From NCBI RefSeq assembly GCF_009914755.1, contig NC_060947.1: DNA of 64,000 nucleotides; one strand, 5' to 3'. This stretch comes from the human T2T-CHM13v2.0 reference genome, Homo sapiens. The translations under genes and the position numbers were made by a program. Positions 1-64,000 of the stretch are shown in pieces (position 1 is the stretch's first letter; the number at the start of each line of letters is the position of its first letter). The notes beneath the pieces were generated by a model, which ran no database searches, was not told the origin of the DNA, and saw only the letters and a program-made list of their open reading frames with translations.

Positions 1-1186
1 CAGGAAACATCAAGGAAGTTGGTGTGGCTGCAGCAGAGTGAGGAAGACCATGACCATACATGCCAGTTTGCCTCTGTCAGTCCCAGTTTTACCCTATTAT
101 CCTAGTGACCTTCCCTCTTGGAAGTGTCCCAGTTTGAATGATAACTCATTTAGTTGTCCTAAACAAGGTCCAGATCTTGTAAGGCCTTGGATTTGACTCT
201 GAGTTGGGAAGTCACTGGAGGATGACTTTATGTTTTAATGGGATCTCTCTGGCTTCTGTGTAGACTGAACAGTGGGCAGAGGGTGTGGGTGGAATCCGTG
301 GCATCAGTGAAACCTGTTAGGAAGATATTGCTGTAATCTAGACAAGAGATGATGGAGGTTTGGTCATGGAGGTAAGAGTGAAGATAATGAGAAGTGGTTG
401 GATGCTGAATATAGTTTGATGGCTACTAATAGTAACAACTACCATTTATCACCTATTGTATGGCATGTACTTATTAGGTGCTTTACGTAAATATGCTGTA
501 ACCCTGACAAAAACCCAGAAGGAGTATTATTCCCATTTTATGAATGAACAAACTGAAGCTCACAGAGGTTAAACAGTTTGATCAGTGGCCAGTCTTGCCA
601 TTCTTTATTTGGATTCTGTTTGAATTTTATGTTCATGTCAAGAGGTTATAATATGTGTCAGTTCAAACAAAAAGAAAATTACTACTTAACATTGTAGGTA
701 TGAATTCTGCTAAGAATACCAATAGTGTCTTATTTAGTGCATTAGTTATATTCTCAGAATCTGTGTTAATAATGAATATTTTCCATAAAATCAGTTTTCC
801 AGAAACACTAAAGTTCAGTACCTTGAACTTTATACATCATTTGAAATGCTTTCAACCTTGTCATCATGCGTTTATTTATTTATTGTCATCATAAGTAGTT
901 GTTGAATAAGTTTGTCAGCTTTCAGGATGGCAGTTTGAATGTTCAGGTTCTTAGGTTCCTGGTTCTTGTGTTTGTTAACAATTCCCTGCTGTTACATGAG
1001 CAGATGTTTGGTTGTGACCATCTTATGTTGACTGAGCATATGATCCTTTTTATAGAAATTAATTTATGGCATATTCCATCTTTGGTATCTCTTTTAACAT
1101 TCTGCTTCTAGAGGGACCTTTGGGGTCTTTTTCAATATTAATCTTTCTTTGTGTGATATTTCTTTCTTTCTTTTTTCCTTTGATAG

Positions 1187-1242
1187 ACTGGCCGGGTACT
1201 CTACACTTGCTTCCAATCCATACAGGCCCAAAAGAGTTCAGA
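1187..1242 (+). CDS. BRCC3: BRCC3 internal coding exon (56 nt), TGRVLYTCFQSIQAQKSS(E)
   Basis: Polypyrimidine tract then tgatAG|ACT at 1187; GA|GTAAGT donor at 1243. The translation matches the BRCC36 sequence as I recall it. Confidence 0.95.
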
Positions 1243-1679
1243 GTAAGTATGAGAGAGACTTATGTGTGTATTGGAGGGCTAATCTCCAATTCAGAGAATT
1301 TATTGTTTTGTTTCATTTTATTCCTTTCACTGGTAAGACACTAAGACACTGCATTTTTATTTATACTCATTTACAGCTCTACGATGAGTTAGAATCTCTT
1401 TAGCAGCTTGGATACTGGGGACCTAGGAAGCTAGGGTCATATGAGCAGTCTCTTCACTGTAATTACATCACCACAGTCCTGCCTGACATTTCCTTTTGTA
1501 CACTTATCCTAACTGAGCTGCTATTTTTCCTTTCTCTGGTAAATCATAAATCAAAGACTGAACATGCAGAGTACTAGATTTGTATAGATTCTTGTCTTTG
1601 CTGTGTCATAAACTTGATTTAAATGTTTGCATAGATCCATTTCCTTATTGAAATCCAATTCAATCTAAATTAGCAAATC

Positions 1680-1975
1680 TTTTTTTTTTTTTGAGACAGA
1701 GTCTCACTGTGTCACCCAGGCTGGAGTGCAGTGGTGTAATCTTGGCTCAGTGTAACCTCCACCTCCCGGGTTCATGCATTTCTCCTGCCTCAGCCTCCTG
1801 AATAGCTGGGACTACAGGCATGTACCACCACGCGCAGCTAATTTTTGTATTTTTAATAGAGATGGGGTTTCACCATGTTGGCCAGGATGGTCTCAAACTC
1901 CTGACCTCAGGTGATCCGCCTGCCTCGGCCTCCTAAAATACTGGGATTACAGGTGTCAGCCACTGCACCCGGCCA
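1680..1975 (-). mobile_element. Alu (S-type), full length
   Basis: Poly-T followed by the Alu reverse complement; TSD tagcaaatctt on both sides. Confidence 0.93.
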
Positions 1976-3926
1976 CTAGCAAATCTTAATTGAGTACCTA
2001 CTATATGCCATGTTCATTCATTGTCTAATTGGGAGATAGAAGCAAATACTGTATTGCCTTTTTTCTTGTCATATTTATCAATTTATTATTATAGCATTGT
2101 TTGAAATGTCAAAGAATTGGGAAACAGATGCTCATCAGTACAGAACTGATTAAATAAATTATAATACATTCATATAATGGAATAAAATGCAGCCGTTAAA
2201 AAAAAAAAAAGCAAGGAAGCTTGGTAGTAATACACAAATATCTCCAAGATATTTTGTTAAATGGAAATGCAGGGTAGAAGAACAGTAAGCTATGATTTGT
2301 GTAAAGATGTAGAAGAGAAATAGATAAATACCTAGTCAAGAAAAATTAATTTTTAAAATTTTCACCACACTAATGCATGCATATGCATGAAAATATTGAG
2401 TGGTACAGAAGGGCTTATAATAAATAGTTTCACTCCTCAAATGGAACCACTTCTTTCTCCTTATTTTCCTTTTAGTTCTTCTGTTACTTTGATATCTCTA
2501 AATAATATACTTATGATGTTCTTTCTTGATTTACCAGTTTTGGATATTTTCTATTCTTATTTATTATTGTGTTATATTGCTCTCACAAATGAGGATTTAG
2601 CTCACTTATACTACCCCATCTCCATTCTCCTCAATGTAGTTATGTTACTATTTTTTGTTCTGTTGGTTACTTTTCTAATCTTAAAGTTTGCTTATTTATT
2701 CTATTAACAATTGACAGTAGACAATATTTTTTGGCTCCCTGCTGTTACTTGTAGTTTTACCCTAAGCATTTATATTTTCACAGTTGTAAGCATCTATGTT
2801 CTGTGTTGTAACCATAATTGCATTTTCTGTGCTTTGTCTATGGTTGATTCTGAGAGTAGAAAATAAAGTGTTTATATTGTTATTATTATGTAAAGATTAT
2901 TCTCTGTACAACCAAGCAGTGTAGTGTACTATGATTCCACTTCCTTTCTTACATAGCTTTTTGTTTTTTACATGGGGTTTTGAGTGGCTTTTTCCCCTTA
3001 TTTTTCTGCCTTTATCATCTCCCAGAGCTCTACATCCTCAGAAGTAATATTAAAATATTTGGAATCCTTGCTTTTCCTAGGATTGCTCCCTTGAAACCCA
3101 CTATCCTCTTACCCTGATCTGGTATCTTCTCTAGGCCTACTGCACAGCTGACATTCTGGGACTTTCCTTCATTATTCTCCTGGGTTGGATCCATTGTCAC
3201 CTGGATTTTATGTTATCTTTCTTGGTTCACTGTGTCATTTTGCTGGAAAAGACTCTCTAGTAACTTCCTAAGAATGGTGTGTATTTCAGCTAAACTTTCT
3301 GAGTTCTGCTTGTCTGAAATGTTTTTATTCTTAATTAATAACCTTACTAGATAAAGAATTCAAAGTGGAAATTTTCCCCCTCATAACTTTGAAGGCATTG
3401 TTTCATTGTTTTTAAACATCCAATGTTACTGATGATAAGCCTTTGTAGGGCATTTTTTTCCCTTCTCTGACAGCTTTTAGGTATCTCTCTTTATTCTTGA
3501 TGTGAAATTTTCTATGATTTTCTAACTATGATATAGTTAGAATGTGGATATTTTATTCAAACTGCTGTACACTTCAATCAGAAAGTGCTTGTCTTTCAGC
3601 TCTGGGCAATTCTCTGTTGTTTTTTGTTTGTTTGTTTTGTATTCCCAGATAAAACAATCCACAACCTACCTAGTTCCTGGAGAGAGGAAATCTTATTTGT
3701 AACTCAGTCCAATTCCATAATTTAAACAGTTTCTTCTAGTTTATATTGGTCTTTGGGGAATGACTTCTCATTCCTTCAATTACTTCCGTTACTCCCCATG
3801 TTCACTCTAAGATGGCATCAGAAGTATTGGGAAGATGACTTAAATAAAACTACACTGTAAGGAAAGGAGGCTTTCTAGTCTCATGCTGGTTATGGTAGTC
3901 AGTGTAGGAGTCCTTGTTCTCATGGT

Positions 3927-4053
3927 CAGTGTTCTCCTTAATTTATCCAATAGAATCCTGTCTCATGGACTTGAAGTCCTAGCAGAAGGAGATGCATCTC
4001 TCACTTCAAGTCCATGAGACAGGATTCTATTGGATAAATTAAGGAGAACACTG
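3927..4053. repeat. Perfect inverted repeat: 51-bp arms (3927-3977 and 4003-4053), 25-bp spacer
   Basis: The right arm is the exact reverse complement of cagtgttctccttaatttatccaatagaatcctgtctcatggacttgaagt. Confidence 0.97.
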
Positions 4054-5391
4054 GTGATGCTTCCTCTCTCACAGCTCTCTCCTTCCTTTTCCCCCTAAGT
4101 TAATAGGACAGAGATATCATATCCTTTTCTCTATTCTTTGATAATTCCTCCCTGTTTTTTTCCCTTTCTTTTTCTAGAACTCCTATCAGTCACAAGTTAA
4201 AGGTCCTAAATTGACCTAATGACTCTTTCTTTTTACTCATATTTTCTGTCTCTTTTATTTTGTTCTAGTTTCGGCTTTTTAAAATTTTATCTTCCAACTC
4301 TTTTATTTTGGCAATTTTATATTTTTAATTTTCAAGAGTTTTTTCTACATTTGCTGGTTACTCCCATTTCACAGCATCCTTTTTTATTTTATTGATATGA
4401 TATTGAAAATGTTAGATTGCCTTCTGTTTTTTACAGTTACCTGTTTCCTCTGATAATTTTTTTTTGTTTAATTTTTAAAATCTTCCTTGTCTATCCCTTT
4501 TTAAGAATAAAGCAACAAAAAGTGAAGTGGTAGCTCATTATTTGTGGCCTTGGCTTGTCAACATGAGGCTTCACTTTACGGTGAATAGGTTGGGAGCCAG
4601 CTCTTTTGTTCAGGTATCACTCTGTTCTAGACCTGAGATATCTTGCTGTGGGACACCAGTCTTAGCCATTGCTGTCATACTTCCTCCCAGACAGTTTATC
4701 ATTATTATTGTTATCATTATTAACTATTAATTAGAAGAATTCTTGATGCTGCTGTTACTGCAAATGATAATGATTATTATTATTATTATTTTGATAAAAG
4801 AATGAAAGCTTGGTTATTAAACATTTGGTGTATACGCAGGCCAAATCATGAAGGAACACAAGAGAGTAGCTAGAGTCTCATTGCTGGTAGGAGGAACAAA
4901 AGGGGTCCAAGAAATCACATAAAGGGAGGAACATGATAAAGCAACTTCATAAAGTTGCTTATAAATTTCTGGGCTAATACTTGAGCAATGTATGCATGGA
5001 TCTGATCCTAATTAGCATAATTTAGAACAGAATTAACCAATAGACCACCGCATAGATCCTATACTGACCACTAGGTGGTGCACATGCAGGTATGATCCAA
5101 AGAACACTACAAAGGCTCTGAAAAATTAGAACCGCTGCCTACAGAAGGCTGCGGAAAATTGAACCTGAACCTAACTAGGTGGATTGTTACAAAAGTAACA
5201 ACATTCTCCATAGAATATAAACAAGACCCAGCGTGTCAACATAATATTCCAAATACTGGGAATCCAATTCAGAATTACTTGGTATGTGAAGAACTGAGAA
5301 AATTTCAACTTGCATAGAAAAGGACATTAACAGATGCCAACACTGAGCTGACACCCATGTAGGAATTGTGTGATAAAGACTTTAAAGCAAA

Positions 5392-6462
5392 TACAGATTG
5401 AGTATCCTTTATATGAAATACTTTCAGATTTTAGATTTTTTAAGATTTTAGAATATTTGCATTATACTTACTGGTTGAGCATCCCTAATCTGAAAATATG
5501 AATTCCACAGTGCTCCAATGGTCATTTTCTTTGAGTGTAATGTTGATTCTTATAGAATAAGAATATAAAGAATGAGAATATTTTTGTATAGCTGTACAGT
5601 GTGTTTTAAGCTAAGTGTTACCAGATTCAAAATATTAACAAGTTTATAAAGTAAAAGAGTTACGGTTAATTATTGAAGAAAGAAAAAATTTAGTTTTTAT
5701 TGTTATTTATTTATTTTTTTGTGATGGAGTTTTGTTCTTGTCACCCAGACTGGAGTACAACGGCAGGATCTAGGCTCACTGCAACCTCCACCTCCCGGGT
5801 TCAAGTGATTCTCCTGCCTCAGCCTCCTGAGTAGCTGGGATTACAGGCGTGCACCACCATGCCTGGCTAATTTTTGTATTTTTAGCAGAGATTGAATTTC
5901 ACCATGTTGGCCAGGCTGGTCTTGAACTCCTGACCTAAGGTGATTCATCCACCTCGGCCTCCCAAAGCGCTGGGATTATAGGCATGAGCCACCGTGCCCA
6001 GCCAAGAAAGAAACAATTTTTAATATAGTGTAGCCTAAGTGTTCAGTGTTATAAAGTTTCCAGTAGTGTACAGTAATATCTTAGGCCTTAACATTCCCTC
6101 ACCACTCACTTAATTGCTCACCCAGAGCAACTTCCAGTCCTGCAAACTCCATTCATGGTAAGTGCCCTATACAGGTGTACTTTTTTTTGGTCTTTTATTC
6201 TGTATTTCTACTGTACCTTTTCTGTGTTTAGATACACAAATAGTTGTCATTGTGTTACAGCTGCCTATGGTATTCCATATGATAACATGCTGTACAGGTT
6301 TATAGCATGGGAGCAATAGGCTATACCATATAGCCTGGGCATGTAGTAGGCTGTACCATCTTGTTTGGTATAAGTACACTGTATGATGTTTTAATGACAA
6401 TGAAGTTGCCTAACGATGCATTTCTCAGGACGCATCTCCATCAATAAGTAATGCATGACTGT
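5392..6462. mobile_element. Tigger-family DNA transposon fossils (Tigger4/Tigger3-like), interrupted by an Alu
   Basis: Motifs cagattgagtatcc, cagtagtgtacagtaat and the terminus gcatgactg resemble Tigger consensi. Confidence 0.6.
5700..6003 (-). mobile_element. Alu (S-type)
   Basis: Alu reverse complement with T-rich tail. Confidence 0.92.
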
Positions 6463-6464
6463 AT

Positions 6465-8451
<1,987 letters not shown>

Positions 8452-8898
8452 TCAGTTTCTTAGCCTTTTTTAAAAATTCTGCATTTCTCTTTATTAATTT
8501 ATTCTATTTTCTTTGCATTTTATTGTTGTATTCTAAATTCTTGAGGTGAAAACCAGGTTTATTTTCTGTCTTCCTAGTTTTCTAATAAATACATTTGAGG
8601 TCATAAATTTTCCTCTTCACTCTGGGCCCACAGGTTTTGATGTATATATAGTAAGGCAGTTCTGATGTTTTTTGTTTGTTTACTTGTAAATAATTTGTAC
8701 TTTCCATTTTTATTTTCTCTTCAACCCAAGGGTTATTTAGAAGTGCATTTAAAAATTTAAAATTTTGAAATTTCCAGTTGTTTAGACTTGAGGGAGGGAC
8801 TAGTATGTTAATTTTTAACACTACATTATGGTAACTGATTGTGGCCTGTGTGGTATCAGCCTTACGGATTTTTAAAATATTTCCTCTGTTACCTAGAA

Positions 8899-9110
8899 CA
8901 GGGGTCCACAAACTATAGCTTGTAGGCCAGGTTGGCCTGGGGCCTACATTTGTAAATCACGTTTTATTGGAATATAGCCACATCCATTTATTTACATATT
9001 GTCTATGACCCCTTTCCAGCTATGATTGTAGAGCTGACTGTTGTAATAGAGACCCTGTGGCCCACACAGCTTAAAATATGTCTTTACTTCAAGAGTTTGC
9101 TGATCCCTGA
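8899..9110. mobile_element. MER58-like hAT MITE
   Basis: Termini caggggtc...gatccctg; internal catccattatttacatattgtctatg. Confidence 0.7.
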
Positions 9111-9521
9111 CTTAAAACATAGTCAATTTTCACAGCTTTTTCATTTGGGTTGAAAGTATGTATATTTTCTCTTGGGTACAAGTTCCTTATATCCCCGTCA
9201 GAATAAGCTTAAGTTGTGTTATACCAATCCTTATATCCTTCATTGTGGTTTTGATTATTGATATCTGAGAGAGATGTGTATGTATAAACTTCCCATCCCA
9301 ACTAAATTATTTGTCCACTTTCATATTTTAGTCAGAGTTAGCTTTATATCCTTTGAAGCTGTTTTTTGTTTGTTTGTTTGTTTTAGTGCAGAATATTTAC
9401 AGGTCATAACTATTAAACTTCTCTGTGTTTTTCCTTCACACAATATGAAATAGTCCTCTTTGTCCTATTTATTTTTTATTTATGCCTTGAATTCTTTCTC
9501 TCTAAATAATATTATTGTTCC

Positions 9522-10050
9522 CGTCAGGATTAGGTTCAGCAGCATATATTAGAAAAAAAAATTTAAATAAGAAATAAAATTAGAAATGTTTTTTTTTTTT
9601 TTTTGTGGTAAAAGAAGTCTGGAGATGGATATCAGGTCTCAGGGCTCTGCAGTGTCATCAGGGACCCAGACTCCTCTATTTTGCTTCACCATCTTGGTGT
9701 GTGGTTTCCATCCTAAGGTCCCTTCATGGTCCACGAGACTTCTGGAGCTCCAGCCAGCACATCTCCATTGAGGGCCAGAAGGAAGAGGAAAGGTAGGAGG
9801 GCAAAAAGGGGCCTGTCCCCCAGCTCAACTGATTTCCAATAAGTGACCTTCCCAGAAGTCCCAGAAAACAATTCCACTTCCATCTCACTGGCAGAACTCA
9901 GTCAAGTGGCCATACCTAAGCTGCCAAGGAGACTAGGAAATCTAGTCTTTTACTTCAAGTAGCTCTGTCTTTGCTAAAAATGGACATTCTGTTATCAAGG
10001 AGGAAAGTGAGAATGCGCATTTGGAATAGGCAGCCAGCAATCTCTGCCAC
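9522..10050 (-). mobile_element. MaLR LTR (MLT1J/K-like), antisense, hosting the BRCC3 cassette exon
   Basis: ttaggttcagc ... catctcactggcagaactcagtcaagtggccatacctaagctgccaaggagactaggaaatctagtcttt ... tctctgccac resembles the old MLT1 reverse complement. Confidence 0.72.
9718..9792 (+). CDS. BRCC3: BRCC3 alternative in-frame cassette exon (75 nt), (E)SLHGPRDFWSSSQHISIEGQKEEE(R)
   Basis: cctaAG|G acceptor and AG|GTAGGA donor; phase 2-2, 25 codons. The peptide matches the insert of the long human BRCC36 isoform as I recall it. Confidence 0.88.
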
Positions 10051-11156
10051 TGCCCGTTATGTATTATAGTTCTTGTTAGCATTTGTTTGCCTATTATAAC
10101 TTTTTCCACTCTTTTATTTTTGACCTTCCTCAGTTATTTTGTTTTAGGTATGCCTCTTATAAAATATAGCAAGATCTTGAGTTTTTTGGTTTTAAGCAAT
10201 CAGGACATTCGTCTCTTAATAGGTGAATGTCATACATTCATTTTATTACCATTGCTGACATATGTGGCAGTATTTCTGCCATTATGTTTTGCCTTCTGTT
10301 TGCTATGCTTTTAATTTTTTCCCCTTCCTGTCACTTGCACTCATTGAGTTTTCTGGTGTCTGATTTTTCTGTTTTAGGAATTGTCCTTACTAAATCAATT
10401 TTTAAGGTTATTACTCGATGTTTTTTAATATTCCGTTTTGAAATAATATTAGATTTACAGTAAAGTTGTAAGAATAGTATTAAGGATTCCTGTATACCCC
10501 TCACCCAGATTCCCCAAATGTTGGTATTTTGTCACATTTCTATTGTCATTTTTTTTCTTTATTGTATGGATATTTTTCCTGTACCATTTGACAGTAAGTT
10601 GCACACATGATACCTCTTCAGTAGGCATTTCTGAAAGAACGACGACATTCTCTTACATAACCAGAATATCATTATCCGTATCAGGAAATTAAAATCCTTA
10701 CAGCATTATTATCTAATCCATAGATAGTATTCAAATGTCATCACCAATTTTTCTAATTACATCCATATAACAGAAGAAAAAACCTTTAGTCTGGTCCTGG
10801 ATGCAGTCCAAGTTCACACATTGCACGTAATTGTCTTGGCTGTTTAGTTTCCTTTGGCTTGAAACAGTTCTTATGTCTTTTGTGACCTAAACATTTTTGA
10901 AGACTACTAAAGGGCAGTTATTTTGGAAAATGTCCTTCATTTTGGATTTGTTCATGTTTTATCATGATTAGATGTAGATTATGCACTTTTCGCAATAATG
11001 CCACTGAAGTTATGTTGGTTCTTTTGGTGATTTGTATCAGGAGGCACATGTCAATTTGTTCCATTACTGGTGATTTTAACTTTGACCATGTGCTTCAGGT
11101 AGTGCCTGATATGTTTTTCCACTGTAAAGTTAATTATTCCCTTTGATATTAATAAA

Positions 11157-11785
<629 letters not shown>

Positions 11786-12199
11786 ATCTTGTGGGGAGTT
11801 TTAGCATTCATCAATTAGTATTTCCTAAATTACTTATTACTAAGATGTTTGTCACATGGCAATGTTCTAATTCCATCATTCCTTCAACATTTACTAGTTG
11901 GTATTCTTCTCTAAGAAAGAGTTTTCTCTTCTGCCAATTTGATTATTTGTTCATTTATTTATTTATATTAATGTGAACACCTGGATCCTTATTTTATTCA
12001 ATGAGTTTTAATCCATTACTATCATTAGTTATTTTGAGGCACCCAGTGTTTCAGAATTGGCTAGTGGAAGCTTTTCCTGTGTTATTTTGACCTACTCCCA
12101 TCTTTCTTTGATTTTCTAGCACAAGTAGATGTTCCAGGTTTGTCTCATTCTTTCCTCTACCCAGCCTGGATTCATTATTTCTCCAAGGAGCCTTGGTTC

Positions 12200-15100
12200 T
12201 TTGTAATTCTTTTCTTCCATCATGCCCTATCACTTCTCTAACCACAGAAAACCCTGATCTACTATTAGTACAGATTGGTCTTCATTTTCTAGATTTTTTT
12301 GTATATGGAATCATAGAGTATGTACTTTTTTGTCTGTCTCTTTTCATACATCGTAATTATTCTGAGATTCAGCCATGTCACAGCATGTATCAATAGTCTG
12401 TCCTTTTTATTACAGAATAATATTAAATTGTATAAATATTACCACAATATGTTTATCCATTCACCTGTTGATGGATATTTGAGTTATTTATAGTTTTTGT
12501 CTATTACAAATAAAGCTGCTTAGAACATTTGTATATAGGTCTTGGTGTGGATATATGCCTTTCCTTTCCTTGGGGAAATACCTAGGATCACACTGGCTGA
12601 ACATACAGTAGTCTTCCAAAGTATGGACATGGTATATCTCTCCATTTATTTAGGTCTTTAATTATCTCAGTAATGGTTTGTGGTTTTCAATATACAGGTC
12701 TTCCATATCTTTTGTCATATTTATCCCTATACATTTCATGTATTTATATTATTGTAAATGTGATTGTATTAATTTCAATTTCCTATTCATTGCTACTATA
12801 TAAAAGTACAATTCATTTTTGTATATTGAGTTAATATCCTACAACCTTGCTAAATTCAATTACTTTTAATAGCTTTTTTGAAGGGTCCATTGGATTATCT
12901 ACAGGCGATTATGTCATCTGTGATTAAAGGCAGTTTCACTTGTTTCTTTCCAATGTGGATGCCTTCTGTTTATTTATTTATTTTTTTGCCTTATTGCGTT
13001 GTTAGAACCTCTAATAAGCTGTTGAATACAGCTGGTAAGAGCGGTCATGGTAACTTTGTTCCTAATCTTTGGAGAAATCATTTACTCTTTCACCATTAAG
13101 TATGATGTTACCTGAAGATTTTTCATAGATTCCTTTAATCAGTTTGAGGAAGTTTCTTCAATTCCTGGATTGATAAGAAAATGTTTTCAACAAAAACAGA
13201 TGTTGTATTTTGTCAAATGGTTATCTCCTTTATAGACTAATTAGCTGTAGTCTTTTGTTATTTCAGTGGTTGCTTTAGGGTTTTTCACAGGGTCTGTCAA
13301 CATTGGCACTATTGACATTTTGGGTCACATAGTTTTTGTGTGTGTGTGTGTGCGTGTGTGTGTGTTGTCATAATCAGAAACATCTCCAGACACAGCCAAA
13401 TGTTTTCTGCAGGGAAAAATTACCCCTGGTTGAAAACCACTAGTTTATAGTATACATCTTTTACGTATCACAGTCTGTCTTCGAGTGATATTTTACTAGT
13501 TCATACGTAGTATAAGAATCTTGCAACATCATACTTTCATTTCTCGCCTCCTGGCCTTTGTGCCATTGTGGTCATACATTTTACTTGTATGTATAAGTTT
13601 TATTTAAACAGTTTATTATCTTTTCAAGAAATTTAAATAAGAAAAGTCTTTGTATTTAACCATATGGTTAGTCATTTCTAGTGCTCTTAGTTTCTTTGTT
13701 TACATCTGGTATCATTTTCTCTCTTCTTGAAGAACATCCTTTAATGTGTCTTGTAGTGTAGCTCTGCCGGTGCTATATTCTTTTGACTTTGATATATCTG
13801 AAAAAAGTCTTTGCCTTCATTTTTTGAAAGATATTTTCGATGGGTAAAGAACTCTAGGTTGCCTTTTTTACATTCAGAACTATAAAGATATTTCTCCGCT
13901 GTTCAACAAGAAAGTGGCTGACATTTTTACCTTTGTCTACTCTACTTAATGTGTCCTTTTTTAAGGCTTCTTTTAAGATTTTGTTTTTATCACTGGCTTT
14001 AAACCATTTGAGTATAAGTGTATCATGGTGTAATTGTTTCCTGTGCTTGGGTTTCATTGAGCTGCTTGGATCTGTGGATTTATGTATTTTTTTTCATCAA
14101 ATTTACAAAAACTTCAGACATTATTTCCACTAGTTTTTTATGTCCCACTTTCTCCTCTCCTTTAGGTGTTTCAACTAACCATATATTTGGCCACTTAATG
14201 TTACCTCACAGTTCACTGATGCTCTGTTCATTGTTTTTCAGTCTTTTTTTTTTCTATCTGTGATTTGTTCTGTATAGTTTCTATTGCTGTCTTCTAGTTT
14301 ACTCATCTTTCTTTCTGCAATGTTAAATTTACCATTAATCCTGTCCACTGTATGTTTTAATTTTTATTTATTTATTTTTTTAGAGACAGGGTCACGCTCT
14401 GTCACCTAGGCTGGAGTGCAGTCTAAAAGTCTCATTTGGATCTTTTAAATTTTTTCTTTTCTATACTTAACATGTTTAATCTTCTAGCTTCTTGAACATA
14501 CAAAATAGTTATAATATTCATTTTAATGTTTTTGTCCTCCAATTTTGTCACTAAATCAGCATCATTCTGGGCCAATTCCAATTCATTTCCTCTCCTTATA
14601 GGTTGGACTCTTCTGCTGCTTTTCATGCCTGATAATTTTTGATTGGATGCAGACACTGTGAATTTTACCTTATTGGGTACTAGATATATTTGTATTCCTA
14701 AAAATATTCTTGAGTTTTGTTTCAAGATACTGTTAAAATTATTAGGAAACATTCCTATCCCTTTGGATCTTGCTTTTAAGCTTTGTTAGGCAGAAACAAA
14801 GCAGTGTTTAATATAAGGTTCATTTTTTCCCCACTACTGAGGCAAGACCCTTTTTAATACTCTGATGCTTCCAATATTATGAGATTTTCCATTCGGACTG
14901 TTGAAAATAGATGCTATTCCTGCCCCTGTGCATACTTTGGAGTTCACTGGAGGGTCTGGACATGTTGTTTCTCTTCCTATGCAGCTCTTTCCTCTACGGT
15001 ACTTTACTTTGCAAACACAAGCTATCTTGGCCTTCCCAGAGTCTCAGCTCCATTTTCTCAACTCGGCATCTGCCAAGCCCTACCTGGGGGTTCTCCTTGT

Positions 15101-15590
15101 GCTTCAGCTGGGAAACTTTCTCCAGTTTACCTCTGAGTTCAACCTGATAACTCCAATTCTATTTCCATACTTTAAGGTTCATCCTAGCATTCTCCTTTTT
15201 CATATTCACAGTTCTTTTTATTAAGCTTTATTGAGGTATAATTAACATGCAGAATTGCACATATTTAATGTACACATTTTGATGAGTTTGGACATATGCC
15301 TAAGAGTGTATACTCAAAATACTTAGCTGGGTTCAGTCTATTTTCCCCCTGACCACTTCAGTGTGGTTATATGATTTATTTGAAAGACAGCTTTTTCTTG
15401 TTTGCTTGTTTTCCATTTTAGGATTTTTTTTAACTCATACTTTTTTCCCTTTTAGAGTATATGAAACATCAACATGGTTCAAAAAGTCAAAAGTCAGAAC
15501 TATATAGAGTTAATTTTGTATAGACTAAGATATGAATCTAATTTTATCTCTTTCTAAATGGCAATCTACCTGTTACAAAACCATTGTTTA
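12200..15590 (-). mobile_element. Mosaic of old L1M fragments (with a MER20-like piece, a (TG)n tract near 13318-13345 and a short Alu fragment near 14365-14422)
   Basis: T-rich antisense L1 motifs; minus-strand ORFs 13854..14057 and 14432..14752 resemble L1 ORF1 and upstream remnants. Confidence 0.65.
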
Positions 15591-15933
<343 letters not shown>

Positions 15934-16099
15934 TTACCATATATGAAAGCTCCCTATTCACTTGGATCTCTTTCTTTTTATTCTGTCTGTCCATTTAGTT
16001 ACCATCACATAAATTATGGTGGCTTTATTGTATGTTTTATTATCCATAGGGCTAGTCTCCATTGTAGCTTTTCTTTTCTCAGTGTTTCCCTGACTATTC

Positions 16100-16390
16100 T
16101 TTTTGTTTTGTTTTGTTTTGAGACGGAGTCTCGCCCAGTTGTCCAGGCTGGAGTGCAGTGGTGCGATCTTGGCTCACAGCAGCCTCTGCCTCCCGGGATC
16201 AAGCTGTTCTCCTGTCTCAGACTCCTGAGTAGCAGGGATTACAGGCACGTGCCATCACACCTGGCTAATTTTTGTATTTTTAGTGGAGACAGGGTTTCAC
16301 CATGTTGCCCAAGCTGGTCTCGAACTCCCAACCTCCCAAAGTGCTGGGATTACAGGTGTGAGCCCAGGCTTGAGCCACCACGCCCATCCA
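16100..16390 (-). mobile_element. Alu (S-type) with internal deletion
   Basis: Alu reverse complement; TSD ccctgactattctt. Confidence 0.9.
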
Positions 16391-16399
16391 AGACCCTGA

Positions 16400-19300
16400 C
16401 TATTCTTACATGTTTGGTTTTTCATGTGAACCTTACTATCAACTTGTCTAGCTCCAGATAAAAACTTTTTGATATTTCTATTGAGATTGTGTTAAATTTA
16501 TAAATTAATCTGTGATGTTGCATCATCCTATCCAAGAGCACTGGCTGTCTTTCCACTTGCTGTAGTCTACTTTTGTGTCTTTCGGGAGTGTTGTTTTTCT
16601 CATATAGGTTTTGTATATGTCATACTGAAATTTATTCTTAAGCATTTAACTTCTTTTTTGCTTTGTTAATGTTTTTTTTCTATTACATCCTCTGTTTTTT
16701 GCTTGTATATTTGAAGGCTACTATTTCTGTATGTAAATTTTTATCTTCCTGAATTCTTTTGTTCTTTGAGTTAATTATACCTTTATTTCTCTAGAGCTTT
16801 CCAGATAAGTATCACACTCCATCTGCAAATACTTTTACTTATTTCCCAATTCCTAAACCTCTAATTGATTCCTTAAATATAACTGCATTGCCTAATATCT
16901 TCTTTAGAACATTAAATAGTAGTGGAAATAGTAGATGATCTTGTTTTGTTTCTGATCCTTATGGAAATTCCTGTAGCATTTCTTCATTAAGAAAGATTCT
17001 GTATTCAGGAAAAATCATAAGTGCTATCAGAAATATTCTTTTTTTGTACTGTCTTTATCAGGTTTAGGTATATATATTACACTTGCTTCAGAAGAATTGT
17101 TTGGAGTTTTCTTTCACTGTCTAGGCTGTGACAGAAATGTAAGTAGCAGTGAGACAATCAGTTCTTTGACAATTCCTCTATGAAATCAACTAGGCCTTTT
17201 TGTGTTTCTCCTCTGGGAATTTATCTGTTTATGCTTTCTTTCTGTAATGGGGTCAATTTTGGTACAGTTTCCTAAGAAATTATTCATTTTTTATGGTTTG
17301 CAAATTTATTTACACAGAGATCTCTCTGCCAGATAGTCTGTCATATTTTAAATCTCTTGTATTTCAATAGTTATCTCCCCCTTGTCATTTCATATTTTGT
17401 ATATTTGTGCTATTTCTTTTTTCCCTTGGTTATGTTAGCCAGTGGTGTGTCAATTTTGTTATTTTTCCTTGAAACACTGATTTTTATTTAGTTATTTTTT
17501 TTCTATTCCCAACCTTACTACTTTTTCTTTTATGTTTATTATTTCCTTCCTTATGTTTCATTTTGGTCATTTTGTTGTGCTTATCTTAGCATTTGGAGTT
17601 TGGAATTTAATGAGTATATTTTTTGTCTTTCATTATTATTGATATAAATGCTTAAGGCTGTGAATTTTCCACTGATCTTTGCTTTAAATATATCCCATAG
17701 ATGCTAAGTAGTATTTTTATTTATTTTTTTTTTTAAAAGTTCTTTAATTTTAGCACTCACCCATTTTACTTCCTTTCAATTTGGTATCATGGTGTAGCTA
17801 TTCTAAAATGATCCTGCTCCCTAATGCCCTCAGAATAAAGCCCCAAACCTGCAGCCCTTCATGGTTTGCTTATTTCTCCAGCCATGTTCTCTCTCTGTCA
17901 TATGCTCACTCTGCCTACAGTTTCCTTTTTCCTTATACCACCTGGCCAATGTCTAGTCATTTTTGAAGATGAAGATCAAATTTAGGAATCCTTCTCTGAT
18001 AATTCTCAACCCCCAATACCATCCCAGTTAAGCATTCCTCCTGGAAACTTAATAAAATCATATACTTCCTTTTTGTAATACTTATAACATTATATTTTAA
18101 TATTTTGTTTTTCCACTAACATTGTAAGATCCTTGAAAGAAGGTATGCTTTTTTATTACTGTTCCCATGGTGTTCAGTAAATATTTGTTTAGTGTCCCTT
18201 CAGCTGTAGATTTCAAAACTACTATTTTAATGCATACATTCTGACCTGTGAGCTCTAGCATACTCTAGAGCTTCTTTGTCATAAACTTAGTTTGGTTGGT
18301 TGGTCTTAGCTTTTCAATTGAAGTGTAACATACAGAAAAGTACACAAATTACAAGTGTCCAGCTCAATCAATTTTCACAAAATGAAAACACCTATGCAAC
18401 CACAACCCAGATCAGCTCCATGAATTTTTACAAGGTGAACGCCTGTGAAACTGTACTACATATCAAGAAATAGAACCTTACCAGCCCTCCAGAAGCCTCC
18501 TTTGTGACTCCTCTCAATTGTTATGCCCTTGTTTTTTTCCCAAAGGTAACCATTATCCTAATCTCTAACAACACAGATTAATTTTGTCTGTTTTTGAATT
18601 TTATATAAATGGGAAAATACGGTAAGTACAACTTTGTGTATGGCTTCTTTCACTCTGTTATGGTAGTTCTTTTTTATTGCTGTGTAATATTTCATTGTTG
18701 GAAATTACCACAATTTACTTATATGTTCTATTGTTAGGCATTTGGGTTGTTTCCAATTTGGGGCTCTTATGAATAAAGCTGCTATGAAAATAATCCTTAC
18801 ATAAGCCTCTTTTTGCCCATGTGAATGCATATCTTTTCAGTATGTACACAGAAGTGGAATTGCTGGGTTATCACTTTAGTAGAATAGTTTCCAAATTCAC
18901 ATCCTTGCCAACAGTGTATGAAGGTTTTCACAGCTTAACAGCTTCACTGACAATTAGTATTTTCTGACTTTTTCATTTTTTGCAGTTCTGGTGAGTGTGC
19001 AGTAGTATCTTATTGTGGTTTTAATTTGGATTTCCCCAGTGACTAATTAGGTTGAACACCTTTTCAAATGTTTATAGGCTTTTTGGATATCCCCTCATGT
19101 ATAAGTCATATTCATTTTTCTTTAACTTTCTTAGTACTTCAAAAGAATTCCAGTATGTTCTGGATACAAGCTGTCAGCTATACCTATTCCAAGTATCTAC
19201 TCTCTCACCCTGACCTGGTTTTCACTATCTTAATGGTATCATTTGATGAGCCTAAGTTGTTTATTTAATATAATAGTCCAAATTATCTTTTTATCTTTTC

Positions 19301-21160
19301 GATCTAGTGCTTTTTAGTGTCCTACACTATTTAAGACATCTTTCCCTATCTGGAAGAGATGCTTTATTATTTCACCATTCGTGCTTAAATCTACAATCTA
19401 CTTAGTGTTAACTTTAGGATATGATGTGGGATGTGAGTTGACATTCCCTTTTTCCCACGTGTGTATCCAATTGACCTGGCACCATTTATTGCTGCCTTGC
19501 CACTTTGCCTTAAATCAGTCGTCCCTATATATATGATTATGTTTCTGGACTCTAGGCGAATTCTGTTTTGTCTATGTGTCTATCCTTGTGTCAGTAACAC
19601 ACTTAGTTGCTGTAGCTTTATAATAAGTCTTGATGATATGCGGTAACATTAGTTCTCCCCTTTGTTGTTATTCTTCAAGACTGTCTTGGCTATTCTTCGC
19701 CCTTTGTAGCCCCATATAAATTTTAAAATCGGTTTGTTGATTTCCACAAGAAAACTTGCTGAAACATGTCAGCTGAAATTTGACTGGGATAGAATTGAAT
19801 CCATTCATCAATTTGATGTATCCCTCCATTTATTTAGATTTTAATTTCTCTATCTTTTGTATTTTTCTGTGAAACATCTGAAAAGATTGCACACATCTTT
19901 CATTTAAATTATTCTTGGGAATTTGGTGTTTTATGTTATTGTAATTGGTATCTTTTCATAATTTTCCAGTTGGTACCGGTTATTTAGATAGCAAATTGAT
20001 ATATGTATATTGGCTTTATATCCAGCAGCCTTATGGATATAAATGTACTTATTAATCCTAATGATTTATCTGCAGATTTTATTTCCTTGGGATTTTCTAT
20101 GTAAACAGTCATGTCTTCCATAAACAAGGGCAATTTAATTTCACCCTTTCCAATCTTTACACCTTTTTATTTCTCTTTCATGCCTTATTATACTGTCTCA
20201 GTCTTCCAGTAAAATTTATGAATAAAATGTAAAAGAGAATGCTTTAAAATTTCCCAATTATCTCTGGTGTTTAATTTAGCTTTTCTGTAGTTAGCCTCTA
20301 TCATATTAAGGAAGTTCCCTTGTATTTCTAGTATTCTAAGCCTCTTTTTTATGATTGAATGTTGAATTTTATCAAATGCTCCTTCTGCATTTATTAAGAT
20401 AATCATATGATTATTTGCCTTAATGTGGTAAGTCGCATGAACTGATTTCTGAATCTTAACCCAGCTTTGCATTCCTTAGTCACTGTATATTATCTCTTTA
20501 GTGTATTCACTAGGCTAATCTTTTTAGGAATTATATATCTTTTTCATAAATAAGATTGATCCATAATTTTCTTTTCTTTAAACACCTTTGCTAGATTTTG
20601 ATATCATGGTTTTGCTGGCTGCATAGTACAAAGTAGAAAATGTTCCCATATCTCGATTTTCTGAAATGGTTTGTGTAAGTTTGGGTTTTTTCTTTAAATG
20701 TTTGATAGAATGTAACAGATTAGCAATGTCAGTGTGGAGTTTTCTTTGTGTAAAGTTTTAAATTATAGGTTCAGTTTCTTTAAAATATGTAGGATTATTC
20801 TGATTTTCTGTATCGTTTTAGTTTTGGCAAGTTGTGCTTTTCTAGGAATTTATCCTAGAACTTTAGTTTACATTGTTCACAATATCTTCTTATTATTCTT
20901 TTAAAGTTTGTAGGATCCGAAGTGATTTCTCTTTTTTCATTCCTTACATTAGTAATTTTTGTGTTCTCTGTTTTTACCTTGATCAGTCTTGGTGGGGGTT
21001 TATTAATGATATCAGTCTTTTCAAAAGAGCCATAAATGTCCCTTTAAGCACTGCTTTGGGTACATCCATAATTTTTATTTACTATCCTTCAGTTCAAAGT
21101 ATTTCCCTTGTGATATTATTACCCTTGTGATTTACTTTGATGTAGGTGTTATTTAGAAAT
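16400..21160 (-). mobile_element. Old L1M/L1ME antisense fragments
   Basis: ORF 20188..20472 (-) contains NHMIILINAEGAFDKIQH, an L1 RT remnant. Confidence 0.75.
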
Positions 21161-21809
21161 ATTTCATAAGATGAAATCAACACATGCTGCCCCTATATCT
21201 CACTGAACTCAACTATATACTCTGGAAAGAATGCCAAGCCTAGCTATTTGTGAACTCTGGAATGTAAATAACAGGCAGATTGGAGAAGGGCCCCAAAACT
21301 CAAAATACCACAGAAGTGGGGATATAAACAAGATCCAAAGTCTCATAACTTAATATCCAAAATAACCAGGACATAAACCAAAGTTATTTAACATATTAAG
21401 AACCACAGAAATCTCATCTTGTATGGGAGAAGATAATCAACAGATACAAAAGGCAAGATGACACTTATGTTGGAAATATCTGACAAGACTTTAAAAGCTG
21501 CCATTATGAAAATGCTCAAGCTATCAGTCACAAAAATGTTGCAACAAATATTTAAAAAGAAAAAGTATCATATAAGAAATAGAAGATAAAAAGAAGCAAA
21601 TGTAAATTTTACAACTGAAAAATATAACAACCAAAAATTTTAAACTCTAGATTAAAAGTGAGAATGCAGTGGAAATGCCAGAGGAAAGAGTCAGTAAACT
21701 TGAAGATAGATTAATAGAATTATCCAAGCTGGATAACAGACAGAAAAGACTGGGAAAAAAGGGACAGAGTTTCAGAGAACTGTAGAAAAACCACAAAAGG
21801 TAGCAAAGG

Positions 21810-23517
21810 ATAGACATATAAATCAGTGGAATAGAATTGTGAGTCCATAAGTCAACCTGTACATTTCTGGTCAATTGATCTTCAACAACTGTGCCATGAT
21901 AATTCAACAGGGAAATAAGAGGCAATTCAACAAATGGTGCTGGGACAGCTGGATATCCACATGCAAAAAGAATAATGCTGGACCACTATCTTCACCCAAT
22001 ATACAAAAATTAAAATGGATCAAAGATCTAAATAGAAGAGCTAAAACAATACAACTTTAGAAGAAAACATAGGGGTACATCTTCATGACCTTCAATTTGG
22101 CACTAATTTCTTAAATATGACATCAAATGCACAAGGGAGAAAGGAAAAACAGATAAATTGGATTTGATAAAAATTAAAAACTTTTGTGCATCACAGCACA
22201 TTATCAAGAAGGTGAAAATAACCTACAGAATCAGAAAAAATAGTGGCAAATTACAAAAAGCAGTCTCCCCTTATCTTTGGGGAATATGTTCCAAGAACCC
22301 CAGTGGAGGCCTGAAACCACAGATAGTACTGACCCCTATTACACCATGTTTTCTTATACACGCACACCTGTGATAAAGTTTAGTTTATAAATTAGGCACA
22401 GTATGAGATTAACAACAACAATAGTAAAATAGAACAATTATAACAATATATTGTTCACAATTTCAAAGATAGAAGATTTGTTCTTACTATAGGCCTTAGC
22501 AGCATTAGCATATGATATGTTCTCGTTTTTTAAAATTAAGTTGGATACTTTTCATCATTTCACTTAAATGAAGCACTTTAGGGCTTCTCTTTGGCATAGC
22601 AGAACTGCCAACATTGCTGCTCCTATGTTCTGGGGCCATTATTAAGTAAAATAAGGGTTATTTGAACATTAGAACTGCAATACCGTGACAGTCAATCTGA
22701 TGGTTACCAAGTGACTAATGGGCAGGTATCATATACAGTATGGATCAGATGGACAAAGGGTTGATTCATATCCTGGGCAGGTTAGAGCAGGATGGCGTAA
22801 GATTTCATCATGCTACTCAGAAAGGTCTGCAACTTAAAGCTTATGAATTGTTTATTTCTAGAATTTTTCATCTAACATTTTTGGACCGTGGTTGACCACA
22901 GGTAACTGAAACCATGGAAAGTAAAACCAAGGATAAGAGAGGACTACATATTTGATAATGGTATAGCATCCAGAATAGGTAAAGAATTCTTACAACTCAA
23001 AAATAAAAGGACATACACTTCAATTTAAAAATAAGCATTCAACACAGGACTGGAATTCCTAGCCAAAACAATTAAGCAAGAACAAGAAATAAAAGGCATC
23101 CACATTGGAAAGGAAGATGTAAGTTTATCTCTCTGTTCACACATGAAATATATGTGGAAACCTCACAAAACTGTTAGAACTAATAAGCAAAAAGAAAGTT
23201 GCAGGATACAAAAATCAACAAACCAAAATCTATTTTATTTCCGTATACTAACAATGAATAATCAGAAAAGGAAATTTAGAAAATCTCATTTACAATAATA
23301 TCAAAAAGAATAAAATAATTAGGCATAAACTTAACCAAGGAGGTGAAAGACTTATATATTCAAAACTACAAAATGTTGCTGGAAGAAGTTACAGACACAA
23401 ATAAATGGAAAGACATCTCATGTTCATGGATTGGATAAATTAATATTGTTAAGATATCATACTACTCAAAGTGATCTGTAGATTTAATGCAATCACTGTA
23501 AACATCCCAATGGCTTG

Positions 23518-23548
<31 letters not shown>

Positions 23549-24995
23549 TGATGGAGTCTCACTCTGTCACCCAGGCTGGCCATTTTAAGTTGATACGGAA
23601 TCTCGGGGGACCTTGAATAGCCAAAACAAGTTCGAAAAAGAACCAATTTGGGCAATTCACACTGCCTGGTTTCAAAAGTAACTACAAAGCTACAGTCATC
23701 AAAACAGTGTGGTATCAATGAAACAGAATGGTCAGCCCAGATTTAAACCCTTGCATATGGTCAAGCAAACTTCAACAAGGATACCAACACCACTAAATGG
23801 GAAAAAGACAGTCTCTTTAATAAATGATACTGGGAAAACTGAATATTCACATGCAAAAGAAAGAAGCTGGACCCTTATCTTACACCGTATATAAAACTTA
23901 AATGAATTAAAGACCAAAATATAAGACCCCGAACTACAAAACTAGCAGAAAACATAGGGAAAAAGCTTCATGACATTGGATTTGACAATAATTTCTTGAA
24001 TATGACACCAAAAGCACAGCTAACAAAAGCAAAATAGACAAATGAGACTACATCCAGCTTTAAAACTTATGTGCACGAAAGGAAGCAATGAACTGAGTGA
24101 AAAGGCAACCTATGGAATGGGAGAAAATATTTGCAAATCATATATTTAATAAGGGGTCAATATCCAGAATATATAAAGAACTCCTACACTCAACAACAAA
24201 AAAATCTGATTTTAAAATGGGCAAAGGACTTAAAGTGATATTTCTCTTGGTCAACAAGCATATGAAAGAGTGTTCAATATCACTAATTGTCAGAGAAATG
24301 CAAATCAAAACCACAATGAGATACCACCTCACACCCATTATGACAGCTACTATCTAACAAAATCAGAAAATAACAAGTGTTGGTGGGAATATGGAGGAGT
24401 TGGAGCCCTTGTACATTATTGTTGAGATTGTAGAGTGGTGCAATAAGCCTGTAGTTTCTTTAAAAACCTAAAAATAGATCTACTATATGATCTACCAGTC
24501 TCACTTCTTGGGTGTATATCCAAAAGAATTAAAAGCAAGATCTCAAATAGGTATTTACATACCTATGTTCACAGCATTATTCACAATAGTCTAGAAGTAA
24601 AAGCATCCCACATGTCCATTGATGGATAAATGGACCAACAAAATGCAACGTAACATATAATGGAATACTATACAACCTTAAAAATAAAGGAAAACCTGTT
24701 ACAACCTACAGCATGAAAGAACCCTGAGAATATTATGCTAAGTGAAATAAGCTATTCACAAAAGGACAGATGCAGCATTTTTCTATTTATATAAGGTATC
24801 TAATGATCATAGATATACAAAGTAGAATGGTGGTCACCAGGGGCCGGGAGAAGGGAGAAAGGGGAGTTTCAGTTCTGCAAGGTGAGAATGTTTTGAAGAT
24901 CTGTTTCATAACAATGTTAATATACTTACATTACTGAACTGTACACTTAAAATGGTTGATAGTAAATTTTATTTTTTTAACCACAATTAAAAAAA
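21810..24995 (+). mobile_element. L1MA/MB ORF2 and 3'UTR fragments with a nested Tigger2/MER28-like element (about 22261-22948)
   Basis: FNKWCWDSWISTCKK and MKRQPMEWEKIFANH; A-tail near 24990; Tigger-like TIRs cagtctccccttatc / gataagagaggacta. Confidence 0.8.
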
Positions 24996-26459
24996 AAAAC
25001 CCAAATGGACATTGTAAAAGTGGAAAATACCTAAAATTAAGAAATCACCAGAGGGACTAGCAGGAGACTCAGGTATAGCAGAAGGGATCAGTGACAAAGA
25101 CAGGTTGATAAAATATACCCTAAATGAAGCAAAGAGTTAAAAAAAAAAAGAGAATGAAATAGAAGAATGGCATGTGACAGAACTGTGAGGCAGTGTGAAC
25201 CATTTTAATTTACATGTAATTGGAGCACCAGAAGTAGACAAAGAATGCCTAAAGAGATAATGGCTAAGAATTCTCTAAAAACTGATTCATACCCATAGAT
25301 GCATGAATCTCAGCCAATCACAAGCAATATGAACATAAGCAAACTAAAATAGGCACATTATAGCAGCTAAAGGAATAAAAGATATATTACAAATAGTGGA
25401 GAAATACAATGATAAGAACGATGGCTGACTTCTCATCAGAACCCTGGGAGGCTGGAAGATGATGGGGTGACATCTTTAATGTGCATGAAGAAAAAAGCTA
25501 TCAACCCCAGAATTTTATATTAAGACAAACCAGACATTTTTATGGAAAAAAGCAGGCAGAATTAATCTGGAGAATTCACTACAAGAAATATTAAAAGTTC
25601 TTCAGACTGAAAATATATGATTTTAGATGGAAGCACACCCTGACTACTTGGGTGTGGGGAGGGGAGGGCTTGTAATGCCCCACCATTTGTGTTCCATCTA
25701 GGTTGTGGTATGGGGACTAGACATGTTCTGCTGGGATGGGGAAGCTAGATCTTAAGCTGCCTTACCACCATGTGCCAGTGGGGCCTCACAGTGCCAGGGG
25801 CCTTCAACCTGAATTCTCCACTGAACCTGCTGGTAGGTAGAGTTTAGGTGTATTTGGGGTGAGAAGTGGGTAGAGGTAGATTGGTTGGGCCTTAGTAACA
25901 AACATTTCTGTTTCTCCCACTCTAGCATGAGCATGTGAATATTTGTGAATTTCTTACCTATTTCCCCCCAGGGGAGAAAATGGGAAGTGAGGGCCACTGG
26001 TAAACACTGAGTTAGAACAAGTGAGTAATCCCACCTACATAATGAATGTGATGGAGTCATTGAAGAGTCTGTAGTTCCTCTTCTCCAGACTTTTGTGATT
26101 AATTTGTTCAACCTCACTGGCAACTTCTTGACTGAAGACAGTATTAATTAGCTATTTCCCCTGACTGGGGAGCAGACGTAAGGACCTTGAGCTCTCAAGG
26201 CTTCTCTTAAATTTACAGAAGTGGTCTTAGATTCTCTATGGAACTAGGGAATACTGGCTCTGCAGACGGGCTTTTAGTTTGCTCTCCAGACGAACCCAGT
26301 TTGAACTCTATCCACTTTGAAGTTGCATCACTAAATGAATTACAGCAATGCTTAATCTTTAAAGTATGCCATATCCCAAACTTCCAATTAAAACTGTAGA
26401 GAACTTCTGATTATAACAACTCAGGGTTTAAAAACTGACCTGAACTGATTGCCTCACAG

Positions 26460-26591
26460 GTATGAGAGAATCGAAATCCCAATCCATATTGTACCTCATG
26501 TCACTATCGGGAAAGTGTGCCTTGAATCAGCAGTAGAGCTGCCCAAGATCCTGTGCCAGGAGGAGCAGGATGCGTATAGGAGGATCCACAG
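26460..26591 (+). CDS. BRCC3: BRCC3 coding exon (132 nt), YERIEIPIHIVPHVTIGKVCLESAVELPKILCQEEQDAYRRIH(S)
   Basis: cctcacAG|G acceptor, AG|GTAGAG donor; open frame, phase-compatible with both upstream exons. Confidence 0.95.
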
Positions 26592-27113
26592 GTAGAGACC
26601 CTCTTCACTCCTCTTCTCTACTTCTCAGGACCTAGTCTCTCTTTTCTTCTTCTGTCCTTTTCTCTTTAGCAGCTCAACTCTTGAGGCCCCTTCTTTTTGC
26701 CTCTCTGGGAAGCTTTCTAGCAGTCTCCAATCATAATGTTTCTCACGTTGTATGATAATTTCTTCAACATTTGTTTTTCTCCTGCTACTTTGGATCTTTC
26801 AAGGGCAAGGATGCTTTCTTTTTTGGTTGAGAAAAGAGGATAATCCACAACATCTTAATCCTGTTGCCAAGCACTAGGTCTTGCCCAATAAATTTGTACT
26901 AAGTCAGAGCTTTGGTGAGAGACAGCAATTTCAAAATTATCACTTTGAATTATCTTTGAATAAAATCACATCCCCCAAATCATCAAGAAGTTGATATTGG
27001 GGATTTAAATACTACATATTCATCTAATACAGTTGGCAACGGTATAGTCCATGACCATTTTGCTTTCCCTTCAGTGCTGCTTTGCCACTAACCTAAACTA
27101 TTTTATTCTTTAG

Positions 27114-27157
27114 CCTTACACATCTGGACTCAGTAACCAAGATCCATAATGGCTCAG
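27114..27157 (+). CDS. BRCC3: BRCC3 coding exon (44 nt), LTHLDSVTKIHNGS
   Basis: ttctttAG|C acceptor, CAG|GTAAGA donor; the frame continues from the previous exon. Confidence 0.95.
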
Positions 27158-27407
27158 GTAAGAATTGTTTCTTGAGTACTCAGCATTTTTTCTGACTATT
27201 TCCCTGAAACACTCAGCTGACAGATGCAAATTTAGTTTAAGTGAGTGAAGTGATGGGTACAAGTTGTCTTCAGGCTTCCTTTCCCAAGGGTTTTCCTGAT
27301 CCTGAGCCCAACATTTCTTGTAAACTCTGGGGATCCATGAATACTATAAATACAGCCTAGAGTAAGACAGGAGGAAAGACAGGAAAGAGCTTTATGATAG
27401 ACCTACT

Positions 27408-27615
27408 CAGTGATATACTGGCACACATTTAACAACCAGATCTCAAGGAGCAGGGAGGACCCTGATTTGTCGTGTTTGACGGTTTCCATGGTGTAATGCC
27501 CCTGGCATGGCTGGTTTCAAGCAACTAACATGTCATCAACTAGCTTATAAACTTCTTGGAATTTTAATAGTTGGCTTTTGTGAGCTGGCATGAATTGGTT
27601 CCAGCATAACACTAC
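27408..27615. mobile_element. hAT-Tip100 (Arthur1-like) fossil
   Basis: Inverted termini cagtgatatactgg...ccagcataacact. Confidence 0.55.
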
Positions 27616-28892
27616 CAGCCTGTCGTGGTGGGAACTGAAAGAGATGGATGGATACACAGATAGAGAGATAAAAGGGAAGGCATGAGGGAGAAAATCTTTT
27701 GATGTCAATAAATATAAAAGTAATTTTTGTACAAGGCAAAGGAACAAAAAGCTGAATACAATATATATACTAATTCACTTGTCCCTAACATACACATTGC
27801 CCCAGCCACACTTTCTGTCTGAGTAACCCTGACTTCTGGGTCATTCTGTGCACTCTTCCCCAGTTACTTCCAAAGTCACCAGTGAGGAAGAAGGGGAGGC
27901 TTTTGAGTGTTATAGGCGTTTACTTTTCAAAGAAAAGGGAGAAATGGCTTGGTCTATCTGTCCCATAATTTCGGTCTCAGGATAAAACATGACAGAGTTA
28001 AAAGTTGGTAATATATGATATATAACCATATTCTAAAGCCACAGTAATTTAAAAAGTATAAATAATAGCTCAAAATAAACAAATAGATCAGTGGAACTGA
28101 ACAGAGTCCAGAGATAGGCCTATGTATATATAAGAATTTATATTTAGCAAAGATATTACTTTAAATAAATGAAAAAAGCATGAATTATTTACTAAATAGG
28201 ATTGGGACAGTTCATTTCTTTCTTTGTTCATTCAGGAAACATTTGAGTGCTATTCCAGGCACTAAGGTACAGTGCTGAACAAAAGAGACAGTTTTAACCT
28301 TCATGGAGTTAACATTCTTTTATTTCCATTTGGGGGGAAATAGATTCCTACCTAATACCCTACACAAAAAATAAATTCCAGATATATTTAAACTTTTACT
28401 ATTGTGGTACAACCACTTTAGAAAAGAGGTTGGCAATTATACTTGCCAAATGTCATACCAGTTCCTTTCCTAGGTATATACGTCAAAGAATTGAAAACAG
28501 CTGCTCAAACAAAAACTTGTACACAAATGTTTACAGCAGCATTATTCACAATAGCCAAAAGGTAGAAACAACACAAATGTGTATCAGTGGGTGAATGGAT
28601 AAACTCTGATATATCCATATAATGGAGTACAACTCAACAATAAAAAGAACAAACTACTGAAACATGAACAAAAAGGACACGTCTCAAGAACATTATGCCA
28701 GGTGAAGGAAGCATCACACAAAGGCTACATACTCCATGGTTCCAAATTCAAGAATAAGCAAAACTAATCTATGGTGTGGTAGCTGCCTGGGCCCAGGGGT
28801 GAAGGGGCATTTGATGCAAAGGGAACTGCGGAGGGGATTGTTTGAGGGTGGTGGAAATGGTATGTATCTTGACTAGCACTGGTTACATAGGA

Positions 28893-29270
28893 TGTCTTAG
28901 TTCATTTTGTGTTGTTATGAAGGAATACCTGAGGCTGGGTAATTTATAAAGAAAAGAGGCTTACTTGGCTTTACAGTTTTGCAGACTGAACAAGAAGCAT
29001 GGTGCTGGCACCTGCATTTGGTGAGGGCTTCAGGCTGCTTCCACTTGTGACAGAAGGCAAAGGGGAGCTTGTGTATGCAGACATCATGTGGCAACAGAGG
29101 AAACGAGAATGGTGGAGGGACCAGGCTCTTTTTAACAGCCAGTTCTTGTGGGAACTAACAGAGGAAGAACTCACCCCATGACCCAAACACCTCACATGAG
29201 GCCCTACCTCCAACATTGGGGGTCACATTTTAACATGAGGTTTGGAGGGCCAAATATCCAAATTATAACA
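28893..29270 (-). mobile_element. MST-family MaLR solo LTR
   Basis: tgtcttagttcattttgtgttgttatgaaggaatacctgaggctgggtaatttataaagaaaagagg. Confidence 0.85.
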
Positions 29271-30400
29271 TGGGGTATACATTTGTCAAAACTCATAGAA
29301 CTGTATACTTTAAATTGGTTCATTTTACTGTCTGTAAATTACACCCCCAAAAGCTCATTTTATAAGTTAAAGAAATACAGGAGGAAAAATATAAGAATTT
29401 TTTTCAGACTCTAGGAAGGTGATAGCCTAAGAATAATGTGAAACCCTGAATTCACAAAAGGAAAGATTGACTAAATAAAAATTAAAGACTTTTATGGCCC
29501 CCTACAAAAATAAAAATGTTAATTATTATCTTTAAAAGAAGTATAGATTAAGATAAGATTATCAGCTTTTCACCTTTTCAAAGATTAAATTGAGAGACAA
29601 TTAGGTGAGGATGTGAGGGAAGTGAACAGTCTCACTGTTTCTGGAGATATAATTTGGTACAATCTGGAAAATACTGGATAATTAGTTTTAAAGTGTACAT
29701 GTACTTAGATTTTAAAGTCTTTAAAATAGCAAAAAACTGGACAGTGGTCATTTAAGTAACAGTCACATATTATGAGAGAGAAAAAGATACTTACATTAGA
29801 TGGAATTTGTTTTAAAAGAGTACCTTAGAATCTTTGTCTCACCATGAAGCTGAACAGTCACAGTAAAGCATAAAAGATGGTAACTCCCTTACTCTTCATC
29901 CCTCTGTTCTTCATTTCAAAAGAGGAGCTCTCAGGTGTATTCAATTAATGTATATTTCTGCAATATACATAACAGTTTATATACCTACAGGGCGCTCTGG
30001 AAACGTAAGTTGCAGAAGGCAGACTTCTGGCCCATTAGGAGGTTATGGTGGTTTACAGCAAGGGAAGGTCTGAGAGGCTGGGGAAAGGAACCCTTTCGTG
30101 GCTCTTAGCCCTTTTGCCTAAGGGAGTAAAGAGCTGGCCCTCTTTCTGCCAGGCTTCCCTCTGGCTTATGGATTCAAGATGGCCTCAGAATGGGTATTTT
30201 CTATGCTCAGCTCTTCTGTTTTTCCCCTGGCTGGGCACAGAAAATAGTTTACCAGTCCTACTTATTACACTTTTTCTACTTCCTTCTCCAACCCCTTCTT
30301 TCTGTGCTCATGGTTGGGGGTCTGTTGGTGATAGAGTGGAAACATGCTAGTGGATGGTGCTTTTCCACAATTATTCTCATCTTTATTTTTCCTATTGAAG

Positions 30401-30552
30401 TGTTTACCAAGAATCTGTGCAGTCAGATGTCGGCAGTCAGCGGGCCTCTCCTACAGTGGTTGGAGGACAGACTGGAGCAAAACCAACAGCATTTGCAGGA
30501 ATTACAACAAGAAAAGGAAGAGCTTATGCAAGAACTTTCTTCTCTAGAATAA
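30401..30552 (+). CDS. BRCC3: BRCC3 last coding exon, VFTKNLCSQMSAVSGPLLQWLEDRLEQNQQHLQELQQEKEELMQELSSLE* (coiled-coil C-terminus); exon continues to 30570
   Basis: attgaAG|TG acceptor, TAA at 30550-30552, GGG|GTAAAA donor at 30571. Same frame as ORF 30190..30552. Confidence 0.96.
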
Positions 30553-32246
30553 ATCAGGAGACAAAATGGGGTAAAAAACTTCTTTTTCAATTTGTGTACT
30601 AAACACAGTCTGAAAATGCACACAGCTCACATGCAGGCAGACAATAGAGTAGTTATTTTTCACATGCAATCAGCACAGGATGTCTTCCTGACAGTTTAAT
30701 TAGAGTTCACTGAACCCTCCTACCTATAACTGACCAATAAGGAGCTTATGCAAGATGATTTAAGTAGAATATGAAAGTTATTTTTAAAAAGGCTATGAGT
30801 GGTACAATGGCAAGGAATATCTTAGAATAAAATGTCTGGGGGGTATATTTTAAACATTTATATTTCCCTTTCTTTTAACTTGGAAGTCTTTATTTTCATT
30901 TTCAAATACATTCACTCACTAGAATATTTTATGTTTCAATTTTGTAGGTATGATGCTTATGTTGGACAAGCAAATAATAAATCTAGTGTGAGTGGAAGGA
31001 AGTACCCCACCTCTATGCCCTCACTGAGAGGGCAGTGTCTTCCTTCTTGATTTCTAAAATATATGTTCTGAGATACCTATCAAACGTTGAATCTCTGAGG
31101 GTGCCCTTTTTAGCCCAACATGAGTTCTAGCATATTTGACTCTGAAGTAAACTCCAATTGAGCAGATCCTATCTGCCTAGGAGTTTCCATTATAGTAAAA
31201 TGTGTTTCTCCAGAAACATTTAGGATTGAGGATATAATAAAAATCATGCTTTAAAAAGTTTGGTTGCATTACTCTTATCATGTAAAAGCACAAATGATAA
31301 ATGTGTCTGCAGAAAAGACATACTTTTCTGTGTGCTTGTTGCATACTGGAAACAAAGTATGCTTGTTGGATACTAGAAGTTAAGTGATAAAGGCTGTTTT
31401 TGGTTTTTGTTTCTCCCTCTCATTTTTCACATTTCAAAGTGTTGTCCAGAACCACCTGCATCAGAATCACTTGAAGGTCATACTCTATCTCTGGGGATAA
31501 AATCTGCATGAACTACTTAGCTGATTTGAAAACCACTAGCCTTGAGCATATGGAATGTATATACTATATTGTCCCTAATTTCCCACAGCCACTGTTCTTC
31601 TCTATTCTTTTTCTTTCCCTATAGGAAAGATGAAAATATCCAGTGTAAAGTTACTTAAGCTAAATCAATTTCAAAGAAGAAAAACTTGGAGGACTCATTT
31701 TACCTGACTTCAAGACTTACTATAAAGCTATAGTAATCAAGATAGATGGTATTGGCAGAGGAACAGACACATACGTCAATGGAACAGATGAGAGAACCCA
31801 GAAATAAACCCATATAAATATGCTCAGCTGATTTTGAAAAAGTGAAAAAGCAATTCAATGGAGGAAGAATAGCCTTTCTGACAAATTATGCTAGAGCAAT
31901 TAGACACCCATGGCGAGGAGAAAAAAGAACCTCTACTTAAACCTCACATCTTATATAAAATTTAACTCAAAATGTATAACGGACTTAAATGTGATACATA
32001 AAACTAGATAACTTTGAAAAAAGCCACAGGAGAAAAATCTTCAGGATCTTGGGCTAGGTGACAAGTTCTTGGACTTTGCCCCGAAAGCACATCCATAAAA
32101 GACAAAATCTGATATATTGGACTTCTTCAAAATTTAAAAACTTGTGATTTAAGAAGAGGAAAAGATAAGCTACAGATTGAGATGAATTTGCAAACCATAT
32201 ATCTGATCAATTTGGAATATATAAAGTGTACTAAAAACTCAACTGA

Positions 32247-32541
<295 letters not shown>

Positions 32542-33448
32542 GGCCACAAAACTCAACAATAAAAACAAACAGTCCAATTAGAAAATGGGCAAAAGACATG
32601 AATAGATGTTTCACTGAAGAGGATCTATAGATGGCAAGTAAGCATATGAAAAGCTGTTAAACTCCATAAGTCATCAGGGAATGCAAATTGAAACCACAGC
32701 GAGGCTATGACTTACTTATCTCAATGGCTAAAGAAAAAATAGTGAAAATACCAAATACTGATGAGGATACAAACTGGATATTTTATACATTGCTGACAGG
32801 AATGTAAAATGGTACAGCCACTCTGGGAAAGAGTTTATGAATTTCTTATCAAGTTAAACATAATTTTTTAATCAAGTTAAACATAAGACCCAGCAGTTGT
32901 GCTCCTGGACATTCATTCCAGAGAAATGAAAACCTATATTGTACTTGTACTCAAATATTCATAGGAGCTTTATTTGTAATAGCCCCAAACTGGAAACAAC
33001 CCAGATGTCCTACAACAGGTACATGGTTAAACAAACCATCCATAACTTGGAATACTGCTCTGGAATGAAAAGGAACTAACTGTTGATACAAGAACTTGGT
33101 TGTACCTCAGGGGTATTATGGTGAACAAAAAAAAAACCAGTCTCAAATGGTCACATACTGTATGATCGCATTTATATAACATTCTTGAGGTGACAAAATT
33201 ATTGAAATGAAGAACAGATTAATGGTTGCCAGGGATAGGGACTGGAGGGGGTGTGGGGTATGTATGACTATAAAGGGATGACGCAAGGAGTTCCTTTGTG
33301 CTGATGGAACAGTTCTATATGATTATGATGATTACGATGTTGATTATAACATTTGATTATGAGGTTAAGCACATGAATCTTTACCTGTGCTGAAGTTGTA
33401 TGGACCTACATACACACAAATGAATGCATGTAAAATCTGGTGATACTG

Positions 33449-33454
33449 AATAAA
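33449..33454 (+). terminator. Probable BRCC3 polyadenylation signal AATAAA
   Basis: Canonical hexamer followed by GT/T-rich sequence. An upstream AATAAA near 32558 is an alternative candidate. Confidence 0.55.
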
Positions 33455-34317
33455 GTCTGTAGTCTAGATAGCAGTATAATATTATTGTCAATGTCTTGGA
33501 TGTGAAGTTGTGCTATAGTTACAAAACCGTACCACTGGAGGAAACTGGGTAATGGATACATGGGACTCTGTACTATTTTTGCAACTTCCTATAAGTATAT
33601 AATTATTGCAAAATGAAAAGTTGTAAGTTTTAAGTAAGGAACTGGGACGTATGGTACCTATTTTATGAAATAAGAAAAGGGTGCTAGAAAATTTGAGGGG
33701 AATAAAACGATTGGAATATTTTTACATGCCAACCTTTAGCACAAGTCCTTTTCCCTTTCTGGGTTTCATTTTCTTTAGGTATAGAATGAGATTAGAGTAG
33801 TTGACCACCAAGGTTTCTTTTAGCTCAGTGTCCAGTCTTTAAAAGTGTTGAGCATCACAAGAAACAGTGGTGTGAACAGGATGTATCATTATTTTCCCAG
33901 CTGCACCAATCTGGCTTACCTTTACACAACCCTGTATCCCCTTATGAACACTAGATTCTCTATTCTCAATCACATCCAAGACTCTCATGGTAACTGTATA
34001 TACTTGTTCTCTCTGTTTTCTTATCTCCTATAATTTCAACTCATTGCCTTGTGACCTCTGTCCACAGCACTTCATTGAAACTACTCCTGCCAAAGTCACC
34101 AATGAGCTCCATACAGTGAAAGTCAATAGTTGCTTTTCCCATCCTTGATGAACCTCTCAGTATTGACACAGTTGGTCACTCCTCCTTGAAATCTACTTCC
34201 TTGGTTTCTCTTATTTTCTTCTCTGGCTATCCTTCCTGCTATCCTTTTCTTCTCTAGCTGTTCCTTCTCAAATTCATTCATAGACTTCTCTATCTTTGCA
34301 TACCTATATGCAGTTGA

Positions 34318-34695
<378 letters not shown>

Positions 34696-34992
34696 TAATA
34701 TATCTAAATCTGAAATCATGGTTTTCAATCTAAACTATATTCCCTTCCAACATTTCTTACCTCAGTGAATAGTGAATGTAACATCCATTTGCACAAACCA
34801 GAAACCAAATAGACATTCTTAACATCTCTCTCCATCACCTTCTAAACTATTTATATTGATAAAGTTACAGCGATTTGAAATTCTTTTTCTAGCCTAGTAA
34901 TCTGAGTAATTTGTAGGATAAACATGTTGGGGGAGGGGCAGGTACATGGAGGTGTCAAAGTGCCTGATGGCTGAGGAAGCAGGCTGGGATTA

Positions 34993-35830
<838 letters not shown>

Positions 35831-35879
35831 TTATGAGCACAGCTAGCACCAAGATGCTGATTTCCAAACCCTCCACTAA

Positions 35880-37000
35880 AAATGGAATTGAATTGACAGT
35901 CCAGAAATAAGCCCACACATCTACAGTCAACTGATTTTCAACAAGGGTGCCAAGACTATGGGAGAGAATAGTCTTCAACAACTGGCGAATGGACAAGTGG
36001 ATATCCACGTGCAAAATAATGAAGTTGGACTGAGATCCCACACGATAAATGAATATTAACTCCAAACGTATTGAAGACTTAAATTCAAGAGCTTAAACAA
36101 TAAAAACTTTATAAGAAAACAGTAGTAAATCTTTACGATCTTGGTTTTTACAATGGATTCTTAGATATGACACCAAAGTACAAGCAACAAATAAAAAATA
36201 GATAAATTGGAATTTATGGAAGTTAGAAAATTTTGTGCATCCAAAGACATGATCAAAAAGTGAAAACTCAGGACAATGGCAGAAAATATTTGCAAATCCT
36301 ATGTATAAGAGTCTAGTATGCAAAATATATAAAGAACACTGAAAACAACAAAAACCAAACAGCACAATTCAAAAATGGGCAAAGGACCTAAATAGAAATT
36401 TTCCAAAGAAGACCTACAAATTGCGAAGAAGCACATGAAAAGATGCTTGACGTTACTAGTCACCAGAGAAATAAAAATCATGAGATATGACTTTATACTA
36501 ACCAGAATAAAAATGTAAGAGAATAACAAGTGTTGGTGAGGCTGTGGAGAAATTGGAACTCTTGTACACTACAGGTAGGAATATAAAATGGTGTAGACAA
36601 TTTGGAAAACTGGCTGATGGCTCCTCCAAAACTTAAACACAGAATTACCATAAGACCTAGCAAGGGCATTTCTAGGTGTATATCCCACAGAACTGAAGAC
36701 AGAAATTTAAACAAAAACTAGACAACCCAAATGTCTATCAACCAATGAATGGGTAAACAAAATGCAGTCTGTTCTTCAATGGAATATTATTTGGCCATAA
36801 AAAGGAATGAGGGGTAGGAGGGAGCAGGGATAGAGGGTTGATGGCTAAGAGGGATGAGGTTTCTTTTTGAGGTGATGAAAATATTCTAAGTTGACTGCAG
36901 TGATGGTTGTACAGCTCTATGACTATACTAAAAGTCATTAAATTGTTCACTTTAAATGGGTGAATTGTGTATAAATTATGTCTCCATAAAGCTGTTTATT
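35880..37000 (+). mobile_element. L1MB 3' portion
   Basis: ORF2 C-terminal and 3'UTR motifs (cactttaaatgggtgaattg...aaagctgtt). Confidence 0.78.
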
Positions 37001-37419
37001 TTTTTAAAAGACACACAAAAGAAGAAACTTTCCTGCAGCTCCAGCTGACCTTGCAGGCTGGCCTCTTCCGCTCTGACCTGTGCTCCCTAAGCTCCCTGCG
37101 AAGGAGATAAAATGAGCTCCTGGTCTGCAACAGCTATTGGTTATTGTAATGTCTGCTTTTGTTTAAAAAGAAAAAAAGACCCAACTCCTTATACAGTTTG
37201 AATTGTATATATTTGGGGATCTCTGAGTTTCCTGTATCTGGATGTCTAAATCTCTTACTAGACTTAGGAAGTTTTCAGCAAGATGACTGGATGATCATGT
37301 TTCAGCCTCTGTGAGACAAACATTACAGCAGCAGATGGCACAAGACCCAGGAGCCTGAGGATGAACATCACTGGAATCCACACACTCATCAGATCTGTGC
37401 TTCCCAGGCAGCAGGCACC

Positions 37420-37592
37420 AGTTCCCCCTTTGCCTTCCACCATGATTGTAAGCCTCCTGAGGCCTTCATCAGATGCAGATGCTGATGCCATGTTTTCTGT
37501 ACAGCCTGCAGAACTGTGAGCCATTTAAACCTCTTTATAAATTACCCACCCTCAGGTATTCCTTTATAGCAATGCAAAAATGGACTAATACA
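37420..37592 (+). mobile_element. MST-family LTR 3' fragment
   Basis: cagcctgcagaactgtgagcc...gcaatgcaaaaatggactaataca. Confidence 0.82.
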
Positions 37593-37739
37593 CAATTTAG
37601 GAGCAAGGTGTAGGTAAGACAAGGAAAGGACTGGAAAAGGGTGAAGTGACTGCTGTAAGGACTGGTAACATCAATCACATGGCTGTGAAAGGAGGGCAAC
37701 AGTCCTGACTGGTGGAGAGAGCACACTTTAAACTCTGTG

Positions 37740-38885
37740 AAGGCAGAGGAGGGGCTGCTAACATCTCAGCTACTTGTCTGCAGAGCCTCTGGACAATTTA
37801 GCCCAGACTGCCACCACCACTTTCAACTCAATGGCTGGCCAACAAATCTTAATCTAAGGACTCTCAGAAACTTCCCAGGAACTGCTGACTCAAGTAGTTA
37901 ACAGCCTCCATTCAGAACGATAGAATGAGATTAACTTTCTGGAAACTAACAAAACTCTTTTGTACAAGAGCTTAATAGAATTGGACCCTGATCCCAACTC
38001 AACACAATGGCACTGCTGAGGTCACTACAACTTCTTACATGAAAAGAAGCTACCTATACTAGCTTGCCACACACAAAGTGGTCTATTGTCTCTAATGTAC
38101 ATGGTAATGGGACAATAACACATTACCCAGGACTTCCTGCTGGTCAGTCAAGGCAGGATATGTGCAACTGTCAGCATCCCTTACTGCACCTGGGTTAATG
38201 AAATATTTAACTGGCTTGGCTCCAGTTGGGGAGCCTAGCTGCAGTGTGTATCCTCCAAGTGGGCCTAATTAGAGACTCATTCTTGTATATGTTGCCCAAA
38301 ACAATCAGAATGTATTTGGTTAAGGCCCCTATAAGCACAGTTAATTAGAGTAATTTGATGGGGTGGCCTATGCTCCTGAGAATTCTTAGCTAGCTATTTG
38401 AAAAGTGAGGGATGGAGCTGTAGAGAGTGGATCTGCCATGGTGCCCTTGTGACCTGGCATGCATATATCTATGCAAGCTAGGCTTGAATTGCAACTTATC
38501 TGAGTCTTGGCAGGATGTATCATGATCCTCCCAGAACACAAGAGGATGGGAGGGTGGTGAGGTGCTGTTTCAAGGCTATCTCTAACCTCCTAATCTCTCC
38601 TGGGAGGCTGCCACTGAGACAGACAGTTTCTCATCTGAGTACTATTGAGGTCTGAGGCTATCTGCTCTGCCCCACTCAGGGTATAGCTACAGAATATAAA
38701 ACTGCTAGCTGCAGTCTAAAAGGGGCTCCTCAGCAAGGGAGTGTCCCATAACTGGTGCAGCAAACATGCAGGCCTTGTTTCAGAAGTCCTGTTTGGTGCA
38801 GGGAACAAGGACATGGGGAGCTGGCACCTTTGGCCCATCTTCCTCTTGCTGTCTATGTAGGTAATAAACTGAATCTTAAAAGGAC
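37740..38885 (+). mobile_element. ERV 3' remnant: degenerate env TM region, polypurine tract and 3' LTR (from 38419; MER54/MER74-like, uncertain)
   Basis: 38119-38202 reads HITQDFLLVSQGRICATVSIPYCTWVNE. Purine run gaaaagtgagggatggag precedes TGTAG. TATAAA near 38695 and AATAAA at 38863. Confidence 0.7.
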
Positions 38886-39559
38886 ATGTCATTACTTTAG
38901 AAGCCAAATCAATCACTCTTGGGCTTGGCCTTTTTTTGACAATGTGGTAGTTATGTACAAGAGTGTCTTTGTTTTTGAGAATTGTACACTGGAGTGTTTA
39001 GGACTGATGGAACATGTCTGCAACTTGGTCTCAAATGGTTAAGAAAAAGCCATATGATAATGGTGGTACACACATGCACGCATGCATGCTGCAGAAATGT
39101 GAAGTGTTACCAATTGAACAATCTGGATGAAGTGAACATGGGAGTTCTTTGTACTATTCCTCCAACTTTTTGGTAAGTTTATAACAAGTTACTTTTTAAA
39201 ATCTACTGAGCTTAAGGCCAGGGGGAAGTCTTATTTTTCACTTTGAACTCTTCTGTAAATTGTGTTTTGAATTTCTACAATGAGTATGTATTACTTTCTT
39301 AATACAAAATTAAAGTGTCCGATTTTTAAAATCACAAAAGTAATATAATAAAGGAAACTTGAAAAATGTGAAGAGAAACCTATAATTTCCTCAAAATAAC
39401 TCATTTTTGGTAGTCCTTTTGGTCTTCTCTTTCTTATTTCTGTTATTCATTTCTAGTATTAATGCATCTTATAGTTTTGCATGTGGATTTCTTCATTTAA
39501 CATAATTCTAAAACTTTAATATGTTGTATAGGTTTTATAATTTTAGTGCCTGTAGTCCC

Positions 39560-42500
39560 AGCTACATGATTCACTAAACAACAACAGCAAACCCTGGGGA
39601 GAGGGACATCTGATTTCCAGAGCCACCACATTATAACATCAAAATGTCCAGTTTTAAACAAAAAAGTATGAGGCATGCAAGGAAACAAAGTACGGCCCAC
39701 TGACAGGAAAAAAAAGTTTATAAAAACTGTCCCAGACAAAGCCCAGGTCTTGGACTTACTAGACAATTTAAATCAACAGTTGTAAATATGCTCAAAGAAC
39801 AAAAGGAAACCATGAATAAACAATTAAATCAGGAAAATGATATCTCGCCAAATAGAGATAACAAAGATAAAATTTTTAAAAGGAACAAAATAGAAATTCA
39901 GGAGCTAAAAACTATAATAACTGAAATGAATAATTCATGAGAGAGACTTAACAGCAGATTTGAGCAGGCAGAAGAAAGAATCAGTAAACTTGAAGATAGG
40001 TCAATTATCAGAGACCCAAGTATCAAAAAGAAAAAAGAATGAAGAAAAACAAACAGATCCTCAGAGACCTGTGGGACACCATCAAGCTTAACAATGCACC
40101 CACAATGGGAGTTCTAGCTAAAGAAAGAAGGGGCATAAAGAAGTAATGGCCAAAAACTCCCCAGATTTGATGAAATCTATGAATCTACATATTCAAGAAA
40201 CTCTAAGTATTTTGAGAGGGATAAACCCACACCTAGACACTTCATAGTCAAAATGTCTAAAGCCAATGACAGAGTCTTGGAAGCAGCAAGAGAAATGACT
40301 TATCACATACAACTGAACGTCAATAATATTGACAGCCAAATTGTTGTCAGAAATCATAGAGGCCAGAAGGCAGTGGGATGACATATTCAAAGTGCTGAAA
40401 GAAAAAGTGTCAGTGAAGAATTATATGTCCAGCAAAATTATCCTACAAAAATGAAGTAAAATAATGACATCCCCTTACCAGTGGATCTGTTGGATTGAAT
40501 TAAAAAAAAGAAAAAATAATGACATTCCCAGAAAGAAAAACAAGAGACTGCCATTGCAGACCTATCTTAGAAGAAATACTAGAGAGAGTTATTCAGGCTG
40601 AAATGAAAGGACAGTAGACTGTAACTCAGATTCACATAAAGAAATAAATATCATTGGTAAAGGTAACTACATAGATAAATATAAGACATGGTATGTTGTA
40701 TTTTTGTGACGCTTTTTTCTTCTACTTAATTTAGAAGACAGCTGCATAAAGCAATAATTCTAGGATGTGTTGATCGGCATATAATGTAAAAAATATATAA
40801 TATGTATGACAATAATAGCCCAAAAGAGAGGAGAATAGAGCCATGTTGGAGCAAATTTTTTTAATATGGTTGAAATTAAATTGGTATTTATTAAAACCAG
40901 ATGATTTTAAGTTAAGATGTTAATTGTAATCACCAGGGCAACCACTAAGGAAATAATTTAAAAATATAGTAAAGAAACAAGAATTAAGATGGCATACTAG
41001 AAAATATGTAACACAAAAGAAGGCAGTAATGGAGAAATAGAAGATCAAAAGACACAGGTATATAGAAAACAAAGAGCAAAATGACAGGCATAAATCATCG
41101 CTTATCAGTAATTAGATATAAATGAATGAGTGAGATTATTAGAATACACACAAAAAAATCCTATTATATGCTGTTCACAGGATACAGACTTTAAATTCAA
41201 AGATACAAATAAAGTTAAGATGATGGGAAAAGATATATCATGCAAACAGCAACCATAACAGCTGGAACAGCTAAACTAATATCAGACAAAATAGATTTTT
41301 TAAAATGTTAGAGACAAATAGGGGCATTTTATAAAGTTACAATGGTCAATCCACCAGGAAGATGATATAAGCATATAGGCACATAACAACAGAGCCTAAG
41401 ATACATGAAGCAAAACCTGACAGCATCAAAGCAGAAATAGAAAATTCAACAATGACTGTTGGAGACTTCAATACACCACTTTCAATAGTGGATAGAACAA
41501 CTAGGTAGATGATAAACAAGGAAATAGAAGAACTGAATAACATTATCAACCAAGAAGACCTAACAGACAACTTACTTATAAGACACTTAATCCAACAATA
41601 GCAGCAGAATATACATACTCCTCAACTAAACATGAAGAATTATCTAAGTTAGATCATATGTTAGGCCACAAAACGAGTTTCAATAAATTTAAAGGACTGA
41701 AATTATACAATGTATGTTCTCTCTCCACAATGGAATAAAATTAGAAATCAATAACAGAAGAAAATTTGGGAAATTCACCAAGTTATGGAAATTAAACAAT
41801 AAATTCCTAAATACCCATTGGGTCAAAGAAGAAATCATAAGGGAAAATAGAAAATACTTTGAGATAAATGAAAAAAAAAAACCAAAACTTATGCAATGAA
41901 AGCAGCGCTTGGGGGAAATTTATATCTATAAATGCCTACAGTAAAAAAGAGAAAGGATTTCAAATTAATAACCCAACTTCTCAGCTTAAGGAACTGAAAA
42001 AAAGCAAATTAATTCCAAAGCTAGCAGAGGGAAGGATATAATAAAGGTTAGGGTGGTAACAAATGACAGGGAACAGGAAAACAATAGAGAAAAATCAATA
42101 AAACCAAAAGTTGGTTTGCTGAAAAGATCAACAAAACTGACAATCCTATAGCTAGACTGACTATGAATAAAAGATTCAAATTTCTAAAATTGGGAATGAA
42201 ATAGGAGACAATACTACAAACCTTACAAAAAGAAAACGGGAATTATATCCAAAGGGGCAAAGCAAGATGGTAGAATAGAAGCCTATGCCATTCATCCTCC
42301 CTCCCCACACAGAAACACGAAATTTTAACAATTATCTGCACACACAAAAGCATCGTCACAAGAACCAAAAATCAGGTAAGCAATCACAGTACCTGGTTTT
42401 AACTTAATATTTCTGAGAGTCATTGAAGAGGATAGGAGAGACAGTCTTGACTCACAGACAGCACCCCTCCTCCATCTCCTGGTAGCGACCATGCATTTGC

Positions 42501-44775
42501 AGGTAGGGAGCATATGGACCAGACCTAACCAGAGGGGAATTGCCCTTCCCAGTGGTCAGACCTTAAGTTTTTGCAGGCCTCGCCACCATGGGCCAAAGTG
42601 CTCTGGGGTTCTAGGTAAATTTGGAAGGCAGTCTAGGACACAAGGACTGCAATTCCCAGGTGAGTCCTAGTGCTGAGCTGTGGACTAGGGTGGCACATGA
42701 CCTAGTGAGACACATACCTAATGGAGTGCTTGCAGTACCCCTCCCTCAACACCAAGCAGTGCAGCTAGCATCAAGGAAATGTTTAAGGAGAGAAGAGTAA
42801 AGAGGACTTTGTCTTGCATCTTGGATACCAGCTCAGCCACAGTAGGATAGAGCACTGGGCAGTCATGAGGCCCCCATTCCAGGCCCTAGCTCATGGACAA
42901 CATTTCTAGACACACCCTGGGCTAAGAAGGAACCCACTGTCTTGAAGGGAAGAATCCAGTTTTGGCAGGATTCGTCACCTGCTGACTAAAGAGCCCTTGA
43001 GCTTTGAATAACCAGCAGCAATACCTAGGGAATATACTGTGGGCCTTGGGCTCTGAGATGTGCTGTCTTCAAGTAAGACTCAGCACATTCCCAGCTGTGG
43101 TGGCTACAATGAGAGGCTCCTGTTTGAGAAAAGCAGAGGAAAAAGTAAAGGGAACTTTGTCTTGCTCCTTAGGTACCAGCTCAGCTACAATGTGGTAGAA
43201 CAATGAGGAGGCTCTTGGACAGCATTTCTGGACCTGCTCTGGGCCAGAGGGGAGCCCCCTGCCCTGAAGGGTGAGTCCCAGACCTGGCAGCATTCACCAC
43301 AAGCTGAATGAAGAGCCCTGGAGCTTTAAGTGAATGTTGGAAATGGCCTGGAAGAGCCCCCCAAGGGACAGGGTTGGTCGTGGCCACAGGGAGAGGCACC
43401 TCTGCCTGTGGAAGGGGGAGGGAAGAGTGGGAAGTACTTCGTCTTGTGGTTTAAGTGCCAGCTAAACCACAGTAGAACAGAGCATCAGGTAAATTTCTAA
43501 GATTTTTTTATTCTAATCCCTGGGTTATTACCCTGATACCAAAACCAGACAAAGATACATTAAGAAAACTATAGGCCAGTATCTCTGATGAATATTGATG
43601 CAAAAATCCTCAATAAAATACTAACAAACTGAATTCAACAATTCAGTTTATATTACAATAAATTAGATAACATAGATGAAGTAGACAAATTTTTAGAAAA
43701 ACAAAAACCACCAAAGCTGACCTACCAATAAACAAAAAATCTGAATAAACTTATGAGAAGTAAAGAGATTGAATTACTGGTTTTAAAACTTTCCACCAGT
43801 AAAAGCCCAGGACCAGATGGCTTCACTGGTGAATTCTGCCAAACATTTGAATTCATATACCAGTTCAGAATTAACAGCAGTTCTTTACAAGCTCTTCAAA
43901 AACAGAAGAGGAAATACTTCTCAACTCATTCTATGAGAACAATACTACCCTGATACCAAAACCAGACAAAGACATCATATGGAAAGAAAACTAGACACCA
44001 ATAATTCTTTATGAATATAGATGTAAAATTCCTCAACAAAATCCTAGGAAACCTAATCCAGCAACATATAAAAAGAATGAGGCCCCATTACCATGTGACA
44101 ATTTTCCTAAGAGTGCATGGACAGTTCAACATACAAGAATCAATCGATATAATACACCAGATTAAATGAGTAAAGGACTAAAACTGCATGATCATCTCAA
44201 CAGGTGCAGGATAAGCATTTGACATAAGCCAACACGTTTTCATGAGAAAAAGACTCAACAAACTACAAAGAGGAAGGAACTTCCCCAACCTGATAAAGGC
44301 CATATATGAATAACCCACAGCTAATATCATACTTAATGGTGAAAGACTGAATTATTTCTGCATAAGATCAGAATCAAGACAAGGATGCTGTTTCCTGCCA
44401 CTTTAATATTGTACTAGAGATTCTAGCCAGGGCAGTTGAGGGCAGGGGAAGACACCCAAATTGGAAAGGAGATGTAAAACTGTATCTATTTGCAAATGGC
44501 TTGATATTATATAGGGAGAACCCTAAAGAATGCATGCACACACACACACAAAACCTATTAGAGCTAATAAATGAGCTCTTCAAAGCTGCAGAGTTTGGGC
44601 AGGGTTGCTAGCTGCTCTGGTACTGGAAACCCAATTTAGCTGGGGGTTGTCAAAACAAATGGGTACGGGGTTTCTTTTGCAAGTGGTGGAAAGGTTGTAG
44701 ATTGATCTTGGTGATAGTTGCACAACTCTATGAATATACTAAAAACTACTGAATTTTACACGAAATGAGGGAAAA
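39560..44775 (+). mobile_element. Long degenerate L1M (ORF1, EN and RT remnants) with a nested L1 5'UTR-type piece (about 42253-43520)
   Basis: HNGIKLEINNRR and KSPGPDGFTGEFCQTF; nested gcaagatggtagaatagaagcct is typical of an L1 5' start. Confidence 0.82.
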
Positions 44776-44777
44776 GT

Positions 44778-45165
44778 TGTAGTGTGGTGGGCCCCCCACC
44801 ATGTTACTTAAGAGTGTATGTCCACGGCTTGAAACTTCAAGGCTTGGCGGTGAGCCAAGGCCATGGTGCCCAGCCTAGGAGCAGGTGTCCTTGAGAACCC
44901 AAACATCCTGGAATGGATCTGGGAACCCACTACAGCAAACAGTCTCATTGCACACAGTAGGCAAAGAGCCAGGAAATTAGCTTAAAAGCAGCTTAGAGAT
45001 GGGAGGCAGGGCAGATCTCTGGAGTTGTCCTGCTGCTGCCCAGGAGTGCCCTGTATGTAAGTCCTAATAAACTCCTAAGATGGACTTCTTTGGTACCTTG
45101 GCTCCTTCCCAGTTTGGGGGGCCCAGTTTGAGGGAATGTTACAGTGCCAGGCTTTTCTCATAACG
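44778..45165 (+). mobile_element. Solo ERV LTR (LTR47-like, uncertain)
   Basis: Starts with TG, GC-richer island, TTAAAA box near 44982 and AATAAA near 45066. Confidence 0.6.
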
Positions 45166-45536
45166 AAGATATATGTGAATTAAATATCAATAAAGCCATT
45201 TAAGAAAATATGCCTTAGAAAGATGTGATTTAAAAGTAATGTGTGTGCATGTCTAAACAAACTTCAACATTCCTTAAAGGAATACATGAACATACAACAC
45301 TCAACAAAGCAAAATGAACAGTATCTGGCATCCAATCAGCAATTACTAGGTATAGGAAGAAGCAGAAAAATGTGACCCATACACGAGACAAAAATAAGTC
45401 AATAGGAACAGGCCAAGAAATGCCCAAGATGATGGAATTAGCAAATATTTAAAAATAACCATTATAACTATTATAATATCCACAAGGGTTTAAAGGAGAA
45501 TGTTCATTCTTTTAAAATCTTTCATTACTCTCATTA

Positions 45537-46106
<570 letters not shown>

Positions 46107-46173
46107 TTAATTGGAACACTCCACTCAATAATAGAAGAATATACATCTTTTCAAGTTTACAAAGAACATTTAT

Positions 46174-46520
<347 letters not shown>

Positions 46521-47451
46521 TTAAAAGACCAAAGTCAGAAAAAGGTGTTTAGACAACAAAAGCAGTATTTAGCACTAAATGTCTATATTATAAAAGAAGC
46601 AATACATCAAGTCGGAAACCTAGCCTTCTACCTTAAGAAACCAGAAAATAAAGAGCAAAATAAACCCAAAGCAAGTAGAAGAAAGGAAATAATAAAAAGC
46701 ATAAGTTCATGAAATAGAAACAGAAAATAGAGAAATCCCATGGAACCAAAAGTTGGTTCTTTGAGATCAACACAATTAACTCTTTAGGCAGACCAATCAA
46801 GAGAAAAAAAGAACATACATTACCAATATGAAGAGTGAGAGAAGTAACATCGGTAAAGAGTCTACAGATATTAGAAGGATAATAAAGAAATACTATGAAC
46901 AACTCTATGGACTTGTGAATCTGGTGCTGCCTGAAGAGTAGGAAGACATGACCTCAAGCAGGCTGCAGCCCTGATAATGTGTGACTGAAGCTTCCCTAAC
47001 AATGCCATATCAAGAATTTCCAAGGTACTGTCATAGGATCACCTAACTTCCCAAGACCTGAAGATCTCGAGAGCTTTCATATGGAGTCCCCAACATGTCC
47101 CCGTTCCTCATAATATTCGTTAATGGTTGTTGTTTATTTTGTTACTGTGGCATGTACTATGCAAAGCGCCCTAGCTCCTCCAGAGATGCCCTGCCCCAAA
47201 CCTGGACTTGCCCTCAGAAACCAAGCAAGTGCGTGGTACCTGCCTTCTTGGGCCGGGCAGCCATCTTTCCCAGCATTCTTGCAGAGCCCGAGCTCCTCGC
47301 AAGTTCAAATCCCACCTCATAATGCTGGATGTCTGCGTCAGGCTGCATGAAGTAAGGTCGCCCGCTGAGGGCTCCCTGCAGGGTCAGGCATTTCTTCCGT
47401 CACCTGGGGCTCCTTGTCCAAAACCAGGGGTGCCGGTACCCTGCTCAGGGT

Positions 47452-47575
47452 CTGGAAGAGGTGGGGCTGGACTCTGTCGCCATCACCCTCGACTCGCACA
47501 TGGGGTTATCTGCGTCCAAGGCTGCCCTCGGGGCGACCACCGATGAGCCCATGGAGCCTGAGCCGAAACTGGCTG
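47452..47575 (+). pseudogene. PICALM-like exon 1 (5' boundary uncertain): LEEVGLDSVAITLDSHMGLSASKAALGATTDEPMEPEPKLA
   Basis: Aligns with CALM [36 protein letters not shown]. Ends in a phase-1 donor G|GTGAGT at 47576, in a GC/CpG-enriched patch. Confidence 0.7.
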
Positions 47576-47583
47576 GTGAGTAG

Positions 47584-47990
<407 letters not shown>

Positions 47991-49523
47991 GACCTCTGGT
48001 GTTTTTAACTACAAATTCCAAAATATTTAGAAATTATTCAACTAAGATAGGAGACAAAGAGGGTGGAATAATAACCCAGGCTTCTTAGAAAGGTCTCATT
48101 TCCCAAGTTCACCCCAGTGCCCTTATAAATTGTAACATTCAGCGAGTCTTCTGAAGGAAAGTCTATTGAATAGATTCTCCCTTAGGTATTCCTAACCTAA
48201 CGTCCATGAATAGGCTTTAGAGTGTCCATGGCACAATTTTTGTGCCCTGTGTATGTTTCTAGGAGGAAGATTTTTGATTCCTAGAGTGACCCGTTGCTCA
48301 AAGGATAGACTCCCAGTCTACCCAGTCTAGCCCCATTCCCTGTTGTCTGAGCTTGTAGTGAGCAGTGACTTGATAAACAATGTGTGCTATTGGCAGAGTA
48401 TACTTAAATTTTACAGCTATTGAAAGCTTCACAGCTAGCTCACTGTTTTGATCACCCCTTTATTTTGGTATTTTGCTTAAACTATTCATTGACTTAATCT
48501 GTATTTGCCTTCTGAAGTTTTATCTTCTTATCATCGTGCTAATGTGCATGTGTTACAGCAAGTTACTAAGTTAAATAGAGATTAATTTCATATATATATA
48601 TATATATATATATGTTTGCAAAGCATCATTCTCAGCAGGCCACATACTAGATTCTCTGTATATATTATACAGTCCTGGATACTTATGTAATATATGCCAG
48701 AATTGGCTTCTGAAGACCTAAAGAAATGCTCATTAATGAATAAGTGCCATGGATGAAGTTGTGCCATAATCATAGTTTGTAGACAGTTTTGAAAGCAAAG
48801 AGGATTTTGAACTGGTAAAAAGTAGGGAATCATTGCCATGTTCTTGAATGTGAAAATCAAATTATGAAACTTAACTTTTGAGGGGCTGTATGAAATGAAT
48901 TCATGAATGGTTATAGGCATGAGGCCAGAAATTTAAAAGCTGTCACAATAAACTAGGTACAAAGTTATGAGGTAGTGGACTCAAGAAAAAGAAGCAATAA
49001 ATAAAAGGATACGGGATGCAGATAAAAGGATCAGAGATGGAGTGACAGTACAAAGAAAGTTCCTAACTGAACCTTCATGGAATGACAGTTTTCTTGAGAG
49101 AAGTAGTGACAGTGGTTAATAGCTTGGTCTCTAGGGTCAAACAAATCTAGTTTCAAATCCCAGCCCTGCCATTTAACTACCTGTATGATCTTGGGTATGT
49201 TACCTTCTTCAGTACTGTTCATTCATTTAATAAGTATTGACCAAAACCTGTTATGTGCCATCTGCTTTGCTGGGCCTTGAGGACCAAAATGGATTCATTC
49301 CCTCCCCTCATCAAGTATGCAAGATAACTAAAGGCATTAAATATCATGTAACATATAACAGTGCAAATTGTAATACATGTAATGAAGAAAATGTTTTTGA
49401 GGATTCCCTATGTCATTTCTCCAACATTTGATTGCATCTGTACTTAAGTTAAAATTACCAATTTTGGTTTTGAAAATTATTTCTCAGTCTGTATTCTAAT
49501 GCTTGTCATTGTCTCTAATTTAG

Positions 49524-49666
49524 ATCTAATACAGTACATCAGTGAAACTAACATAAGCGTTGAACATCTGGCTAATGTTCTTTCTGAAAAAACTAGGAGC
49601 AGTAGCTGGGTGGTGGTGTTCAAAGCCCTGGTTACTGTACATCACCTCATGGTGCACGGAAATGAG
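49524..49666 (+). pseudogene. PICALM-like exon 2 (143 nt): DLIQYISETNISVEHLANVLSEKTRSSSWVVVFKALVTVHHLMVHGNE
   Basis: tttAG|AT acceptor, GAG|GTGAGC donor; contains the ANTH signature SSWVVVFK.L.T.HHLMV.GNE. Confidence 0.95.
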
Positions 49667-50139
49667 GTGAGCGTAAGCATGCAATTGCAAAATGTTCTTG
49701 GTTTGTCAAGGGCTTACTACCTTTTACTTTAATTAGTGGCAAGTGAGAGAAGTGAATAGCAGTATGTATTTAAAATATTTTTATCTGTTTTTATTAATGA
49801 ATATATCTTTGTGATCAGTATTCTTTGAGGTGTATCATTTTAGTCACTGATGAAATAGCCACTGGATAACAATGTCCATAATAGAGTGGATATTTCTGTC
49901 AATTCTTTAGAGGATTTAGACCCCAAAAAGCCCCTTAGAAATGTGTTACCTCATACTTGCTTTACTTTGACAGGAGAGACTACACCTAAGCATATTACCT
50001 CATCACCTACCCATCTCTCTATATTTTACAGAACAACTGGAATGCTCCATAACATTAAATTACTTATTATTTTCTACTTTAAATTCACAGGCATTTTCCC
50101 TCAGTAAGTTTTGTATTAAAAAATCAGGGTTTAGAAATT

Positions 50140-51330
50140 GACTGGATTTTGAAACTCATTATAAAGCAACAGTAATTACACAGCAGAGTACTGGTAAAAA
50201 ATAGAACATATATATAAATGGAACACAATAGAGAGCTTGGTTATAGAACTACACTTATATGGGAACTTGGTGGCACTAAAAAATGTGGGGAAAAGCATGG
50301 GGGAAGGAATTTAAAATAAAGCCTATTGGCACAAGCAGCATCCCTATGGAAAAAATGAGAATGAGATGCTTATGTTACCCCATATACAAAAATAAATTCC
50401 ACATGGATGAAATATCTAAATTCAAAAAATAGATAAAATTGAAGAAAATGTAGGAGAATATGCTTATGACATTTGGGTAGGGAAGGCGCCATAGTTAAAA
50501 GAAGATATTTGCAACATATATACTATAGACTAAAGGTTAATATTCAGAATACATAATTAGTAAGAAAAAGGCACTACAATAGACTAATGAGCAAAAGAAA
50601 TGAACAGAGGGTTTATAGAAAAGGAAAACAGAATGTCTAATAATCATCTGAGAACATGCTCATATTAGCAAAAATTAAAATTTCTGACAGTATGAATAGT
50701 TGGGAGGACATTGAGGTAATGGGAATTCACATACTCTGTGGATACATGTAGCTGCTGCAGTTTATCACTGTGGAGCGGAGAACATTGAGACACATTTAGA
50801 AAGTTGAAAATGCCCATCCCAGTGACTCAGCAAATCCACTTCTCACATCATGTTTATAATAATGAAAAACTAGAAATCACCTAAATTTCCATCACTAGAG
50901 AACAGATAAAATTTAGTGTAGTTATACAATAAAATGCTGTATTACATTAAATGAGATTGTATACCAGTAAGGCTAGACCTCAAAAACAATGCTAATAGAA
51001 GAAGCAAATTGTAGAATGACACTTAGAGTGCAAAACTACTTACGTAAAAAATTTAAAATACACACAGTACTTGTCCATGGAACAAATACATGTGAAACTA
51101 TGAGGAAAATAGATTATAAAGATAATGCATTAAAATTATGATACCAGTTACTTCTAGGTAGAAGCAGGAAATGGATCTCAGGGATGGGGCTTTATCCGTA
51201 ATCATTTATTTTCTCTTATTTTAATAATAGACTTGAAGCAGATATGTCAGAAAGTTAGCAGTTATCATTTCTAGGTAGTGGGGTCCACAGATGTATCATA
51301 TTATTATTTGTATACTTCCGTAACTTAAAA
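50140..51330 (+). mobile_element. Very old L1ME fragments in pseudogene intron 2
   Basis: Degenerate L1 ORF2 3' motifs (catatacaaaaataaattcc, atatttgcaacatata). Confidence 0.6.
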
Positions 51331-51634
51331 TTACTCAAAATCAAGAGTGGGGCATGGCTAAATAGAAAGTCTTAGAGGGAAACAGTGTGTATTCACATGA
51401 GCTTTAATGTTTAACTCCTTGTTTATTTGGGGGGTATATAAATAGAGGAGAGTTGGCAGCTGCAAATCTTTATGTTGGCCAGCACAGGATGTGATTGTGC
51501 GCAACTTAATCAATGTTCCTGAAATAGATACAAGGTGAACGATAGAATTAAGTATACATTCATAATGACAATCATTAAGGAACTTTTTGTGTGTACAGAA
51601 ACTAATTTTAGAATTTGGCACATTTGTTTGACAG

Positions 51635-51710
51635 CGTTTCATTAAACATGTTTCATGTCAGAGCTCTTTGTTCACTTTACACAATTTCCTGGATAAAAGT
51701 GTCATAGAAG
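51635..51710 (+). pseudogene. PICALM-like exon 3 (76 nt): RFIKHVSCQSSLFTLHNFLDKSVIE(G)
   Basis: tgacAG|CGT acceptor, AAG|GTAAGA donor; compare CALM RFIQYLASRNTLFNLSNFLDKSGLQG. Confidence 0.92.
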
Positions 51711-52694
51711 GTAAGATGATTCTTTGATGGAAATATTTCCATATGCCAAAGAGGGAAAAGTTCTGAAAATTGTGCCTAGTTAAAAAAGTGTCTAAATTAT
51801 GAAGGCTGCGATGTGCTATACATTTTAAGAATGTAAATAATCCCCAAATTCATTGATACAACGTATATTTGGAGCTTACTAAGAATAACAGAATATGCCA
51901 TATGCTAGAGACAGAAAAGTTAATGAGACCTACAGGTCTTTGCTCAGTGAAGCCTTGTCCAGCCTACCAAAAATTGCAGCACCTTTACACCAGTTCTCTG
52001 CCTGGGTTTATTCTTTCCCCTTCTCCCTGACTGTCTCTGTGTTCCTTTTTTTTTTTTTTTTTTTAACATAATTGTCTGTCATTTCCCATTGAAATGTAAG
52101 CCCTATGAGGGCAGGAATATTTGTCTGTTTTTTTCACTGCTGAACTTCCAGCACTTAATACATCGCCTGGCTTATAGTAGGCACTCAGTGATTGTTTAAT
52201 GAATGAATAAATTGAAGGGGAATCAGCATACATTTGGAGGTCGAGTAGAGAGTAGTTGAGTTTGTACCATGGCCTTTCTTCTCCTTTTTCTCTATGAAGT
52301 AGGCTGCAGGTCATTTGCTGAGTGGAGGGAGAGGGGAGGAGGGATGGTGGCAGTGGGATGACGAGAGTAAGGAAAATGCTAACAATTTATAATAGTTTCT
52401 GTGAAAATGTCGAAGGAGCTGATACAGTTCAATTATTTCATCTGTTCAGGAATGTCACCATCAATATCCCATTAAGGGATGATATCAAAGCTCTAAGGAA
52501 ATAAAAATTAATCTTTAACAGAAAGCTGGAAGAATGTTGGAGTAGGTGATTAATAAAGGCCATTCTAGCTTTTGTGCTTCAAAGATATTGTTGAAGTATA
52601 CAGGTGAATGTGGAATAAGTCTTTGCATTTATTGACATATTGTAAAAAGCTACTGTTGGTTGAATTGGAAATAATCGAAATATCTCATTTTTAG

Positions 52695-52796
52695 GCTATA
52701 CTATGTCAACTTCATCAGACGATACAGCAAGTACTTGAATGAAAAGTCACTCGCATATAGAATGATCTCATCTGACATCACAAAAACCAAGAGAGG
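52695..52796 (+). pseudogene. PICALM-like exon 4 (102 nt, 1-nt deletion near 52710): YTMS[T/fs]FIRRYSKYLNEKSLAYRMISSDITKTKR(G)
   Basis: ttttAG|GC acceptor, GG|GTCAGT donor; compare CALM [34 protein letters not shown]. The uncorrected frame stops at TGA 52736-52738. Confidence 0.92.
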
Positions 52797-52955
52797 GTCA
52801 GTAAATATCATTAGTTTGTAAGCAAGAAGTACTGAAGCTTACATGTGGCCTGCTTTGTAGTTTGTCAAAAACAGCCCTATTTCAAGATGCTGATGTCACA
52901 GAGCTTCTCAAACTCTTAATTATTGAGGTTCATGAATTTCTTTTATCTTTTATAG

Positions 52956-53035
52956 GACAGATTGTGTGATAAGAAACTATGAATACTGAAGAGCTGCTAA
53001 ACACACTTCCAGTTATTCAAACCCAGTTTAATGCA
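52956..53035 (+). pseudogene. PICALM-like exon 5 (1-nt insertion near 52975; 3' end and donor missing): TDCVIR[fs]TMNTEELLNTLPVIQTQFNA
   Basis: tatAG|G acceptor; compare CALM [31 protein letters not shown]. Similarity stops after GCA at 53035 and there is no GT at the expected position. Confidence 0.88.
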
Positions 53036-53154
53036 ACATAAGAGCTTTATAAATTTTGTTAAAAAATATAGTAAATAGCATCCTGTAACTATAGGTAGGA
53101 GAAATAATTTTCTAACTGTGGTGTTAATTGGTTACGTTTTTATTTAATTTTCAG

Positions 53155-53266
53155 GCAAATCCTGATGAACTAACTAATGGTATAATACATGCTGCTTTTA
53201 TGCTCCTCTTTAAAGATTCTCTTTGTCTCTTTGCAGCTTATAATGAAGGGATCCTTAATCTGCTAG
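53155..53266 (+). pseudogene. PICALM-like exon 6 (112 nt): ANPDELTNGIIHAAFMLLFKDSLCLFAAYNEGILNLL
   Basis: ttttcAG|GCA acceptor, TAG|GTAGGA donor; 28/37 identical to the CALM exon-6 peptide as I recall it. Confidence 0.95.
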
Positions 53267-54184
53267 GTAGGATAAAGAATAAGCTTTTTAAATGATTACT
53301 TTTTAAAGCATAAAATGGTAAAATAATTTATTTGTAAAAATCCCTTGTCTCTACATTTAGACTCACATTTGTTTTAGATACAAAATAGAAAATCTTTGCA
53401 GGGTCATGTATACTTTTCAATACAAATATTATATTGCTTCATTGGTTAAACATTATTTGGCTAATTAGCTACAAAACTTTTCCACTTTTATGTAAGTGCT
53501 AACTGATATTTCTGGGAAATTTGTCAGGGAATCAACCTAGGTTGCCATGTTTATTCATTATATGGTAATAAGGCCCATTTCCACCAAGTTCAAATAACAC
53601 AGTTTTGACTTTCCTAAGAAGGTAAAGCCTATAACATAAGTAATTGTTATTGATGATATACAAGCATATATTTTTAGACTTTTCAGGAAATTACTGTCAT
53701 CATTTAGCCCTAATGAATGATTCATTTAGCTGCAATTATTCTATAAACTTTATTGACGGGAATTTGATAGCTTTCCTTATACTGAAGAAATACGTAGTAT
53801 TATACATTTGTAGGGTTATAAGAGAGTAGGAAACACAGCTCTTTCCCTCAAAGGGTTGCAGAGCTTTGTATTAATCAAAAAGACTATAGACTAGAAGTCG
53901 TTGAAATTAAAATCTAAACTATCTGTGCATGCTATTAAATTCCATATACCCAGCACCGGTATTTGGTATACAGTAGTTACTCCATAAAAAATAGTTGATT
54001 ATGGGGATAGAGCAGTGCTATTTCTTGTTATTAAAACAGAAAATAACTTGATTAAAATTATAATTGTTTTGAACAGGTTAAATTCATATCCAGAATTAGC
54101 TTAAAATAGAATAATCAGAATGGAGTAAAACTTGAAAATTGCTAAGATATTGGCTCCTTTATGGTAATTTTTTTCTATTTTTAG

Positions 54185-54291
54185 ACAAATATTTTGACAT
54201 GAGGAAGAACCAATGCAGGGAAAGTTTGGATATTTACATCAGGTTCCTTAGAGGAACAACCAAATTGACACAGTTTCTGAAAGTTGCAGAG
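54185..54291 (+). pseudogene. PICALM-like exon 7 (107 nt): DKYFDMRKNQCRESLDIYIRFLRGTTKLTQFLKVAE
   Basis: ttttAG|AC acceptor, GAG|GTACAG donor; compare CALM [36 protein letters not shown]. Confidence 0.95.
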
Positions 54292-54896
54292 GTACAGAAA
54301 TCCATTTCTACTTAAGGTGTTTCTTTTTTTGCAATAATTTAGTATCACTTGAAACTATACCTCTTTCCTCCACCACCATAACCACACAAACGCACAGAAA
54401 TTGGTAGTTGTTTTAACTACTTTGTAAACAGTAAAACTAAAACTAAAACTAAAGTTAGGTACTTCAAATGTACTATCCAATGCACTTGCACTCAAAAGCA
54501 ATCTTACAAGGACTTCTGTTTGCAGCCATAAAGATAACCAGTATGAAGCTTACCCTCCCACCAGAAACAACTCTAAAAGTAGACCAAAATATATATGACA
54601 TAAGTCTTTTTAGGTAGTGAACAATAGGTAGGTTTGTGGTCAGTGACAGAAACACTTGAGGTGAGCCCCATGTTCTCCCTGACACTCAGAGAACCCAAGC
54701 AGGATAAATACAAAGAGAACCACACGGAGGCGAGTGATAGTCAAGCTTCTGAAAACCAAAGAGAACAAAGACATATTACCCATGGGAGAATGACAATACG
54801 AATAATCGCTGACTTCTGACTACTTGAAAAATTAGAACACGTTTGTATGATATCCAAAATGCAGCTTAGCTCTTCTTAAATCAGCAAAGACTCAAT

Positions 54897-55205
54897 AAGC
54901 TGGAAACCATCATTCTCAGCAAACTAACACAAGAAGAGAAAACCAAACACCGCATGTTCTCGCTCATAAATGGGAGTTGAACAATGAGAACACGTGGACA
55001 CACGGAGGGGAACATCACACACCGGGGCCTGTCAAGGTGTGAGGGGTTACAGGAGGGACAGCATTAGGAGAAATAACTAATGTAGATGATGGGGGTTGAT
55101 GGATGCAGCAAACCACCATGGCACGTGTACACCTATGTAACAAACCTGCATGTTCTGCACATGTACCCCAGAACTTAAAGTATAATGAAAAAAATAAAAA
55201 TAATT
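54897..55205 (+). mobile_element. 5'-truncated L1PA 3' end in pseudogene intron 7
   Basis: gctggaaaccatcattctcagcaaactaacac...acttaaagtataat followed by an A-tail. Confidence 0.92.
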
Positions 55206-55405
55206 TAAAAAGTCTATCCTTAGGATAAATATAAGGGTGTCCTTAAGTGTGCGAGGCATACTTTAGCCTGATAAGGTACCAGCCCAGGAAGACATCATAC
55301 TCTTGGGGTATTTTCTCTTTCATGCACACAATGATCTCTCAGTTACATTTTTGTTGTTGCCACTCCCTGCTGTAACGTGTACTTTCCCCCTCTTTTTTGT
55401 TTCAG

Positions 55406-55450
55406 CAAGTTGGAACTGACCAGAGCAACAACATTCCATATATTACTCAG
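55406..55450 (+). pseudogene. PICALM-like exon 8 (45 nt): QVGTDQSNNIPYITQ
   Basis: tgtttcAG|CAA acceptor, CAG|GTCAGT donor; compare CALM QVGIDRGDIPDLSQ, with one extra AAC codon. Confidence 0.9.
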
Positions 55451-55859
55451 GTCAGTGTATCTCTCCTATGTATTTAAGTGACGTTTTTGTCTTTGTTTAT
55501 GTGTGTTTATTATATTAATCATCATCTGAGACTCTCCATCCTTTGCTATATACTTATGTGTGTGCGTTTTCATTTCTCCATAAGTAACATATATATGTGT
55601 GCTTATTATGTGTGTGTGTGTATGTGTATAACAACTAGACCATGCTTTCAATATTATCAGTAGAAACAGCAGGGTATTTGGAATAAAGAACTTAGATTTG
55701 AGGACTGCCCTGTCCACCTTTCAGGTATATGGTCTCAAGCAACTCATTTCCATTCTCTGTTCCTTATTTCTGCAACTGCAAAATGGGTATGATGCACCAC
55801 CTGGCTCATAGTAGTGTTGTAAGAATCAAAGGAGCTCAGGCTTTTTTTCTTCCTCAGCA

Positions 55860-57120
55860 ACTAGTTCTCAGGGATCCCCTCATGGGCATAGGTGTGATCT
55901 GGGGTAGAGGTGGCAGTGCTGGAGGTGTGGACAAGATGGGCCTCAGGCAACCTGCTTGTGGATCCTACTTAGCCCTCTGGACCTGCCTGTGCTCCAACCC
56001 AGATATATCATGGGGCCTGAGCAGCACGGCTTCTGGTCCAGCCTGTACCTACTACAGAGCCCTTTCCTACTCTGGGCCCCCAAATTTAGGTGGCAGGCCT
56101 AAATTTTAGGCCACCTGGGATATGGATGAGAGCAGTTTTCCCTCATGTGGGAATATGCTGTCTCCAGAGCCCAAAGAAGCCTACCAGGTATCATGTATCC
56201 TTTTTTGTTGTGGGAGGTACAAGATGCAATACTTTATCTTTTATTTTGGATGTGATGTCCTGGTATGCCTCTGACCACTGGAACCCCCCAAATTTTATCA
56301 GTGTGAAAAGAAGGTAGACTGCATGTATCTTTCACTATACTGCCCACTGCCTGCTCATCTGATCCTATGAGCATGACATCATGGATACAGTGGATCAATT
56401 TCATGCTCTGAGGAGTGACCAGATGTTCTAGACTTCTAACTTTATTATGACAGAAGATAAGAGAGTTAACACAGCCATGGGTATAAAACTGAAAATGTAA
56501 AGTGTTGTTCATTCCATGTGCCTGTGAACTCTTTCCGAGTCACACTTCTGATGGTGATAGAAAGCAACACAGTCACCAAACCAGCAGCCACATACTATGT
56601 ACCTAAAGCTGCATTAACTCCACCTCTACCAAAGAAGCTATCATGGCTGGCATAGTGGCTACAATTGGGGTACTACTTGATTGATTTTGCTGTAGTTGTT
56701 AATCTCCAGAACCCAACTGGTTTTGATGGGGAATGGGGACTATCACCACTAATATAATCCTTTCTGCTATTTAGATTTGTGCTAATTTCTGCCATCCTCT
56801 TGGGAGGTAGTCCTGTTTTTGTTTTTGTTTTCGTTTTTGTTTTGTTTTGTTTTAATCTACTGTTTTGCTTGGAGGGTGATTGGGGGCTATATCAGAGGCA
56901 CGCCCCTAGATGAGTTTTGCTGTGGCTTAACTATAGTTATAGGCCTAGAGGACAGGAATGGAGGTGGGAGCAGATCCTGATGGGGCATGTAACTTGTGGA
57001 GTAGAGGCCTCTGTATCATCTCCAACAAAGGAGGCTCAGAGGTTTCTGGAAAATCTGGAGACTCAAGACTTTCAAAGCCATTCCCCAGCTGTCCTCATCC
57101 TACATATCAGCGACTGGTGT
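55860..57120 (-). mobile_element. ERVL-class internal (pol) remnant
   Basis: ORF 56234..56512 (-) GCVNSLIFCHN..KLIHCIHDVMLIG resembles ERVL RT (QGYINSPALCHN..LVHYIDDIMLIG). An RAQAGPEG-like motif lies near 55975. Confidence 0.78.
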
Positions 57121-60100
57121 GGCAGACCTGCCTTGGTTGGGACTAGAAGAATGAAGGATTATCTGAGATAACACATGTGGAATGCTCAGACAGTGCCTGG
57201 TTCATGTGGCAGTCATGTGTATGTGAAGAAGCCTGTGAAGAGAGAGAAAATGAAGATGTAGGGGAGAGAGGATGGTTGCAGATGCAAATAAAATGTTAGG
57301 TTTAGTGGCAGAGAAGGAGGGATTTTTTGGCTGATGGCTTATAAATCTTTGAAGGAAAGGAATGTTCTCTCAAGTATACACAGCACAAATGTTCCTTCAT
57401 GTGCAGACAAGTACAAAGGCAGCTTGCACGTAGCCCTGAAATCCCACAAAGTGGTCCACAATGGGAACCACTGTTGGGTGAAATAATGCATGGCTTCCTG
57501 AATGAGAACTCAGATGACCAGTGGTGGGAAGAGAGAGAGACAATGAGAATGTCTGGGTTAGTAGGGGAAAAGACAGAGTTTCATTGCCTCATGGCGACAT
57601 AACCAGTTGATTTCAATCAACATTCATTCGTAAACATGCTTGACTCCTTTTCAGTTATAATGAATGAGACACAATCCCGGCCCCTGAGTTCCCGAAAAAG
57701 ACTGAACAAAAATTACACATGAAGAATCACTAGGTATCCATCACAATGTAGTCCTCTGACTTTTTTCTACATTGACCTTTCTTCCCTAAGGGAGGTGGTG
57801 GGGGCAGCAAGGGGACCTTTGCTAGGAACCACAGTCTCAGCCATTGTCAGGATGCCGATGAGCATTAACTGACCAGCACCTGTGCTTAGAGTTCTAAGGG
57901 ACATTTGCCAGGAGGAGTACCTGAATGGAGAGCCACATTTCCCACCAGTCCACCCTCCTCCTTACCTCAGCTCTGGTCTTCCTGAGATCAAAAATGAAGT
58001 AGATGGTTGCAGGAGAGCCTGCAAAAGGCAGGCAGGGATCTTGTTGGTAAACTTTCATGCAGATTCATTCCTCTGTAAATCAACCCTTTTTCTGGAAGAG
58101 CTTCCTTATCAGTACGCTGGGCCCTGGCCCTCAGCCAGTACAGAAAGTCATTTGTCAAGGCCTTCAGTTGGCAGACGTGCTCCCTGGACTACGTGCTTTC
58201 TCGGGTGTCCCAGAAACCCTGGAATGGAGTGAAATGCAGGGCTACGTGGGAGAGCAGGGAGGCAAGAATTAAGTCGGCCCCACCTTTGCCCAACTCAGTG
58301 GGTCTCCTTGAGAGAGGTCTGCAGTTTCAAGGAGACTTTTCAGCCAATCTGCTGCGAGATCCTGTGAAGGGGTGTGAAGGTCTTCCTCTGTGACTATAGA
58401 TTGGCCAGTCTCTCCTTGTGTGTCCAACAGTTTTCATTATACTTTATGTGAATTAATGCAAAACTGCTAGGTTTAAACTGCTCACCATTTTAGGGATCCC
58501 TTCTGGATTTTACCTTCCTTAAGGGGAAATTTTCCTCCTTTCCTCAGTTCATCCTTTCTGCCTTGGCTTTGACGTGGTCTGGAGGCCACAGAGCCTCCTC
58601 CTGAGAACCTCTCTCTGGTGTGTCTGTTTGTGTCCGTCCCTCTCCTTTCGATCATTCCCTGTGGTTCCTGTTGGGCGCGGCTCCCATAAACGCACAGAGC
58701 AGGGTCTGCTTTGTCTGCAACCTGATGCATTGTTATTTCTCACCAAAACTTGCAGTCCAAACATCACATTTCCGGGCCACACTCTTTGTCAGAGCTCCAG
58801 GGGCACAACCCCGGGGACCTGCTGGAAGGTGCCACCGTGACGTGTGCCTAGATGCGTTTTCCCTCAGTTACCACAGCGTTCCTCTGGTTCTGGTGGCTGG
58901 AGGGTGACCGCGTGCTTCATGAAGGGGGTCCTTACTGCTTCGCATCCACCCTTTTCACGGAAAGCACTTTGTCACATGTTTTCAGTGTTTCTAAGCGATT
59001 TTCTGCCAATCTTGTGTGCTAAGATTGTGTGGCAGCGTTTCCACAGATTTATAGCTGGCAATGAATTCTCCCAAAGGAAATCAGACAAAATAACATGTTT
59101 CCAACATTGTTCACATACTGACAACTTTTGTTATTCATTCTCTCAGAATTGTTCCTTAGCTGTGTCCGCACCTCTGTAAGTAGTACATTAAACCTGCTAG
59201 CTCAGCAGCTTATATCACCCATCTTCCGCCCAGATCTGCTTCTCTTTCTGTGTACCCTTCTCATCCTTGATACTCTCTCCTTCCACTCGCCTTTACAATC
59301 CAACACTGAATCCTAACGACTTTGTCTGCAATGCCTCCTCTTTTCTGCATTTTAGCTTCAACTTCCATCCTCTCTCACCTTCCAACCAGTCTGTCTCCAG
59401 ATACTCTGCCCCCTGCTGTTTGTTTTACACAGTGCATCCAGAATGCAGATCTGATAACATCCAAAATAGAGATCTGATCATTTCACCTCTCACTCAAAAG
59501 CCCTCGAAGGTCTCCCAGGATTCTTAGGACAAAGTGCAAGCTCCTCAACATTGCTTTTAATTTAAGGTCCTGCATTGTTGAACCCTTTCCTACTCTCCAG
59601 CTTCATCTCCCTTATGCTCCCCTCTGCTGTTTCTGCTCTAGCAACAGGGTTCATCTGTGCCATATGCCTTCCCCAGGGCCTTTGCACATGTTATTCCTCT
59701 GTCTACAGTGCTCTTTCTTCCCGAACTGACCTACTACTTATTCCTCAGCTATCCTTCATAAGGATAAGTATACACAGCACAAACTATTACTTTCTTCAGG
59801 AGGGCTTGCTTCCCTGACTTCCCTGACTTGGTTAGATTCCCCTGCTTCAACAGTGAGTATTGTGTACCTCTCTTTCATGCTACTGTTTACAACTTAAAAT
59901 GACTTTACATTTATTTGTGTGATTGTTTGATATATCTTCTCCTTATCTGTAGACTGTAATCTTATGAAGCTTGGGATCAAGTTGTTTGTGCTTATGGTTA
60001 TATCCCCATTTCTTATTGGTAAATTATCATAAATATTTCTTGAACAAAGAATCAGTGAATGGTTCAGGGGAGTTGGTGGAATATAGAATCCTGGTGAGGA

Positions 60101-60134
60101 ATTGGCCTTATATAAGAGGGAGTCTATTGTTTCT

Positions 60135-63100
60135 AGTTTTTTTTAATTTTTTTCCCATAGGTTTCTGGGGAAGAGTTGGCATTTGGTGACATGAGTAAGT
60201 TCTTTAGTGGTGATTTCTGAGATTTTGGTGCACCCATCACCCGAGCAGTGTACACTGAACCCAATTTGTAGTCTTTTATCCCTCACCTCCTTCCCACCCT
60301 TTCTCTCAAGTCCCCAAAGTCCATTGTATCATTCTGATGCCTTTGCATCCTCGTAGCTTAGCTCCCACTTGTGAGTGAGAACATACGATGTTTGGTTTTC
60401 CATTCCTGAGTTGCTTCACTTAGAATAATAGTCTCCAATCCCATCCAGGTCACTGCAAATGCTGTTAATTCATTCCTTTTTATGGCTGAATAGTATTCCA
60501 TCGTATATCTATACCACAGTTTCTTTATCCACTCGTTGATTAATGGGCATTTGGGTTGGATCCACATTTTTTCAGTTGCAAATTGTGCTGCTATAAACAT
60601 GTATGAGCAAGTATCTTTTTCGTATAATGACTTCTTTTCCTCTGGGTAGATGCCCAGTAGTGGGATTGCTGGATCAGATGGCAGTTCTACTTTTAGTTCA
60701 TTAAGGAATCTCCACACTGTTTTCCATAGTGGTTGTACTAGTTTACATTCCTACCAGCAGTGTAGAAGTGTTCCGTTTTCACCGCATCCATGCCAACATC
60801 TATTATTTTTTTATTATGGCCATTCTTGCAGGAGTAAGGTGGTATTGCATTATGGTTTTGATGGACATTTCCCTGATAATTAGTGATGTTGAGCATTTTT
60901 CCATATGTTTGTTGTCCATTTGTATATCTTCTTTTGAGAATTGTCTATTCATGTCCCTAGACCACTTTTTGATGGGATTTTTTTTCTTGATAATTCGTTT
61001 GAGTTCATTGTAGATTCTGGATGTTAGTCCTTTGTCAGATGTATAGATTGTGAAGATTTTCTCCCACTCTGTGGGTTGTCTGTTTACTCTACTGACTGTT
61101 CCTTTTGCCGTTGGAAAGATCTTTCATTTGATTAAGTCCCAGCTATTTATCTTTGTTTTTATTGCATTTGCTTTTGGGCTCTTGGTCATGAAATCCTTCC
61201 TTAAGCTGAGGTCTAGAAGGGTTTTTCTGACATTATCTTCTAGAGGTTTTATAGACTCAGGTCCTAGGTGTAAGTCTTTGATCCATCTTGCGTTGATTTT
61301 TATATAAGATGAGAGAGGAGGATCCAGTTTCATTCTCCTACATGTGGCTAGCCAGTTATCCCAGCACCATTTGTTGAAAAGGTTGTCCTTTCCCCACTTG
61401 ATGTTTTTATTTGCTTTGTCAAAGATCAGTTGGCTGTAAGCATTTGGCTTTATTTCTGGGTTCTCTATTCTGTTCCATTGGTCTATGCATGTATTTTTAT
61501 ACCAGTACCATGCTGTTTTGGTGACTATGGCCTTATAGTATAGTTTGAAGTCAGGTAATGTGATGCTTCCAGATTTGTTCTTTTTGCTTGGTCTTGTTTT
61601 GGGTATGCAGGCTCTTTTTTTGGTTCCATATGAATTTTTGGATTTTTTTTCTGGTTCTGTGAAGAATGATGGTAGCATTTTGATGGGAATTGCATTGAAC
61701 TTGCAGATTGCTTTTGGCAGTATGGTCATTTTCACAACATTGATTCTACCCATCCATAAGCATGGGATGTGTTTCCATTTGTTTGTGTCATCTATGATTT
61801 ATTTCAGGAGTGTTTTGTAGTTTTCCTTGTAGAGGTCTTTCACCTGCTTGGTTAGGTATATTCCTAAGTATTTTATATTTTTGCAGCTATTGTAAAAGGA
61901 GTTGAGTTCTTGATTTGATTCTCAGCTTGGTCACTGTTGGTGTATAGGAGAGCTACTGATTTGCATACATTAATTTTGTATTCTGAAATTTGCTGAATTC
62001 TTTTATCAGTTCTAGGAGTTTTTGGAGGGATCTTTAGGGTTTTCTAGGTATACAATCATGTCATCAGCAGATAGCAACAGTTCGACTTCCTCTTTACCAA
62101 TTTGGATGCTGTTTATTTTTTTCTCTTGTCTGATTGCTCTGGCTAGGACTTCCAGTACTATGTTGAATAGAAGTGGTGAGAGTGGGCATCTTTGTCTCAT
62201 TCTGGTTCTCAGAGGGAGTGCTTTCAACTTTTCCCCATTCAGTACTATGTTGGCTGTGGGTTTGTCATAGATGGCTTTTATTACATTGAGGTATGTCCCT
62301 TGTTTGCTGATTTTTGCTGAGGGTTTTTATCATAAAGTGATGCTGGATTTTGTCAAATGCGTTTTCTGCATCTATTGAGATGATCATGTGATTTTTGTTT
62401 TTAATTCTGTTTATGTGGTGTATCACATTTATTGACTTGTGTATGTTAAACCATCCCTGCATCTCTGGTATGAAACCCACTTGATCATGGTAGATTATCT
62501 TTTTGATATCTTGTTGGATTCAGTTGGCTAGTATTTTGCTAATGATTTTTGCATCTATGTTCATCAGTGATATTGGTCTGTAGTTTTCTTTTTTGGTTAT
62601 GTCCTTTCCTGGTTTTGGTATTAAGGTGATACTGGCTTCATAGAATGATTTAGGGAGGATTCCCTCTTTCTCTATCTTGTGGAATAGTGTCAATAGGATT
62701 GGTACCAATTCTTCTTTGAATGTCTGGTAGAATTCAGCTGTGAATTCATCTGGTCCTGGACTTTTTTTGTTGGTAATTTTTTAAAATTACCATTTCAATC
62801 TTGTTGCTTGTTATAGGTCTGTTCAGGGTGTCTAATTCTTCCTGATTTAAGCAAGGAGGGTTGTATCTTTCCAGGAATTTATCCATCTTCTCTATGTTTT
62901 CTAGTTTATATGTGTAAAGGTGTTCATAGTAGGCTTGAATTATCTTTTGTATTGCTGTGGTGTCAGTTGAATATCTCCCATTTTGTTTCTAACTGAGCTT
63001 ACTTGGATTTTCTCTCTTGTTTTCTTGGTTAATCTTGCCAATGGTCTATCAATTTTATTTATCTTTTCCAAGAACCAGCTTTTTGTTTCATTTATCTTTT

Positions 63101-64000
63101 GCATTTTTTTTGGTTTCAATTTAATTTAGTTCTGCTCTGATCTTGGTTATTTCCTTTCTTCTGCTGGGTTTGGGTTTGGATTGTTCTTGTTTCTCTAGTT
63201 CCTTGAGGTGTGACCTTAGAATGTCTATTTGTGCTCTTTTGGGCTTTTTGATGCAGACATTTATGGCTATGAACTTTCCTCTTAGCACTGCATTTGCTGT
63301 ATCTCAGAGGTTTTGATAGGTTGTGTCACTGTTGCCTTTCAGGTCAAAGAATTTTTTAAATTTCAATCTTGATTTCATTGTTGACTCAATGATCATTCAG
63401 GAGCAGGTTATTTAATTTTCATATATTTGCTTGATTTTGAAGGTTCATTTTGGAGTTGATTTCCAGCTTTATTCCACTGTGGCCTGAGAGAGTACTTGAT
63501 CTAATTTCAATTTTCTTAAACTTATTGAGACTTGTTTTGTGGCCTATCATATGGTCTATCTTGGAGAAGTTTCCATGAGCTGATGAATAGAATGTATATT
63601 CTGCAGTTGTTGGGTAGAATGTTCTGTAAATACCTGTTAAGTCCATTTGTTCCAGGGTATAGTTTAAATCCCTTGTTTCTTTGTTGACTTTCTGTCTTGA
63701 TGACCTGTCTAGTGCTGTTAGTGGAATATTGAAGTCCCCCACTATTATTGTGTTGCTACCTATCTCATTTCTTAGGTTTAGTGGTAATTGTTTTATAAAT
63801 TTGGGAGCTCCAGTGTTAGGTGCGTATATATTTAGGATTGTGATATTTTCCTGTTGGACTAGTCCTTTTATCATTATATAATGTCCCTCTTTGTCTTTTT
63901 TAACTGCTCTTGCTTTAAAGTTTGTTTTGTCTTTTATAAGAATAGCTACTCCTGCTTGCTTTTGGTGTCCATTTGCATGGAATGTCTTTTTCCACCCCTT
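60135..64000 (-). mobile_element. L1PB-type LINE-1 (broken ORF2 EN/RT/C-terminus and 3'UTR), running off the window end
   Basis: ORFs 63419..63874 (IYAPNTGAP, VGDFN, IDH), 62520..62708, 62265..62480, 62012..62227 (ADD), 61124..61753 and 60358..60717; L1PB-like 3'UTR. Confidence 0.93.

What the first reader, a model, noticed from the sequence alone, without database searches (positions are those of the whole stretch)
49524..54291. Mosaic similarity suggests an ancient ohnologue, i.e. a unitary gene loss
Seen, compared with recalled sequences: exon 2 carries SNAP91-type residues (ETN, FKALVT, VHGNE). Exons 6-7 carry PICALM-type residues (LFAAYNEGI, KYFDM.KNQC.E). A recent copy of either gene would resemble only one. 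Known: PICALM is on 11q14, SNAP91 on 6q14, and Xq28 shares paralogue pairs with 11q (GAB3/GAB2, RAB39B/RAB39A). Inference: this is a whole-genome-duplication-age family member with intact orthologues beside BRCC3/VBP1 in other vertebrates.
Basis: partly seen in the sequence, partly recalled or inferred. Interest (0 to 1): 0.78.

Follow-up and report, generated by a model that had tools for sequence, protein, structure and literature searches.

The report
Dead third CALM/AP180 gene on Xq28
Between BRCC3 and VBP1 the human X chromosome carries the broken remains of a third, ancient relative of the endocytosis genes PICALM and SNAP91, a gene still intact in most other mammals, birds, reptiles and fish.

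Summary
Window 49524-54291 contains exons 2-7 of an intron-bearing ANTH-domain gene. The whole gene runs from an intact ATG at 47500 to about 120250, 56 kb past the window, and its last three exons sit inside VBP1 intron 1. Exon sizes match PICALM and SNAP91. Seven of the eight in-window exons keep AG/GT borders. The frame is broken by a 1-bp deletion in exon 4, and by a 1-bp insertion, stops and a lost donor in exon 5.

About 95 eutherian species have predicted proteins of 300-485 aa from the same place, and several gene models are fused to VBP1. Monotremes, birds, reptiles and a caecilian have a slowly evolving 600-660 aa relative. A duck model of it is fused to VBP1 at the same junction.

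In an ML tree, the eutherian X-linked, tetrapod VBP1-adjacent and teleost proteins form one clade (100/98). This clade is sister to PICALM and apart from SNAP91. A duplication confined to tetrapods is rejected (p-AU 7e-11).

So this is a human unitary pseudogene of a third family member that predates the fish-tetrapod split. Whether whole-genome duplication produced it was not tested directly. I found no paper describing it.

The parts
47500..47575 (+). Exon 1. The ATG is kept, the peptide is MGLSASKAALGATTDEPMEPEPK-LA, and the donor is GTGAGT. It is one codon shorter than the macaque model.
   Evidence: tblastn with lemur, horse and macaque orthologues; sequence and frames; splice sites. It aligns to residues 18-43 of PICALM-type exon 1.
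49524..49666 (+). Exon 2, 143 nt, open, with AG/GT borders.
   Evidence: Pfam ANTH 3.7e-8; PDB CALM and LAP about 3e-13; 94% identical to horse and macaque orthologues; same length as PICALM and SNAP91 exon 2.
51635..51710 (+). Exon 3, 76 nt, open, with AG/GT borders.
   Evidence: tblastn 70-96% to orthologues; splice sites; same length as in PICALM and SNAP91.
52695..52796 (+). Exon 4, 102 nt where the paralogues have 103. A T is missing from the T run at 52711/52712, and the shifted frame reaches TGA at 52736-52738.
   Evidence: Three-frame reading: GYTMST lies in one frame and (F)IRRYSKYLNEK... in the next. Orthologues read straight through. The bonobo models read through here.
52956..53049 (+). 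Exon 5, broken three ways: an extra A in the A run 52974-52976 (giving TGA at 52987-52989 in the restored frame), a TAA at 53039-53041, and no GT donor at the expected end.
   Evidence: Three-frame reading; splice table; macaque, marmoset and lemur proteins are continuous here; one bonobo model skips this exon.
53155..53266 (+). Exon 6, 112 nt, open, with AG/GT borders.
   Evidence: Pfam ANTH 7.3e-7; tblastn 86% to orthologues; same length as in PICALM and SNAP91.
54185..54291 (+). Exon 7, 107 nt, open, with AG/GT borders; it ends the ANTH core (..FLKVAE).
   Evidence: Pfam ANTH 20.7 bits; tblastn; joined in-frame translation with exon 6.
55406..55450 (+). Exon 8, 45 nt, open, with AG/GT borders; it is one codon longer than in the orthologues.
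   Evidence: tblastn; translation QVGTDQSNNIPYITQ with AG and GT flanks.
55451..64000 (+). First 8.5 kb of intron 8. The next exon lies at 66753, outside the window. The intron contains the 1041-bp F8 intron-1 homologous repeat at 58087-59127.
   Evidence: Exon 9 mapped at 66753-66830 in locus L009; repeat copy found in F8.

Best explanation
This is a unitary pseudogene: the in-place remains of a third vertebrate member of the CALM/AP180 (PICALM/SNAP91) ANTH-domain clathrin-adaptor family. The gene lies between BRCC3 and VBP1, and its 3' exons are nested in VBP1 intron 1.

Shown: the human copy keeps its start codon, its exon sizes and most splice sites. It cannot make an ANTH domain, because a 1-bp deletion in exon 4 stops translation after about 112 residues, and exon 5 is also broken.

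Shown: intact orthologues exist in most eutherians. A slowly evolving form exists in monotremes, sauropsids and a caecilian at the same VBP1-nested position, and teleosts have members of the same clade.

Inferred: the paralogue arose with PICALM from one ancestor before bony fishes and tetrapods split, most likely in the second vertebrate genome duplication. It was remodelled on the eutherian stem. There it lost the first 17 residues and the lysine cluster of the lipid-binding site, gained an MGxxxSK start that looks like a myristoylation signal, and lost the C-terminal NPF and about 150 residues. It then came under relaxed constraint in anthropoid primates and died in the ape lineage.
For: Anatomy. 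There are 15 exons from 47500 to about 120250. Exon lengths 143/76/102/~94/112/107 compare with 143/76/103/94/112/107 in SNAP91 and PICALM. 7 of 8 in-window exons have AG/GT borders.

No other copy. The genome-wide ANTH search found only chr7 and chr12 loci, which by position I take to be HIP1 and HIP1R (recalled), plus chr11, chr6 and this locus. The search with the chicken protein found only chr11, chr6 and chrX.

Orthologues. 110 of 116 candidates hit. 94 of the 95 named hits are eutherian 'PICALM-like' proteins and 1 is a skate AP180.

Synteny. Lemur P0072 and deer P0087 continue in frame into residues 92-95% identical to human VBP1 exons 2-6. Duck P0151 does the same at the same junction, and goose and swan models of the same protein are named as prefoldin subunit 3 (=VBP1) isoforms.

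Conservation. The non-eutherian forms are 96-98% identical to chicken LOC772071 in the ANTH domain and 89-90% to human PICALM.

Tree (46 rows, 308 columns, LG+C20). SNAP91 is supported at 99/97, PICALM at 98/92, the third clade at 100/98, and PICALM plus third at 100/95. The human pseudogene is sister to macaque (100/100).

AU tests. With PICALM p = 0.029; with SNAP91 p = 0.0045; tetrapod-only duplication p = 7e-11.

Introns do not align to PICALM or SNAP91.

Remodelling. An MG...(S/A/C/T)K(A/T)A motif opens 70 stored eutherian proteins and lies internally in 8 more. The site that reads KKKH in PICALM reads EPKH. NPF is present in 4 of 4 non-eutherian tails and 0 of 8 eutherian tails.
Against: The sequence signal tying the eutherian gene to the third clade is thin. 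Of 12 columns that separate third from PICALM, the eutherian majority has the third state in 4, the PICALM state in 1 and neither in 7. The AU test against PICALM gives only p = 0.029. The eutherian stem is very long (0.78 changes per site), so long-branch effects are possible; the case rests heavily on VBP1 synteny.

The 12 outgroup rows, the two non-human PICALM-type rows and the SNAP91-type representatives are unnamed proteins whose taxa I could not establish.

No marsupial, Mus or Rattus protein appeared in the lists, so the history within mammals has gaps.

Teleost chromosomal context was not seen, and the sources name the teleost proteins plain 'PICALM'.

Other primates were seen only as predicted proteins, which annotation pipelines may have patched.

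Nothing was tested about transcription of the human locus, and the myristoylation reading rests on a recalled consensus.
Confidence: 0.88

Rival explanations
1. The eutherian X-linked gene is a DNA-level duplicate of PICALM, or of the VBP1-adjacent gene's neighbour, made on the mammalian stem. It evolved fast and is pulled to the third clade by chance. Under this reading the human relic is a dead young duplicate, not an old family member.
For: Overall it resembles PICALM more than SNAP91: 20 versus 7 exclusive matches. The eutherian stem is long at 0.78. The AU test against a PICALM grouping is only p = 0.029. Only 4 of 12 diagnostic columns show the third state.
Against: The gene occupies the same slot as the bird gene, with terminal exons upstream of VBP1 exon 2 and the same read-through junction. 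No second VBP1-adjacent ANTH gene appears in eutherians, and no eutherian carries the slow form among the 120 best hits. Introns show no similarity to PICALM. The tree gives 100/98 for the third clade.
Confidence: 0.04
2. The paralogue is old but did not come from whole-genome duplication. Instead a single-gene or segmental duplication of the PICALM ancestor occurred in an early vertebrate or early bony fish.
For: My data date the split only as older than the teleost-tetrapod divergence. No shark or lamprey member of the third clade was identified, and the paralogy of Xq28 with 11q14 was not tested here.
Against: The topology (SNAP91, (PICALM, third)) with similar depths is what two rounds of duplication with one loss would give. 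By recall, not by test, several Xq28/11q gene pairs are listed as ohnologues (GAB3/GAB2, RAB39B/RAB39A, MTM1/MTMR2).
Confidence: 0.15
3. The human locus is not dead. It still yields a product: a short N-terminal peptide of about 112 residues, an exon-skipped protein or a regulatory RNA.
For: The ATG, 7 of 8 in-window splice-site pairs and every tblastn-matched stretch of exons 6-15 are still open. The exon 1 region keeps 56-60% G+C. Pipelines still predict proteins from the bonobo locus.
Against: Reading from the ATG stops at 52736-52738, inside helix-forming ANTH sequence. Skipping exon 5 (94 nt), or exons 4 and 5 together (196 nt), does not restore the frame. CpG observed/expected at exon 1 is 0.41-0.47, below the usual island level. 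The catarrhine stem is 0.24 changes per site, against 0.05-0.17 for other eutherian tips, which points to relaxed constraint before the lesions. RefSeq annotates nothing here (hub table).
Confidence: 0.05

Closest known systems
PICALM (CALM), human chr11
   Same: Same ANTH fold family, and the same exon sizes and intron phases for exons 2-7. It is the sister clade in the tree (100/95). C-terminal blocks are alignable.
   Different: ANTH identity of the human relic is 61%. Introns are unrelated. It lies on a different chromosome. The eutherian form lacks the first 17 residues, the KKKH lysine cluster and the NPF. The human copy is broken.
SNAP91 (AP180), human chr6
   Same: Same family and exon structure. 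It shares a few exon 2 residues: ETN, FKALV and VHGNE.
   Different: Identity is 56%. It is a separate clade (99/97), and a grouping with the X-linked gene is rejected at p-AU 0.0045.
Predicted 'PICALM-like' genes beside VBP1 in non-eutherian tetrapods (chicken LOC772071 P0157, platypus P0121, alligator P0140, caecilian P0134)
   Same: Same clade (100/98). The position is the same, with read-through into VBP1 exon 2. They share A183, K246 and L247 and the ANP motif.
   Different: These proteins are 600-660 aa with a full PICALM-type N-terminus, KKKH and NPF. They are 96-98% conserved among themselves. The human relic is 63% identical to the chicken protein.
Eutherian X-linked 'PICALM-like' predicted proteins (mouse lemur P0070, horse P0009, seal P0042, armadillo P0060, cow P0078)
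   Same: They are direct orthologues: 85% (lemur) to 94% (macaque) identical over the ANTH region, with the same 15 exons mapped onto the human locus.
   Different: Their reading frames are open over 440-485 aa. The human copy has the exon 4 and exon 5 lesions.

Membership tests
ANTH-domain CALM/AP180 family (Pfam PF07651) | Significant match to the ANTH profile | tested here: met
   Exon 2 scores 33.2 bits and exon 6 28.9 bits against a cut-off of 21.5. Exon 7 scores 20.7 and exon 4 12.5; exon 3 has no hit. A genome-wide scan with PF07651 also flags both exons.
ANTH-domain CALM/AP180 family (Pfam PF07651) | Exon-intron structure shared with PICALM and SNAP91 | tested here: met
   Exons 2-7 measure 143/76/102/~94/112/107 nt, against 143/76/103/94/112/107, with the same phases.
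ANTH-domain CALM/AP180 family (Pfam PF07651) | Lysine-rich PtdIns(4,5)P2 site near the N-terminus (consensus recalled from the literature; it reads KKKH in PICALM, SNAP91 and the third clade) | tested here: not met
   Human reads EPK-L and other eutherians mostly EPKH. The non-eutherian third-clade proteins keep KKKH. This argues for a changed mode of action in eutherians, not against descent from the family.
Unitary pseudogene | Introns retained, so it is not a processed copy | tested here: met
   There are 15 exons spread over about 73 kb, with AG/GT borders at 7 of 8 in-window exons.
Unitary pseudogene | Frame-breaking lesions | tested here: met
   Exon 4 has a 1-bp deletion followed by TGA. 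Exon 5 has a 1-bp insertion, TGA, TAA and no donor.
Unitary pseudogene | Intact orthologue at the same place in other species | tested here: met
   Lemur, deer and horse models run into or are named with VBP1, and Peromyscus models are named with BRCC36, which is BRCC3. Positions in those genomes were not inspected directly.
Unitary pseudogene | No intact copy of the same gene elsewhere in the genome | tested here: met
   Searches of the whole assembly found only chr11, chr6, chr7, chr12 and this locus. Both protein searches used a stricter first look and may miss weak matches.
Ohnologue from the vertebrate genome duplications | The gene-tree split is older than the bony-fish/tetrapod divergence | tested here: met
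   Named teleosts fall in the third clade. A tetrapod-only duplication is rejected (dlnL 51.8, p-AU 7e-11).
Ohnologue from the vertebrate genome duplications | The paralogues lie in large paralogous chromosome blocks | not tested
   Only recalled gene pairs are available (GAB3/GAB2, RAB39B/RAB39A, MTM1/MTMR2). No neighbour analysis was run.
Ohnologue from the vertebrate genome duplications | Members in cartilaginous fishes or a split dated to the vertebrate stem | not testable with these tools
The only named cartilaginous-fish protein seen is a skate SNAP91 (P0109).

The most novel reading that the evidence does not exclude
Vertebrates began with three CALM/AP180 adaptors, not two. The third stayed almost unchanged for more than 350 million years in fishes, amphibians, sauropsids and monotremes. 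On the eutherian stem it was rebuilt into a different kind of protein. The new form is shorter and probably anchored by N-myristoylation instead of the PtdIns(4,5)P2 site and membrane-inserting first helix, and it lacks the NPF endocytic motif. That rebuilt gene was then lost in apes and possibly in murid rodents. This would explain why it has escaped study in the two best-studied mammals, while PICALM work in chicken, frog or fish has an unrecognised paralogue in the background.
Probability: 0.4. Interest if true: 0.72.

Novelty: new member of a known kind. Interest (0 to 1): 0.6.

Why it matters
PICALM is a major Alzheimer-risk and leukaemia-fusion gene, and SNAP91 is the synaptic vesicle adaptor. 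The family is treated as having two members in vertebrates.

A third member changes how knock-outs and orthology tables in chicken, frog, fish, cow, pig or dog should be read. It is conserved at 96-98% across non-eutherian tetrapods, nested in VBP1, rebuilt in eutherians and dead in humans.

It also adds a clean case of human gene loss, and it offers a natural experiment on what an ANTH domain does without its lipid-binding lysines.

The locus is medically mapped ground. Its intron 8 holds the repeat that mediates the F8 intron-1 inversion of severe haemophilia A.

Tried and rejected
- Six literature searches found no description of this gene or pseudogene: PICALM/SNAP91/ohnolog/pseudogene; PICALML, PICALM-like, 'clathrin assembly protein-like' and CALM-like (where PICALML meant the long PICALM isoform and the fish hits concern salmon and eel paralogues); picalma/picalmb; 'unitary pseudogene' with 'clathrin assembly'; PICALM with SNAP91, paralog and whole genome duplication; LOC772071, PICALMP and 'PICALM pseudogene'. 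I saw only search listings and abstract starts. About 1.7 million PMC articles and most subscription journals are outside that search, and I could not consult GENCODE pseudogene tables.
- The ESM Atlas look-up of unnamed representative P0162 returned only 'Chordata, AP180 family' and gave no taxon.
- Representative P0228 joined the eutherian clade as two long branches meeting (flagged). Its best matches are teleost proteins at 46-59%, so I dropped it from the careful tree.
- Rows dropped before trees: Tamandua P0028, unnamed P0153 and Aix P0139, all partial. The careful tree used the human read-through plus 8 of about 95 eutherian proteins, 8 of 39 non-eutherian tetrapod rows, 4 of 120 teleost rows and 22 of 150 representatives, along with human PICALM, human SNAP91 and the skate protein.
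- Rescue of the frame by the -1 and +1 changes cancelling out was considered and rejected, because a TGA lies between them.
- No structure prediction or complex job was run, because the fold is not in doubt.


Full report
OBSERVATION. Window 49524-54291 (+) holds six exon-like blocks whose translations match the ANTH domain. Pfam PF07651 scores 33.2 bits on exon 2 and 28.9 bits on exon 6, against a cut-off of 21.5. The best solved-structure matches are CALM/PICALM ANTH chains and Drosophila LAP, at about 3e-13.

ANATOMY. I mapped the locus with intact orthologues by tblastn and read the borders directly.

Exons inside the window:
- exon 1: 47500-47575
- exon 2: 49524-49666
- exon 3: 51635-51710
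- exon 4: 52695-52796
- exon 5: 52956 to about 53049
- exon 6: 53155-53266
- exon 7: 54185-54291
- exon 8: 55406-55450

Exons beyond the window, in the same numbering (loci L009-L013, L030):
- exon 9: 66753-66830
- exon 10: 73906-74022
- exon 11: 78461-78586
- exon 12: 82885-83013
- exon 13: 107827-107868
- exon 14: 119174-119290
- exon 15: about 120196-120249

VBP1 starts at 107306 (hub table), and its second coding exon matches at 130479. The last three exons therefore lie inside VBP1 intron 1 on the same strand.

Exons 2-7 measure 143, 76, 102, about 94, 112 and 107 nt. The values rebuilt from this genome are 143, 76, 103, 94, 112 and 107 for SNAP91, with the same borders in PICALM. Seven of the eight in-window exons have AG and GT borders; exon 5 has no donor.

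The lesions are as follows:
- One T is missing from the run at 52711/52712 in exon 4. Reading from the ATG then reaches TGA at 52736-52738 after about 112 residues.
- There is an extra A in the run 52974-52976 in exon 5, which gives TGA at 52987-52989 in the restored frame.
- There is a TAA at 53039-53041, and the 3' end of exon 5 is unrecognisable.
- Exon 1 is one codon shorter and exon 8 one codon longer than in the orthologues, both in frame.
- In exons 6-15 every stretch that tblastn matched is free of stops.

The exon 1 region has 56-60% G+C and CpG observed/expected of 0.41-0.47.

NOT A COPY OF A LIVING HUMAN GENE. A whole-assembly scan with PF07651 found only this locus and loci on chr7, chr12, chr11 and chr6. 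By position I take the chr7 and chr12 loci to be HIP1 and HIP1R (recalled); chr11 is PICALM and chr6 is SNAP91. Searches with a chicken protein and an unnamed fish-type protein hit only chr11, chr6 and chrX; both ran with a stricter first look.

Nucleotide similarity to the PICALM and SNAP91 exon loci is 68-83%. It ends at or within 13 nt of the exon borders in the +-150 nt of intron compared, and exon 1 gave no match at all.

ORTHOLOGUES IN EUTHERIANS. The exon 2 peptide retrieved 110 proteins from 116 candidates. 15 are unnamed, 94 are eutherian 'PICALM-like' predictions of up to 595 aa, and 1 is a skate AP180. The eutherians span xenarthrans, afrotherians, bats, carnivores, ungulates, whales, pangolins, rabbit, many non-murid rodents, tree shrew, colugo, mouse lemur, marmoset, macaque and bonobo. 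No human, Mus, Rattus, marsupial or monotreme protein is in that list.

Full-length forms are 440-485 aa.

Several models carry the neighbours' names. Horse, mouse lemur and deer models are named 'prefoldin subunit 3' (that is, VBP1), and Peromyscus models are named 'BRCC36' (that is, BRCC3). I checked that lemur P0072 and deer P0087 run in frame from the last PICALM-like exon into residues 92-95% identical to human VBP1 exons 2-6.

THE SLOW FORM IN OTHER VERTEBRATES. A search with the lemur ANTH domain listed the best 120 of 8000 scored candidates. 81 were eutherian, at 74-100% identity. 39 rows followed, all at 72-74% identity. Of these, 36 are named: platypus, echidna, squamates, tuatara, alligator, birds and a caecilian.

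These proteins are 500-770 aa. Their ANTH domains are 96-98% identical to chicken LOC772071 and only 89-90% to human PICALM, so they are not PICALM itself.

Duck P0151 carries a prefoldin domain. Its residues 601-767 are 74-93% identical to human VBP1 exons, and they join at the same point as in lemur and deer. Goose and swan models of the same protein are named as prefoldin subunit 3 isoforms.

The chicken gene sits on a 90.9-Mb chromosome. That size fits chromosome 4, the counterpart of the human X long arm, but this is recalled and not tested.

PHYLOGENY. A full scan of 1.84 billion representatives with the chicken protein gave 2893 hits, of which I saw the best 150.

One of them, P0161, is 91% identical to the chicken protein and 86% to human PICALM. 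It proved to be from Oryzias latipes, and 119 further rows, nearly all named teleosts, lie around it.

Another, P0162, is 96% identical to human PICALM in the ANTH domain. Its C-terminal exons are only about 60% identical to human PICALM, so it is a PICALM-type protein from a non-tetrapod that I could not name.

The careful ML tree had 46 rows and 308 columns, used LG+C20+F+G4 and was rooted on 12 unnamed distant representatives. Its main groupings are:
- SNAP91: 99/97
- PICALM: 98/92
- PICALM plus the third clade: 100/95
- third clade: 100/98, made of teleosts (100/97), the VBP1-adjacent tetrapod genes, and the eutherian X-linked genes (100/100, stem 0.78 changes per site)

The human read-through is sister to macaque (100/100).

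AU tests of the alternatives gave:
- eutherian gene held with PICALM: 8.6 lnL worse, p 0.029
- eutherian gene held with SNAP91: 18.0 lnL worse, p 0.0045
- duplication confined to tetrapods: 51.8 lnL worse, p 7e-11

A plainer count is sobering. Of 12 columns that separate the third clade from PICALM, the eutherian majority shows the third state in 4 (A78, A183, K246, L247), the PICALM state in 1 and neither in 7. The tree agrees with the synteny, but synteny carries much of the weight.

THE MOSAIC. Over 231 comparable positions the human relic matches both paralogues at 121, PICALM only at 20, SNAP91 only at 7 and neither at 83. In exon 2 the exclusive matches are 4 to SNAP91 and 2 to PICALM.

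Of those four SNAP91-only matches, only the A of FKAL is also the third-clade and outgroup state, which makes the S in PICALM the derived state. ETN, LV and VH are not shared with the slow third-clade proteins, and lemur and cow read VY.

So the pattern is real, but it is made of one retained ancestral residue plus chance matches on a long branch. It pointed to the right answer for a partly wrong reason.

WHAT THE GENE WAS. This part is inferred. The slow form has the full PICALM-type N-terminus, the KKKH site and a C-terminal NPF, so it presumably works as a CALM-like clathrin adaptor.

The eutherian form changed in several ways:
- It starts at the position of residue 18, so the first helix is gone.
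- It reads EPKH where the others read KKKH.
- It opens with MG...(S/A/C/T)K(A/T)A in 70 stored proteins, and the motif lies internally in 8 more. This fits the recalled N-myristoylation consensus.
- It has no NPF in 0 of 8 tails, against 4 of 4 in the slow form.
- It is about 150 residues shorter.

That points to a membrane protein with a different anchoring mode. None of this was tested.

DECAY IN PRIMATES. This part rests on predicted proteins only.
- Mouse lemur has a full 485-aa protein.
- Marmoset lacks exon 1 in its model and wanders after exon 9.
- Macaque and snub-nosed monkey models end in an exon matching window 58078-58269, and the macaque ANTH domain is continuous.
- The bonobo models read through exon 4. 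One skips exon 5 alone and the other skips exons 5-7 and reads exon 8 out of frame.
- The catarrhine stem is 0.24 changes per site, against 0.05-0.17 for other eutherian tips.

The simplest reading is that constraint relaxed in anthropoids, exon 5 broke before the human-Pan split, and the exon 4 deletion arose on the human side. Genomic alignments are needed to confirm this.

WHAT IS NOT SHOWN. The following were not established:
- that genome duplication made the paralogue
- the chromosomal context in fishes, marsupials and murids
- the taxa of the unnamed representatives
- any transcript or function

LITERATURE. Six searches found nothing on this gene or pseudogene. I saw search listings only, and the limits are given under Tried and rejected.

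IN PASSING. The RefSeq recombination element at 58087-59127 has a 100% identical inverted copy at C23:153242509-153243549, inside F8. This is the int1h-2/int1h-1 pair that mediates the F8 intron-1 inversion (passages of PMC7507428). It lies in intron 8 of the pseudogene.

Noticed in passing
window 58087-59127 (+); second copy at G000:C23:153242509-153243549 (-): A 1041-bp repeat has a 100% identical inverted copy about 140 kb away inside F8. It fits the int1h-2/int1h-1 pair that causes the F8 intron-1 inversion in severe haemophilia A (passages of PMC7507428). It lies in intron 8 of the PICALM-like pseudogene.
   Followed up: partly
window 58078-58269 (+): Macaque (P0002) and snub-nosed monkey (P0013) gene models end in an exon 87.5% identical to this stretch (measured for P0002), which overlaps the int1h-2 repeat. 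This is either a catarrhine-specific terminal exon or a prediction artefact.
   Followed up: no
beyond the window: 107827-107868, 119174-119290 and about 120196-120249 in window numbering (loci L013, L030): The last three exons of the PICALM-like gene are nested in VBP1 intron 1 on the same strand. Read-through models splice into VBP1 exon 2 at the same junction in lemur, deer and duck. The overlap is therefore conserved between birds and mammals.
   Followed up: partly
proteins P0173, P0174, P0177 (unnamed representatives): These three form a well-supported sister group to all SNAP91 rows (98-99 support). They are 77-81% identical to human SNAP91 in the ANTH domain. They may be a fourth family member in some vertebrates; their taxa are unknown.
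   Followed up: no
proteins P0161 and P0301-P0419 (teleosts): Teleost proteins that their sources name plain 'PICALM' group with the VBP1-adjacent third clade rather than with human PICALM. Orthology naming in fishes may need review.
   Followed up: partly
hit lists: No Mus, Rattus or marsupial protein appears among the 110 and 120 listed relatives, although many other rodents do. This may reflect further independent losses, or it may be an effect of the list limits.
   Followed up: no
window 54690-55100: Just downstream of exon 7 the sequence looks like a fragment of an interspersed repeat, judged by eye. It was not analysed.
   Followed up: no
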